A DNA stretch of 64,000 nt from Eledone cirrhosa (taxonomy: Eukaryota). Both the position numbers and the translations under genes were made by a program. The stretch is taken from the NCBI GenBank assembly GCA_964016885.1, contig OZ024753.1, forward strand, positions 38,440,001-38,504,000, given 5' to 3'. Under the pieces are notes generated by a model. That model saw nothing but the letters and a program-made list of their open reading frames with translations. It did not search any database and was not told where the DNA came from. How positions within the stretch are numbered: position 1 is the first letter of the stretch; the number at the start of each line of letters is the position of its first letter. Of the stretch, positions 1 to 64,000 are shown piece by piece.

Positions 1-60
1 ACGTAACTATGCTGGAAAGCATGGCGTCCGACCCTCTACTGATACTGCCAATCCAACGCC
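1..60 (-). mobile_element. 5' head of Nin-type tRNA-derived SINE (runs off window edge)
   Basis: Reverse complement ggcgttggattggcagtatcagtagagggtcggacgccatgc matches the heads of the copies at 89, 50077 and 61588. Confidence 0.8.
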
Positions 61-88
61 TAATTTATTAATTAATTATCTTAATTAA

Positions 89-280
89 AGGTGGTGAATT
101 GGCAGTATCGGTAGAGGATTGGCCGTCATGCATTCTAGCATAGTTACGCCCCATTACGGTCTGAGTTCAAATCCCGTCGAGGTTAACTTTGCCTTTCATC
201 CTTACGGGGTCGATAAAATAAAGTACCAGTAATATACTTACTAGGTAATTGCTGGCCTTGTGCCAAAACGTAGAAACAAT
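89..280 (+). mobile_element. Nin-type tRNA-derived SINE, full length with target-site duplication
   Basis: A-box-like tggcagtatcgg, B box gagttcaaatccc, central actttgcctttcatccttacggggtcgataaaataaagtaccag; 15-bp TSD aattatcttaattaa (74-88) / aattgtcttaattaa (278-292). Confidence 0.85.
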
Positions 281-510
281 TGTCTTAATTAATATCTATT
301 TCTTTGCCAAAATGAAACCGCGGTATTAGCACGAATTTATAGGTGAAATTATATTTTTATTTTAAAATGTAATTTTTGCTTACTTATAACTTTTAATATA
401 CTATAAATTTTTACACCTAAATATAATTTTTGAAAAATGAAACTCTACAAATTATAGTTTTGAGCTATTTAAGTTGTAATATGAGTGAAATTGTTTTATT
501 TTAGTCTATT

Positions 511-568
<58 letters not shown>

Positions 569-573
<5 letters not shown>

Positions 574-1298
574 TATGAAGAGAGAAGAAACATTTAGATA
601 TAATTAGTAATAAAATGTATCATACCTAAACTGTTCCTAAATTCCTCGACTACGTAGTTTCGTGGCATAAACAAAAACAATATATCAAAGATATAGAGTC
701 CTTGCGAGGTCTGCCGACTTATCAAGAGGATACCTCATTTTACTAGTCTCAAGAACGCGTCTACACGACGTGAGAAAGAATCCCAAAAGGCGGAGGGGGA
801 GATAGTCACGCGATATAACGGTCGAGAAACAGAGCTAAGCCTCTTATAACCACGAAGAAAATACCACGGAGGCGGAGGGGGTATTCATATCGAGGCCGCA
901 GAAGAGGTAGTGAAGAAGGCGAGAAGTATGAGTAATGGAAGCTTTCCAGTTGTCCCCACACTTCAAAGATTGCTCGACCAGAGGGAGTTATTAATATATT
1001 TATAAACACACAGATACATGCGGACACACACATATATACATGAATGCATCCGCACCCAACTGTGAGTTAAGGGTGCCAACTTCACCGATGTTGCTCAATG
1101 AATGACTGGGACAGACCAATTCAGTTTGAACTAGACTGAACCAGTATCAGAGTTAAAAATACATTATGAAGAGAGAAGAAACATTTAGATATAATTAGTA
1201 ATAAAATGTATCATACCTAAACTGTTCCTAAATTCCTACAGTTGGGTGCGGATGCATTCATGTATATATGTGTGTGACCGCATGTATCTGTGTGTTTC

Positions 1299-1307
<9 letters not shown>
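569..1307 (-). mobile_element. Non-autonomous HHR-bearing retroelement (retrozyme/Penelope-like), 591-nt unit plus partial repeat and 5' inversion, inserted in (TA)n
   Basis: Direct repeat 569-646 = 1160-1237; inverted repeat 994-1063 vs 1238-1307; HHR at 643-730; (TA)n on both sides. Confidence 0.75.
643..730 (-). ncRNA. Type I hammerhead ribozyme, U3:A8 core variant
   Basis: Minus strand: tcctc TTGATAA gtcggca...tgccac GAAA ctacgtag TC gagga. Stem I tcctc/gagga, stem II gt(c)ggca/tgccac, palindromic stem III actacgtagt, GUC cleavage triplet. Confidence 0.75.
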
Positions 1308-1354
<47 letters not shown>

Positions 1355-1513
1355 CAATATCGGAGAAAGCTTTTTAGCGATACTCCGGCCAAATTCCAAC
1401 TCACTCAACAAACATTAGGAAATAAGCGATTATATTCCCAATTATGCGTTCGGGATGCTAACTAAAAGGTATTGCTTGGTAAATTGGCTGTATTATTTCA
1501 TATGAGACATATC

Positions 1514-1582
<69 letters not shown>

Positions 1583-1737
1583 ATTATCCTAGATGCAGTA
1601 ATGGTTAATTACTACACTGGAGATGGTTGACGTACGGTGAGAGGTTACTCAACGAGTTATGGAAGAATTGTTGAAGAAACTTAGTTCCTGATCCTTCTGT
1701 ATTCCGGAGTTATGATGTCTACCTGTTATTATTCATT

Positions 1738-1818
<81 letters not shown>

Positions 1819-1870
1819 TAGTATCACAATAGTTAGTTCACCATATACCGACAACAAATGTTTCACCTTG

Positions 1871-1926
<56 letters not shown>

Positions 1927-1927
1927 T

Positions 1928-1975
<48 letters not shown>

Positions 1976-1984
1976 GTATATTTG

Positions 1985-2047
<63 letters not shown>

Positions 2048-2161
2048 CTCCACCTCTTCCTCATCATCAACATCACCGTCATCATGACTTAATTTAATTT
2101 TAAATTTATTTCAAATATATATACATCATACACACACACACACACGCGCAGACACGCACGC

Positions 2162-2239
<78 letters not shown>

Positions 2240-2397
2240 CAGTTTCTTGTATATTCCCGTGTCCCAGCTAATAAGGCTGAATTATGGTCGTCATCTCCCA
2301 AGAAGAATGGTTGGAACAGTACAATAAATCTTATAAGAGACAGAAAATTTATGACGAAGTTTTATCCACCACGTTCTAGTAAAATTCATCTTAGAAT

Positions 2398-2464
2398 TTG
2401 CTGTTGCTGATGTTGTTACTGTTGTTGTTGTTGCTGTTGTTGTTGTTGTTGTTGCTGTTGCTGC

Positions 2465-2516
<52 letters not shown>

Positions 2517-2635
2517 GCTGTTGTTGTTGATGTTGTTGATGTTGTTGCTGTAGTTGTTGGTGTTGTTATTGATGTTGCTGTTGTTGTTGTTGTTGTTGCT
2601 GCTGTTGTTGCTGTTGTTGTTGTTGCTGTTGTTGC

Positions 2636-2666
<31 letters not shown>

Positions 2667-3024
2667 GCTGTTGCTGCTGTTGTTGTTGTTGTTGTTGTTG
2701 TTGCTGTTGTTGTTGATGTTGTTGATGTTGTTGCTGTTGTTGTTGGTGTTGTTATTGATGTTGCTGCAGTTGTTGTTGTTGTTATTGATGTTGCTGTAGT
2801 TGTTGTTGTTGTTATTGATGTTGCTGTTGTTGTTGTTGCTGTTGTTGCTGTTGTTGTTGCTGTTGTTGCTGGTGTTGTTGTTGATGTTGTTGTTGTTGTT
2901 GCTGTTGTTGTTGGTGTTGTTATGGATGTTGCTGTTGTTGTTGTTGTTGTTGCTGCTGTTGTTGTTGCTGTTGTTGCTGTTGCTGCTGTTGTTGTTGCTG
3001 TTGTTGTTGTTGCTGTTGTTGTTA
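2398..3024. repeat. (TTG/CTG)n trinucleotide tract
   Basis: Directly visible. Confidence 0.95.
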
Positions 3025-3082
3025 TTAATAAATAAATAAAATTTGGTCTTGTTTTCTTTCATCAACAACACACCAGCATGGC

Positions 3083-3944
3083 CACACCACCCCTGTCACC
3101 CCTGTCACCCCTGTCACCACTGTCACCACTGCCACCACTGCCACCACTACCACTACTATCACTACTACCACCACCATCCTCACCACCACCACCACCACCA
3201 CTATCACCACTATCACCACTATCACCACCACCACCACCACCACCACCACCACCACCACCACCACCACCACCACCACCACCACCACTATCACCACTATCAC
3301 CACTATCACCACCACCACCACTACCACCACCACCACCACCTCCACCACCACCACCACCACTATCACAACCACCACCACCACCACCACCACCACCACCACC
3401 ACCACCACCACCACCACCACCACCACCACCACCACCACCACCACCACCACTATCACCACTATCACCACTATCACCACCACCACTACCACCACCACCACCA
3501 CCTCCACCACCACCACCACCACTATCACAACCACCACCACCACCACCACCACCACCACCACCACCACCACCACCACCACCACCACCACCACCACTATCAC
3601 CACTATCACCACTATCACCACCACCACTACCACCACCACCACCACCTCCACCACCACCACCACCACTATCACAACCACCACTACCACCACCACCACCACC
3701 ACCACCACCACCACCAACACCACCATTGCCATGAACACTACCACCTTCACCAACACCATCACCTCTTCCAATATTAGTCCCCCCCCCCTCCACCGTAAAC
3801 ATTGCTGCCACCTCTCCCTCCACCAACACTACCAACATCACCACGTTCGTCATCATCATCACCATCATCACCACCATCACCGCCATCATAATCATCGCCA
3901 TCACCACCATCATCATCATCATCACCACCGTCATCATCATCATC

Positions 3945-3975
<31 letters not shown>

Positions 3976-4376
3976 CCATCACCACCGTCATCATCACCAT
4001 CATCATCATCATCATCATCACCAGCGTCATCATCATCACCACCGTCATCACCATCATCATCATCATCGTCTCTATCATCACCTCCACTACCTAAGTCTCA
4101 CTCCACCCTCAAACACTATCACCAACACCACCACCACCATAAAAACCAAAGCCTCCCCCACCCTTAAACTACAATCATCATCAACATCATTATCATCTTC
4201 GTTCTCGCTTTCTTTCTCTCTTTCCCTCTTCCTTTCTCTCTTCCTTTCTCTCTTTCTTTCCTTCGTTCTATATTTCTTTCTTTCTTTCTTTCTATCTTTC
4301 TATATTTCTTTCTTTCTTTCTTTCCTTCTTTCTATATTTCTTTCTTTCTATACTTCTTTCTTTCGTTCTCTCTATT

Positions 4377-4444
<68 letters not shown>

Positions 4445-4490
4445 TCATTCTTTCTTTCGTTCTCTCTTTCCTCCTTTCCTTCCATTGAAA
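3083..4490. repeat. Compound (CCA)n, (CAT)n and (TTTC)n tracts with higher-order repetition in the CCA block
   Basis: Directly visible; ctatcacca/cctcca/tcacaacca interruptions recur in the same order. Confidence 0.95.
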
Positions 4491-4979
4491 GATTGAATTA
4501 GAAATAATGCCGACCAGACTCATGAATAATAATCAATTTTAGAAAAAAAAACGAAAACAAACACACACCAAAAAACCAACAAACAACCAAAGAAAACAAA
4601 ACAAAAAGCAACAAACAACTAACAACAAAACAAACAACAAAATTTAGCAAAAACAAACACAACAAAAACACACAAAATACATACAAAACACATAAAACAA
4701 ACACAACAAAAAAAAACATATTTTAAAATATTCATATTTTAACATGTTTGCCTTATTTTTAGTTTATTCTTATTAAAACTTTTTCTAGAAATATATTTCT
4801 TTATATTTTAACTGTGTTGATTTTCCTGTGTCTTTTATATATTCAGGACATCATTTTTAGCCAATATTTTCTGCTTCTTTTAAAACTTAGACCTCGTTTC
4901 TTCCATTTTTCTATATTTTACTAATAATTTAAAAATTTCTACACGATACTTCTTCTCATTTTTCACTTACATCCTGTGT

Positions 4980-5377
4980 GGGTTTGTATATGTATGTATA
5001 AATGTATGTTTGTATGTATGTATGTATGTATGTATGTATGTATGTATGTATGTATGTATGTATGTATGTATGTATGTATGTATGTATGTGTATGTATGTG
5101 TAGATGTATGTATGTGTGTATGCATTTGTGCATGTATGTATGTGTGTGTATGTATGTATGTGTGTATGTATTTATGTATGTGTATATAGGTGCGTGTGTA
5201 TGTCTGCATGTATTTGTGTATGTATGCATGTGCATGTATATCTATCTATGTATCTATCTATCTATCTATCTATCTATATATATATATGTGTGTGTGAGTG
5301 TGTGTGTGTCTGTGTGTCTGTGTGTCTGTATTATTTATGTATGTGAATATGAGTGCATTTATGTGTGCATGCATGTA

Positions 5378-5416
<39 letters not shown>

Positions 5417-5435
5417 CTGTTTACCTAGATATTTA

Positions 5436-5529
<94 letters not shown>

Positions 5530-7078
5530 TATGTATGCAAGTATGTATATGTATTTATGTCTGTATGTGTACGTATACAAGAATGTATAGATGTGACTGT
5601 GAATGTTTATGTATGAATATATGTGTATGTATATGTGTAAGTGTGTGTGTGTGTGCATGTGTATGCGTCTGTACGTGTGTGGTAGAGAGCCGGGATAAAA
5701 CGAAAAATCTTTCTTTATGGTTAAGGCTATGGATTCAAAATATATTTATAATTTTTACGAAAGGAGTTGAAATTTCTTGCTAAAGGATTAGAGTGGTTTT
5801 AAAATATACCATAACCGCCGTCACCGCCACCGCCACCGCCACCAGCACCAACACCAGCACCAGCACCACCACCGTCACCAGCACCAGCACCACCACCGTC
5901 ACCATCACCGCCATCACCACCACCATCACCAGCACCACCACCACCATCACCACCAACACTACCATCACCATCACCGCCATCACCACCACCATCACCGCCA
6001 TCACCACCACCGTTCACCAGCACCAGCACCACCAGCACCACCATCACCACCACCACTACCACCACCATCACCGCCATCACCACCACAAGCACCAGCACCA
6101 GCACTAGCACCAACACCAGCACCACCACCAACACCACCACCACAAACAACACCACCAACACCACCACCACAAACAACACCAACATCACCACCATCGCCAT
6201 CACCAGCACCAGGACCAGCACCAACACCAGCACCGCCATCACCACCACCAGCACCACCATCACCAGCACCACCAGCACCACCATCACCACCACCACTACC
6301 ATCACAATCACCGCCATCACCACCACCATCACCAGCACTAGCACTAGCACCAACACCAGCACCACCAGCACAAGCAGCACCATCACTACCACAATCACCA
6401 CCACCAACACCACCAGCACAAACAACACCACCAACACCACCACCACAAACAACACCAACATCACCACCACCACCATCACCAGCACCAGCACCAACACCAG
6501 CACCACCATCACCACCACCAACACCAACACCACCACCACAAACAACACCAACACCACCACCACCAGCATCAGCATCAGCACCAACCTCCCCTCACCCCAC
6601 CGACCCCCTACCATCACAACAACAACAAATAAAAATCCATAGTAAAAAATAAATATATAGAATATATATGCAAATTTTTGGGTTACAGAAAAATAGACCC
6701 CCCCCCCCTCCTCTAAAATAAACAAACCATTCAGTCCTACGTATGTATGTATGTATGTGTGTATGTGTGTATGTATGTGTGTATGTGTGTATGTATGTGT
6801 GTATGTATGTTTGTATGTATGTGTGTATGTATGTATGTATGTAAGTATATATGTATGTATGTATATGTGTATGTATGTATGTATGTATGTATGTATGTAT
6901 GTATGTATGTATGTGTGTATGTATGCACGTACATAAATACATACCTACATGTAAATTATATGTACACACACATTCTCTCTGTCCCGCTCTCTCTCTCCTT
7001 TTCTCTCTCTCCCCCTGACTCTCTCTCTCTCTCTTTATATATATATACAAATATATATATATGTATACATATATCCAA

Positions 7079-7130
<52 letters not shown>

Positions 7131-7167
7131 TTGGATATGTGTATACATATATATATATATATTTGTA

Positions 7168-7213
<46 letters not shown>

Positions 7214-7255
7214 AATATATATATATATACATATATATATATATTTGTATATATG

Positions 7256-7288
<33 letters not shown>

Positions 7289-7303
7289 ATATATATATAT
7301 TGG

Positions 7304-7335
<32 letters not shown>

Positions 7336-7436
7336 CATACATATATATATATATATATATTGGTATATATATATATATATATATATATTGGTATATATAT
7401 ATATATATATATATACATACACTCATATATATATAC

Positions 7437-7523
<87 letters not shown>

Positions 7524-7527
7524 TTGG

Positions 7528-7559
<32 letters not shown>

Positions 7560-7587
7560 CATATATATATATATATATATACATACA

Positions 7588-7639
<52 letters not shown>

Positions 7640-7647
7640 CATACACA

Positions 7648-7681
<34 letters not shown>

Positions 7682-7726
7682 CATATACATATATATATAT
7701 ACATATATATATATACATATATATAT

Positions 7727-7777
<51 letters not shown>

Positions 7778-7802
7778 CACATATATATATATATATATAT
7801 AT
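4980..7802. repeat. Compound (TATG)n, (CCA/GCA)n and long (TA)n microsatellites
   Basis: Directly visible; short unique spacers in between. Confidence 0.9.
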
Positions 7803-8168
7803 CACCTCCCAACCATCAATTAAATATAAGCAATGTCTATAAGATGACCCCCCTTACCGTCCTTTTCCTCCCCTCAAAACTAAAACAAAACAAACACTAT
7901 ACACAAACTCAACGACATGACAGAGAGTGAATGAATACTAGCCCCTCCCCCATCCCTCGCCCTCCTCTCCCCACTCCTCATTACCCTCTCTCTCAGTATA
8001 TCTCTCTTTCACTCTATTTCTCTATCTTTCTCCCTCTCTATAATATATATATATTTAATGATAAAGTTTTAATCTTATGTAATCCAAGGTGCTAATCCAG
8101 TTGCACAATCACGAGCCCCATGCGTCTACCTTATACATACATCATATAAATATATTTATATGTATATA

Positions 8169-8252
<84 letters not shown>

Positions 8253-8340
8253 TATACATATAAATATATTTATATTTATATATATGTATATATGTATATA
8301 TATATACTTATATATACATATAAATATATTTATATGTATA

Positions 8341-8424
<84 letters not shown>

Positions 8425-8643
8425 TAGATATATATATATACATATATATATATAATATAATATTATATTATATATATATATATATCTATATATATATATA
8501 ATATAATATAATATTATATATATATATATCCGAGTGTGTTATATATTATATAACACAAACATATACTATATTATATTATATAATATATATATAAATGCAT
8601 ATATGTATATATATATATAGCACCAATCCTAATATATATATAT

Positions 8644-8742
<99 letters not shown>

Positions 8743-8878
8743 AATATATATACTAATGCAGGTCACAACGTATCTGAGAAGATTTAAGAGAAATTTATAC
8801 AATTATGATTGCAGGTTATGCATTAGAAGCCTCGCTGTGAAATGAAGGAAACGTAAATATTTTCCACTGTACATAGAA

Positions 8879-8944
8879 AATCATATAAGACTATCCTTAC
8901 GCGTTTCAGATATTATTATCTCCTCATCACATACTCTTATGATT
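8879..8944 (-). ncRNA. Decayed type I hammerhead motif
   Basis: Minus strand: GTGATGA g gagata ataa tatct GAAA cgcg TA; palindromic ACGCGT stem III; C3 and proximal stem I damaged, distal stem aatcat..aaga/tctt..atgatt retained. Confidence 0.5.
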
Positions 8945-9044
8945 CTGTTGATCTTTCCGCTATTACAAACTAGAAGGCAGTGATAAGCACCGGCCTGGTG
9001 AGCCTCTGGGCTCGAAACAGACTTTAGACCTTATTTAGAGTAAA

Positions 9045-9170
9045 GTGAAGGCGTGTGGCTTAGTGGTTAGATATTTGGATCCCCAATCGTGAGGTTGTGA
9101 GTTCGATTCCTGGACCGAGCGATGCGTTATGTCCTTGAGCAAGACACTTTATTTCACGTTGCTCCTTCCA
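9045..9170 (+). mobile_element. CORE-type tRNA-derived SINE, 5' part
   Basis: A box tggcttagtgg, B box gagttcgattcc, core gtccttgagcaagacactt. Confidence 0.8.
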
Positions 9171-9271
9171 GCTGGAGTTGCGACCGACAGATAGTATTAG
9201 CAATTGGAAAGACCAATGGAAACATTATTTCCTTGGTCCGATTTGACGAAAGTCGATCGTTCCTTAGAGTA

Positions 9272-9608
9272 AAGTCACGTGGCTTAGTGGTTAGAGGTGT
9301 TCGGCTGATGATGGTAAATACATGAGTTCGATTACTGGTGGTGCATTGCGTCCTTGAGCAAAGAACTTTATTTCAAGTGGCTCCAGTCCACTGAACTGAC
9401 AAATAATACGTTGTTTCGTTGTTTCTGTAATTCAAAAGGCCATCTTTGTCATTGTGTGTGCCACACTGATTCTCCCTGAGGACTACGTAAAGGGTACTCA
9501 TGTCTGTGTAATTGTCAGTGAATTTTTCATTAAAGCATGCTGTTTCGTTGGTCTGTTCTGTTCGAATAACTGGAATACTCGTCGTCGGAACTGACGGAGA
9601 TCCAGCAT
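9272..9608 (+). mobile_element. CORE-type tRNA-derived SINE, near full length, diverged
   Basis: tggcttagtggttag, gagttcgatt, gtccttgagcaaagaactt; 3' part homologous to the reverse complement of 61980-62310. Confidence 0.8.
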
Positions 9609-10048
9609 CATAAGTTTTAAGGATACATGTGAACTAAAATGGCTTCGAGTGCTAATTGAAAACCAGACTACAGCGCCATCTGGCCGTAAGCTTGTTTCTT
9701 CTTACTCCATGACGCTCGTCACTGATATTGACGAACGATTAAGAATTATTTCCAAAACGAAAACAACAAAAGACAAACAGACAAACAAACTATGAACAAC
9801 AAACAAACAAACAAACAAACAAATATATGAAGAAACACGTCTCTGTTGGCCATAATAAGCTTTTCATGTGCCTGTCATAACTACTTGGACAGCTGTGTGT
9901 GCCATGCAAACTGGGCTGTTTTGTCAGCCATGATGGATGAATAAAACCTGTAGTAGCTTGTTAAAAGAAGCAGCTTGCAGAATATATATATATATTAGTC
10001 TTTCTTTTTATCTTTCTCTTTCTCGTTCTCTCTCGTTCTCTCTTACTA

Positions 10049-10120
<72 letters not shown>

Positions 10121-10343
10121 CATTCTCTTTTTAACTCTCTCCTCACTCTCTGACTTTGTCATCTGTCTCGCCGTCTCTTTATCTTATCTCTCTCTATCTC
10201 TCTAGCTCTCTCTCCCCCGTCTCTCTCTCTTTCCTTCTCTCCGTCACTCTCTATCTCTCTCTCTCTCTCCATCTCTCTCCCCGTCTCTCTCTATCTCTCT
10301 CTCTTTCCCCTATCCTACCTCCTTGTCTCGCAGTCTCTTTATC

Positions 10344-10392
<49 letters not shown>

Positions 10393-10407
10393 TCTCTCTT
10401 CCTGTCT

Positions 10408-10466
<59 letters not shown>

Positions 10467-10988
10467 TCTCTATCTCTCTCTTTCTTCCCCCCCTACCCAG
10501 TCTCCTCATCTAGCTATATCTCTCCTGTATATATCTGGTGTCATATCAACAAGATATACATATTAAAGAAAATGTTAGAGATGCTAAAGGTGTTTTCAGT
10601 ACATCTCCTGGTGGAGTTGAACTATCTACAGCTTAGACGATACCGATCAAGTGCTGATCAAGACACGCGCTGGTCATTGTTTTTTCCCTTTGGACCAAGC
10701 AATATCGTGTCCTAAAGTATTTTACTTTCCGTGTCCAATAAAGCCGACAAACTCAACACAAAATCCTAATTCGAATGAAATATTCAGGCGAAATATCGAA
10801 GGGTTTGTAAAGTGAGAGATGCGCTAACAACTCTATCATTTTACTGCCATATTGTTGTATGAATTATAATTAAGAATTTTCTAGAAGGTTTTTTTTTTAT
10901 TATTATTTATTTGTTTCTGTTTCTATTGGTTGTTTTGTTGTTTTGTTGTTTTGTTGTTTGGTTTGTTGGTAGTAGTCAGAAATGTTGA

Positions 10989-11114
<126 letters not shown>

Positions 11115-11167
11115 GTATATATGTATATATGTATATATGTATATGTATATATATATGTATGTATATA

Positions 11168-11231
<64 letters not shown>

Positions 11232-11796
11232 AGTGTAGGTGTGTGTATGTGTCTATATGTGCGTGTATGTGTGTGTATGAGTATGTTTGAGTATGCATGT
11301 GTATGTATGTGTGTGTAGATGTATGTATACGCCTGTATACTTATGTATGTGTATATGTGGGCATATGTATGTGTAAGCTTGTGTATGTCTGTATGTGTAT
11401 GTCTATGTATGTCTATGTATGTCTATGTATGTCTATGTATGTCTATATATGTCTATGTATGTGTGTGTATGTGTATATGTATGTCTATGTATGTATGTGT
11501 ATGTGTATATGTATGTATGTGTATGTGTATATGTATGTCTATGTATGTATGTGTATGTGTATATGTATGTCTATGTATGTATGTGTATGTGTATATGTAT
11601 GTATGTGTATGTGTATATGTATGTCTATGTATGTATGTGTATGTGTATATGTATGTCTATGTATGTATGTGCTGCTATCAAAGAGGACTTTATGTTAATA
11701 TAAAACACAACAACAATAAAACACAACACAAACACAAAACAAACACAAAAAAGAAAACTGAAGGAGGAACTTGATTTTATGTATCGAATGGGAATA

Positions 11797-12130
11797 ATGG
11801 CGGTGAATTGGGAGAATCGGTAGAGCGTCAGATAGAATGTTTTGTAGTATTTGTTTCAACTCTCTGCTCTCTAAGTTCAAATCTCGTCGAAGTCAGCTTT
11901 ACCTTTCATCCATTCGAAGTCGACAAGAAAAGTACCAGTCTAGTACTGGGGTCGATTCTTCTTTCAATATCTCTCTCCTACATATCTCTCTCACTCATTC
12001 TCTATCCTCCTCTGGAAGAAATCTACTGTATTCAAACCTGGAGAGGAGATGTGGGTTCCATCAGGTTTTAAAATACCCAAGAAACCCCGTATGTCAATAT
12101 GGCGCCCCACCGACTTCAACAGGAGTTATG
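11797..12130 (+). mobile_element. Nin-type SINE subfamily with extended 3' tail
   Basis: Head ggcggtgaattgggagaatcgg, core ctttacctttcatccattcgaagtcgac...gtaccagt; tail shared with 44650-44915 and 63260-63500. Confidence 0.75.
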
Positions 12131-12294
12131 CGACTGTCACAATGGTAAATGAATTATTAGAACGTCTACGTTCTTATTTTAAATCTCGCTGAACTCAACG
12201 TTGCTCTCCATTCTATTCTTTCAAGGTCAGTAAATATAGTACCAGTCAAATACTGAGAGATGATCAATCTCCTGCCCCCTCTCTCTCTATATAT

Positions 12295-12394
12295 AGAGGG
12301 CGTCCAAAAAATGTATACACAATTTGATTGCCTGTATAGGCAATATTTCTTCGAATGCTGTTGAAGTATGTATACATTTTTGGGGGACATCCTA
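12295..12394. mobile_element. Tc1/mariner-type MITE (about 100 bp)
   Basis: Imperfect terminal inverted repeats gagggcgtccaaaaaatgtataca / tgtatacatttttgggggacatcct, flanked by TA; resembles CAGGGTGTCCCAAAA-type TIRs. Confidence 0.65.
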
Positions 12395-12564
12395 TATATA
12401 TTATTTTTCTTTTTTCTTTCACTCCATCGATGGATGGAATGTTACGTTGATGAAAACTGTGCCTTTGGATCCCCTTCTTCCAGGTTTCTGACAAAATAAA
12501 ATGTTTGCTAATGTTCAGCTAAATTGAGTTAGGACCCATAACATAAAACACATTCTTTTATTCT

Positions 12565-12700
12565 TTTAATTAATTGTTTCAGTTATTAGATTATGACTAT
12601 GCTAGGACACTAGTTTGAAGGCGGTTTGTTGATTATGTCAAGCGCAGTACTTATTTTACCAATCTCTTTTTGTCGGACTGCTAAGTTACGGAACATATAA
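12565..12700 (-). mobile_element. Old SINE remnant
   Basis: Degenerate ttgtttcagttattagattatgactatgct...ctcttttgtcggactgctaagttacgg, recognised from memory as a cephalopod SINE. Confidence 0.5.
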
Positions 12701-12844
12701 TTGATGGATATCTATACCATAAAGTACATATGTTGTATACATGTACCAGGAATGTCTTTTGTTGTTTCCATTCTAAACACACACATACATATATATACAT
12801 TTATACATGTAACAAATTAGTTGTTTATATATATATATATATAG

Positions 12845-13072
<228 letters not shown>

Positions 13073-13117
13073 ATATAGGTGTATATATATATAAATATAT
13101 TTATATATATATATATA

Positions 13118-13260
13118 AAGGAAAAAAGATGAAATCGAAAATGCAACTGGAGTCTTATTAAAAAAAAAATATATATATATATTTATTTGGTTCCTTTACC
13201 GGTTTCGCAGTTCTTCTGCTTTTCAAAAGTAGAGTTGAGACGGAGGGTCTGTGGTTTTTC
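13118..13260 (-). mobile_element. Short HHR-bearing element in microsatellite, copy 1 (copy 2 at 53368-53491)
   Basis: About 125-140 bp shared with 53368-53491; both embedded in (TA)n/(CA)n. Confidence 0.75.
13194..13229 (-). ncRNA. Minimal type I hammerhead ribozyme, U3:A8 variant
   Basis: Minus strand: ctt TTGAAAA gcag aagaa ctgc GAAA ccgg TA aag; palindromic ACCGGT stem III; stem I only 3 bp. Confidence 0.65.
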
Positions 13261-13281
13261 TCACACACACACACACACACA

Positions 13282-13377
<96 letters not shown>

Positions 13378-13465
13378 CACACACATACATACAGGCACAC
13401 GGTAACACACATGCACACACGCATGTATACATGTTTGTATACATTCATACATGCATACATACATA

Positions 13466-13566
<101 letters not shown>

Positions 13567-13598
13567 ATATATATATACATATATATATATACATATAT

Positions 13599-13688
<90 letters not shown>

Positions 13689-13733
13689 ATATATATATAT
13701 ATATATATATTTAAATATATATATGTATGTATG

Positions 13734-13820
<87 letters not shown>

Positions 13821-14112
13821 TACATGAGCGACATCTGAAACCACACCTAGAAATATATTTCGGAGCTGGGGGGGGGGGGATGTTAATTATCCAAATATGG
13901 CTTTCTCTTCTCACAAGGGGAGGCAAGCGAAATACCAAGACAAACAATTACATAAATAAACAGATATATAAAAATATAAATGTAAACAAACAAACGAACA
14001 AAACAAGCATAATGACAATAACAACAAGCACAACAAATACTATAAAATTAGTAAAAAAAGAGAGCAATACATACACACATACATATACACACATATATAT
14101 ATATACACACAC

Positions 14113-14222
<110 letters not shown>

Positions 14223-14313
14223 TTATATATATATATGTATATATATGTATATATATGTGTGTGTGTGTGTATATATATATATGTGTGTGTATATATGCGT
14301 GTATATATATATG

Positions 14314-14430
<117 letters not shown>

Positions 14431-14468
14431 ATGTATATATATTATATATGTGTGTGTGTGTGTGTATA

Positions 14469-14515
<47 letters not shown>

Positions 14516-15100
14516 ATATGTATATATATATATACAACTCACAACTACGAAAATATGATTGAACCCCCCCCCCCAAAAAAAAAAAAACAACAACAACAAA
14601 CAAACAACAAAAAACAACAAATCCTCACAAAAAAACTTAAAAACAAAATGGCGGAAAAAAATTAGACATATACAACTGCTAAAAGATATATATAAAGGTA
14701 ACTACTAGAAAGATCATTTGTTATATTCAGGATTTCGATGAGCAAGGAATAAAAAAAATTAGAAAAATATACAAAATAGTAAACAGAAAACATAATAAAA
14801 TAATGGAGGAATCTAAATCTCGTTAGTGTTGCGTTTCTCATGACTTGTTACAGACACATCAAAGACTGGATTTAATGTCGCTTATAGCATTTAGCTTTAC
14901 ACACCACTTAACTAAATTGCCTACTCACAGCTTTAGTAATGATTCTCTAACTAAGGTGCACCGCAAGGCGAATGAGGATGAGGATGAGGAGGTGGAGGAG
15001 AGCGGGACGAGGATGAAGAGGAAAAGGAAGAGGAGAAGGAGGAGGTGAAGGATGTGGAAGATGGCAGGGAAGTATAAAAGTCGGGGTTGAATAGGTGGTA

Positions 15101-15386
<286 letters not shown>

Positions 15387-15441
15387 CATATATATATATA
15401 CATATATATATATATACATATATATATATACATATATATAC

Positions 15442-15502
<61 letters not shown>

Positions 15503-15507
15503 TATAC

Positions 15508-15552
<45 letters not shown>

Positions 15553-15562
15553 CATATATATT

Positions 15563-15638
<76 letters not shown>

Positions 15639-15678
15639 TATATACATATATATTTATATATATATACATATACATTTT

Positions 15679-15709
<31 letters not shown>

Positions 15710-15720
15710 GTATATATATG

Positions 15721-15755
<35 letters not shown>

Positions 15756-16202
15756 ATATATATATAATACATATACACTCACACACATGCACACTCACAT
15801 GTACACACACATGTACACACATGTCCACACACATACAGACTCACACGTACACACATACACGTACACACATACACGTACACACACATACACACATATACAA
15901 ACACACACACATACAAGCAAACACACAAACACAGACACATATATTATATATATATATACATATACAATATAATTGTATTAATATATATATATATATATAT
16001 AATATAATTGTATTAATATATATATATACATATATATAAAATATGGGTAATATTATATATATATTTATATATGTATATATAAACATATATATATATATGA
16101 AAATATATTAGCCAAAATGCAGACATCTATCAGAAATAGTTGATATCGATACAGTTGTTAAATAATAGATGATTATGTCGGGGAAAATACTCATAGAGAC
16201 GG

Positions 16203-16302
16203 AAAAAGTATTGGCAGAGGCAGCTACGGGAATCGAACCATGCATCTGCCATATAACTGACGACGGGATTGAATCATTACACTATATCACTTGCCACCAA
16301 TA
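16203..16302 (-). ncRNA. tRNA-derived / Pol III-type small RNA unit
   Basis: Minus strand has B box ggttcgattcc (16229-16239), A-box-like tatagtgtaatg, pairing ends tattggtggca / tgcc..gccaata and a T5 terminator; no clean cloverleaf. Confidence 0.45.
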
Positions 16303-16520
16303 ACAGCTACCATGACTGTATGTATACATAATATCGATTGACTATATATACAGGTATATATGTGCGTTATACGAAACCATACACATACCTACGTGTGTAG
16401 GTGTTTGCTTGAGAATAAACGCATATATAAATATATGCAAATGAGGGTGAATAAGTGAAGGGAAGATACCAAAATTGAGTCAGTGAAAGTAAAAGGAATA
16501 TCTCCTTGATTATATAAACA

Positions 16521-16615
<95 letters not shown>

Positions 16616-17045
16616 GTTTATATATATATATATATGCATGTTTATATATATATATATATAGACACATATATATCTGTATATAGATATATTATATCATATT
16701 ATATATATTATATTATATCACATATCATATATATCATATTATAATATATTATATATATTACATTATATCCTTATATTATATACATCATATATTTCATGCG
16801 GTAATATTACTCTATCTTACAAATATATTACTCTATCTTCACAAAAGAAGTAGATATTTCTTTCATCTTTTCCTCAATTTCTCATTCTTTCATTCTTTTA
16901 CTATATCTCTCTCTGAACCCATCCTCCCTCTTTCCTATACTTCCTTCACTTTCTTCTTTTCTTTCTTTTCCTTCAACCATTTTCAGTCCTGAATTATAAA
17001 TTATAACGAACGAAGTGTTAAACAGGGGTTGATTATTCGAGTTAG

Positions 17046-17156
<111 letters not shown>

Positions 17157-17171
17157 TGTATGTATATATAT

Positions 17172-17226
<55 letters not shown>

Positions 17227-17336
17227 CATACATATATATATATATATATGTATGTATATATATATGTATGTGTATGTATATATATATATGTATATGTATG
17301 TATATATATATGTATGTATATATATATATATATATG

Positions 17337-17432
<96 letters not shown>

Positions 17433-18574
17433 TATATGAATAAATATATATATATATGTATATATATATATGTGTGTGTGTGTGTGTGCGCGCGGCGCGT
17501 GTGTGTATGCCGTCCGTCCCTTAGTTCTTTATCTCTTCCATACTTCTGTTCAGTAATGTGAAAGTTATGTTAGTTACTAATGGTCGAGATGCATGTAGGC
17601 TGTGTGAGAGATATGTTGGCAGATGACAGGAGAACAATTATGTAATGCTGAAACAAACCTGCCGTTTGATAATATCAAATAAACTGCTTTCCTTTAATGA
17701 TTTGCTAATGATCAGTGAGTGTGTGTGTGTGTTAGCGAGAGAAAGGGAGAGAGAGACTGGGAGAAACGGTGTTGGTTTGTAGGCAAAACGAGGAGTCGAC
17801 GTTTCGTATTCAGCTGATGGTTGCAGTATAGTTCTCTTGTACAACAAAGATATTTTATTCCTAGTTGCTCAGTCTCTCTAGCCGTACAAAGAGACAAGAC
17901 TGACTTTATAATTGAAGACTATGTTATGTCATTCTCAGTGTTTATTTTAAGGTCATATTAGAATTGCACAAATCTTTGAGGCATTTGCTATAATCCAGTG
18001 TTTGATATTATCTGAGTCTAAGAAGCATTTGAAATGTGAGGCCTATTTTAAATATTTTATCTTAAACCATCGTTTACTATCTACATGCAAGTAATATTTG
18101 ACACAAAATGTAAACCTATTACACAAAATTAGAATTAAATCTTCAAATTTTCACAAAATTAAATTTGGACCTTCATCAGCAGGGGCAAACTCAACAGGGG
18201 AGAGTTTGCCAGGGAAGAACGGGTCTAGAAGATTTTAACTCTGTTTTACTAATATGTCTGAAAAAATTTTTGAATAAATTTTTGAATTTATGGAACAAAG
18301 TGCACCAGCATATTTTTACTTTTTCAAAAAATACAGCGTGAGTAAAAAAAAAAAGTTTGGGGTGGACCCACTGCTCTAGCCACTAAGCCACGTGGCTTCG
18401 TTACAATAAATCACAACAACGCCTTTGGTAAATAATTACATTGTACGACGACAATGATAGTTGAGTTTTCCTTAGAAACAAACTATCATTGTTTGAAATT
18501 CTTCTGTTCAACTCATTGGCCTCGCTTTCATTTGTTTCATCCATTCACATTCTGGAAACTTCAAGACATGAAGA

Positions 18575-18855
18575 AAAATATAACAAAATATTATAGAAAA
18601 AATATAACAAAAAATTATATAAAAATATAACAAAAAATTATATAAAAAATATAACAAAAAATTATATAAAAATATAACAAAAATTATATAAAAAATATAA
18701 CAAAAAATTATATAAAAAATATAGCAAAAAAATATACAAAAAATATAACAAAAAATATACAAAAATATAACAAAACATCATACAAAAATATAACAAAATA
18801 TATACAAAAATATAACAAAAATTATACAAAAATATAACAAACAATTATACAAAAA
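18575..18855. repeat. Minisatellite of about 22-23 bp (aaaatataacaaaaaattatata)
   Basis: About 12 tandem imperfect units. Confidence 0.9.
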
Positions 18856-19395
18856 AAATCACAAAAAATCAAGATATAAATAAATAAAAATAAAATAAAA
18901 TAAAATAAAAATCAATTAAAATAAAATTAAATAAAAATATAAATAAAATAGAATTAAAATAAAATAAAAATAAAATAAAATAAAAAATAAAATGAAAATA
19001 AATGATAAAATAGTAAAATTAAACAACATCTAAAATAAAATAAACCAATTCTAAAATATAAAATATAAATACAAAATAAAAAGGAAAAATATATAAAAAC
19101 AACCGCCCCCACACAAAACAAACAAAAACATGTATATATGATATATATATATATGATATATGATATATATATATGATATATGATATATATATATATGTAT
19201 ATACGATATATGATATATATATATATGAACCATTTTAAAGAATATCAACATTTATGATAGCTTGACCATAACTGTTGTTGACGAACAATAACGACATATA
19301 TTTGTATTGTTATTGTTGTTATTGTTGTTGTTGATGTTGTTGGTGTTGTTGTTGATATTGTTGTTGTTGTTGTTGTTGATATTGTTGTTGTTGAT

Positions 19396-19426
<31 letters not shown>

Positions 19427-20543
19427 ATATTGTTGCTGTTGTTGTTGATGATGTTGCTGCTGTATTGTTGTTGTTGTTGTTGTTGTTGTTGATATTGTTG
19501 CTGTTGTTGTTGATGATGTTGCTGCTGTATTGTTGAGAGACAAATGTTTTAAGGTGAGCTATATTTGCCGAAAACACACACAAACAGGCACCCTCAAACG
19601 CACACACATACGCACACACAGGCACCCTCAAACGCAAACACATACACACAGCAGGCACCCTCAAACACACACACACATACAAACCGGCGCCTGAAAACCA
19701 GGCACACCCACCCAACACACACACACACACATAACAAAAAACAAAACTAAAACAAAACAGTTAAACAAATAGAGAACCAATTGTCAAATCTGAGCCCTTC
19801 CCGGCCTCTTCCTGACCCCTTCCTAGCCTCAACCTGGCCCCCATCATAGTTTACCTCCTTTCACATCAGTCCTTGACTTAACTGCTGTTTGAAAAGGTGG
19901 TCGTGCCGTAGATGTGCGTTGTTTTGGCGAGACTTAACGATATTTTACAAAATGGCGGCGTGAAAGAAAGATTTGTCGTCTGACATTGGAAGCAATATAA
20001 ATACAGAGCCAAGCAGACGATTTAATGCAGAAAATAATGAACTTTGACCTTCTGGTCATTAAAAGTCGTTGACCCTAAAACATGTCTGACATGCTTGCTG
20101 TTTGTAGGTTGAAACAATTTGTTGTGGTGTGTGTGTGTTTGTATGAGTGTGTGTGTGTGTGTTTGTGAGTGTGTGTGTGTATGTATGTGTGTGTGTGTGT
20201 ATGAGTGTGTATGTGTTTGTTTGTGTAAAACTATTACTGTGTGTTTCTCTGTGTTTATTTGTATGTGTATGTTTGCATCTGTATGTGTGTATATATGTGT
20301 ATGTGTGTGTATGTCTGTTTGTATGTATAAGTGTATGTGTATGTATATATACGTGTAGGTGTGTTTTTGCGTGTATTTGTGGCTGTATAAATGAAGTGTG
20401 TGTAATTGTATGTTTGTATGTGTGATTTTTAGAACGGAGAAAACGTGAGTGATAGAAAGAGAGAAGAGAGAAGAGTGAAGGGAAGGATATGCTGGAAAGT
20501 TGGTAAAGTTTGTATAAAGAAATACAGAAAGAAAGAGGGACTG

Positions 20544-20597
<54 letters not shown>

Positions 20598-20702
20598 TGA
20601 GAGATATCAGACTAGAGAGAGAGAGAGAAATAGAGATAATTAGATATATAGATAGAAAGATAAGAGGAGAGAGAAGGAAAGAGATAGATAGATACTGGGA
20701 CG

Positions 20703-20808
<106 letters not shown>

Positions 20809-20856
20809 GAATAGACATAGATAGTAAGATGGAAATAGAGAGAGAGATAATGAAAA

Positions 20857-20889
<33 letters not shown>

Positions 20890-21296
20890 AGAGAGAGAGA
20901 GAGGGAGAGAGAGAGAGAGAGAGAGAGAAAGAGGTAGAGAGGAAGGATCCTACATTCCTGAAAACTCATTTGCATATTCTAAATCGATTCCTCGTTCCCT
21001 CAGGCAACTCATTAAATTGATAGCACCTCATTGCCAGCAAAAGTTTGCAATCTTCTCGCATGTTCTCGCATGTAAGGTCAGCAAAAACGAGATTTCTCGA
21101 TAGAAAGGGAAGAAAACGCAGGTAGAAAAAGCGTGAGAAAGAGAGAGAAATAAATAGATAGAGTAGAGAGTAAGCTTGAGAAAGAGAGACACTGAGAGAT
21201 AATAAAATAGATTGATAGATAGATAGAGAAAGTTTGAGAGAAAGAGAGAGAGATAAATAAATAGATGAAGAAGGCGTGAGAAAGAGAGACACAGAG

Positions 21297-21354
<58 letters not shown>

Positions 21355-21454
21355 GGAGAGAGAGGGACAATGCGTGAGAAAGAGCCAGAAGGGAACATTG
21401 ATAAATAGATAGATAGATAGATAGAGAGATAGATAGATAGAGAGATAGATAGAT

Positions 21455-21526
<72 letters not shown>

Positions 21527-21653
21527 AACATAGACAGAGAAAACAGGAGAAAGAGAGAGGGAGAGAAAGAGATGGAGAGAAAGGATGAGAGAGAGAGAGG
21601 GAGAGAGAATGCGTGAGAAAGAGCCAGAAGGGAAAATTGATAAATAGATAGAT

Positions 21654-21729
21654 ATGTTTCTTTATTAGCCACAGGGGCTCAAAAGAAGGGGACGAAATGT
21701 CTCCCTCTATTGGGGAAAATAGATTAATT
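21654..21729 (-). mobile_element. Tx1/L1-like LINE 3' terminus with internal inversion
   Basis: First about 40 nt match 21768 onward; the remainder is the reverse complement of about 21875-21910. Confidence 0.7.
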
Positions 21730-21767
21730 GATAAATAAATATGTTTCTAATTGATAAATAGATAGAT

Positions 21768-22388
21768 ATGTTTCTTTATTAGCCACAGGGGCACAAAAGA
21801 AGGGGACAAATACAAAGGGGGAAGTTTACATACAATAAAAACGTGTAAAATGTTATCACAAATGCAATTTAAAAAGTTAGTCGATTTTCTCCAATAGGGG
21901 GAGACATTTCATATGGGTAACACATACCCCCCCAAAAATGTGCAACCCTCATCTCCAGGAGTACGAAGAGTTTGTACTCCTTTCCTCTCCTTCTCCTTTT
22001 CCTCAACCTACAGGCTGATATAGAGAGAAGGCCCATTCACTCGGGCCATTCTTGCCACTTTCACCCACCTTTTATAAAACTTGCTGGGGTACAGCACTCT
22101 CTCTCCATCCTGATTCTTCTTCTTAAGTGGTATTTGAAAAAAAGAATCAGTTGTTGGCCGGAGAGAAAGGTGTCTGACCTCAGCCCTTTCAACCTTGTCC
22201 ACCATACAACCTCTTTCGCCATAGTTATCACACAAAGGAAAACCGCCTCTCCTTCGTTTTTGAAGGAGGGTGGCGGTTTGATCATGACAATGGACTCGGT
22301 GGTCAACTGGATTGGTCCCACCCGCGACAATAGTCGTTCTACATAGCCCCACAGGTCAGTGACGCCCGGGCAGTGTATGAATGCGTGC

Positions 22389-22389
<1 letters not shown>
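21768..22389 (-). mobile_element. 5'-truncated Tx1/L1-clade LINE (ORF2 C-terminus plus 3' UTR) in (TATC)n
   Basis: Minus-strand translation HAFIHCPGVTDLWGYVERLL...MAKEVVWWTRL resembles the L1/Tx1 C-terminal H-x4-CP..W and W..R motifs; frameshift near 22090; AATAAA then (TATC)n tail. Confidence 0.75.
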
Positions 22390-22432
<43 letters not shown>

Positions 22433-22433
<1 letters not shown>

Positions 22434-22568
22434 TGTTTCTTTATTAGCCACAGGGGCACAAAAGAAGGGGACAAATACAAAGGGGGAAGTTTACATACAA
22501 TAAAAACGTGTAAAATGTTATCACAAATGCAATTTAAAAAATTAGTCGATTTTCCCCAATAGGGGGAG
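22433..22568 (-). mobile_element. Third 3'-terminal fragment of the same LINE
   Basis: Near identical to 21768-21903; flanked by (GATA)n on both sides. Confidence 0.85.
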
Positions 22569-22916
22569 ATAGATAGATAGATAGATAGATAGAAAAAAGG
22601 CGAGAAAGAAACACGCACTGAGAAAAGAACGTGAGATAGATAGAGATAGATAGAAATCGTGAGAAAGAAAGACACATAGAGGAAACGTGTGTGTGTGAGT
22701 GTGTGTGTGTAGGGGGGGGGGAGAGGGTGAGAGAGAGAGAGTAAGGAAATAGGTGATAGGTTAAAAGAGGAAATGAAGTTGTGCAAATAAGAGAGGAAGG
22801 GAGCAACTGGGCATGCGTTGATTGATCAATAACAGGGCAATACTTTACAAGTGTTTCACTACATTTACTATGTTGTTTTACTGACGAGGCTGTATAGAGG
22901 GATACCATGTGACAGG

Positions 22917-23085
<169 letters not shown>

Positions 23086-23144
23086 TATTAGATGCACACA
23101 GACATAGACACAGATATATATATAGAAAGTGAGGGAAGAACAAC

Positions 23145-23186
<42 letters not shown>

Positions 23187-23236
23187 GTACATATATATAT
23201 ATATATATATACACACACGTACATATATATATATAC

Positions 23237-23267
<31 letters not shown>

Positions 23268-23270
23268 CAT

Positions 23271-23309
<39 letters not shown>

Positions 23310-23434
23310 AATATACATAGATGTTTATACGTATATATGTATGTATATATATTTATTTATATTCATGTATAAACATGAATACAAACATACATACACACAT
23401 ACACGCGTATAAGAAAACGTATATAAATAAATAA

Positions 23435-23586
<152 letters not shown>

Positions 23587-24183
23587 CAGAAATAGATTAT
23601 AGGAAGGAAAGATGGGTGAGGTATAGGGTGAAGACAAACGAAGACAGAAGCCATCAGTTATGTCACTTTGGAGGTAAAGGGATTATAGAAAAATGGAGAG
23701 TGTGGTAAAAAGGGGAGATAATTGAGTTAAACCTGGGCAAAGGGCAGGCTGAACAGAAATAAATATAGCTTCTTAGAACAACAGGGCTTTCGCAGATCTA
23801 CTATGTATATATATAGAACACAATATACACATATAGGGTACAGTGTATATACATACATATTACATATATATAACACAATACTTGCTTGCACACATGTATA
23901 TACAGACACACATATATACATGTATACATACATACATATATACATAGATATAGCACTGTACATACATATATACACATGCATATATAAATATATATATACA
24001 CACACACACACACATATATATATACATATATATACATACATACATACACACATACATTTACCCCAAATAGCTAACTGAACACACACACAAATGCTTTTTT
24101 TTTTTACAAAAAACATTCCGTCCGCTCTTTCTCGTCTCACTATCCTCTATCTTTCTATTTCTTTTTCTTTTATTTCTCAATCT

Positions 24184-24222
24184 ATCCTCTGATGAATGAC
24201 TAGCGTCCGAAACGTGAATGTT
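24184..24222 (+). ncRNA. Minimal hammerhead motif, decayed (same family as 36601-36636)
   Basis: CTGATGA a tgac tagc gtcc GAAA cgtga. Confidence 0.5.
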
Positions 24223-24409
24223 CTTATCCTACTATATCAAACGTTAAACTAATATATATCTTAATTGTACTGTATTGTTTTTCTCTGTCGTTTTCCGTTT
24301 ACATTTCGCATACATATACATACATACATCTATAGGCACATAGACCCACGCGTACATACACACAGACAATGCTTTGCATTTCATACCACCAACGAACATA
24401 CTCCCACCC

Positions 24410-24465
<56 letters not shown>

Positions 24466-24470
24466 GTCTA

Positions 24471-24513
<43 letters not shown>

Positions 24514-24622
24514 ATATCTTTACTATATACTCCGATGATTCCAGCCTTGTGCTAGGATGAAACGATTGCAAGTGATTAAATGTTCTAAAAACTCTTTGAT
24601 TGTTGTTTATAAAGTATTTCGG

Positions 24623-24687
<65 letters not shown>

Positions 24688-25062
24688 AATAAGGCCGACC
24701 GAACTAGAAGCTGCTAAATGTATGGCCGCCTTCTTGTCACTCTGCCTTTTCAGCCCCATGGATTATATTCATTTGTTAAATTTCGAATGATGTCACTGGA
24801 TTCATACTGAACCCGGTCATTGAAATGTTCATTGAAAAACGAGGTGCAACAGAAATGAAACATGGATTACAGCTTAAAATATAGTCTAGATAGATGAGAA
24901 ACAAAACGATGATGTAGTTTATGAAACACCCAAATGATTTAGAAGTCGACCTTAAGTAGGAGCAATAACATTAAGAAAGACATGAACGACACCACAACAT
25001 TTTGTTTTGAAAATTTTGAAAGTAGGTTTATAAGTATGAATTTTCATAAGACTTTCGTATTT

Positions 25063-25150
25063 GTCTCTGTGGCCTAGCGGTAGATACTAGAGACGGTGGA
25101 GATCCTTGTCTTGGGTTCAATCCTGGTCGAGAGATGCATGTAGTCATTTT
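25063..25150 (+). ncRNA. tRNA-like Pol III unit A
   Basis: A box tggcctagcgg, B-box-like ggttcaatcc, then TTTT. Confidence 0.45.
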
Positions 25151-25185
25151 CAGTTTTTATTTTACATCCCATAGAAAAGAAACTG

Positions 25186-25278
25186 AAAAGGTCTACCGGG
25201 AACCCTACTCCCGACCAGGATGGAACTTCAAAGCAGATTCACCAACCCCTATGATTTCTCCAACTAGGCCGCCGAGAC
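25186..25278 (-). ncRNA. tRNA-like Pol III unit B (paralogue of A)
   Basis: Minus strand gtctcggcggcctagttgg...agttccatcctgg...gtagacc TTTT. Confidence 0.4.
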
Positions 25279-25469
25279 AGCTACAAAATTATCATGAAAA
25301 TTAATAATTATAAACTAAAGTTAAAAAGTCGTTTTGTCGTTCATGGCTTTCCAAGAGCTATTAGTCATATTTAGAGTCGACTTGTCAATTTTCTGGCCCT
25401 TTGGTAACGACCTATGTGTTTTTAACTGTTGAATGTTGAATTAATTTAATTTTATTATTTTAAGAAACA

Positions 25470-25547
<78 letters not shown>

Positions 25548-25576
25548 CTCATATACACACACTCCCATATATATAT

Positions 25577-25680
25577 GGCATAAATTCAGGCTGTTCAGTT
25601 TGTTTACAAACGAACAAAGCGGGCGCTATAATAAGCGTCCGCTAAACTGATACGTACATATATGTATGTGTACCTGTATG

Positions 25681-25734
<54 letters not shown>

Positions 25735-26168
25735 TGCTACTGTACGTCTGTATACATATATGTATGTGCGTATACATACATACTTACATTTAAGTAAGTG
25801 CCGTACTAAGAGTGAGAAATGAAAATTCGTTTTCATTTTATTACAACTCATCGTTTTCGGTGCGCCTGACCGATTTAACTCACTCGATATGCAAATTAGG
25901 TTGCTCAGCCGTTAATTTTCACAAGGAAAGTATATACTTTCGAACGTTCAACCATCTGGCAGAAGGGTATACGGTGCTGATGATAGCTAACAAGCTTGAC
26001 ACTAGTACATCGTTCCTGTGTCAGTGTTGAACAAAAAGGTGACGTGGTTGCCTTAACACCGTACGGCATAAATTCAGGCTGTTCAGTTTGTTTACAAACG
26101 AACAAAGCGGGCGCTATAATAAGCGTCCGCTAAACTGATACGTACATATATGTATGTGTACCTGTATG

Positions 26169-26212
<44 letters not shown>

Positions 26213-26326
26213 TGCTACTGTACGTCTATATACATATATGTATGTACGTATACATACATACTTACATTTAAGTAAGTGCCGTACTAAGAGTGAGAAATGA
26301 AAATTCGTTTTCATTTTATTACAACT
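25577..26326 (+). mobile_element. Partial-tandem HHR-bearing element (unit about 488 nt, about 1.55 copies) in (TA)n
   Basis: 25577-25848 repeated at 26065-26326; HHR in the unique middle segment. Confidence 0.75.
25972..26012 (+). ncRNA. Type I hammerhead motif with one core substitution (GAAA to GACA)
   Basis: cggtg CTGATGA t agct aaca agct t GACA ctag TA catcg; 5-bp stem I, palindromic ACTAGT stem III. Confidence 0.65.
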
Positions 26327-26344
26327 ATATATATATATATATAT

Positions 26345-26499
26345 AACGAAGGAATTGTGGTAAGGAACCAGGTGGACCATAACGCACCAGAGTACTCAAT
26401 ACTTAGGGTAGTAGAGTGGGTAATAGGAAAAGGTATGACCCCGACGCCAGAAATAGCCGTCGAAACGGCTTGAGCTCTGCCGTCGGGGTCATACCCTTT

Positions 26500-26502
<3 letters not shown>
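26345..26502 (-). mobile_element. Fold-back half-hammerhead element, copy 1
   Basis: aacgaagg...gaccccgacg followed by an inverted segment tagccgtcgaaacggcttgagctctgccgtcggggtc; in (TA)n. Confidence 0.8.
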
Positions 26503-26555
<53 letters not shown>

Positions 26556-27171
26556 AAATAGGATATATATATATATATATATATATAAGAAATAGGATAT
26601 ATATATTATATACATATATAATGTACAGTGAGTACTGTAAACGATGTGTGTAGAATATTGCTACCACAATCACCATAGACTGACTATCTAATGTTCAGTA
26701 TTTATAGATCGTTTAGAAAATGGTATGATGTCCATTGATATTGTGAAGACGACGTATATATTAATAGCACATTTCTGATAAACGCCATTTTGATTTTGTT
26801 TTAAATTTCCTTTTTGTTTCATTGTCTCAGAACAACTTTATTTATTTATAAAAGAATAAAAGAGAAAAAACATACCTAAAACAAGAAAAATATATTATAT
26901 TTCCTGTAGTTCTATATTGTTGAACAAAGCAACGAAAACTGTAAGGGGAGACATGAAAAATCATAAAGGCTAAAGGTCGTATTTGGCTGCTATGCGTCTT
27001 AGAGTGTTGGTGTTTACATAGCAGCCGACAGTGTGTTGTCGACTGTCAAAACCAACAAGAATCAAGTTAACTTCGAGCATTTCTGAAAATTCCCGGAAGA
27101 TTTTGAATACATTATATTTTACAACTAAATGATGGATTCCTCAGCTCACATACCTGTCTAGAACTATTATG

Positions 27172-27400
27172 ATATATGCCTTTTCCACCAAGAATTTCAC
27201 GGAATACTTTCCACAGAAAGCTAAAGACTTCCACAGTCCCTCATTTGTGATAATTGATATGACTGAAATTAGTGATTAAAGTTGTGTATATATGCCTTTC
27301 CACTAAGAATTACACTGAAGACTTTCCACAGAAAGCCGAAGACTTCTACAGAACCTCATCTGCGATAATTAATATGACTGAAATTAGTGATCAAAGTTGT
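27172..27400. repeat. Tandem duplication of about 118 bp
   Basis: tatatgcc..ctttccacagaaagc..atatgactgaaattagtgat..aaagttgt occurs twice. Confidence 0.85.
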
Positions 27401-27558
27401 ATGGACAAGAAAGAAGTTACTAAGCTTTTAATTCGCTTTCAGTTCTTTGCTGAATCCATTTAATTTTACTTATAGCAAGGGTCCCCAAAGTTCATCCTCA
27501 TCCCCAACATCAACTCCGACATAGAATACTTACACCCCCTCATTCACCTTAAGCCTCC

Positions 27559-27618
<60 letters not shown>

Positions 27619-27999
27619 GGTTATTTATCAAAGATCAGTCCACAACCGGGTATAGCCGCCATCAAGGGAAATAACATCAAATCTCTCCGTGAAGTTCTTT
27701 TATTCACTCGGCAGTCCAGACATGGTGGAAGGAGTGCTGCGTGCATGCGTGCAAGATTGTCACGTGTGTCTTCCGTGTTTTTGTCTCGTACGGGTCACGT
27801 GCTTAAGCTAATTCATGTATGTATATCAATATTATGTGGGTCATAATATAAAGTTTATAGTACTGGTGGCGTGTTCCGTGACCAACAGTCAACTAACATA
27901 ACCAGTATGTTACGTGCTTCCAAACCTTTCTCTGTAATTTTGTGAAAGAGTTTTAAGCTATCAAATATGAACAAAATTTCTTTTTTTCTTTAGCCTCTT

Positions 28000-28530
28000 T
28001 GCCATCATATTCTAATGAAAACCGCTGTCTGTAATTTTCAAATAATGTTGAAAATAATCAAGAACTGAAAAGGATTTAATAATATAACTAACTTTCTTCT
28101 TATTAAGCTGGTGTTTAGAACATAATTTAATAAAGGTGCTTGAATGAAATTATGATGGAAGGTTTTCAGATATATATAAACAGTTTAATTATTTCCTAAC
28201 GTTTCTAAGACATTGACGATAGCTTTCAAATAATTTTGAAAATAATCAAGAATTTTGACGGATATAGTAATAATTAGTTTTCTCATTATAAACTATTGTT
28301 TGGAACATAACTTAAATATTCTTACGTAAAATTATGATGGAAGGTTTTTAGATAAATACCTCGCTGTTGCCATACTTCTAATGAAAGACATTGCTTATGA
28401 TTTCCAAATAATTTTGAAAATAATAAAGAATATGGAAGGATATAGCTAATTTTCTCATTATGAAGTTGGTGTTTGGAACATAACTTAACAAAGATTATTA
28501 CATGAAATTATGATGGGAGGTTTTTGATAA
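28000..28530. repeat. Three diverged tandem units of about 175 bp
   Basis: caaataat..tgaaaataat..aagaa, ggtgttt(a/g)gaacataa and aaattatgatgg(a/g)aggtttt each recur three times. Confidence 0.85.
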
Positions 28531-28544
28531 ATAAATCTGAGAGG

Positions 28545-28712
28545 ACAAAACACCACCCTGGTAAGGATGCCAGGCCATCGCAGAGTTAAATCCTCAGCCA
28601 TTGCTGGTACTCATTTTCAGCTGAATATATTGGAGCAGCACACAAACCATTCCAGGAATCGAACCCACGACATTATGATTGTAAGTCCAACGTTCTTACC
28701 ACTAAGTATCCA
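28545..28712 (-). mobile_element. tRNA-derived SINE remnant
   Basis: Reverse complement has cttagtggtaag and B box gggttcgattcc. Confidence 0.65.
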
Positions 28713-28789
28713 CTTTTATATAGATAGAAACACTTTAAAATAAACAGCTTAGAATCGTAGAACCAGAGGAGGTTTCGGGTACACAGGGG

Positions 28790-29490
28790 CAACACACACA
28801 CACACACACATACCCCACAACATACAGACATATACAGAGGCAAACACACACACATACTCCACGACACAGACACATACAGAGGCAAACACACACACATACC
28901 CCACGACATACAGACACATACGGAGGCAAACACACACACATAGCCCACGACACAGACACATACAGAGGCAAACACACACACATACCCCACGACATACAGA
29001 CACATACAGAGGCACACACACATACCCCACGACATACAGACACATACGGAGGCAAACACACATACCCCACGACATACAGACACATACGAAGGCAAACACA
29101 CACACATAACCCACGACACACAGAGATACACACACACACACACACACATACCCCACGACACACAGACACATACAGAGGCAAACACACACACATAACCCGC
29201 GAGACACAGATACACACACACACACACACATACCCCACGACACACAGACACATACAGAGGCAAACACACACACATACCCCACGAGACACAGATACACACA
29301 CACACACACACATACCCCACGAGACACAGAGACACAGACAGACAAACACACGCACATATCCCACGAGGCACAGATACACACACACAGACACACACACAGA
29401 CACGCACGCACACACACACACACACGCACACACACACACACACACACAAACACACACATATATCCCACGAGACATAGATACACAGTCAGA
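28790..29490. repeat. Minisatellite of about 44 bp (cataccccacgacatacagacacatacagaggcaaacacacaca)
   Basis: About 15 imperfect tandem units. Confidence 0.9.
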
Positions 29491-29847
29491 CATAGAGGCG
29501 TCAAGACGTGAGTCTACTAAATACTGTCTAAAATAGTGTGTTGTTGTGTGTATGTATGTGTATATATATGTGTATGTATGTATGTATGTATATGTATACG
29601 TGTGTATGTGTATGTATATGTATATGTATATATGTGTGTGTGTATACGTATGTATGTGTATGTATATGTATACGTGTGTGTGTACCAGTGTCACACGCCG
29701 ACGTTGATAATTGTGGATCATTATTTTGTACTTGACACTCTTCTTCCTTTCTTTCGTTGTTTATATATTTGTTTATTTATTTATATATTTGTTTATTTAT
29801 GTAGCTATCCTCCGGGTTATTATCTATTATATATATATACATACATA

Positions 29848-29960
<113 letters not shown>

Positions 29961-30469
29961 ATAGGTATATGTATATATATATATGAGTGTATATGTATAT
30001 ATATATACACACATATATAAGTGTGTGTGTTATGTCTCTCTCCACACGCCATCCTTATGATTTTCCCATCAGTCAAATAAACCACACTTCAGTAAAACGG
30101 GTGCCAACTCCGGTGGTGGTGATGGTGATGGTGGTGGTGGTGGTGGTGATGGTGATGGTGGTGGTGGTGGTGGTGGTGGTGGTGGTAATGGTGATGGTGG
30201 TGGTGGTGGTGGTGATGATGATGATGATGATGATGATGTCGCAGAGGATAAAGGTGATAATGGTGATTATGATAATGATGATGATGATGATAATGATGAT
30301 AATAATGATGATGCTGATGATTAAGAGGTTGCTGCTCCTGATGACGATGATAATTCTCTAGTTTAAGTTAGTTATTAGTAAACTTGTGATGTGGTTACGT
30401 CAAGCTACGTCAAACTACGTCAAACCATAAAAGAAAGACACCCAAGCCACCAATATTCCAGTGTTCTAC

Positions 30470-30533
<64 letters not shown>

Positions 30534-30814
30534 GTTATTCCGGGTTGAATCGGAGGTAACCACATATATATATATATTAAATGAAATCCAACCAAAATTA
30601 AAATAAAAAAAAAAAAATTAAATTAAATAGAAAACATGAATGGAACAGCAACATCACAACTTACAATTAACGACAAAATGAAAACACACACGCACATAGA
30701 ACAAACAACCAACCAGTATCATGTAAATAAACAAATAAATAAACAAATATAAACACACACAGACACCCGGATGTAATACATGCGCAAACTAAGCATACAA
30801 CACACACACAAACA

Positions 30815-31127
30815 AGATGGCGTAGGACAGAACAAAGGAGAGGCACAAAAACAAAGAAAAGAATCCCCAGTCACTGAAGAGGTGACAGAATGTGTGACGA
30901 AAGAACTTTGACAATATATAAACAATCATCTGGTTGTGGAACCAACCAACCAACCAACCGGAAATTTATAAATTCCTAAATTTATAAATTTATTATAATA
31001 AATTGAAGTGAAAGCAACTGGTGCGTGTGTTTCTTATTGGCAACATGACCCTCCCAAAGTATAACAATATCGGTTTCAACACACGTTTTCAGATAAAGAA
31101 TCTTGCTAAACAAATTCAGAAACGAAA
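30815..31127 (+). mobile_element. HHR-bearing element (older copy of the 55234-55566 family; may extend further 5')
   Basis: Colinear homology with 55254-55566 and the same 3' end (cagaaacgaaa) followed by (TA)n. Confidence 0.8.
30870..30912 (+). ncRNA. Minimal type I hammerhead motif
   Basis: gtca CTGAAGA g gtgaca gaatg tgtgac GAAA gaac TT tgac. Confidence 0.6.
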
Positions 31128-31226
31128 TATATATATATATATATAATATAAGATCAAAAGATGGTTAAAGGAGTTCCATGTATTTTATTATGCGCATTTC
31201 AAAAACAAACATCATCATGCAATAAT

Positions 31227-31395
31227 ATTTGTGTTTTCATCAGATAAAACAGGGGAACATGATATGAAGGCTAAAAACACTTGTGGATAGTGCAGTTTTA
31301 AATCAACATATATGTTGATTTAAAACTGCACTATCCACAAGTGTTTTTTAGCCTTCATATCATGTCCTCCTGTTTTATCTGATGAAAACACAAAT
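31227..31395. repeat. Near-perfect palindrome, arms about 84 bp, no spacer
   Basis: Centre acata|tatgt at 31310/31311; arms differ by 2 substitutions and 1 indel. Confidence 0.95.
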
Positions 31396-31455
31396 TTTCT
31401 CACTGTCTTTTGAAGCTAACACCCGAGTGAGAAAATTTGTTCCGAAATTATTGCC

Positions 31456-31545
31456 TGTGTCCGACGAACCTGCAGTTCTAGAATCAGACAGATCCATACA
31501 ATGATCGTGTCTCGAGCTGTCTGCCGGCGAAACAATTGTAACACA
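31456..31545 (+). ncRNA. Decayed type I hammerhead with long stem II
   Basis: tgtgt CCGACGA acctgcag...ctgccggc GAAA caattg TA acaca; palindromic ACAATTGT; U4C change; stem I extends through ttattg/caataa. Confidence 0.55.
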
Positions 31546-31603
31546 CAATAAATTGAGTCCAGATGCATCACTGATTTATCGTTTTATATTATATCTCTTG
31601 CAA

Positions 31604-31675
<72 letters not shown>

Positions 31676-31677
<2 letters not shown>

Positions 31678-31862
31678 CGAAGGAAATGTGGTAAGGAACC
31701 AGGTGGACCATAACGCACCAAAGTACTTAATACTTAGGGTAGTAGAGTGGGTAATAGGAACCAGTAAGACCCCGACGGCTGAGCTCAAGCCGTTTCGACG
31801 GCTAATTCTGGACTAAAATCCGTCGAAACGGCTTGAGCTCAGCCGTCGGGGTCTTACTGGTT

Positions 31863-31865
<3 letters not shown>
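31676..31865 (-). mobile_element. Fold-back half-hammerhead element, copy 2
   Basis: Same family as 26345; inverted arm 31820-31865. Confidence 0.85.
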
Positions 31866-31906
<41 letters not shown>

Positions 31907-31909
<3 letters not shown>

Positions 31910-32096
31910 AACGAAGGAAATGTGGTAAGGAACCAGGTGAACCGTAACGCACCAGAATACTCGATATTATGGGTAGTACAGTCGGTAATAGGAAAAGAGT
32001 CAGGACCCCGATGGCTGAGCTCCGGCCCTTTCGACGGCTAGTTCTGAACTAGCTGTCGAAACGGCCGGAGCTCAGCCGTCGGGTCCACACTCTTTT

Positions 32097-32100
<4 letters not shown>
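31907..32100 (-). mobile_element. Fold-back half-hammerhead element, copy 3 (diverged subfamily)
   Basis: Symmetry centre cgacggctagttc-t-gaactagctgtcg. Confidence 0.85.
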
Positions 32101-32139
<39 letters not shown>

Positions 32140-32241
32140 TGTATATTATAAGTATGTATGTATATATTACGTATTATATATTATATTTAGTCTCTCTCTC
32201 TCTATATATATATCACACACATACACACACACACATACACA

Positions 32242-32349
<108 letters not shown>

Positions 32350-32394
32350 CATATACATATCTATGTATGAATCTATATGTATGTGTGTGCATAT

Positions 32395-32488
<94 letters not shown>

Positions 32489-33027
32489 TATACATATATA
32501 CATATATATACATATACACATATACATATATATATATATATATGTATATATGCACACACATACACATAGATTCATACATAGATACAAGAGATAGTTACAT
32601 GGATAGAGACCAGGGTGTTATTACATAGAGAAAACAATATATGCAAAAAATATTCTTTATTTGCTAAAATTGACGCCACAATCTCTTGTCGAATGTAATA
32701 AGTAAGTGACCCATATTGGATGGTTTCGTGGTAACTTACATGTCGTCAGAGAGATTGACATTTTACATAAAAACCTTACATGTCACATAGAAATGGAAAT
32801 AAATAAAATAGAAATTTTCTTTCGCTTTCACATGCAAAATTTTATGTTGTAAAATATTCTAAATAGATATAGAAACTATAGTATTTGTGCATATCTGTCC
32901 TAATACATGCTACGATGAGTATGTATGTATGTATGTATGTATGTATGTATGTATGTATGTATGTATGTATGTATGTATGTATGTATGTATATATATAAGA
33001 CACATATATACTTTTTATATATTATAA

Positions 33028-33058
<31 letters not shown>

Positions 33059-33067
33059 TATATACAC

Positions 33068-33098
<31 letters not shown>

Positions 33099-33113
33099 TA
33101 CACACACACACAT

Positions 33114-33148
<35 letters not shown>

Positions 33149-33252
33149 AGGATGGATGTATATGCATAATATAATACATTATACATATATATATATATAT
33201 ATAAATATTTATATATATATATGTATTTATTATATTATGTATATACATTAAT

Positions 33253-33307
<55 letters not shown>

Positions 33308-34675
33308 AATGCTAGCTTGCACCATGCAATAATGGCGTCTGATCGGGCGACTGACTAGCGCTATGCGATAATGGTGACTAAATTCATATACGATGGCTTC
33401 CTCGTCAATACATCCATCCATGCTGGCCTTGCAAAGAACATAACTTCATATTATTCAAGTCTATCGTTTCATTTTTAATTCTAACAATTGTTCTCTCCCA
33501 TCTCCCTACTCACCTTCCACCCTTTCTTTCATACACACTCACTCACTTTCTTTCTCTCTTTCTTTCTTTCTCTCCCTTCAAAGTCCTCATATGCAAGTCT
33601 ATAGTTTCATTTTTTAATTCTAACAATTTCTCTCCATCACCACCACCACCACCACCACCACCACCACCACTCTTCTCCCCACCTCTGCCCCTCTGCCCCT
33701 CACCCCCCGTTCACTCCCTTTTCCTCGTCCTCATACACTCTTTCTTATACACCGACAGACACATTTACTCTCCACTCCTCCTCCACTCTTCTCCCCTTCC
33801 TCGCTGCCTTCAAAGACCCATACATATCAAAGTTAAAAAGAAGTAGAGGAAGATGGGGGTATAAAAGAGACAATGCAACAATACAATACAAACACAACAC
33901 AAAACACACAAAAATGACCAAAAATAAATATACAAATAATAAATATATAAAATTAAAAAATTTAAATAATGACAACAACAAACAAAAAAAACAAACAAAA
34001 AAATCCACCACTACCACCACCACCACCACCACAAGTACAACCGCCACAACCACTACCGTCACGACCACCACCACCAACAACAACAGCAACAATAGCAACA
34101 ATAACAAGAACAACAATACACTAACGAACAATCAAAACCGTGTCAGTGTCACGTGATGATGCAAAGATACTCCGACCATTCTTTCTTGCATGAGTGATGG
34201 AATGTTTTAGAAAATGAAGAAGGTTTAGGAATATAACAGCCTAGCTAAACTTTGTTTGTATAATTTATCAATGTTATTATTAAATTGGTTCAATACAAAC
34301 TTTATAAAAATATATATAAAGAAAATATTTAAAAAATGGAAGCTATTCATATATTTAAATAAAAGGCATCCATTTTATTTTACTTACTTATTTGTATATT
34401 TTATATTTTAAAGACTGATTTTGTTTCTAGATATGTATGGAGATGTATGTATGTATGTATGTATGTATGTATGTATGTATGTATGTATGTATGTATGTAT
34501 GTATGTATGTATGTATGCATGCATGTATGTATGTATGTTTGTATGTATGTTTGTATGTATGTTTGTATGTATGTATGTATGTATATATGTATGTATGTAT
34601 GTATGTATGTTTGCATGTATGTATGTATATATGTATGTATGTATGTATGTATATATGTATATATGTATGTATGTA

Positions 34676-34750
<75 letters not shown>

Positions 34751-34817
34751 ATAGCTAGCTAGCTAACTATGTAAGTATGTATGTATGTTTGCATATCTGT
34801 ATATAACTCTCTCTCTC

Positions 34818-34864
<47 letters not shown>

Positions 34865-35330
34865 ATCTATATGTTTGTATGTGCATGCGTTTGTCTGTGT
34901 ATGTGTGTGTGTGTGTTTGTATATATATGTGTGTACGTGTATGTATGTACGTGCACGTTTGTTGACAAAAACAGATAGATAGCAAGAGAAAAAGTGGAAG
35001 GAGGGAGAGAAGGGAAGAAAGAGATAGAAATAAAGAAAGGAAGGAAGGAAGAAAGAAAGATGAAAAGGAACGAAAGAAATTTGTTGAAAATAATGTAAAT
35101 AGATTTCAGTAGGAGTCATCCGAATAAAACACAAAAACATTTTTTCCCTCAATTTTTGATGTCCAGCAAAAATTGTGATCAGATTAATACAGAGAGAATA
35201 CTCTCCCCTGTCAGTCTACCTTTCCACAAATATGAGACCAAATATGAGTAATACAATTAAACATGAAAATAATAAATATTGAACATTAGAAATGTTGCTT
35301 TGTTCTGTTTAATAATGTTATTATTACATG

Positions 35331-35548
35331 GTGCGGTGGATGAGCAGTATCGGTAGAGCGTCGGACACTATGCTTCGTGGCATAGAGTTACGGCCCTTTA
35401 AGTTCTGAGTTCAAATCCTGCCGAGGTTAGCTTTGCCTTTCATCCTTACGGGGTTGATAACATAAAGTACTAGTCACACACTGGGGTCGATTTAATCGAC
35501 TTTCCACTAACCCCCAAATTGCTGGCCTTCTGCCTAAATCAGAAACCG
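35331..35548 (+). mobile_element. Nin-type SINE
   Basis: gagttcaaatcctgccgaggttagctttgcctttcatccttacggggttgataa. Confidence 0.85.
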
Positions 35549-35713
35549 AATGGACGAGTAGTACTGTCGGTAGGGGTCGAAACTGTACGTCCATTTCGAC
35601 GGCTGATGACCAAGGTTGTTTTGTATCTGTTTTGCTAGTTTTGCATTGTTAACTGTGATGCACGCGTCTACCCTTCTTCTAAGTTTCTCACTATATATTA
35701 TATAGATAGATAG

Positions 35714-35744
<31 letters not shown>

Positions 35745-36061
35745 TGTATGTATGTATGTATGTATGTATGTATGTATGTATGTATGTATGTATGTATGTA
35801 TGTATGTATTTATAGATGAATAGGAGGAAGAGAAAGAAGAGGAAGGAGAACGAGAGAAATGAAAGGAATACAGCAAGTGGAGAAGTGATTGATAAAATGA
35901 TTAGATATATATCCACAATATCACATGACTACTGCTGATGAAAGGCTATAATCGATGAAATCGAACTCAGTACAGTTTGATATTCCTTTTATCATATTGG
36001 AAAGATGAAAGTAAATTGTGTTTTTTACACCATGTATTTGTGAAGATTATGGTGTTTTTGT

Positions 36062-36200
36062 AAGGAGTTGAATCGGTAAAGTCATTCGGGCGTCGGATTA
36101 CACGCCTGGATATTTGTTCCGGCTCACTGTGTTCTGAGTTCAAATTGAGTCAAGATTAACTTTGGATTTCGTCCTTTTGGGGTCGATACATAAAGCAATC
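36062..36200 (+). mobile_element. Degenerate Nin-type SINE
   Basis: ctgagttcaaatt..aactttggatttcgtccttttggggtcgata. Confidence 0.6.
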
Positions 36201-36600
36201 TTTCTCAACGTGGCTCCTTAGGTAACTTGCTTCGAGAAACTCGGAGTAGATAGGAAGGTATACGCCAGTTTGCAATGTATTTCATCTAATATACTATCCC
36301 TTTATGATTACATATTGCGGACTCTTTCTCTAGTGATTACAACCACACATTCAGGCGTATGTATATATATATATATATTTGAAGACGGCATATATATGTG
36401 TTTGGTATGTATATTTAATTTTGATAGTTTGTATAATTTTGTATAATTTTGTACATAGATCTGTTGAATATGCATGCCAATTCTAACACATATATATCCT
36501 AGAAACGATCGTTAAATAATGAACTTTTTTTGTTTAATATAAGGAACTGCTTCATTGTTTTATTCATTATTTTTTTAATATTTTATATATATATATATAT

Positions 36601-36636
36601 TCTTAACATTTCGGACGCCAGTCCTTCATCAGAAGA
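36601..36636 (-). ncRNA. Minimal hammerhead motif
   Basis: Minus strand: tctt CTGATGA a ggac tggc gtcc GAAA tgtta aga, running straight into (TA)n. Confidence 0.6.
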
Positions 36637-36734
36637 AACAATGAGAAATAAGATAGATTGAGGGGACGGGTGGGTTGGAATTGGAAAAAAATGTCTTTAG
36701 ATAAAAATAACAGGTCCATTCATGTTGACTTCTC

Positions 36735-36843
<109 letters not shown>

Positions 36844-36869
36844 TGTGTGTGTGCGTTTATGTCCTGTAA

Positions 36870-37088
36870 CTCTTAGATCAATGAAATAAGTACCAGAATT
36901 AAAAATAAAATAGGTACTGTTGCCGATATGATCGATTAAATGAAGGTGGTGCTCCAGCATAGAGTAAGGTGAAATGAAGTATCTTGCTCAAGGATACAAT
37001 GCCACGTTCTGTCCAGGAATCCATCTCACAACCTTACGATCTTGAGCTCAGCGTCCTCGCATCTTCACCACTGAGGCCACGCGCCTTT
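36870..37088 (-). mobile_element. CORE-type SINE
   Basis: Reverse complement head aggcgcgtggcctcagtgg; core gtatccttgagcaagatactt. Confidence 0.7.
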
Positions 37089-37896
37089 AGTCACAAGAAA
37101 ATTATGATAATATATAGTTACAGGGATAAATTTTCTCCGGAATTGTACAAATAAGTCCTAAGTTAATGAAGGGGCTAAATTATTCAGATACTAAAATAAG
37201 CAATTTTCTTTAAATGAGGAAAAAAAAAAACGAAAAAAAGAAAAGCAAAAGCAAAAAACGCCATCCCCCATCAAAAAACAAATAAAAACATAACCCAACA
37301 AAACTACAAAAACTACGAAAAAAAAAAGATCCAAAGAAAAACCACATTAGCAACGACAATAACAACTGCAACAATAACAAAAATGAGATTCTCAATTATT
37401 AGAGAAGATGGCTGAGAAATAATACATTGTTCGAGGCATGCAACCAGTGTAAGATAAACTAGGACAGGATGAAATAGAGACGGCTTTGTGAATAGTTTCG
37501 TTGGACATATGGTGTGTGGTGTGTGTATGTGTATGCGCGTGTGTGTGCGTGTGTGTCTGTGTGAGAGAGAGAGGGAGAGAGAGAGCAAGAGAGTGAGAGA
37601 GATAACGAGAGAGACAGGGTGAGAGTACGAGTGAAACAGAAAGAGAGAGAGAGAGAGAGTGTGAGAGAAAAACGAAAGAGAGAATGAGAGGGAAAAGGAA
37701 AAAACTCAAAACAGAAAAACAACAAAGATGGCAGCCATTGATGAAACTAGGCGGGAAACTCACCGAGTGGCAAGTTAGAAAGTCAGTAACAGCTGAGAAA
37801 TATCATCTTGCTTAGTGAGTTGAAGCTTGAAAACGCAAGCATCTTGACGTGCAAAAATAACTGTCAGTCAGGAGAGCTTTTCTTTACAAATGTCCG

Positions 37897-38291
37897 AACA
37901 ATGAAAGCCATGGTGACTGTATCAAAACCTCTTCCAGCTCAGTTAACGGAATTTTTGCCCAGGCAGCCCTCCCGCCCAACGTCCACCATCACATCCTCCC
38001 CATACTCCTTCTCCTCCTCGCTCCCACTCCTCTTCTCCCCCTCTCTGTTTTACTCCACTCCACTCTCTATTCCATTCTATTTCATTTCTACATACTCCGT
38101 CGTTTCATGGATTTTTATATATTATGCATCAAACAATGAAAGCATGGTGACGATATCAAAACATCTTCCAGCTCAGTTAACGGAATTATCTCCCCCTGTT
38201 TCACTTTCTCCATCTATCCTATCCCATTTCCACTTCCACATACATACCTATTAGTCCGTTGTTCATGGATTTTTATACATTATGCATCAAA
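37897..38291. repeat. Imperfect tandem duplication
   Basis: aacaatgaaagc..tcttccagctcagttaacggaatt (37897, 38132) and tccgt..catggatttttat..attatgcatcaaa (38096, 38256) each occur twice. Confidence 0.8.
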
Positions 38292-38465
38292 TAATGTAAT
38301 TTGATTATTTTTTTATATGTATATATAACAATCTTAGTTTTTAGTTTTTTGATTTTATTTATTTGTATTGCATTTTTCTTTGTTTTTGTTTTAACGCTAT
38401 TAAAAAACAACTTCCCTACAACAACAGCAGCAAAAACAATTTAATGCATCCAGAATATACATACA

Positions 38466-38568
<103 letters not shown>

Positions 38569-38904
38569 ATATATATATATATGTATATATATATAAAAAT
38601 ATAAACATATACATGTATATATATACATAATATACATACATATAAATATATACACACATATATACATAATATACATACATATAAATATATACACACATAT
38701 ATAACATATATATATTTATTCTCTATTTTTTTCTCAATCAGTATAGTTAAGATAGGTTGTGATGAGTTGCAACAGCTCAAGACAAGAATATTGTTTGAGC
38801 TACGATTGGTAGATCGACTCGACAAAGGGAGACAACACAGCAGTAGTTGAGTAGGAAGCGGAACAATAATAGATTTGATGACATCCGATGAAACAGATAA
38901 AGAT

Positions 38905-38935
<31 letters not shown>

Positions 38936-38953
38936 ATAATAATAGTAATAGTA

Positions 38954-39005
<52 letters not shown>

Positions 39006-39148
39006 TAATAACAACAACAACGACGACGACCACGATGATGATGATGTTGATGTTGATGAAGATGGTGATATTGATGATGATGATTGTGATAATGATGATG
39101 ATGATGATGATGATGATAATGATAGAGATAATGATGATGATTGTGATA

Positions 39149-39180
<32 letters not shown>

Positions 39181-39241
39181 AATGATGATGATGGTCATGA
39201 TGAGGATAATGGTGATAATGATGATGATGATGGTGATGATA

Positions 39242-39274
<33 letters not shown>

Positions 39275-39276
<2 letters not shown>

Positions 39277-39400
39277 TTTCATTTATTTTGCCACAAGGGC
39301 TCTGGATGAAAGGGACATTATTAAGACAGGTTCATTACAGAGAATATGGAAGGCCTGCTTACATGGAATTCGGATGATTGAAAAACAAAACCCAAAATAG
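39275..39400 (-). mobile_element. Probable 3' end of a related Tx1-like LINE abutting (ATC)n
   Basis: tttattttgccacaagggctctggatgaaagggaca resembles tttattagccacaggggcacaaaagaaggggaca at 21775. Confidence 0.45.
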
Positions 39401-39576
39401 GGATGCACACATACCCCCCCCCCACACATGTATATGTATATATATAATATATTTGTGTCTGTATACATGCATAATACATATATATACATATGTATATGTA
39501 TAATTATATAATATAAATACATTTATATATACACATATATATGTACATGTTTATACTCAGATATGTGTATATATAT

Positions 39577-39633
<57 letters not shown>

Positions 39634-39658
39634 TACATATATATGTATGTCTACATAC

Positions 39659-39707
<49 letters not shown>

Positions 39708-39869
39708 TATATATATACATATATATAATACAAACATGCATATATGCATATGTATGTATATATATATATTTATAAATATATATATATATATATATATAAT
39801 ACATAAACAAAAAAAATTAGAAGGGTATCAGCAAATGAAAACCATCAACAACAACAACAGCAACAGCAA

Positions 39870-39900
<31 letters not shown>

Positions 39901-40457
39901 AACAACAACAATAGAATGTGACAGAGGAGAGAAAATGAAGTCGGTGATCAAATATTGTTATTATTAATGGTATTGTTAGATGTGTTGAGGCGTGGAGTGT
40001 TACTTGCTACGACAGATCGTTGTAGAGATAAGAAGGACGGAGTGATATTCGGAAATGGAGACAAGGTAAAGAAGAAATATATAAATAACATACAAATAAA
40101 CAAACAAACAAACAATAAAAAACTATCCCCCAAAAAGCCAAATAGACAGAAAAACATAAAAATACGAAAATGAAAACCATAAAGAAAATATACACAAACA
40201 GAAAAAAAAAAAATACAAGAAAAAACACACACAGAAACATCACAAAACAACAAGGGGTAAAAAATAAGTGAGATTTTTTTCACGATATTTTATTTTATAA
40301 TTTATTTATTTTATTATATATGTATGTATGTATGTATTTATGTATGTATGTATGTATGTATGTATGTATGTATGTATGTATGTATGTATGTATGTATGTA
40401 TGTATATGCATATGTATGTATATATGTATATATATATGTATATATATATATGTAGAC

Positions 40458-40494
<37 letters not shown>

Positions 40495-40512
40495 TATCTA
40501 TATATATACATG

Positions 40513-40600
<88 letters not shown>

Positions 40601-40606
40601 GACATA

Positions 40607-40645
<39 letters not shown>

Positions 40646-40774
40646 ATATGTAGACATATATATATAAATATATATATATATATATTATATATATATATAT
40701 ACATATACACATATATATATATATACATATATATGTGTAGTATATATATATTATATATATATTATATATATATG

Positions 40775-40879
<105 letters not shown>

Positions 40880-40891
40880 GCATATATGTAC

Positions 40892-41008
<117 letters not shown>

Positions 41009-41032
41009 CATATGCATATATGTACATATGTG

Positions 41033-41066
<34 letters not shown>

Positions 41067-41244
41067 CATATCTACATATATGTTTATTTATCTAAAACCA
41101 TATATAGTCTGATATAGTAAGAGTAATTTTCTTTCAAACCAGTGACAGAGGTCCCCCCCCCCTCCAACGTTAGAAACAAACTAAGACGACTTCTATCAAC
41201 ATTTGATAAGGACCAGAATAAACGAATTTGGAAAAAATACGACC

Positions 41245-41297
41245 AACATCATCATCACCATCATCAACATCATCATCATCAACATCATCATCATCAA

Positions 41298-41332
<35 letters not shown>

Positions 41333-41729
41333 ACATCATCATCAACATCATCATCATCATCAACATCAATATCATCATCAACATCATCATCATCACCATC
41401 ATCACCACCAACATCAACATCACCATCAGCATCAACATCATCATCATCATCAACATCATCATCACCATCATCACCACCAACATCAACATCACCATCAGCA
41501 TCAACATCATCATCATCATCAACATCAGCATCATCCCCATCATCAACATCAGCATCATCATCAACATCAACATCACCATCATCACTACCATCATCAACAT
41601 CAGCATCATCATCAACATCAACATCACCATCATCACCACCATCATCACCATCAGCATCAGCATCAACATCATCATCATCATCATCAACATCAATATCATC
41701 ACCACCACCACCATCACCACCAACATCAG

Positions 41730-41767
<38 letters not shown>

Positions 41768-42465
41768 CCATTAACATTATCATCATCCTAAGTATCACCA
41801 TCATCATCACCATAACTAGCACTGTCATCACAATCACCATCGCCCCCACCACCATTACTATCACCATCATCATCACCATGACTAGCACTACCCTCATCAT
41901 CATCACCACCATCGCCCCAACCACCACCGTCATCATTACCATGACCAGCACCGCCATTACCTTCACCACCACCACCACCACCACCACCACCACCTTTACT
42001 ACCACCATCACCACCACCACCACCACCTTTACCACCACCATCACCACCAACCACCACCAGCACCACCAACCACCACCACCACCAACCACCACCATCACCA
42101 CCACCTTTACCACCACCTTTACCACCACCATCACCACCACCACCAACCACCACCATCACCACCACCACCACCACCACCTTTACCACCACCAACCACCACC
42201 ATCACCACCAACTACCACCATCACCACCAATCACCACCATCACCACCACCAACCACCACCACCACCTTTACCACCACCAACCACCACCATCACCACCAAC
42301 CACCATCACCACCAACCACCACCGCCACCAACCACCACCACCACCATCACCACCACCTTTACCACCACCAACCACCACCTTTACCACCACCTTTACCACC
42401 ACCTTTACCACCATCAACCACCACCATCACCACCACCACCACTACTGCCATCATCATCACCATCG
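41245..42465. repeat. (CAT/CAA)n grading into (CCA)n
   Basis: Directly visible. Confidence 0.95.
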
Positions 42466-42580
42466 TAAACATCAATAACAACAGCTATACACACAGAGAC
42501 AAAATGGAATACTCACAAACCAGAAAAAAACATCAGCGATGTTTTACAATTGCAGTTGTTATACATATACATATATATAT

Positions 42581-42666
<86 letters not shown>

Positions 42667-42667
42667 A

Positions 42668-42768
<101 letters not shown>

Positions 42769-42795
42769 GTATATATATATATATGTATATATATG

Positions 42796-42890
<95 letters not shown>

Positions 42891-42895
42891 GTATG

Positions 42896-42951
<56 letters not shown>

Positions 42952-43336
42952 TATATGTGTGTGTGTGTAAGATGGTTGGTTGGAGAGATTTGTTTTTATT
43001 CTAGAACTTTTCTTGTTTATTATAGGTTCTTTTCCCAACAGGGATTTGAAAATAATGAGAAAGAACATTCAGTTAAGGTCTCACTTGTGTTGTTCATATA
43101 ACATGTATATAACATGTTGGTTATATATATATATATGTGTATGTATGTATGTATGTATGTATGTATGTATGTATGTATGTATGTATGTATGCATGTATGT
43201 ATGTATGTATGTATGTATGCATGTATGTATGTATATATATGTGTCTGTGTATATATATGTATATATATATATATATCGTATAATATATATATATACAAGT
43301 ATATATATATTTATATATATATATATATCTTTATAT

Positions 43337-43398
<62 letters not shown>

Positions 43399-43537
43399 AT
43401 ATATATATATGCATATATATATATATATATTTGTATACACACACATACACACATATACCCATATATAATGTGAAAAAAATAAAAACAAATCTAATATGGT
43501 ATATATATACACACACGCGCACAAACACATACACACA

Positions 43538-43607
<70 letters not shown>

Positions 43608-43983
43608 CGAACATACATATATATATATATATATATATATGGGTGCATAATATACGCAAGTTACTATTTCTGTAATTATGTTTGTATACACACATGCACA
43701 AAACACATGTATATATGAATATATATGAGTATACACATGCAGGTGAGCATGTAAAATCGTGTCTGCTTGCATAATGTACATATACAAAAAAGTTTTCTCA
43801 GATTTAAAATAAACACAGGCACACAGACACCCAGGCACACAGACAGACATTAAAACAAACTACAACTATTTTCTGTTCTCAGAAAAAAGTTTGAGGTATA
43901 AAAAAATCGGTTCCTTCACACTCTGCGAAGATTTATCCTGGTTCATTCTCCCTAAAAGGATACAGGGACATCCTTCGGCCATG

Positions 43984-44422
43984 ACTGGTGGTGGAGGTGG
44001 TGGTGGTGGTGGTTATAGTGACGGATGTGATGGTGATGACGGGGAAGTTAGTCAAGTTGATGGAGGCGGCACTGGTGGTGGAGATAATGGTGGTGATGGT
44101 GGAGGACTGAGGTGGTGTTGGTGGAATAGGGGGTCGTAAGGTGGCGGGGTGACTGCCAAATTTGCTTTTTTGTTATTTTATTTGCATTATTATTTTTACT
44201 ATATTTTATTTTGTTATATATTTATATAAATCGTTGTGCCATTAATTGTCCACACACACACACCACACCACATACACACTATGCACCACACACACACACA
44301 CTATGCACCACACACCCACACACCACACACACACCACACCACACACACACTACGCACCACACACACCACACACTCACACACTCACACACACACACCACAC
44401 CACACACCCTCACACCACCAAC
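43984..44422 (+). repeat. Direct repeat copy 1 (copy 2 at 46269-46656)
   Basis: Near-identical about 290-bp core plus a CA-rich tail. Confidence 0.9.
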
Positions 44423-44649
44423 CCGATCATGGGATATAACTGATCATGGGGTATGTACTCGTAATATAAGCTTACCTCTCTACGAGGTTCCAGCCTTGGG
44501 GAGAGTGTTTTGAGGAAGACCATACACGAAAGACTTATGCATGAAATTATTCCCTCTCTACGACTCCGATCATGTCCAAGGGGAAGGAAAAAGCCGACAC
44601 ACCTTGGCGCCCGTGTTATCTGAACTCATATATACAGTAATATGGTATG

Positions 44650-44915
44650 GACCCTAAATTCTGATGGAGTCGTAGGGTCGCCATATTGACATACGGCCTT
44701 TCTTATGGCATTTTAAAACCCGACGGAGCCAATCCTCTCTTCAGACCCGAATACAGCAGATTTCTTCCAGAGAAGGATAGAGAGAGAGAGAAAAAAAGTG
44801 AGAAAGACATAAAGAGGAAGAATCGACCCCAGTACTAGACTGGTATTTTTTTTTATTGACCTTGAATGGATGAAGGCAAAGTTGATCTAGATGGGACTTG
44901 AAGGGAGCAAAGAGC
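44650..44915 (-). mobile_element. Nin-type SINE, extended-tail subfamily
   Basis: Reverse complement homologous to 11880-12130. Confidence 0.75.
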
Positions 44916-44937
44916 TGGGACGGTATTCGTTCCAACC

Positions 44938-45353
<416 letters not shown>

Positions 45354-45522
45354 GGGCGGGTAAAGAAAAGTAACCGGGCGGCTGTCGATGTTTCCATTGG
45401 TCTTTCCATTGTACGTATATATATGTATATACACATAAAAAATATATATATACATACAAAAAAAAAATATATATATATATACACACACATACAAATATAT
45501 ATATATATATATATACACACAT

Positions 45523-45600
<78 letters not shown>

Positions 45601-45657
45601 TATATATAAACACATACAAATATATATAATATATATATACATATATATAAATATATG

Positions 45658-45716
<59 letters not shown>

Positions 45717-45738
45717 TATATATATAAACACATACAGA

Positions 45739-45832
<94 letters not shown>

Positions 45833-46268
45833 CACACAATATTTTAATACCAAGATAAAATTCCCAGTTGTGCATCCTTAACTTGTCTGTTTGTGTGTCT
45901 GTCTGTCCAGAGCCATCTTAATTTTCCAAGTGAACATTAAATCTAAAGAATTTCGCCATGTCATCTCTGATTTCCATCTGCCCTAAAGATGGCCTGCCAA
46001 GATAAGACAACTCTTGCAAGGATTAACGGAAAGAAACTTCCAGATTAACTAATTTTTATTTCATTTACATTATATTTATTTTATTTTACTTTATTGGGGT
46101 GGGGTGGTTTAGGGGGTAGGGTTATTGATTCGAGCGGGTGGTCAGATGATAGTAGAGTAGTGGTGATGGTGATGGTGGTTATGGTGGCAGTGGCGGCGGT
46201 GGTGGTGGTGATCGTGGTTAGTGGGACGGAGGCGGATGGTGGTTATGGGGTTGGAGGTGGTGTCGCAA

Positions 46269-46656
46269 ACTGGTGGTTTGGTGGTGGTGGAGGTGGTGGC
46301 GGTGGTGGTTATAGTGACGGATGTGATGGTGATGACGGGGAAGTTAGTCAAGTTGATGGAGGCGGCACTGGTGGTGGAGATAATGGTGGTGATGGTGGAG
46401 GACTGAGGTGGTGTTGGTGGAATAGGGGGTTATAAGGTGGTGGGGTGACTGCCAAATTTGCTTTTTTGTTATTTTGTTTGCATTATTATTTTTACTATAT
46501 TTTATTTTGTTATATATTTATATAAATCGTTGTGCCATTAATTGTCCACACACACACACCACACACACACACCACATACACACTATGCACCACACACACA
46601 CACACACCACACCCTCACACACACACATCACACCACACACCCTCACACCACCAACC
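46269..46656 (+). repeat. Direct repeat copy 2
   Basis: Matches 43984-44422. Confidence 0.9.
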
Positions 46657-46729
46657 ACACATACACCCCCCCCCACACACACCACATACACACGCACACA
46701 CATATATATGTATATATATATATAAGAAT

Positions 46730-46850
46730 AGTTTGTGCAGTTTCTATCTTACAAATTCCACTCCAAAATTATTCATCAACTCGGAGCTATATTAGAAGAC
46801 ACTTGTCGAAGAAGCCATGCAGTGGAACCGAACCCGAAACCAAGAACTAT
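46730..46850 (-). mobile_element. CORE-type SINE remnant
   Basis: agaagacacttgtcgaagaagccatgcagtggaaccgaacccg is the reverse complement of the B box and core region seen at 50015-50060. Confidence 0.6.
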
Positions 46851-47543
46851 ATACGATGGAATTACTTTTATGTGCTACAAAACTTCTTTTACAGAAGAAA
46901 ACACAAAATTCAGATAATTACAACATCTCTCTTCCCATTTCTTGTCTTCATTACCAGCTCTTTTAAAAACGAAGCTGCCAACTTATTTCTTCGTTACGTT
47001 TTTATCTGTGCAGTTGTCTGCTGAGTGTATAAACATGTGCACATTTATTTTAAATACTTTTCTACATACATTTCCGTATTAATAATTTTGAAAAAAATAA
47101 CCCCAATAAAAAGTCAAAAAAAAAAAAAAAAAAATCCCAGCTAGAATAAAATAAAATAAAATAAAATAAAATAAAAATAAAAATATAAAAAGTAAAAAAA
47201 AATTAAAGACGAAAAGAATTTAGTTTTAGAAGAAGGAGCACAAAGATATATAAAAAAAAAAAATAAAATAAATAAAATAGTTAATTTTTTCTTTTGCAAA
47301 GCAAGGTTTATTATCAAATTGAGAGCTGTAGGCCAAAAAACAAAATGGACGATTTTGGAATTCTCCAATTCCCATTCGTATAGTGAAGTCTGTCAAAAGT
47401 ATCGTTTGAATGTTGTCTCTCTTACTTGATAGACCGTGACACTAGCAACTGATAATAACACCCTTCCATATATACATATGGATAAACGCCACCAGAGTGA
47501 AATGGAGTAAACAAATAAACAAACAAACAAATAAACAAATATA

Positions 47544-47583
<40 letters not shown>

Positions 47584-47675
47584 CAACAACAACAACAATA
47601 ATAACAACAATAATAACAACAACAACAACAACAATAATCATAAATAATAAAAAATAAAGATGGTGGTTGGTTGGT

Positions 47676-47840
47676 GGTGATGATGATGGCAATGATGTTG
47701 ATGTTGATAATGACGATGATGACGATGATGTTGACGATGACGATGATGTTGACGATGGCGATAATGTTGTTGACGACGACGACGACGACGATGATGATGA
47801 TGATGATGATGATGATGGCGATAATGTTATTGGCGACAAC

Positions 47841-47881
<41 letters not shown>

Positions 47882-47909
47882 GGATGGCGATAATGTTATT
47901 GGCGACAAC

Positions 47910-47947
<38 letters not shown>

Positions 47948-48041
47948 GGATGGCGATAATGTTATTGGCGATAATGATGATGATGATGACGATGATGATG
48001 ATGATGATGATGATGATGGCGATAATGTTGTTGGCGACAAC

Positions 48042-48093
<52 letters not shown>

Positions 48094-48116
48094 GCGATAA
48101 TGTTATTGGCGACAAC

Positions 48117-48168
<52 letters not shown>

Positions 48169-48191
48169 GCGATAATGTTGTTGGCGACAAC

Positions 48192-48243
<52 letters not shown>

Positions 48244-48395
48244 GCGATAATGTTATTGGCGACAACGATGATGATGATAATGATGATGATGATGGCGATA
48301 ATGTTGATGATGATGATGATGATGGCGATAATATTATTGGCGATAATGATGATAATGATGACGATGATGACGATGATGATGATAATGATGATGAT
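47676..48395. repeat. (GAT)n with recurring ggcgataatgtt(a/g)ttggcgacaac spacer (unit about 60 bp)
   Basis: About 9 higher-order units. Confidence 0.9.
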
Positions 48396-48962
48396 ATGGA
48401 AAAAAAACAACTAAAATAGTAGGAAAAAAAAAGCAAAAATGAAAAAAACCATTCCTAAGTATGTCGAATCTCGGCTTTTCAGTTAGTGTTGTGCTGGTTT
48501 TTAAAAGTATTTGGTAAATTTTTATCTTCGAACATCACATCACGCTATCTTTCCACTGTAAAAATACTAAAAGAAAACTAAAGTCGAAAGCCCAGAAGTT
48601 AGATAAATTGCTGCAGATAGAAGAGTGAATGTGTGTCTATATATGTGTGTCTATATATGTATAATATGTATGTATATATGTATATATATATATGTATTAT
48701 ATATATATTGTATATGTATATGTACATATATGTACACATATATATATATATATATATAACATATATATATATATATATATGTGTATGTATATATATTTGT
48801 ATATATGTATCTATAAATATATATTTATGTGTATGTATATATATATATATATGTATATGTATGTTTATATATATATTTATATATTTATATATGTATATAT
48901 ATATATATATATATATGGATGTATATATATATATGCATGTATATATATATATATATATATGC

Positions 48963-49027
<65 letters not shown>

Positions 49028-49048
49028 TGTATATATATGTATATATAT

Positions 49049-49110
<62 letters not shown>

Positions 49111-49578
49111 GCATGTATATATAAGTATATAAATATATATATAAATATATATATCGCTATATATATTTATATATATGTACATATGTATGTATTTATGTAT
49201 GTATATATATATATGTGTATATATATATGTATATATATATATATGTATATATATGATTATATATATGTATGTGACTATATACATGTATGTATATATATAT
49301 ATATACGCACATAAATGCATGTATATATATATATATATTTCAGTGTATATATGTGTTATGTGTATCTGTGTGTGTGTGTATATATGTGAACAGTTGCTAA
49401 ATTCAGGCATGGTGGGTAAAAAGGAGTGTGTGTGTGTGTGATGAAGAAGGAAGGAAAGAAAAAAAAAACCCAAAAAAAAACGAAGAGAACAGAAGCAAAA
49501 GAGAGAAAGATAGAAAATTGTTGAAAAATGAGACTGAGATGTGAAAGAAAAAGAAAGGGGAAGCGGACACCAGAATCA

Positions 49579-49609
<31 letters not shown>

Positions 49610-49965
49610 AAGAAGAAGAAGAAGAAGAAGAAGAAGAAGAAGAAGAAGAAAACGACGACGACGACGACGACGACGAAGAAGAAGAAGAAGAAGAAGAAGA
49701 AGAAGAAGAAGAAGAAGAAGAAGAAGAAGAAGAAGAAGAAGAAACAATAAAAAAGAATAAGAAAAAGAAAAGGAAAAGATATTCACATAGAAGGAAAAAG
49801 TAAAACTAAAAAATTCTGAAAGAAAATTAAAATAATTTGCAGAGAGTTTTATGTGAGGGAATTAGGAGAGAGAAATATATTAGGTTTGAAATATTCTGAA
49901 AAAATAACATTTTAATAGAAGATGTCGAATAATTTTAAAATTCTACGTAAATTATTTTGCTTATA

Positions 49966-50320
49966 GGCGAAGACATGGCTGTGTGGTTAAGGAGTTCGTT
50001 TCCCAGTTACGTGGTCCGGGATTCAGTCTTGCTGCAATGACACCTCGAGCAAGTGTCTTTCATTATAGTGTCGATAAGGCGGTGGATTGGCAGTATCGGT
50101 AGAGGATCGGACGCCATGCTTTGGTGCATAGAGTTACGGCCCTTGCTACTCTCAGTTCAAATCCCGCCGAGGTTAACTTTGCCTTTCATCCTTACGGGGT
50201 CGATAAAAAAAAAGTACCAGTAATACACTGGGGTAATTGATGGCCTTGTGCCAAAAGTAGAAACAATTATCGTGTCGATATGATCGACTTGGTCAAGACC
50301 GTAGTGCTCCAGCATGGCAG
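49966..50320 (+). mobile_element. CORE-type SINE interrupted by a nested Nin-type SINE (50077-50265)
   Basis: Host head ggcgaagacatggctgtgtggttaag; nested copy flanked by 15-bp TSD attatagtgtcgata (50062-50076) / attatcgtgtcgata (50266-50280). Confidence 0.8.
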
Positions 50321-51492
50321 TAGTTGTCGTTGTTATTGCTGTTGTTTTTATTGTTGTTGTTGCCGTCGTTGTTATTCCTGTTGTTTTTATTGTTGTTGTC
50401 GCCGTCGTTGTTGTCGTTGTTGTTGTTTTTTTATTGTTGTTATTGTTGTCGTCGTTGTTGTCGTCGTTGTTGTCGTTATTGTTGTTATTGTCGTTATTGT
50501 TGTTATTGTCGTCGTTGTTGTTGTTTTTGTTTTTATTGTTGTTGTTGTCGTTGTTGTCGTCGTTGTTGTTGTTGTCGTCGTTGTTGTTGTTGTCGTTGTT
50601 GTTTTTATTGTTGTTGTTGTTGTCGTTGTTGTTTTTATTGTCGTTGTTGTCGTTGTTGATGTTGTCGTTGTTGTTGTTTTTATTGTTGTTGTTGTTGTTG
50701 TCGTTGTTGTTGTTGTTTTTGTTTTTATTGTTGTTGTCGTTGTTGTTGTTATTGTCGTTGTCGTCGTCGTTGTTGTTGCTGTTATTAAATTTATTTTCCT
50801 TGTACGTTTTACTTTCTTTGTTATCTCCCTTTGTGTTTTTCCCGCCACCCAATCTTTTCCTACAGTTGCAAACTATTATATTATATTCTTTTTCTTGCTC
50901 CATTATGTTGCATGTGTCGGCAACAAATGTTTCGCCTGCAGAATAAATAATAATAATAATGACAATTATGCTGAGGCTGCTGCTGCTGCTGCTGCTCATG
51001 ATGGTGGTGGTGATGGTGATGATGATGTTGGTGGTGGTGATGGTGGTGGTGATGGTGGTGGTGATGGTGGTAGTGGTGGTGGTGGTGATGGTGATGATGG
51101 TGGTGATGGTGGTGGTGGTGGTGGTGGTGGTGATGGTGGTGGTGATGGTGGTGGTGGTGGTGGTGGTGATGGTGATGATGGTGGTGATGGTGGTGGTGGT
51201 GGTGGTGGTGATGGTGGTGGTGATGGTGGTGGTGGTGTTGATGGTGGTGGTGATGGTGGTGGTGATGGTGGTGGTGATGGTGGTGGTGGTGATGGTGGTG
51301 GTGGTGATGGTGATGATGGTGATGATGGTGGTGGTGGTGGTGATGATGGTGATGATAGTGGCGATAGTGGTGATGATGATGATGGGGTGATGATGATGAT
51401 GATGGTATCGTTGATGATGATGATGATGATGATGGTGATGGAGTTGATGCTGGTGCTGCTGATGATGCAGGGGATGATGATGGTTTTGATAG

Positions 51493-51524
<32 letters not shown>

Positions 51525-51886
51525 GTGATGATGGTGATGACGATGGTGATGATGATACAACAATCATAATATATGAAAGCAAGGTGACAAAACAAGCAGT
51601 ATTATCTTGACAACCATATTAGATTTTCTACTTTATAATTATATCTTCTACTTTCTATATATTTGTAGCAACAGAACTCTATGTCCAGTGATGTGGAAAA
51701 TAGTAAGGAATGTCCTGGGTCTGGTGTCGGGGAACGGGGGTCACGGATCACCAAGGCAGGTTGAGAAAATATAAATAAGTGATCCACTAACCAATGATAG
51801 AGAGGGAAAAATATAAAATAGTAGAAATAAAATATATAAATATAACGCAAAAATGTAAAAATTCTCTCTAGAAATGTAGAAAAGAC

Positions 51887-52001
<115 letters not shown>

Positions 52002-52066
52002 ATATATATATATTTATATATATATACGTACATGTATATGTATATATATATATATATACGTACATA

Positions 52067-52116
<50 letters not shown>

Positions 52117-52228
52117 CAAACATATGCATATATATATATATATGTGTGTGTATATATATATATATATATGTACATATATTTACAAGTACATGTTTAAATA
52201 TTTGCACACATATATATATAAATATATA

Positions 52229-52318
<90 letters not shown>

Positions 52319-52623
52319 GGTGCGTGTGCGTGTGTGTGTGTATATATAAATAGTCCGAAGACGGGAAGAAAGACTGAGCAATGTGAGATGCTGCAAAAAA
52401 AAAAAGACAAAATTAAACAAAGAATAAATGAAAAACCCAACAAAATTAAACGAAATCATTTTGAGTGTGGTCGCCATTTTTCTGACATTAAATACTTCAC
52501 ACAGCTATTGAACACAGACTTTTTACTTTCCTTGAATACTATGATAGTCTTCTTGTAAAAAGACAACACTTTCGAAAACAGAAAAGAATAAAAAATGGAG
52601 AAAAGAAATGAACAACGACAACG

Positions 52624-52672
<49 letters not shown>

Positions 52673-53238
52673 AAAAAAAAGAACGAAAATATAAAAAAAA
52701 AAAATCAATAAACATATATCCAAACTAAAAAAAATACAAAATAAAGAACGAAAAACCACAACAATAACCAAATGAATCAACAACAACCAAAAACAAAAAT
52801 ATCTCTCTCTATCTAAATACCATAATGAATTCTTCCATCTGTGAAATTATACTCATTACTAGAAGTTTCCATGAGGGTCATTCCACTGCATACAAACCAG
52901 ACATTTTAATATTGTTGGTATTAGCTGTTGTTGTTGTCTTCTTCTTCTTCTTCTTCTTCTTCTTTCATTCACTTTCATTCAGCCTGTTCCATAAGATGTT
53001 TTTCTTCATGTTTCTTCAATTCATTCCTTTTCCTTTGCTTATCACATCTTTTTCTTTTCTTTTCTTTTCTTTTCTTTTATTTTCATTCTGTAATTTCCTG
53101 CCACGTGTCCTACCACATTCAGATAGACAAGGTTGCACCCTCCTTCGGTTTAGATGATGAGTGTTCCAGTTGCTGGATCAACAGTATGGTCTGATCGTGA
53201 AATGGACATACATACACACACACACGCATACACGCGCG

Positions 53239-53552
<314 letters not shown>

Positions 53553-53629
53553 CATAGCGTATCTTAACCATTTTTGAATCTATTTTTGGCGGGATCGGAT
53601 TGAAAAACTAGATGTCTGATTTTGAGTTT

Positions 53630-53705
53630 GTCTCCTGATGAATCCTAACTCAGGACATTCCTATTATTTGGATGTCTAAAATAAGGAAGAAACCATGGTA
53701 GAGAT
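53630..53705 (+). ncRNA. Type I hammerhead ribozyme with intact core
   Basis: gtctc CTGATGA atcct...ggacattcc/ggatgtct...aggaa GAAA ccatgg TA gagat; palindromic ACCATGGT stem III; GUA cleavage after 53700. Confidence 0.7.
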
Positions 53706-53988
53706 ATAATTACGGTATGTGCGCATTTCTTCTAAGTTAAATTTTACACCTAATTGTGTATGGTTGATGGTATATTTAGTCAGTTTCTACATGCTGTCGA
53801 AATGTTGGATAAATACTCGATTGAGGCCGCCGCGAAGAGGCTACGTTCGGTTATTTGTCGGAGATTTCCCCATAAGAGCATTTATTCTTATAGCTTGTTC
53901 TGATTGATTTTTTATATGGTTAGTTATGCTAATTAGAAGAAGAAATAGTATATATTTTATTATATGATGATTCTAAAGACATGATTTA

Positions 53989-54039
<51 letters not shown>

Positions 54040-54040
<1 letters not shown>

Positions 54041-54265
54041 GGATTAACAAATAATAGTTAAATGCAGTCCACTTAGGTGAAGTCCAGTTATGGTATTCCA
54101 GGTAGTGGATGATATTAACGCTTGGCTTGGTTTGACTCAACAAGGCGTTTTCATAGTGATGCTGCGGGTATGCTGTAATTCCTATGTTGTAAACACTTGG
54201 GAACCACATTGGCACATGGTTGGACAATACATGTGTCCCTAGACGCTTTTTGCGTGTAGGGATAT
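54040..54265 (-). pseudogene. Possible Penelope-like GIY-YIG endonuclease C-terminal remnant in (TA)n
   Basis: Minus-strand translation YENALLSQTKPSVN (54114-54155) fits the E-x2-hh-x4-P-x-h-N end of GIY-YIG domains; short motif only. Confidence 0.35.
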
Positions 54266-54280
54266 ATACTTTATTATTAT

Positions 54281-54455
<175 letters not shown>

Positions 54456-54498
54456 ATATATATATATATATACATATATATATGTATATATATTATAA

Positions 54499-54580
<82 letters not shown>

Positions 54581-54582
<2 letters not shown>

Positions 54583-54852
54583 CGAAGGAAATGTGGTAAG
54601 GAACCAGATGGACAATAACGCACCAAAGTACTCAATACTTAGGGTAGTAGACTGGGTAATAGGAACGAGTAGGACCCCGCGGCTGAGCTCAAGCCGTTTC
54701 GAGGGCTAATTCGGCTAAATGCAGAATTACCCGTCGAAACGGCTTGAGCTCAGCCGTCAGGGTCCTACTCGTTCCTATTACCCACTCTACTACCCTAAGT
54801 ATTGAGTACTTTGGTGCGTTATGGTCCACCTGGTTCCTTACAACATTTCCTT

Positions 54853-54856
<4 letters not shown>
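54581..54856. mobile_element. Fold-back half-hammerhead element, copy 4 (complete inverted dimer)
   Basis: Arms of about 130 bp are reverse complements around about 54716; (TA)n on both sides. Confidence 0.9.
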
Positions 54857-54900
<44 letters not shown>

Positions 54901-54902
<2 letters not shown>

Positions 54903-54961
54903 AGTCCAGAATTAGCCGTCGAAACGGCTTGAGCTCAGCATTCCGGGTCCTACTCGTTCCT
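54901..54961 (+). mobile_element. Fragment of the same family, copy 5
   Basis: agtccagaattagccgtcgaaacggcttgagctcagc..gggtcctactcgttcct. Confidence 0.8.
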
Positions 54962-55136
54962 ATATATATATATATATATATTGTTATACTTTGGGAGGGT
55001 CATGTTGCCAATAAGAAACACACGCACCAGTTGCTTTCACTTCAATTTAATTTAATATATATTTATAAATTTACAAATTTATAAATTTCTGGTTGGTTGG
55101 TTGGTTCCACAACCAGATAGTTGTTTATATATATAT

Positions 55137-55181
55137 AGTCATAGTTCTTTCGTCACACACTCTGTGACCTCTTCAGTGACT
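55137..55181 (-). ncRNA. Minimal type I hammerhead ribozyme (left arm)
   Basis: Minus strand: agtca CTGAAGA g gtcaca gagtg tgtgac GAAA gaac TA tgact. Confidence 0.75.
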
Positions 55182-55305
55182 GGGGATTTCTTTCTTCGTT
55201 TCTGTGCCTTTCCTTTCTTCTATCCTACGCCAAATGGCGTAGGATAGAAGAAAATGGCGTAGGATAGAAGAAAGGAAAGGCACAGAAACGAAGAAAGAAA
55301 TCCCC

Positions 55306-55350
55306 AGTCACTGAAGAGGTCACAGAGTGTGTGACGAAAGAACTATGACT
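55306..55350 (+). ncRNA. Minimal type I hammerhead ribozyme (right arm)
   Basis: agtca CTGAAGA g gtcaca gagtg tgtgac GAAA gaac TA tgact; 5-bp stem I, 6-bp stem II, CUA cleavage triplet. Confidence 0.75.
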
Positions 55351-55563
55351 ATATATATATAAACAACTATCTGGTTGTGGAACCAACCAACCAACCAGAA
55401 ATTTATAAATTTGTAAATTTATAAATATATATTAAATTAAATTGAAGTGAAAGCAACTGGTGCGTGTGTTTCTTATTGGCAACATGACCCTCCCAAAGTA
55501 TAACAATATCGGTTTCAACACACGATTTCAGATAAAGAATCTTGCTAAACAAATTCAGAAACG

Positions 55564-55646
<83 letters not shown>

Positions 55647-55696
55647 CGAAATATATATATATATATATATATATATTTATTAAAATAACAGATTAA

Positions 55697-55747
55697 AGTT
55701 TAAGCAAAGAATCGCTGCTTTCACCCTTAACGGGATCTTCTGAAACT
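55697..55747 (-). ncRNA. Decayed type I hammerhead motif
   Basis: Minus strand: agttt CAGAAGA tccc gttaa gggt GAAA gca gcgattctt tgc TT aaact; U4A change, all three stems can form. Confidence 0.5.
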
Positions 55748-55886
55748 AACAAAGTCAATCTGTAAACGCAGAACTGGATATTTCAAAAAACGTTTTAACC
55801 GGAGGAAGACAGGAAGACGATACTTTGGTTCATGGTGACGCTCGCTGGCAAAGAACGGGAAAAAACGAATAATACGTCATTATTAT

Positions 55887-55998
<112 letters not shown>

Positions 55999-56009
55999 GA
56001 CCATTCCAC

Positions 56010-56445
56010 AGATACATACAGCTCTATCAAAAGAAGTAGGGACATGGTGAAAGAAATTAATTCCAGAATAGGCAAATCTTCAGCTGCCTTTAAGTAACTC
56101 AACAAGATCTGGAGAAGCAAAAGCTTTCTCTTGGTAACAAGATGAGGTTCGAAAACAACAGTGTACTTTCAATGCTCCTGTATGTGTGCGAAACCTGGGG
56201 TGTGGGGACCAGCCAAGAGAACCAATTAGATGCTTTTGACAATAAATGTTCACGGAAAATTCTTGGCATTAGGTGAGGTGACTTCATTACTAACAAAGAA
56301 GGTCGCCAACGAACTCAGCAACAACATGTCTAATATCATGTGGGAGTGTCGTCTTGGCTGGTTGGAACATGTGACATGACTCCCAAGTGAGAGACATGTT
56401 AATCAGGTCCATAGAAAGAGGTGAAGAGGACGTCCCAAGATGAAC
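56010..56445 (+). mobile_element. Decayed RTE-clade LINE fragment (region C-terminal to the RT core)
   Basis: Pseudo-translation [58 protein letters not shown], with stops and frameshifts. Confidence 0.8.
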
Positions 56446-57247
56446 CACCACCAACACCACCAGCACAGGCACCAGCACCACAAGTAGCAGCAGCACCACA
56501 AGCACCACCAGCACAAGCAGCAGCAGCAGCAGCACCACCACCAGCACCACCAGCACCACAAGCACAAGCAACAGCAGCAGCACCACCGCCACCAGCGCAG
56601 GCACCAGCACCACCAGCACCATCAGCACCACAAGCACAAGCAGCAGCAGCAGCAGCACCACCACCACCACCAGCACCACCACCAGCACCACCAGCACCAC
56701 CAGCACCACTAGCAGCAGCAGCACCACCACCAGCACCACAAGCACAAGCAGCAGCAGCGGCAGCACCACCACCAGCACAGGCAGCAGCACTACCAGCACC
56801 ACCAGCACAGGCAGCAGCAGCAGCACCACCACCACCACCACCAGCACCAGCACCAGCACCACCACCACCACCAACACCGCCACCACCACCACCACCAGCA
56901 CCACCAGCACCACAAGCAGCAGCAGCAGCAACACCACCACCACCACCACCACCAGCACCAGCACCAGCACCACCACCACCACCAACACCGCCACCACCAC
57001 CACCACCACCAACACCACCAGCACCACCACCACTACCACCAGCACCAGGACCACCACCACCACCAACACCGCCACCACCACCACCACCAACACCACCAGC
57101 ACCACAAGCAGCAGCAGCAGCAGCACCAGGACCACCACCACCACCACCACCACCAGCACCAGCACCACCACCAACACCACCAGCACCACCACCACTACCA
57201 CCAGCACCAGGACCACCACCACCACCAACACCGCCACCACCACCACC

Positions 57248-57278
<31 letters not shown>

Positions 57279-57367
57279 CCACCAGCACCAGCACCAGCAC
57301 CACCACCAACACCACCACCACCACCACCACCAGCACCACCACTACCACCAGCACCAGGACCACCACC

Positions 57368-57398
<31 letters not shown>

Positions 57399-57465
57399 CC
57401 ACCAGCACCAGCACCAGCACCACCACCAACACCACCACCACCACCACCACCACCACCACCACCAC
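56445..57465. repeat. (CCA/GCA)n compound trinucleotide tract
   Basis: Directly visible. Confidence 0.95.
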
Positions 57466-57856
57466 TAAATAGTGAAGTTCATTGGTTGGGCCTCTGATTC
57501 AATTAGGGTGGTAATGTGATGAATTATGGGAGTTTTATTGTCGTAGAAAACAGAGAAGAATCGATAAGAGAGTGAAATACGATATATTGACAGATGATTG
57601 ATTGATTAATGACGTTAAGAAGGGTGACGACAATAGGTAGGGTGGCTGGTAGGGTGGGTGGCAGGGTGGCTGGTAGGGTGGGCGGCAGGGTGGCTGGTTG
57701 GGCGGTAGGGTGGCTAGGTATGTGGGTGTTTAGAGGTGAGAGAAAGAGGTACGTGTGAACGTGTGTCCTTTAGTGTCTTTATGTGAGTGCATGCATTTGT
57801 GTGTGTGTGTGAGTCAGTGTGTATGTGTGTGAGAGTCTGTGCGTGTGTGTGTGTGG

Positions 57857-57891
<35 letters not shown>

Positions 57892-58057
57892 GGAAGCAAG
57901 GGAGAGAGAGAGAGGTGGAAGCAAGGGAGAGAGAGAGAGAGGTCAAGAACCCTAACACATAATAGACTGACCCAGTATAATATACAGACCCGAAACAGTT
58001 ATGATTTTTATATTGTGTCCCCTCACTGATGCTTTCTCCCCTCTCATTATCAATCCC

Positions 58058-58867
58058 TCCACCACCACCACCACCACCACCTCCACCGCCTCTACCACCT
58101 ACATTACCACCACCACCACCTCCATCACCACCACCGCCTCCACCACCTACATCACCACCACCACCTCCACCACCACCACCACCACCTCCACTACCACCAC
58201 CACCTCCATCACCACCACCGCCTCCAGCACCTACATCACCACCACCACCACCTCCACAACCACCGCCACCTACATCAGCACCACCACCAGCACTATCATC
58301 TTTATTATCCTCATTATCATCATCATCATCAGGTAGAGCAGAAGCACCAAACACCATTATCAATACTCCCACACCTACTACTTAACACATTGGTCACACT
58401 CCTCCTCCTCCTTCCCTCCCAGCACCACCACCACCAGCACGATCCACCACCACCACCACCACCGCCACCAGCACGATCCACCACCACCACCAGCACCAGC
58501 ACCACCACTACTACCTCCAGCACCACCACCAGCACCACCACTACCACCAGCACGATCCACCACCACCACCAGCACGATCCACCACCACTACTACCACCAA
58601 CACCACCACCAGCACCACCACTACCACCAGCACGATCCACCACCACCACCAGCACCACCACCACCACTACTACCACCAGCACCACCACCACCACCACCAC
58701 CAGCACGATCCACCACCACCACCACCACCACCACCAGCACGATCCACCACCAGCACCAGTACCACCAACAGCACCACCACCAGCACCACCACCACCACCA
58801 CCACCAGCACGATCCACCACAACCACCACCACCACCACGATCCACCACCACCACCACCAGCACCACA

Positions 58868-58898
<31 letters not shown>

Positions 58899-59102
58899 CC
58901 ACGATCCACCACAACCACCACCACCACCACCACCACCACCGCCACCAGCACGATCCACCACCAGCACGACCACCACCACGATCCACCACCACCACCACCA
59001 CCACCACCACCACCACCACCACCAACCACCAACCACCACCACCACGATCCACCACAACCACCACCACCACCACGATCCACCACCACCACCACCAGCACCA
59101 CA

Positions 59103-59133
<31 letters not shown>

Positions 59134-59522
59134 CCACGATCCACCACAACCACCACCACCACCGCCACCAGCACGATCCACCACCAGCACGACCACCACC
59201 ACGATCCACCACCACCACCACCACCACCACCACCACCAACCACCAACCACCACGATCCACCACAACCACCACCAGCAGCACGATCCACCACCACCACCAC
59301 CAACCACCACCACCACCACCACTTCTTTGTCTGTAAAACTGCAGCCAATTCATTCCTTGTAACAAATAAATCCAATCTGACCTCTGTCCGTTCTCAGAGA
59401 CGGCCATTGCATTGCATTTGCTATCATAATCGTTATTGTTATTGTTACGGTTCTTCTTCTTCTTCTTCTTCTTCTTCTTCTTCTTCTTCTTCTTCTTCTT
59501 CTTCTTCTTCTTCTTCTTCTTC

Positions 59523-59580
<58 letters not shown>

Positions 59581-59595
59581 CCATCATCATCATCA
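58058..59595. repeat. (CCA)n with cacgatc interruptions, then (TTC)n(ATC)n
   Basis: Directly visible. Confidence 0.9.
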
Positions 59596-59783
59596 GTGTG
59601 TGCTTTTGTTTTGTATATGCGTGCGAATATCATCTTTGTATGTGCGTGTGGTTTTTTGTGTGTGTGTTTGTGTACCTGCGTGTTACTGTATGTGTGTGTG
59701 TGTGTGTGTGTGTGGTGTGATTATTATCTATGTGTGTATGTTTGTATATGTGTTTTTTTGTGTATGTATATGTGATTATGCAA

Positions 59784-60072
<289 letters not shown>

Positions 60073-60524
60073 GTGTGTGCCACCATCGAGACGACGGTCG
60101 GTCTAGTTTTTCTTCCAATGTGTCCAGCTGTCGAAAATATAATCATCTCAAGTCGGCCATTATTTAACCATCTGATAAAAACCTGTTAACCTCATAATTG
60201 ATAGCCAAATTGTTGGGGCGTGAAAAACTGTCGATTTCTGAGCGATCAGCTTGGCCTGACATTTATACGAAGCAAATCTAGCTTGGCCCTGACAATACTA
60301 TATAAATACACACACACACAACTTGACACCCACACAGATACATACACATACACACACATACACACACATGTATATGTATATATTCACCCCCCCCATATAT
60401 ATATATATATGTATATATATACATATATACATATATACGTACATACATATATATATATATATATGTGCGTGTGTATATGTATATGTATTTATGTATATAT
60501 ACATATGTATAGGTGTGTTTGTGA

Positions 60525-60593
<69 letters not shown>

Positions 60594-60681
60594 CGTATAT
60601 ATCTACACACACACACATATATATATATATGTAGTAATAATAATAAATGCGATTCTTAGCTAAAACTATAATCTGCTTTTT

Positions 60682-60758
<77 letters not shown>

Positions 60759-61020
60759 GCATACACACTCACACATATATATGTGTGTGTATGTGTATAT
60801 GGATGTGTATATATGTATGGATGTGTATATGTGTATATATGTATATCTGTATATGTGTATATGTGTATATGTGTATATGTGTATATGCATGTGCAAATAT
60901 ATAAAAACGAATTGTCCGAGCGATAACCAAACGTCCATAATTGACTATATTCATTGCTCTCCCCCTCTCTCCCCCGTCTCTCAGTCCCTGCCCCTCTCTC
61001 TTTAACCTCAACGTTTTCAG

Positions 61021-61119
61021 GTAACAAATGAAAACCATGGAAGCAGAAGACAAGGAGATATATCGGACGGATTGGTTCAGACAAAGGGGACTGCTACATG
61101 GAGAAGAAAAAATAAATAA
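61021..61119 (+). other. Candidate terminal exon
   Basis: Polypyrimidine tract and ttttcag acceptor at 61020; phase-0 frame VTNENHGSRRQGDISDGLVQTKGTATWRRKNK*; AATAAA at 61217; no recognisable homology. Confidence 0.2.
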
Positions 61120-61587
61120 TGGCTGCTTTATAGAAGCGACCACGATAAAGGTGACTACACGGAGGTTAACATAAAGGAGCCACACAGAGGCCAACTAACA
61201 TAAAGGAGTTACACCGAATAAAAGAAATGTATAAACAAATAAATATATAAATGAATGAACGGAGACTTAACACTTCAAAATGGCGTCAATACTTATCGAA
61301 TTGAACGAGAAGATATGGAGAAGAATGTGAAGCAATACGAGAAGACTACGAGAAACAGAAGTGATGTATCTATTTATCACGAGACACGCAGAAGCACATA
61401 TTTCATATTTTTACTGATATAACAGAGAGATCTATCGGACATCTGAGCAGATACAGTATAGAATAATGACCAGTTGACTAAGGGGTCAATGGCTTATATC
61501 CTGTAATGGGTGACTGTGTTGTCACCTAAGTCACCATATTTAACCCCCCATCCTAAACGATAACGCGGATATGTTGCTGTTATTATT

Positions 61588-61978
61588 TGGATTGGCAGTA
61601 TCGGTAGAGGGTCGAACGCCATGCTTTGACTCATGGAGTTACGGCCCTTGCCATTCTGAGTTCAAATCCCGCCGAGGTTAACTTTGCCTTTCATCCTAAC
61701 GGGGTCGATAAAATAAAGTACCAGTAATGTACTGGGTAATTGTGCCAAAAGTAGAAACAATTATTATTCGATTGGCAGTATCGGCAGAGGGTCGGACGCC
61801 ATGCTTTGCAGCATAGAGTTACGGCCCTTTATGATCTGAGTTCAAATCCCACCGAAGTTAACTTTGCCTTTCATCCTTATGTGGTCGATAAAATAAAGTA
61901 CCAGTCACGCATTGGGTCGATTTAATCGACTTTCCCCTCTCCCAAAACTGATGGCTTGTGCCTATATAAGAAACCATC
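61588..61978 (+). mobile_element. Two tandem Nin-type SINEs (61588-61765 and 61770-61978)
   Basis: Both carry gattggcagtatcgg, gagttcaaatccc and actttgcctttcatcct..gtcgataaaataaagtaccagt. Confidence 0.9.
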
Positions 61979-61979
61979 G

Positions 61980-62310
61980 TTGTTGGAATCTCTTCGTTTC
62001 CGACGACGAGTGTTCGAATTGTTCAAACAGCGGAATAGCCTGCTCGTGAAATTAACGTGTAAATGGCTGAGCATTTATTCCATTAATACTTGTGCCCTTT
62101 ACGTAGTTCTCATGGAGATTCGGCACGACACAGTGTCCGAGAAAGCTGGCTCTCTGAATCACAGGTACAATTCATTTTTTTTGCGTGATGTGTGGACTAC
62201 AGCAACATGATATAAAGTGTCATGATCAATGGCATTACGCACCCCCGAGAACTCACAACGTTACGATCCTAAGAAAAACACCTTAATCACTAAACTATGT
62301 GTCATCACTG
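61980..62310 (-). mobile_element. CORE-type SINE, diverged
   Basis: Reverse complement colinear with 9272-9608. Confidence 0.7.
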
Positions 62311-62417
62311 AAAGATGAAATAATTCAGCGTTCAAAGCAGAATTTTCGGGGCAAAATTGACAACGCATTCATTGGTTCAGGCTTGTAGTGAGTCCAAATT
62401 CTTTCGCGAGAAAAGTT

Positions 62418-62715
62418 ACGCTCGACGAGCGATGAACAAAGATCGGAGAACGACGAGTGACAAACGACTGTCCACGAGCGACTAACAACGAACGATGAAC
62501 AACGAACAACGGGTGACGAGTGATGATAGACGAGCAACAAACGACGAACAACGAGCGATGATCGAAAAAAGACGAACAACGATCGGCGAGTGACGAGCGA
62601 CGAACGATAATCGACAAGTGACGAGCGGGGAGCGACAAACGACGAGCGAGATACGAACGACGAACGACGTTTGGCAAGTAACGAGATACGAACAAGGAAA
62701 TACGAGGAACGTACG
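62418..62715. repeat. CpG-rich ACGA-based low-complexity repeat
   Basis: Recurring acgacga/acgagcga/acgaaca words. Confidence 0.8.
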
Positions 62716-63063
62716 ACACGTGTCTCCCTTCCACTTACATCTCTATGATAATACTTCGATCTTCATATCAGTGTCAACTACAAATCAAACATTACACCAA
62801 TATAAAGAAAAGGAAACATTACCAGTAAGGTGACATATTCAGTTATCAGGTTGCTATTGTCTTTATTGTCTGTATTGTGTGTTCTGTGTGTTGTGTGTGT
62901 TGTTTGTGTTCTGTGTGTTGTGTGTGTTGTGTGTGTTGTTTGTGTCATTTGTGTATTCGCTTGGTAATTAGTTTCTTTGCTACTGGATGCCTCTATTTAT
63001 GTATCATGTAGCTAACTAGAAAGCTGATAAGTTTTACACAGAAAACGGACGTAAATGTCATCT

Positions 63064-63137
<74 letters not shown>

Positions 63138-63259
63138 TTGTTTGTGTGTGCGTGTTTGTGAGTGTGTGTTTGCGTGTGTGTGTGTGTGTATATATCTTAT
63201 ATCTTCTAAGTAATGACTGTGATTTCGAAGTTTCAGCCTAGTGGCTTCCTTTGGTCGGA

Positions 63260-63499
63260 GGCCAGAATACAGCAGATTTCTTTCAGAGAAGGATAGAGAG
63301 AGTGAGATAGAGGAAGTGAAAAGGAGACACAGAGGAAGAATCGACCCAAGTAATAGACTGGTACTGTTTCTATTGACCTTAAATGGATGAAAGGCAAAGT
63401 TGACCACGTCGGGATTTGAACTCAGAGAGTAAAGAGCCGAAACAAATGCTATAAAACATTATATCCGACATTCTAACGACTAAGCCAATTCGCCGCCTA

Positions 63500-63500
<1 letters not shown>
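63260..63500 (-). mobile_element. Nin-type SINE, extended-tail subfamily
   Basis: Reverse complement begins aggcggcgaattggcttagtcg, contains gagttcaaatccc and actttgcctttcatcc. Confidence 0.8.
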
Positions 63501-63549
<49 letters not shown>

Positions 63550-63554
63550 CACAC

Positions 63555-63618
<64 letters not shown>

Positions 63619-63619
63619 T

Positions 63620-63655
<36 letters not shown>

Positions 63656-63736
63656 TATATATATATATGTACATACATATATATATATATATACACACAC
63701 ACATATATATATGTACATACATATATATATATACAT

Positions 63737-63859
<123 letters not shown>

Positions 63860-64000
63860 ACCACATAGGCACACATATCACACTACAATACATTCAATGT
63901 GTTTATGTCCTCCATTTTCTGCTGGTGGTCAACATCAGACACACCGGAACCGGAACAAAATGATTTATAAAAAAAATTAACAAACATACAAAGAAAAGGA

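Follow-up and report, generated by a model that had tools for sequence, protein, structure and literature searches.

The window, the whole stretch of 64,000 nt that was analysed, harbours at positions 568-1307 one copy of an element with a repeat unit of 591 nt. Unit coordinates U1-U591 are used throughout, with U1 at window position 1237 and U591 at window position 647, on the minus strand. The following features were identified in the copy and its flanks.

506..567, no strand: (TA)n target, left flank, read from the sequence
568..646, minus strand: start of a second unit (U1-79), which ends at the fixed short 3' end and is joined to (TA)n; at least 2,031 exact short ends, and 138 of 300 arm ends at U79
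643..730, minus strand: type I hammerhead motif, from motif and fold; cut predicted between 648 and 647, junction intact in the DNA
647..1237, minus strand: one full 591-nt unit (U1-U591)
994..1158, minus strand: 165-nt 'tail' (U80-244) between the two fixed 3' ends, from the census of arm ends
about 1001 to 1068, minus strand: long predicted hairpin inside the tail; its 5' base is the main hot spot of 5' breaks
1176..1229, minus strand: predicted hairpin just after the cut (about U9-61); 5' breaks are elevated around its 5' base
1237/1238, no strand: 5'-to-5' junction of the two arms, read from the sequence
1238..1307, plus strand: second, inverted arm (U175-244), which ends at the fixed long 3' end and is joined to (TA)n; at least 1,128 exact long ends
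1308..1350, no strand: (TA)n target, right flank, read from the sequence

The original prediction had placed a minus-strand unit of 591 nt at 1237, with a repeat of its first 78 nt at one end and an inverted 70-bp segment at the other. This layout is present: the sequence has a period of 591, U1-78/79 recur exactly at 646-569/568, and 1238-1307 is the reverse complement of 994-1063 with 2/70 mismatches. The repeat and the inversion are not products of chance. The cleavage-site residues C17 and G1.1 correspond to 648 and 647, and 1237 is equivalent to 646; the boundary at 1237 therefore lies one base 3' of the predicted cut, in agreement with the distance of at most 1 nt originally given. The inverted arm starts at U175, within the hot spot of 5' breaks at U165-186. 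A second copy of the unit was not found within the 64,000 nt, and microsatellites swamp a repeat scan of the whole window. Dispersed-repeat-like stretches lie at 1-260 and 1590-1735, which we take to resemble an octopus SINE and a LINE fragment; elsewhere in the window microsatellites predominate.

The 591-nt unit is a member of a young, high-copy family. A DNA search of the 3.0-Gb genome, which its repeats suggest to be that of a cephalopod, returned 856 candidates for the unit, and the 40 scored gave 123 matches of 98-100% identity, many of them in tandem. Exact matches to U1-26 number 2,938 genome-wide; this pattern catches 217 of 374 sampled units, and it misses units because a variant there is common. 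The 3' ends joined to (TA)n amount to at least 3,159, with at least 2,031 at U79 and at least 1,128 at U244. From 251 loci fetched, 184 unique complete insertions were retained after duplicates and those cut by a locus edge or by Ns had been dropped; 145 of the 184 were picked by their 3' ends on contig C1, with 5' ends ignored. The longest insertion in the sample has 3,902 nt. Flanks are TA-rich on both sides in 150 of the 184 insertions and on at least one side in all of them, in a sample partly collected through TA-joined patterns. The (TA)n target hides target-site duplications.

Insertion L235 (G000:C1:111726100-111730900) represents an older subfamily, 86-89% identical, with short and long ends unchanged; the two end sites are therefore conserved across subfamilies. 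Two out of four sequencing runs include one closed contig of 620-621 nt each, at a depth of about 8, which may stem from RNA or from DNA. A 358-nt sequencing contig shows 14 differences over 103 nt to window 765-867 and a further 225 unrelated letters, and is possibly a related element with part of the unit in common.

Its sequence marks the 591-nt unit as a non-LTR retrozyme, in other words a Penelope-like element of the non-autonomous kind, and it almost certainly belongs to a known element class. Similar to non-LTR retrozymes, it is non-coding, lacks LTRs and has a GC content below 50% (41% GC; longest ATG-started sense frame 75 codons), carries a type I hammerhead in each tandem unit (motif, fold and junction bases), and occurs as dispersed monomers to multimers at high copy number. 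Similar to Penelope-like elements, it is arranged as a partial, 5'-truncated tandem together with an inverted copy that is likewise 5'-truncated; the tail is confined to one end, and the target is AT-rich or a microsatellite. A reading frame with reverse transcriptase (RT) and GIY-YIG, which would mark an autonomous Penelope-like element, was not found in the 591-nt unit.

Fixed 3' ends and head-to-head arms

Arms of the family end at two fixed sites, the short end 79 nt and the long end 244 nt after the cut. Among the 184 insertions, 74 consist of a single arm and 105 of two arms that meet at their 5' ends; the remaining 5 are complex. The pairing is asymmetric: in 98 out of the 105 head-to-head insertions, one arm has a short end (U73-87) and its partner a long one (U240-250), none combines like with like, and 7 have one odd end. 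Single arms use the short end in 45 cases and the long end in 29. The inverted 70 bp of the window copy, first attributed to a template switch, is thus a second arm ending at the fixed long 3' end, and one of 12 long-end arms of 58-82 nt.

The two arms overlap by 0-5 nt at the junction in 73 of the 105 two-arm insertions, and their lengths are weakly anticorrelated (rho -0.28, p=0.013). In 9 of 75 insertions the two 5' ends fall within 15 nt of each other, a weak effect (p=0.03), and their closeness was not significant at 5, 30 or 50 nt.

For rotifer Penelope elements, self-priming has been proposed (PMC3846280), and inverted arms could in the same way arise where the first cDNA, or an antisense template, folds back and primes itself. 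The head-to-head geometry and some near-palindromic junctions suit such an origin, and in 69 of the 98 pairs, the window copy included, one arm could lie inside the other. In 29 of the 98, however, neither arm fits within the other, and these pairs therefore cannot be fold-back copies. Moreover, each of the two arms stops at a fixed site next to (TA)n, and single arms use either end, which also speaks against fold-back; we regard it as extremely improbable.

5' ends, the predicted cut and the hammerhead

In the original prediction, RT ran off the self-cleaved 5' end and then switched template to give the inverted piece, so that the boundary at 1237 would record ribozyme activity in vivo. The check proposed with it, a comparison of 5' breakpoints with the cut, was run on the family. 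The 5' ends are scattered. Of the 221 arms in the 3'-anchored sample, 2 have their end in U590-U2, i.e. within 1 nt of the cut, against 1.5 expected, and about 1% of arms end at the cut. The densest 21-nt window of 5' ends is U165-186 (24 versus 7.9 expected), at the 5' base of the long predicted hairpin. Boundaries thus lie mostly off the cut, largely the pattern that had been named as contrary to the prediction.

A genome-wide search for breaks was based on units with a wrong preceding base, with true breaks separated from point variants. True breaks made up 11 of 15 matches at G1.1 (the cut) and 11 of 16 at U1 (one base after the cut), the window copy among the latter, compared with 5 of 19 at the upstream control U577 and 5 of 12 at the upstream control U585. 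These 22 arms, from 20 insertions, stand against 4.6 expected per position (Poisson p=0.0002), and the cut positions exceed the upstream controls about twofold (22 versus 10, p=0.025). At the downstream control U15, the base of another predicted hairpin 15 nt downstream of the cut, 13 true breaks were found among the first 30 of 78 matches classified (2 of the 13 possibly one local duplicate), or about 21 after normalising for the larger share of the family caught by its pattern. The twofold excess is therefore not specific to the cut. Among 26 (TA)n-joined 5' ends in U574-U13 (C1-C13; read by eye in the first 100 of 143 entries), 3 coincide with the cut; a TA microhomology five bases upstream of it accounts for 5.

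Run-off from a cleaved end is favoured by the excess over the upstream controls and by two insertions (L067/L079 and L087/L088) in which both arms start within 1 nt of the cut and span exactly cut-to-79 and cut-to-244. Cleaved linear RNA would give such arms, and these two insertions favour a minor cleaved-RNA route. A possible microhomology of 2-3 nt at the junction of the window copy also suits run-off followed by a template switch. The window copy itself, nevertheless, runs through an intact cut junction before ending, which excludes a cleaved monomer as its template; an origin by cleavage would require a partly cleaved multimer, and run-off needs a partly cleaved linear dimer here. Further points against run-off are the breaks at U15, the TA-joined ends upstream of the cut, the main hot spot at U165-186, the fixed long end of the inverted piece, and the two bases preceding U1, which are kept in 2,907 of the 2,938 units. 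As a whole, run-off with a template switch is very improbable. That cleavage caused the start of the window copy is unlikely; its closeness to the cut is close to chance level among thousands of arms, and the headline claim is mostly coincidence. The case advises caution with the boundary as genomic evidence of ribozyme activity in vivo: where one copy alone is seen to start at such a cut, this argues only weakly for cleavage.

The hammerhead motif comprises stem I at 730-726/647-643, the core UUGAUAA at 725-719 and GAAA at 661-658. Its core has U3-A8 instead of C3-G8, stem II is long, and stem III is palindromic. The U3-A8 variant is known from Schistosoma Penelope-like elements (PMC4209133). 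The active fold lies 1.1 kcal/mol above the local minimum (-21.5 vs -22.6). Two stem III regions are computed to pair with each other at -14.3 kcal/mol, and dimeric cleavage would therefore fit. The Rfam search gave no match at gathering score for the hammerhead, and none of the 16 matches at E<=10 belongs to a hammerhead family. Microrna-like Rfam matches over the hairpins were weak and are taken as chance.

Variants common to at least three insertions occur at none of the 36 hammerhead core and stem positions, compared with 68 of the 555 positions elsewhere (p=0.011; 263 of 300 arms, with loci picked for cut-site variants left out; p=0.15 when these loci are included). With a threshold of two insertions, variants are found at 2 of 36 and 127 of 555 positions, respectively (p=0.007). 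Private substitution rates are equal, 0.19% in the hammerhead and 0.21% elsewhere; templates with a damaged hammerhead therefore seem not to propagate, since inherited variants are absent though new ones arise at the same rate. Low variation is also found outside the hammerhead, with no recurrent site in U51-100 and one in U401-450. The lack of inherited hammerhead variants would be better evidence of activity in vivo than the boundary, yet it is indirect.

Template, enzyme and comparison with known systems

Each insertion carries one haplotype. When 38 common substitution sites are compared, the units of one arm disagree in 19 of 4,827 comparisons and the two arms of one insertion in 18 of 1,294 (66 pairs; 11 of the 18 from L168), whereas 18.8% differ between insertions. 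This comparison leaves out the indel-prone stretches U108-121 and U197-215; with these included, the mismatch is 1.2% within an arm, 3.4% between arms and 16.9% between insertions. Substitutions private to one insertion are present in all copies in 42 cases (17 of them from the divergent insertion L235), in one copy in 169 and in some copies in 4, and 26 of 135 testable ones occur in both arms. The arms of the window copy differ at 2 of 70 positions. L168 (G000:C1:112860500-112865400) is the sole one of 66 two-arm insertions with clearly different arm haplotypes and reflects either two RNA templates for one insertion or two adjoining insertions; since its arms differ in haplotype, two templates can occur.

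A monomer circle copied by rolling would be the simplest source of this uniformity. A homogeneous linear multimer would likewise give one haplotype per insertion: a linear transcript of an array, primed at two sites in different units, could give rise to the insertions with no circle, given source arrays that are homogeneous, or tandem duplication and conversion later on. It accounts for the overlap of arms with no need of strand displacement and leaves room for some 5' ends at a cleaved site; the weak anticorrelation of arm lengths and the 7 of 22 cut-site arms that first pass an intact junction also agree with it. It is, nonetheless, at odds with the many haplotypes between insertions and almost none within, and with the only 4 private substitutions in some copies versus 42 in all. 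The 169 single-copy substitutions indicate that homogenisation after insertion is weak, and fixing variants across a whole array needs some single-unit step. We consider the linear multimer decidedly unlikely.

The explanation that we favour, and hold to be reasonably likely as a whole, is a head-to-head insertion in which a Penelope-like RT primes both (TA)n ends on one, probably circular, RNA. Priming of both arms on RNA is very likely, and a circular template is likely given the haplotypes. From the original prediction, reverse transcription of a hammerhead-bearing RNA is kept as regards the element type and a single-monomer, probably circular template that fits the haplotypes; run-off and template switch are not supported. 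Tandem transcripts would self-cleave, probably as dimers through the palindromic stem III, and the cleaved RNA would be ligated into 591-nt circles. A Neptune-like protein acting in trans would cut both strands of (TA)n, and one cDNA would start at each fixed site, U79 serving one DNA end and U244 its counterpart. The cDNAs would travel round the circle over random distances, frequently stalled close to a hairpin's 5' base, and the two would be joined end to end, or one arm alone would be joined to the target. In the window copy, the cDNAs would have reached 670 and 70 nt, the longer one ending a single base away from the cut. Points against this explanation include the differing arms of L168, the share of L235 in the private substitutions, the low variation outside the hammerhead, the 2 differences in 70 between the arms of the window copy, and the lack of significant alignment with L343 described below. 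A closed circle, moreover, would not lead one to expect the real surplus of 5' ends at the cut, about twofold over the upstream controls, and ribozyme-dead RNA of the Poseidon element PAc inserted normally in vitro (PMC11167929).

Candidate sources of the enzyme were sought among 10,595 candidate GIY-YIG matches, of which 150 were scored. Locus L343 (G000:C1:145868500-145878000) possesses a 938-codon stop-to-stop frame with RT (28 bits, just below the Pfam cut-off) and GIY-YIG (above the cut-off), a C-x4-C-x2-C linker, as given for Neptune and Nematis (PMC8557442), and U3-A8 hammerheads 4,979 nt apart. Its family has 1,890 candidates, of which the 40 scored were 97-100% identical. In this family the distance from the cut to the 3' end is 82 or 150 nt; the last 12-13 bases of the long end are nearly identical to those of the 591-nt unit. 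Among its head-to-head insertions, 10 pair 82 with 150, none pairs like with like, 2 have an odd end and 3 are truncated at the locus edge (37 loci, inspected by eye, with a query that favoured long ends).

L343 and its relatives L344, L348, L351, L352, L354 and L363-L392 form a Neptune-like Penelope family that is young and autonomous. Its U3-A8 hammerhead is predicted to cut after GUA, its tail has 68 nt, and its 3' untranslated region contains a microsatellite with (TA)n. A local alignment of the unit with L343 was not significant (p 0.49-0.98 against shuffles; hammerhead p=0.05). Homology of the terminal repeats was not found, and only short motifs and their spacing are common to both; the unit therefore works like the ends of the L343 family, while descent from it is unsupported. 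At least four Neptune-like families, L343 and three others, are present in the genome. L343 is therefore only a candidate partner, and that its family serves the 591-nt element is a tentative assignment, somewhat more doubtful than not.

BLAST of the unit against 50 GIY-YIG loci gave one ordinary insertion (L338) and otherwise microsatellite-like matches. At L353, a minimal C3-G8 hammerhead motif occurs twice (8662 and 9173), 511 nt apart, downstream of a more distant Penelope-like frame; it is also carried by L337, and the pair may be a partial tandem or another retrozyme family. A hammerhead-like motif with a palindromic stem III (TGCGCA) at L348:827 and L356:3956 belongs to a different family again.

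Similar to metazoan non-LTR retrozymes (PMC7229834; bioRxiv 10.64898/2026.07.22.740005), the family consists of non-coding tandems with one type I hammerhead per unit and GC below 50%, found as thousands of dispersed monomers to multimers that co-occur with Penelope-like elements. The unit exceeds the 170-400 nt given by Cervera and de la Pena (2020, PMC7229834) and lies inside the 51-972 bp range of Li et al. (2026, bioRxiv 10.64898/2026.07.22.740005). It differs from retrozymes in its U3-A8 core and long stem II. Fixed 3' ends, inverted two-arm insertions and (TA)n targeting were not found in the available text of these two papers.

Endonuclease-bearing elements of the Neptune/Nematis type (Craig et al. 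2021, PMC8557442; Arkhipova et al. 2013, PMC3846280) likewise form partial tandems and are truncated at the 5' end; an inverted copy with 5' truncation, a tail confined to one end, microsatellite targets and a hammerhead in the terminal repeat are further common features. In contrast to them, the unit has no reading frame, its tail has 165 nt instead of 30-40, the whole unit repeats many times, and the one-end tail is strict (98 mixed pairs, none of like ends). Poseidon PAc of Anolis (Frangieh et al. 2024, PMC11167929) resembles the unit in its two internal RT start sites that bound the tail, in its AT-rich targets and in the extension of both DNA strands, seen in vitro. From the published positions, a PAc start site lies about 85-92 nt after the hammerhead cut, compared with 79 in the unit. 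However, PAc start sites are not homologous to the cut DNA, whereas the ends of the unit are AU-rich and run into (TA)n, and PAc is autonomous and was assayed on linear RNA.

A description of the 591-nt family was not found in the literature searched, which lay outside repeat databases and most subscription papers. Asymmetric end pairing with one template per insertion was not found as a rule in the available text of PMC7229834, PMC8557442, PMC3846280, PMC11167929, PMC4209133 and bioRxiv 10.64898/2026.07.22.740005. This family-wide rule is the value of the present case, and it bears on the mode of transposition. Circle templates have been proposed as a hypothesis (PMC4209133; PMC7229834), and mechanistic work on Penelope-like elements has been called for (PMC8557442). 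The questions touched are the origin of tandem and inverted Penelope insertions and the role of retrozyme circles as templates for reverse transcription. A young family with thousands of near-identical insertions makes both testable by counting, and its short RNA suits in vitro assays.

Penelope-type transposition in general may be an obligatory asymmetric twin priming on a single ribozyme-made RNA circle, a proposal to which we give slightly less than even chances. One protein dimer would use two fixed sites to prime the two ends that a double-strand cut leaves, and its enzymes would both roll round one and the same circle. If true, this would explain the one-sided tail, the head-to-head arms and the tandems of more than one unit at once, and the family would be a genome-wide record of it. 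No paper for the term 'twin priming' was among the matches listed in the literature search. In LINE-1 twin priming, two target ends are primed on one RNA, which results in a 5' inversion joined at short microhomology; the landing position of the second primer varies, and there is no overlap between the arms. In the 591-nt family, by contrast, both positions are fixed; its arms overlap, and each of them can be longer than one unit.
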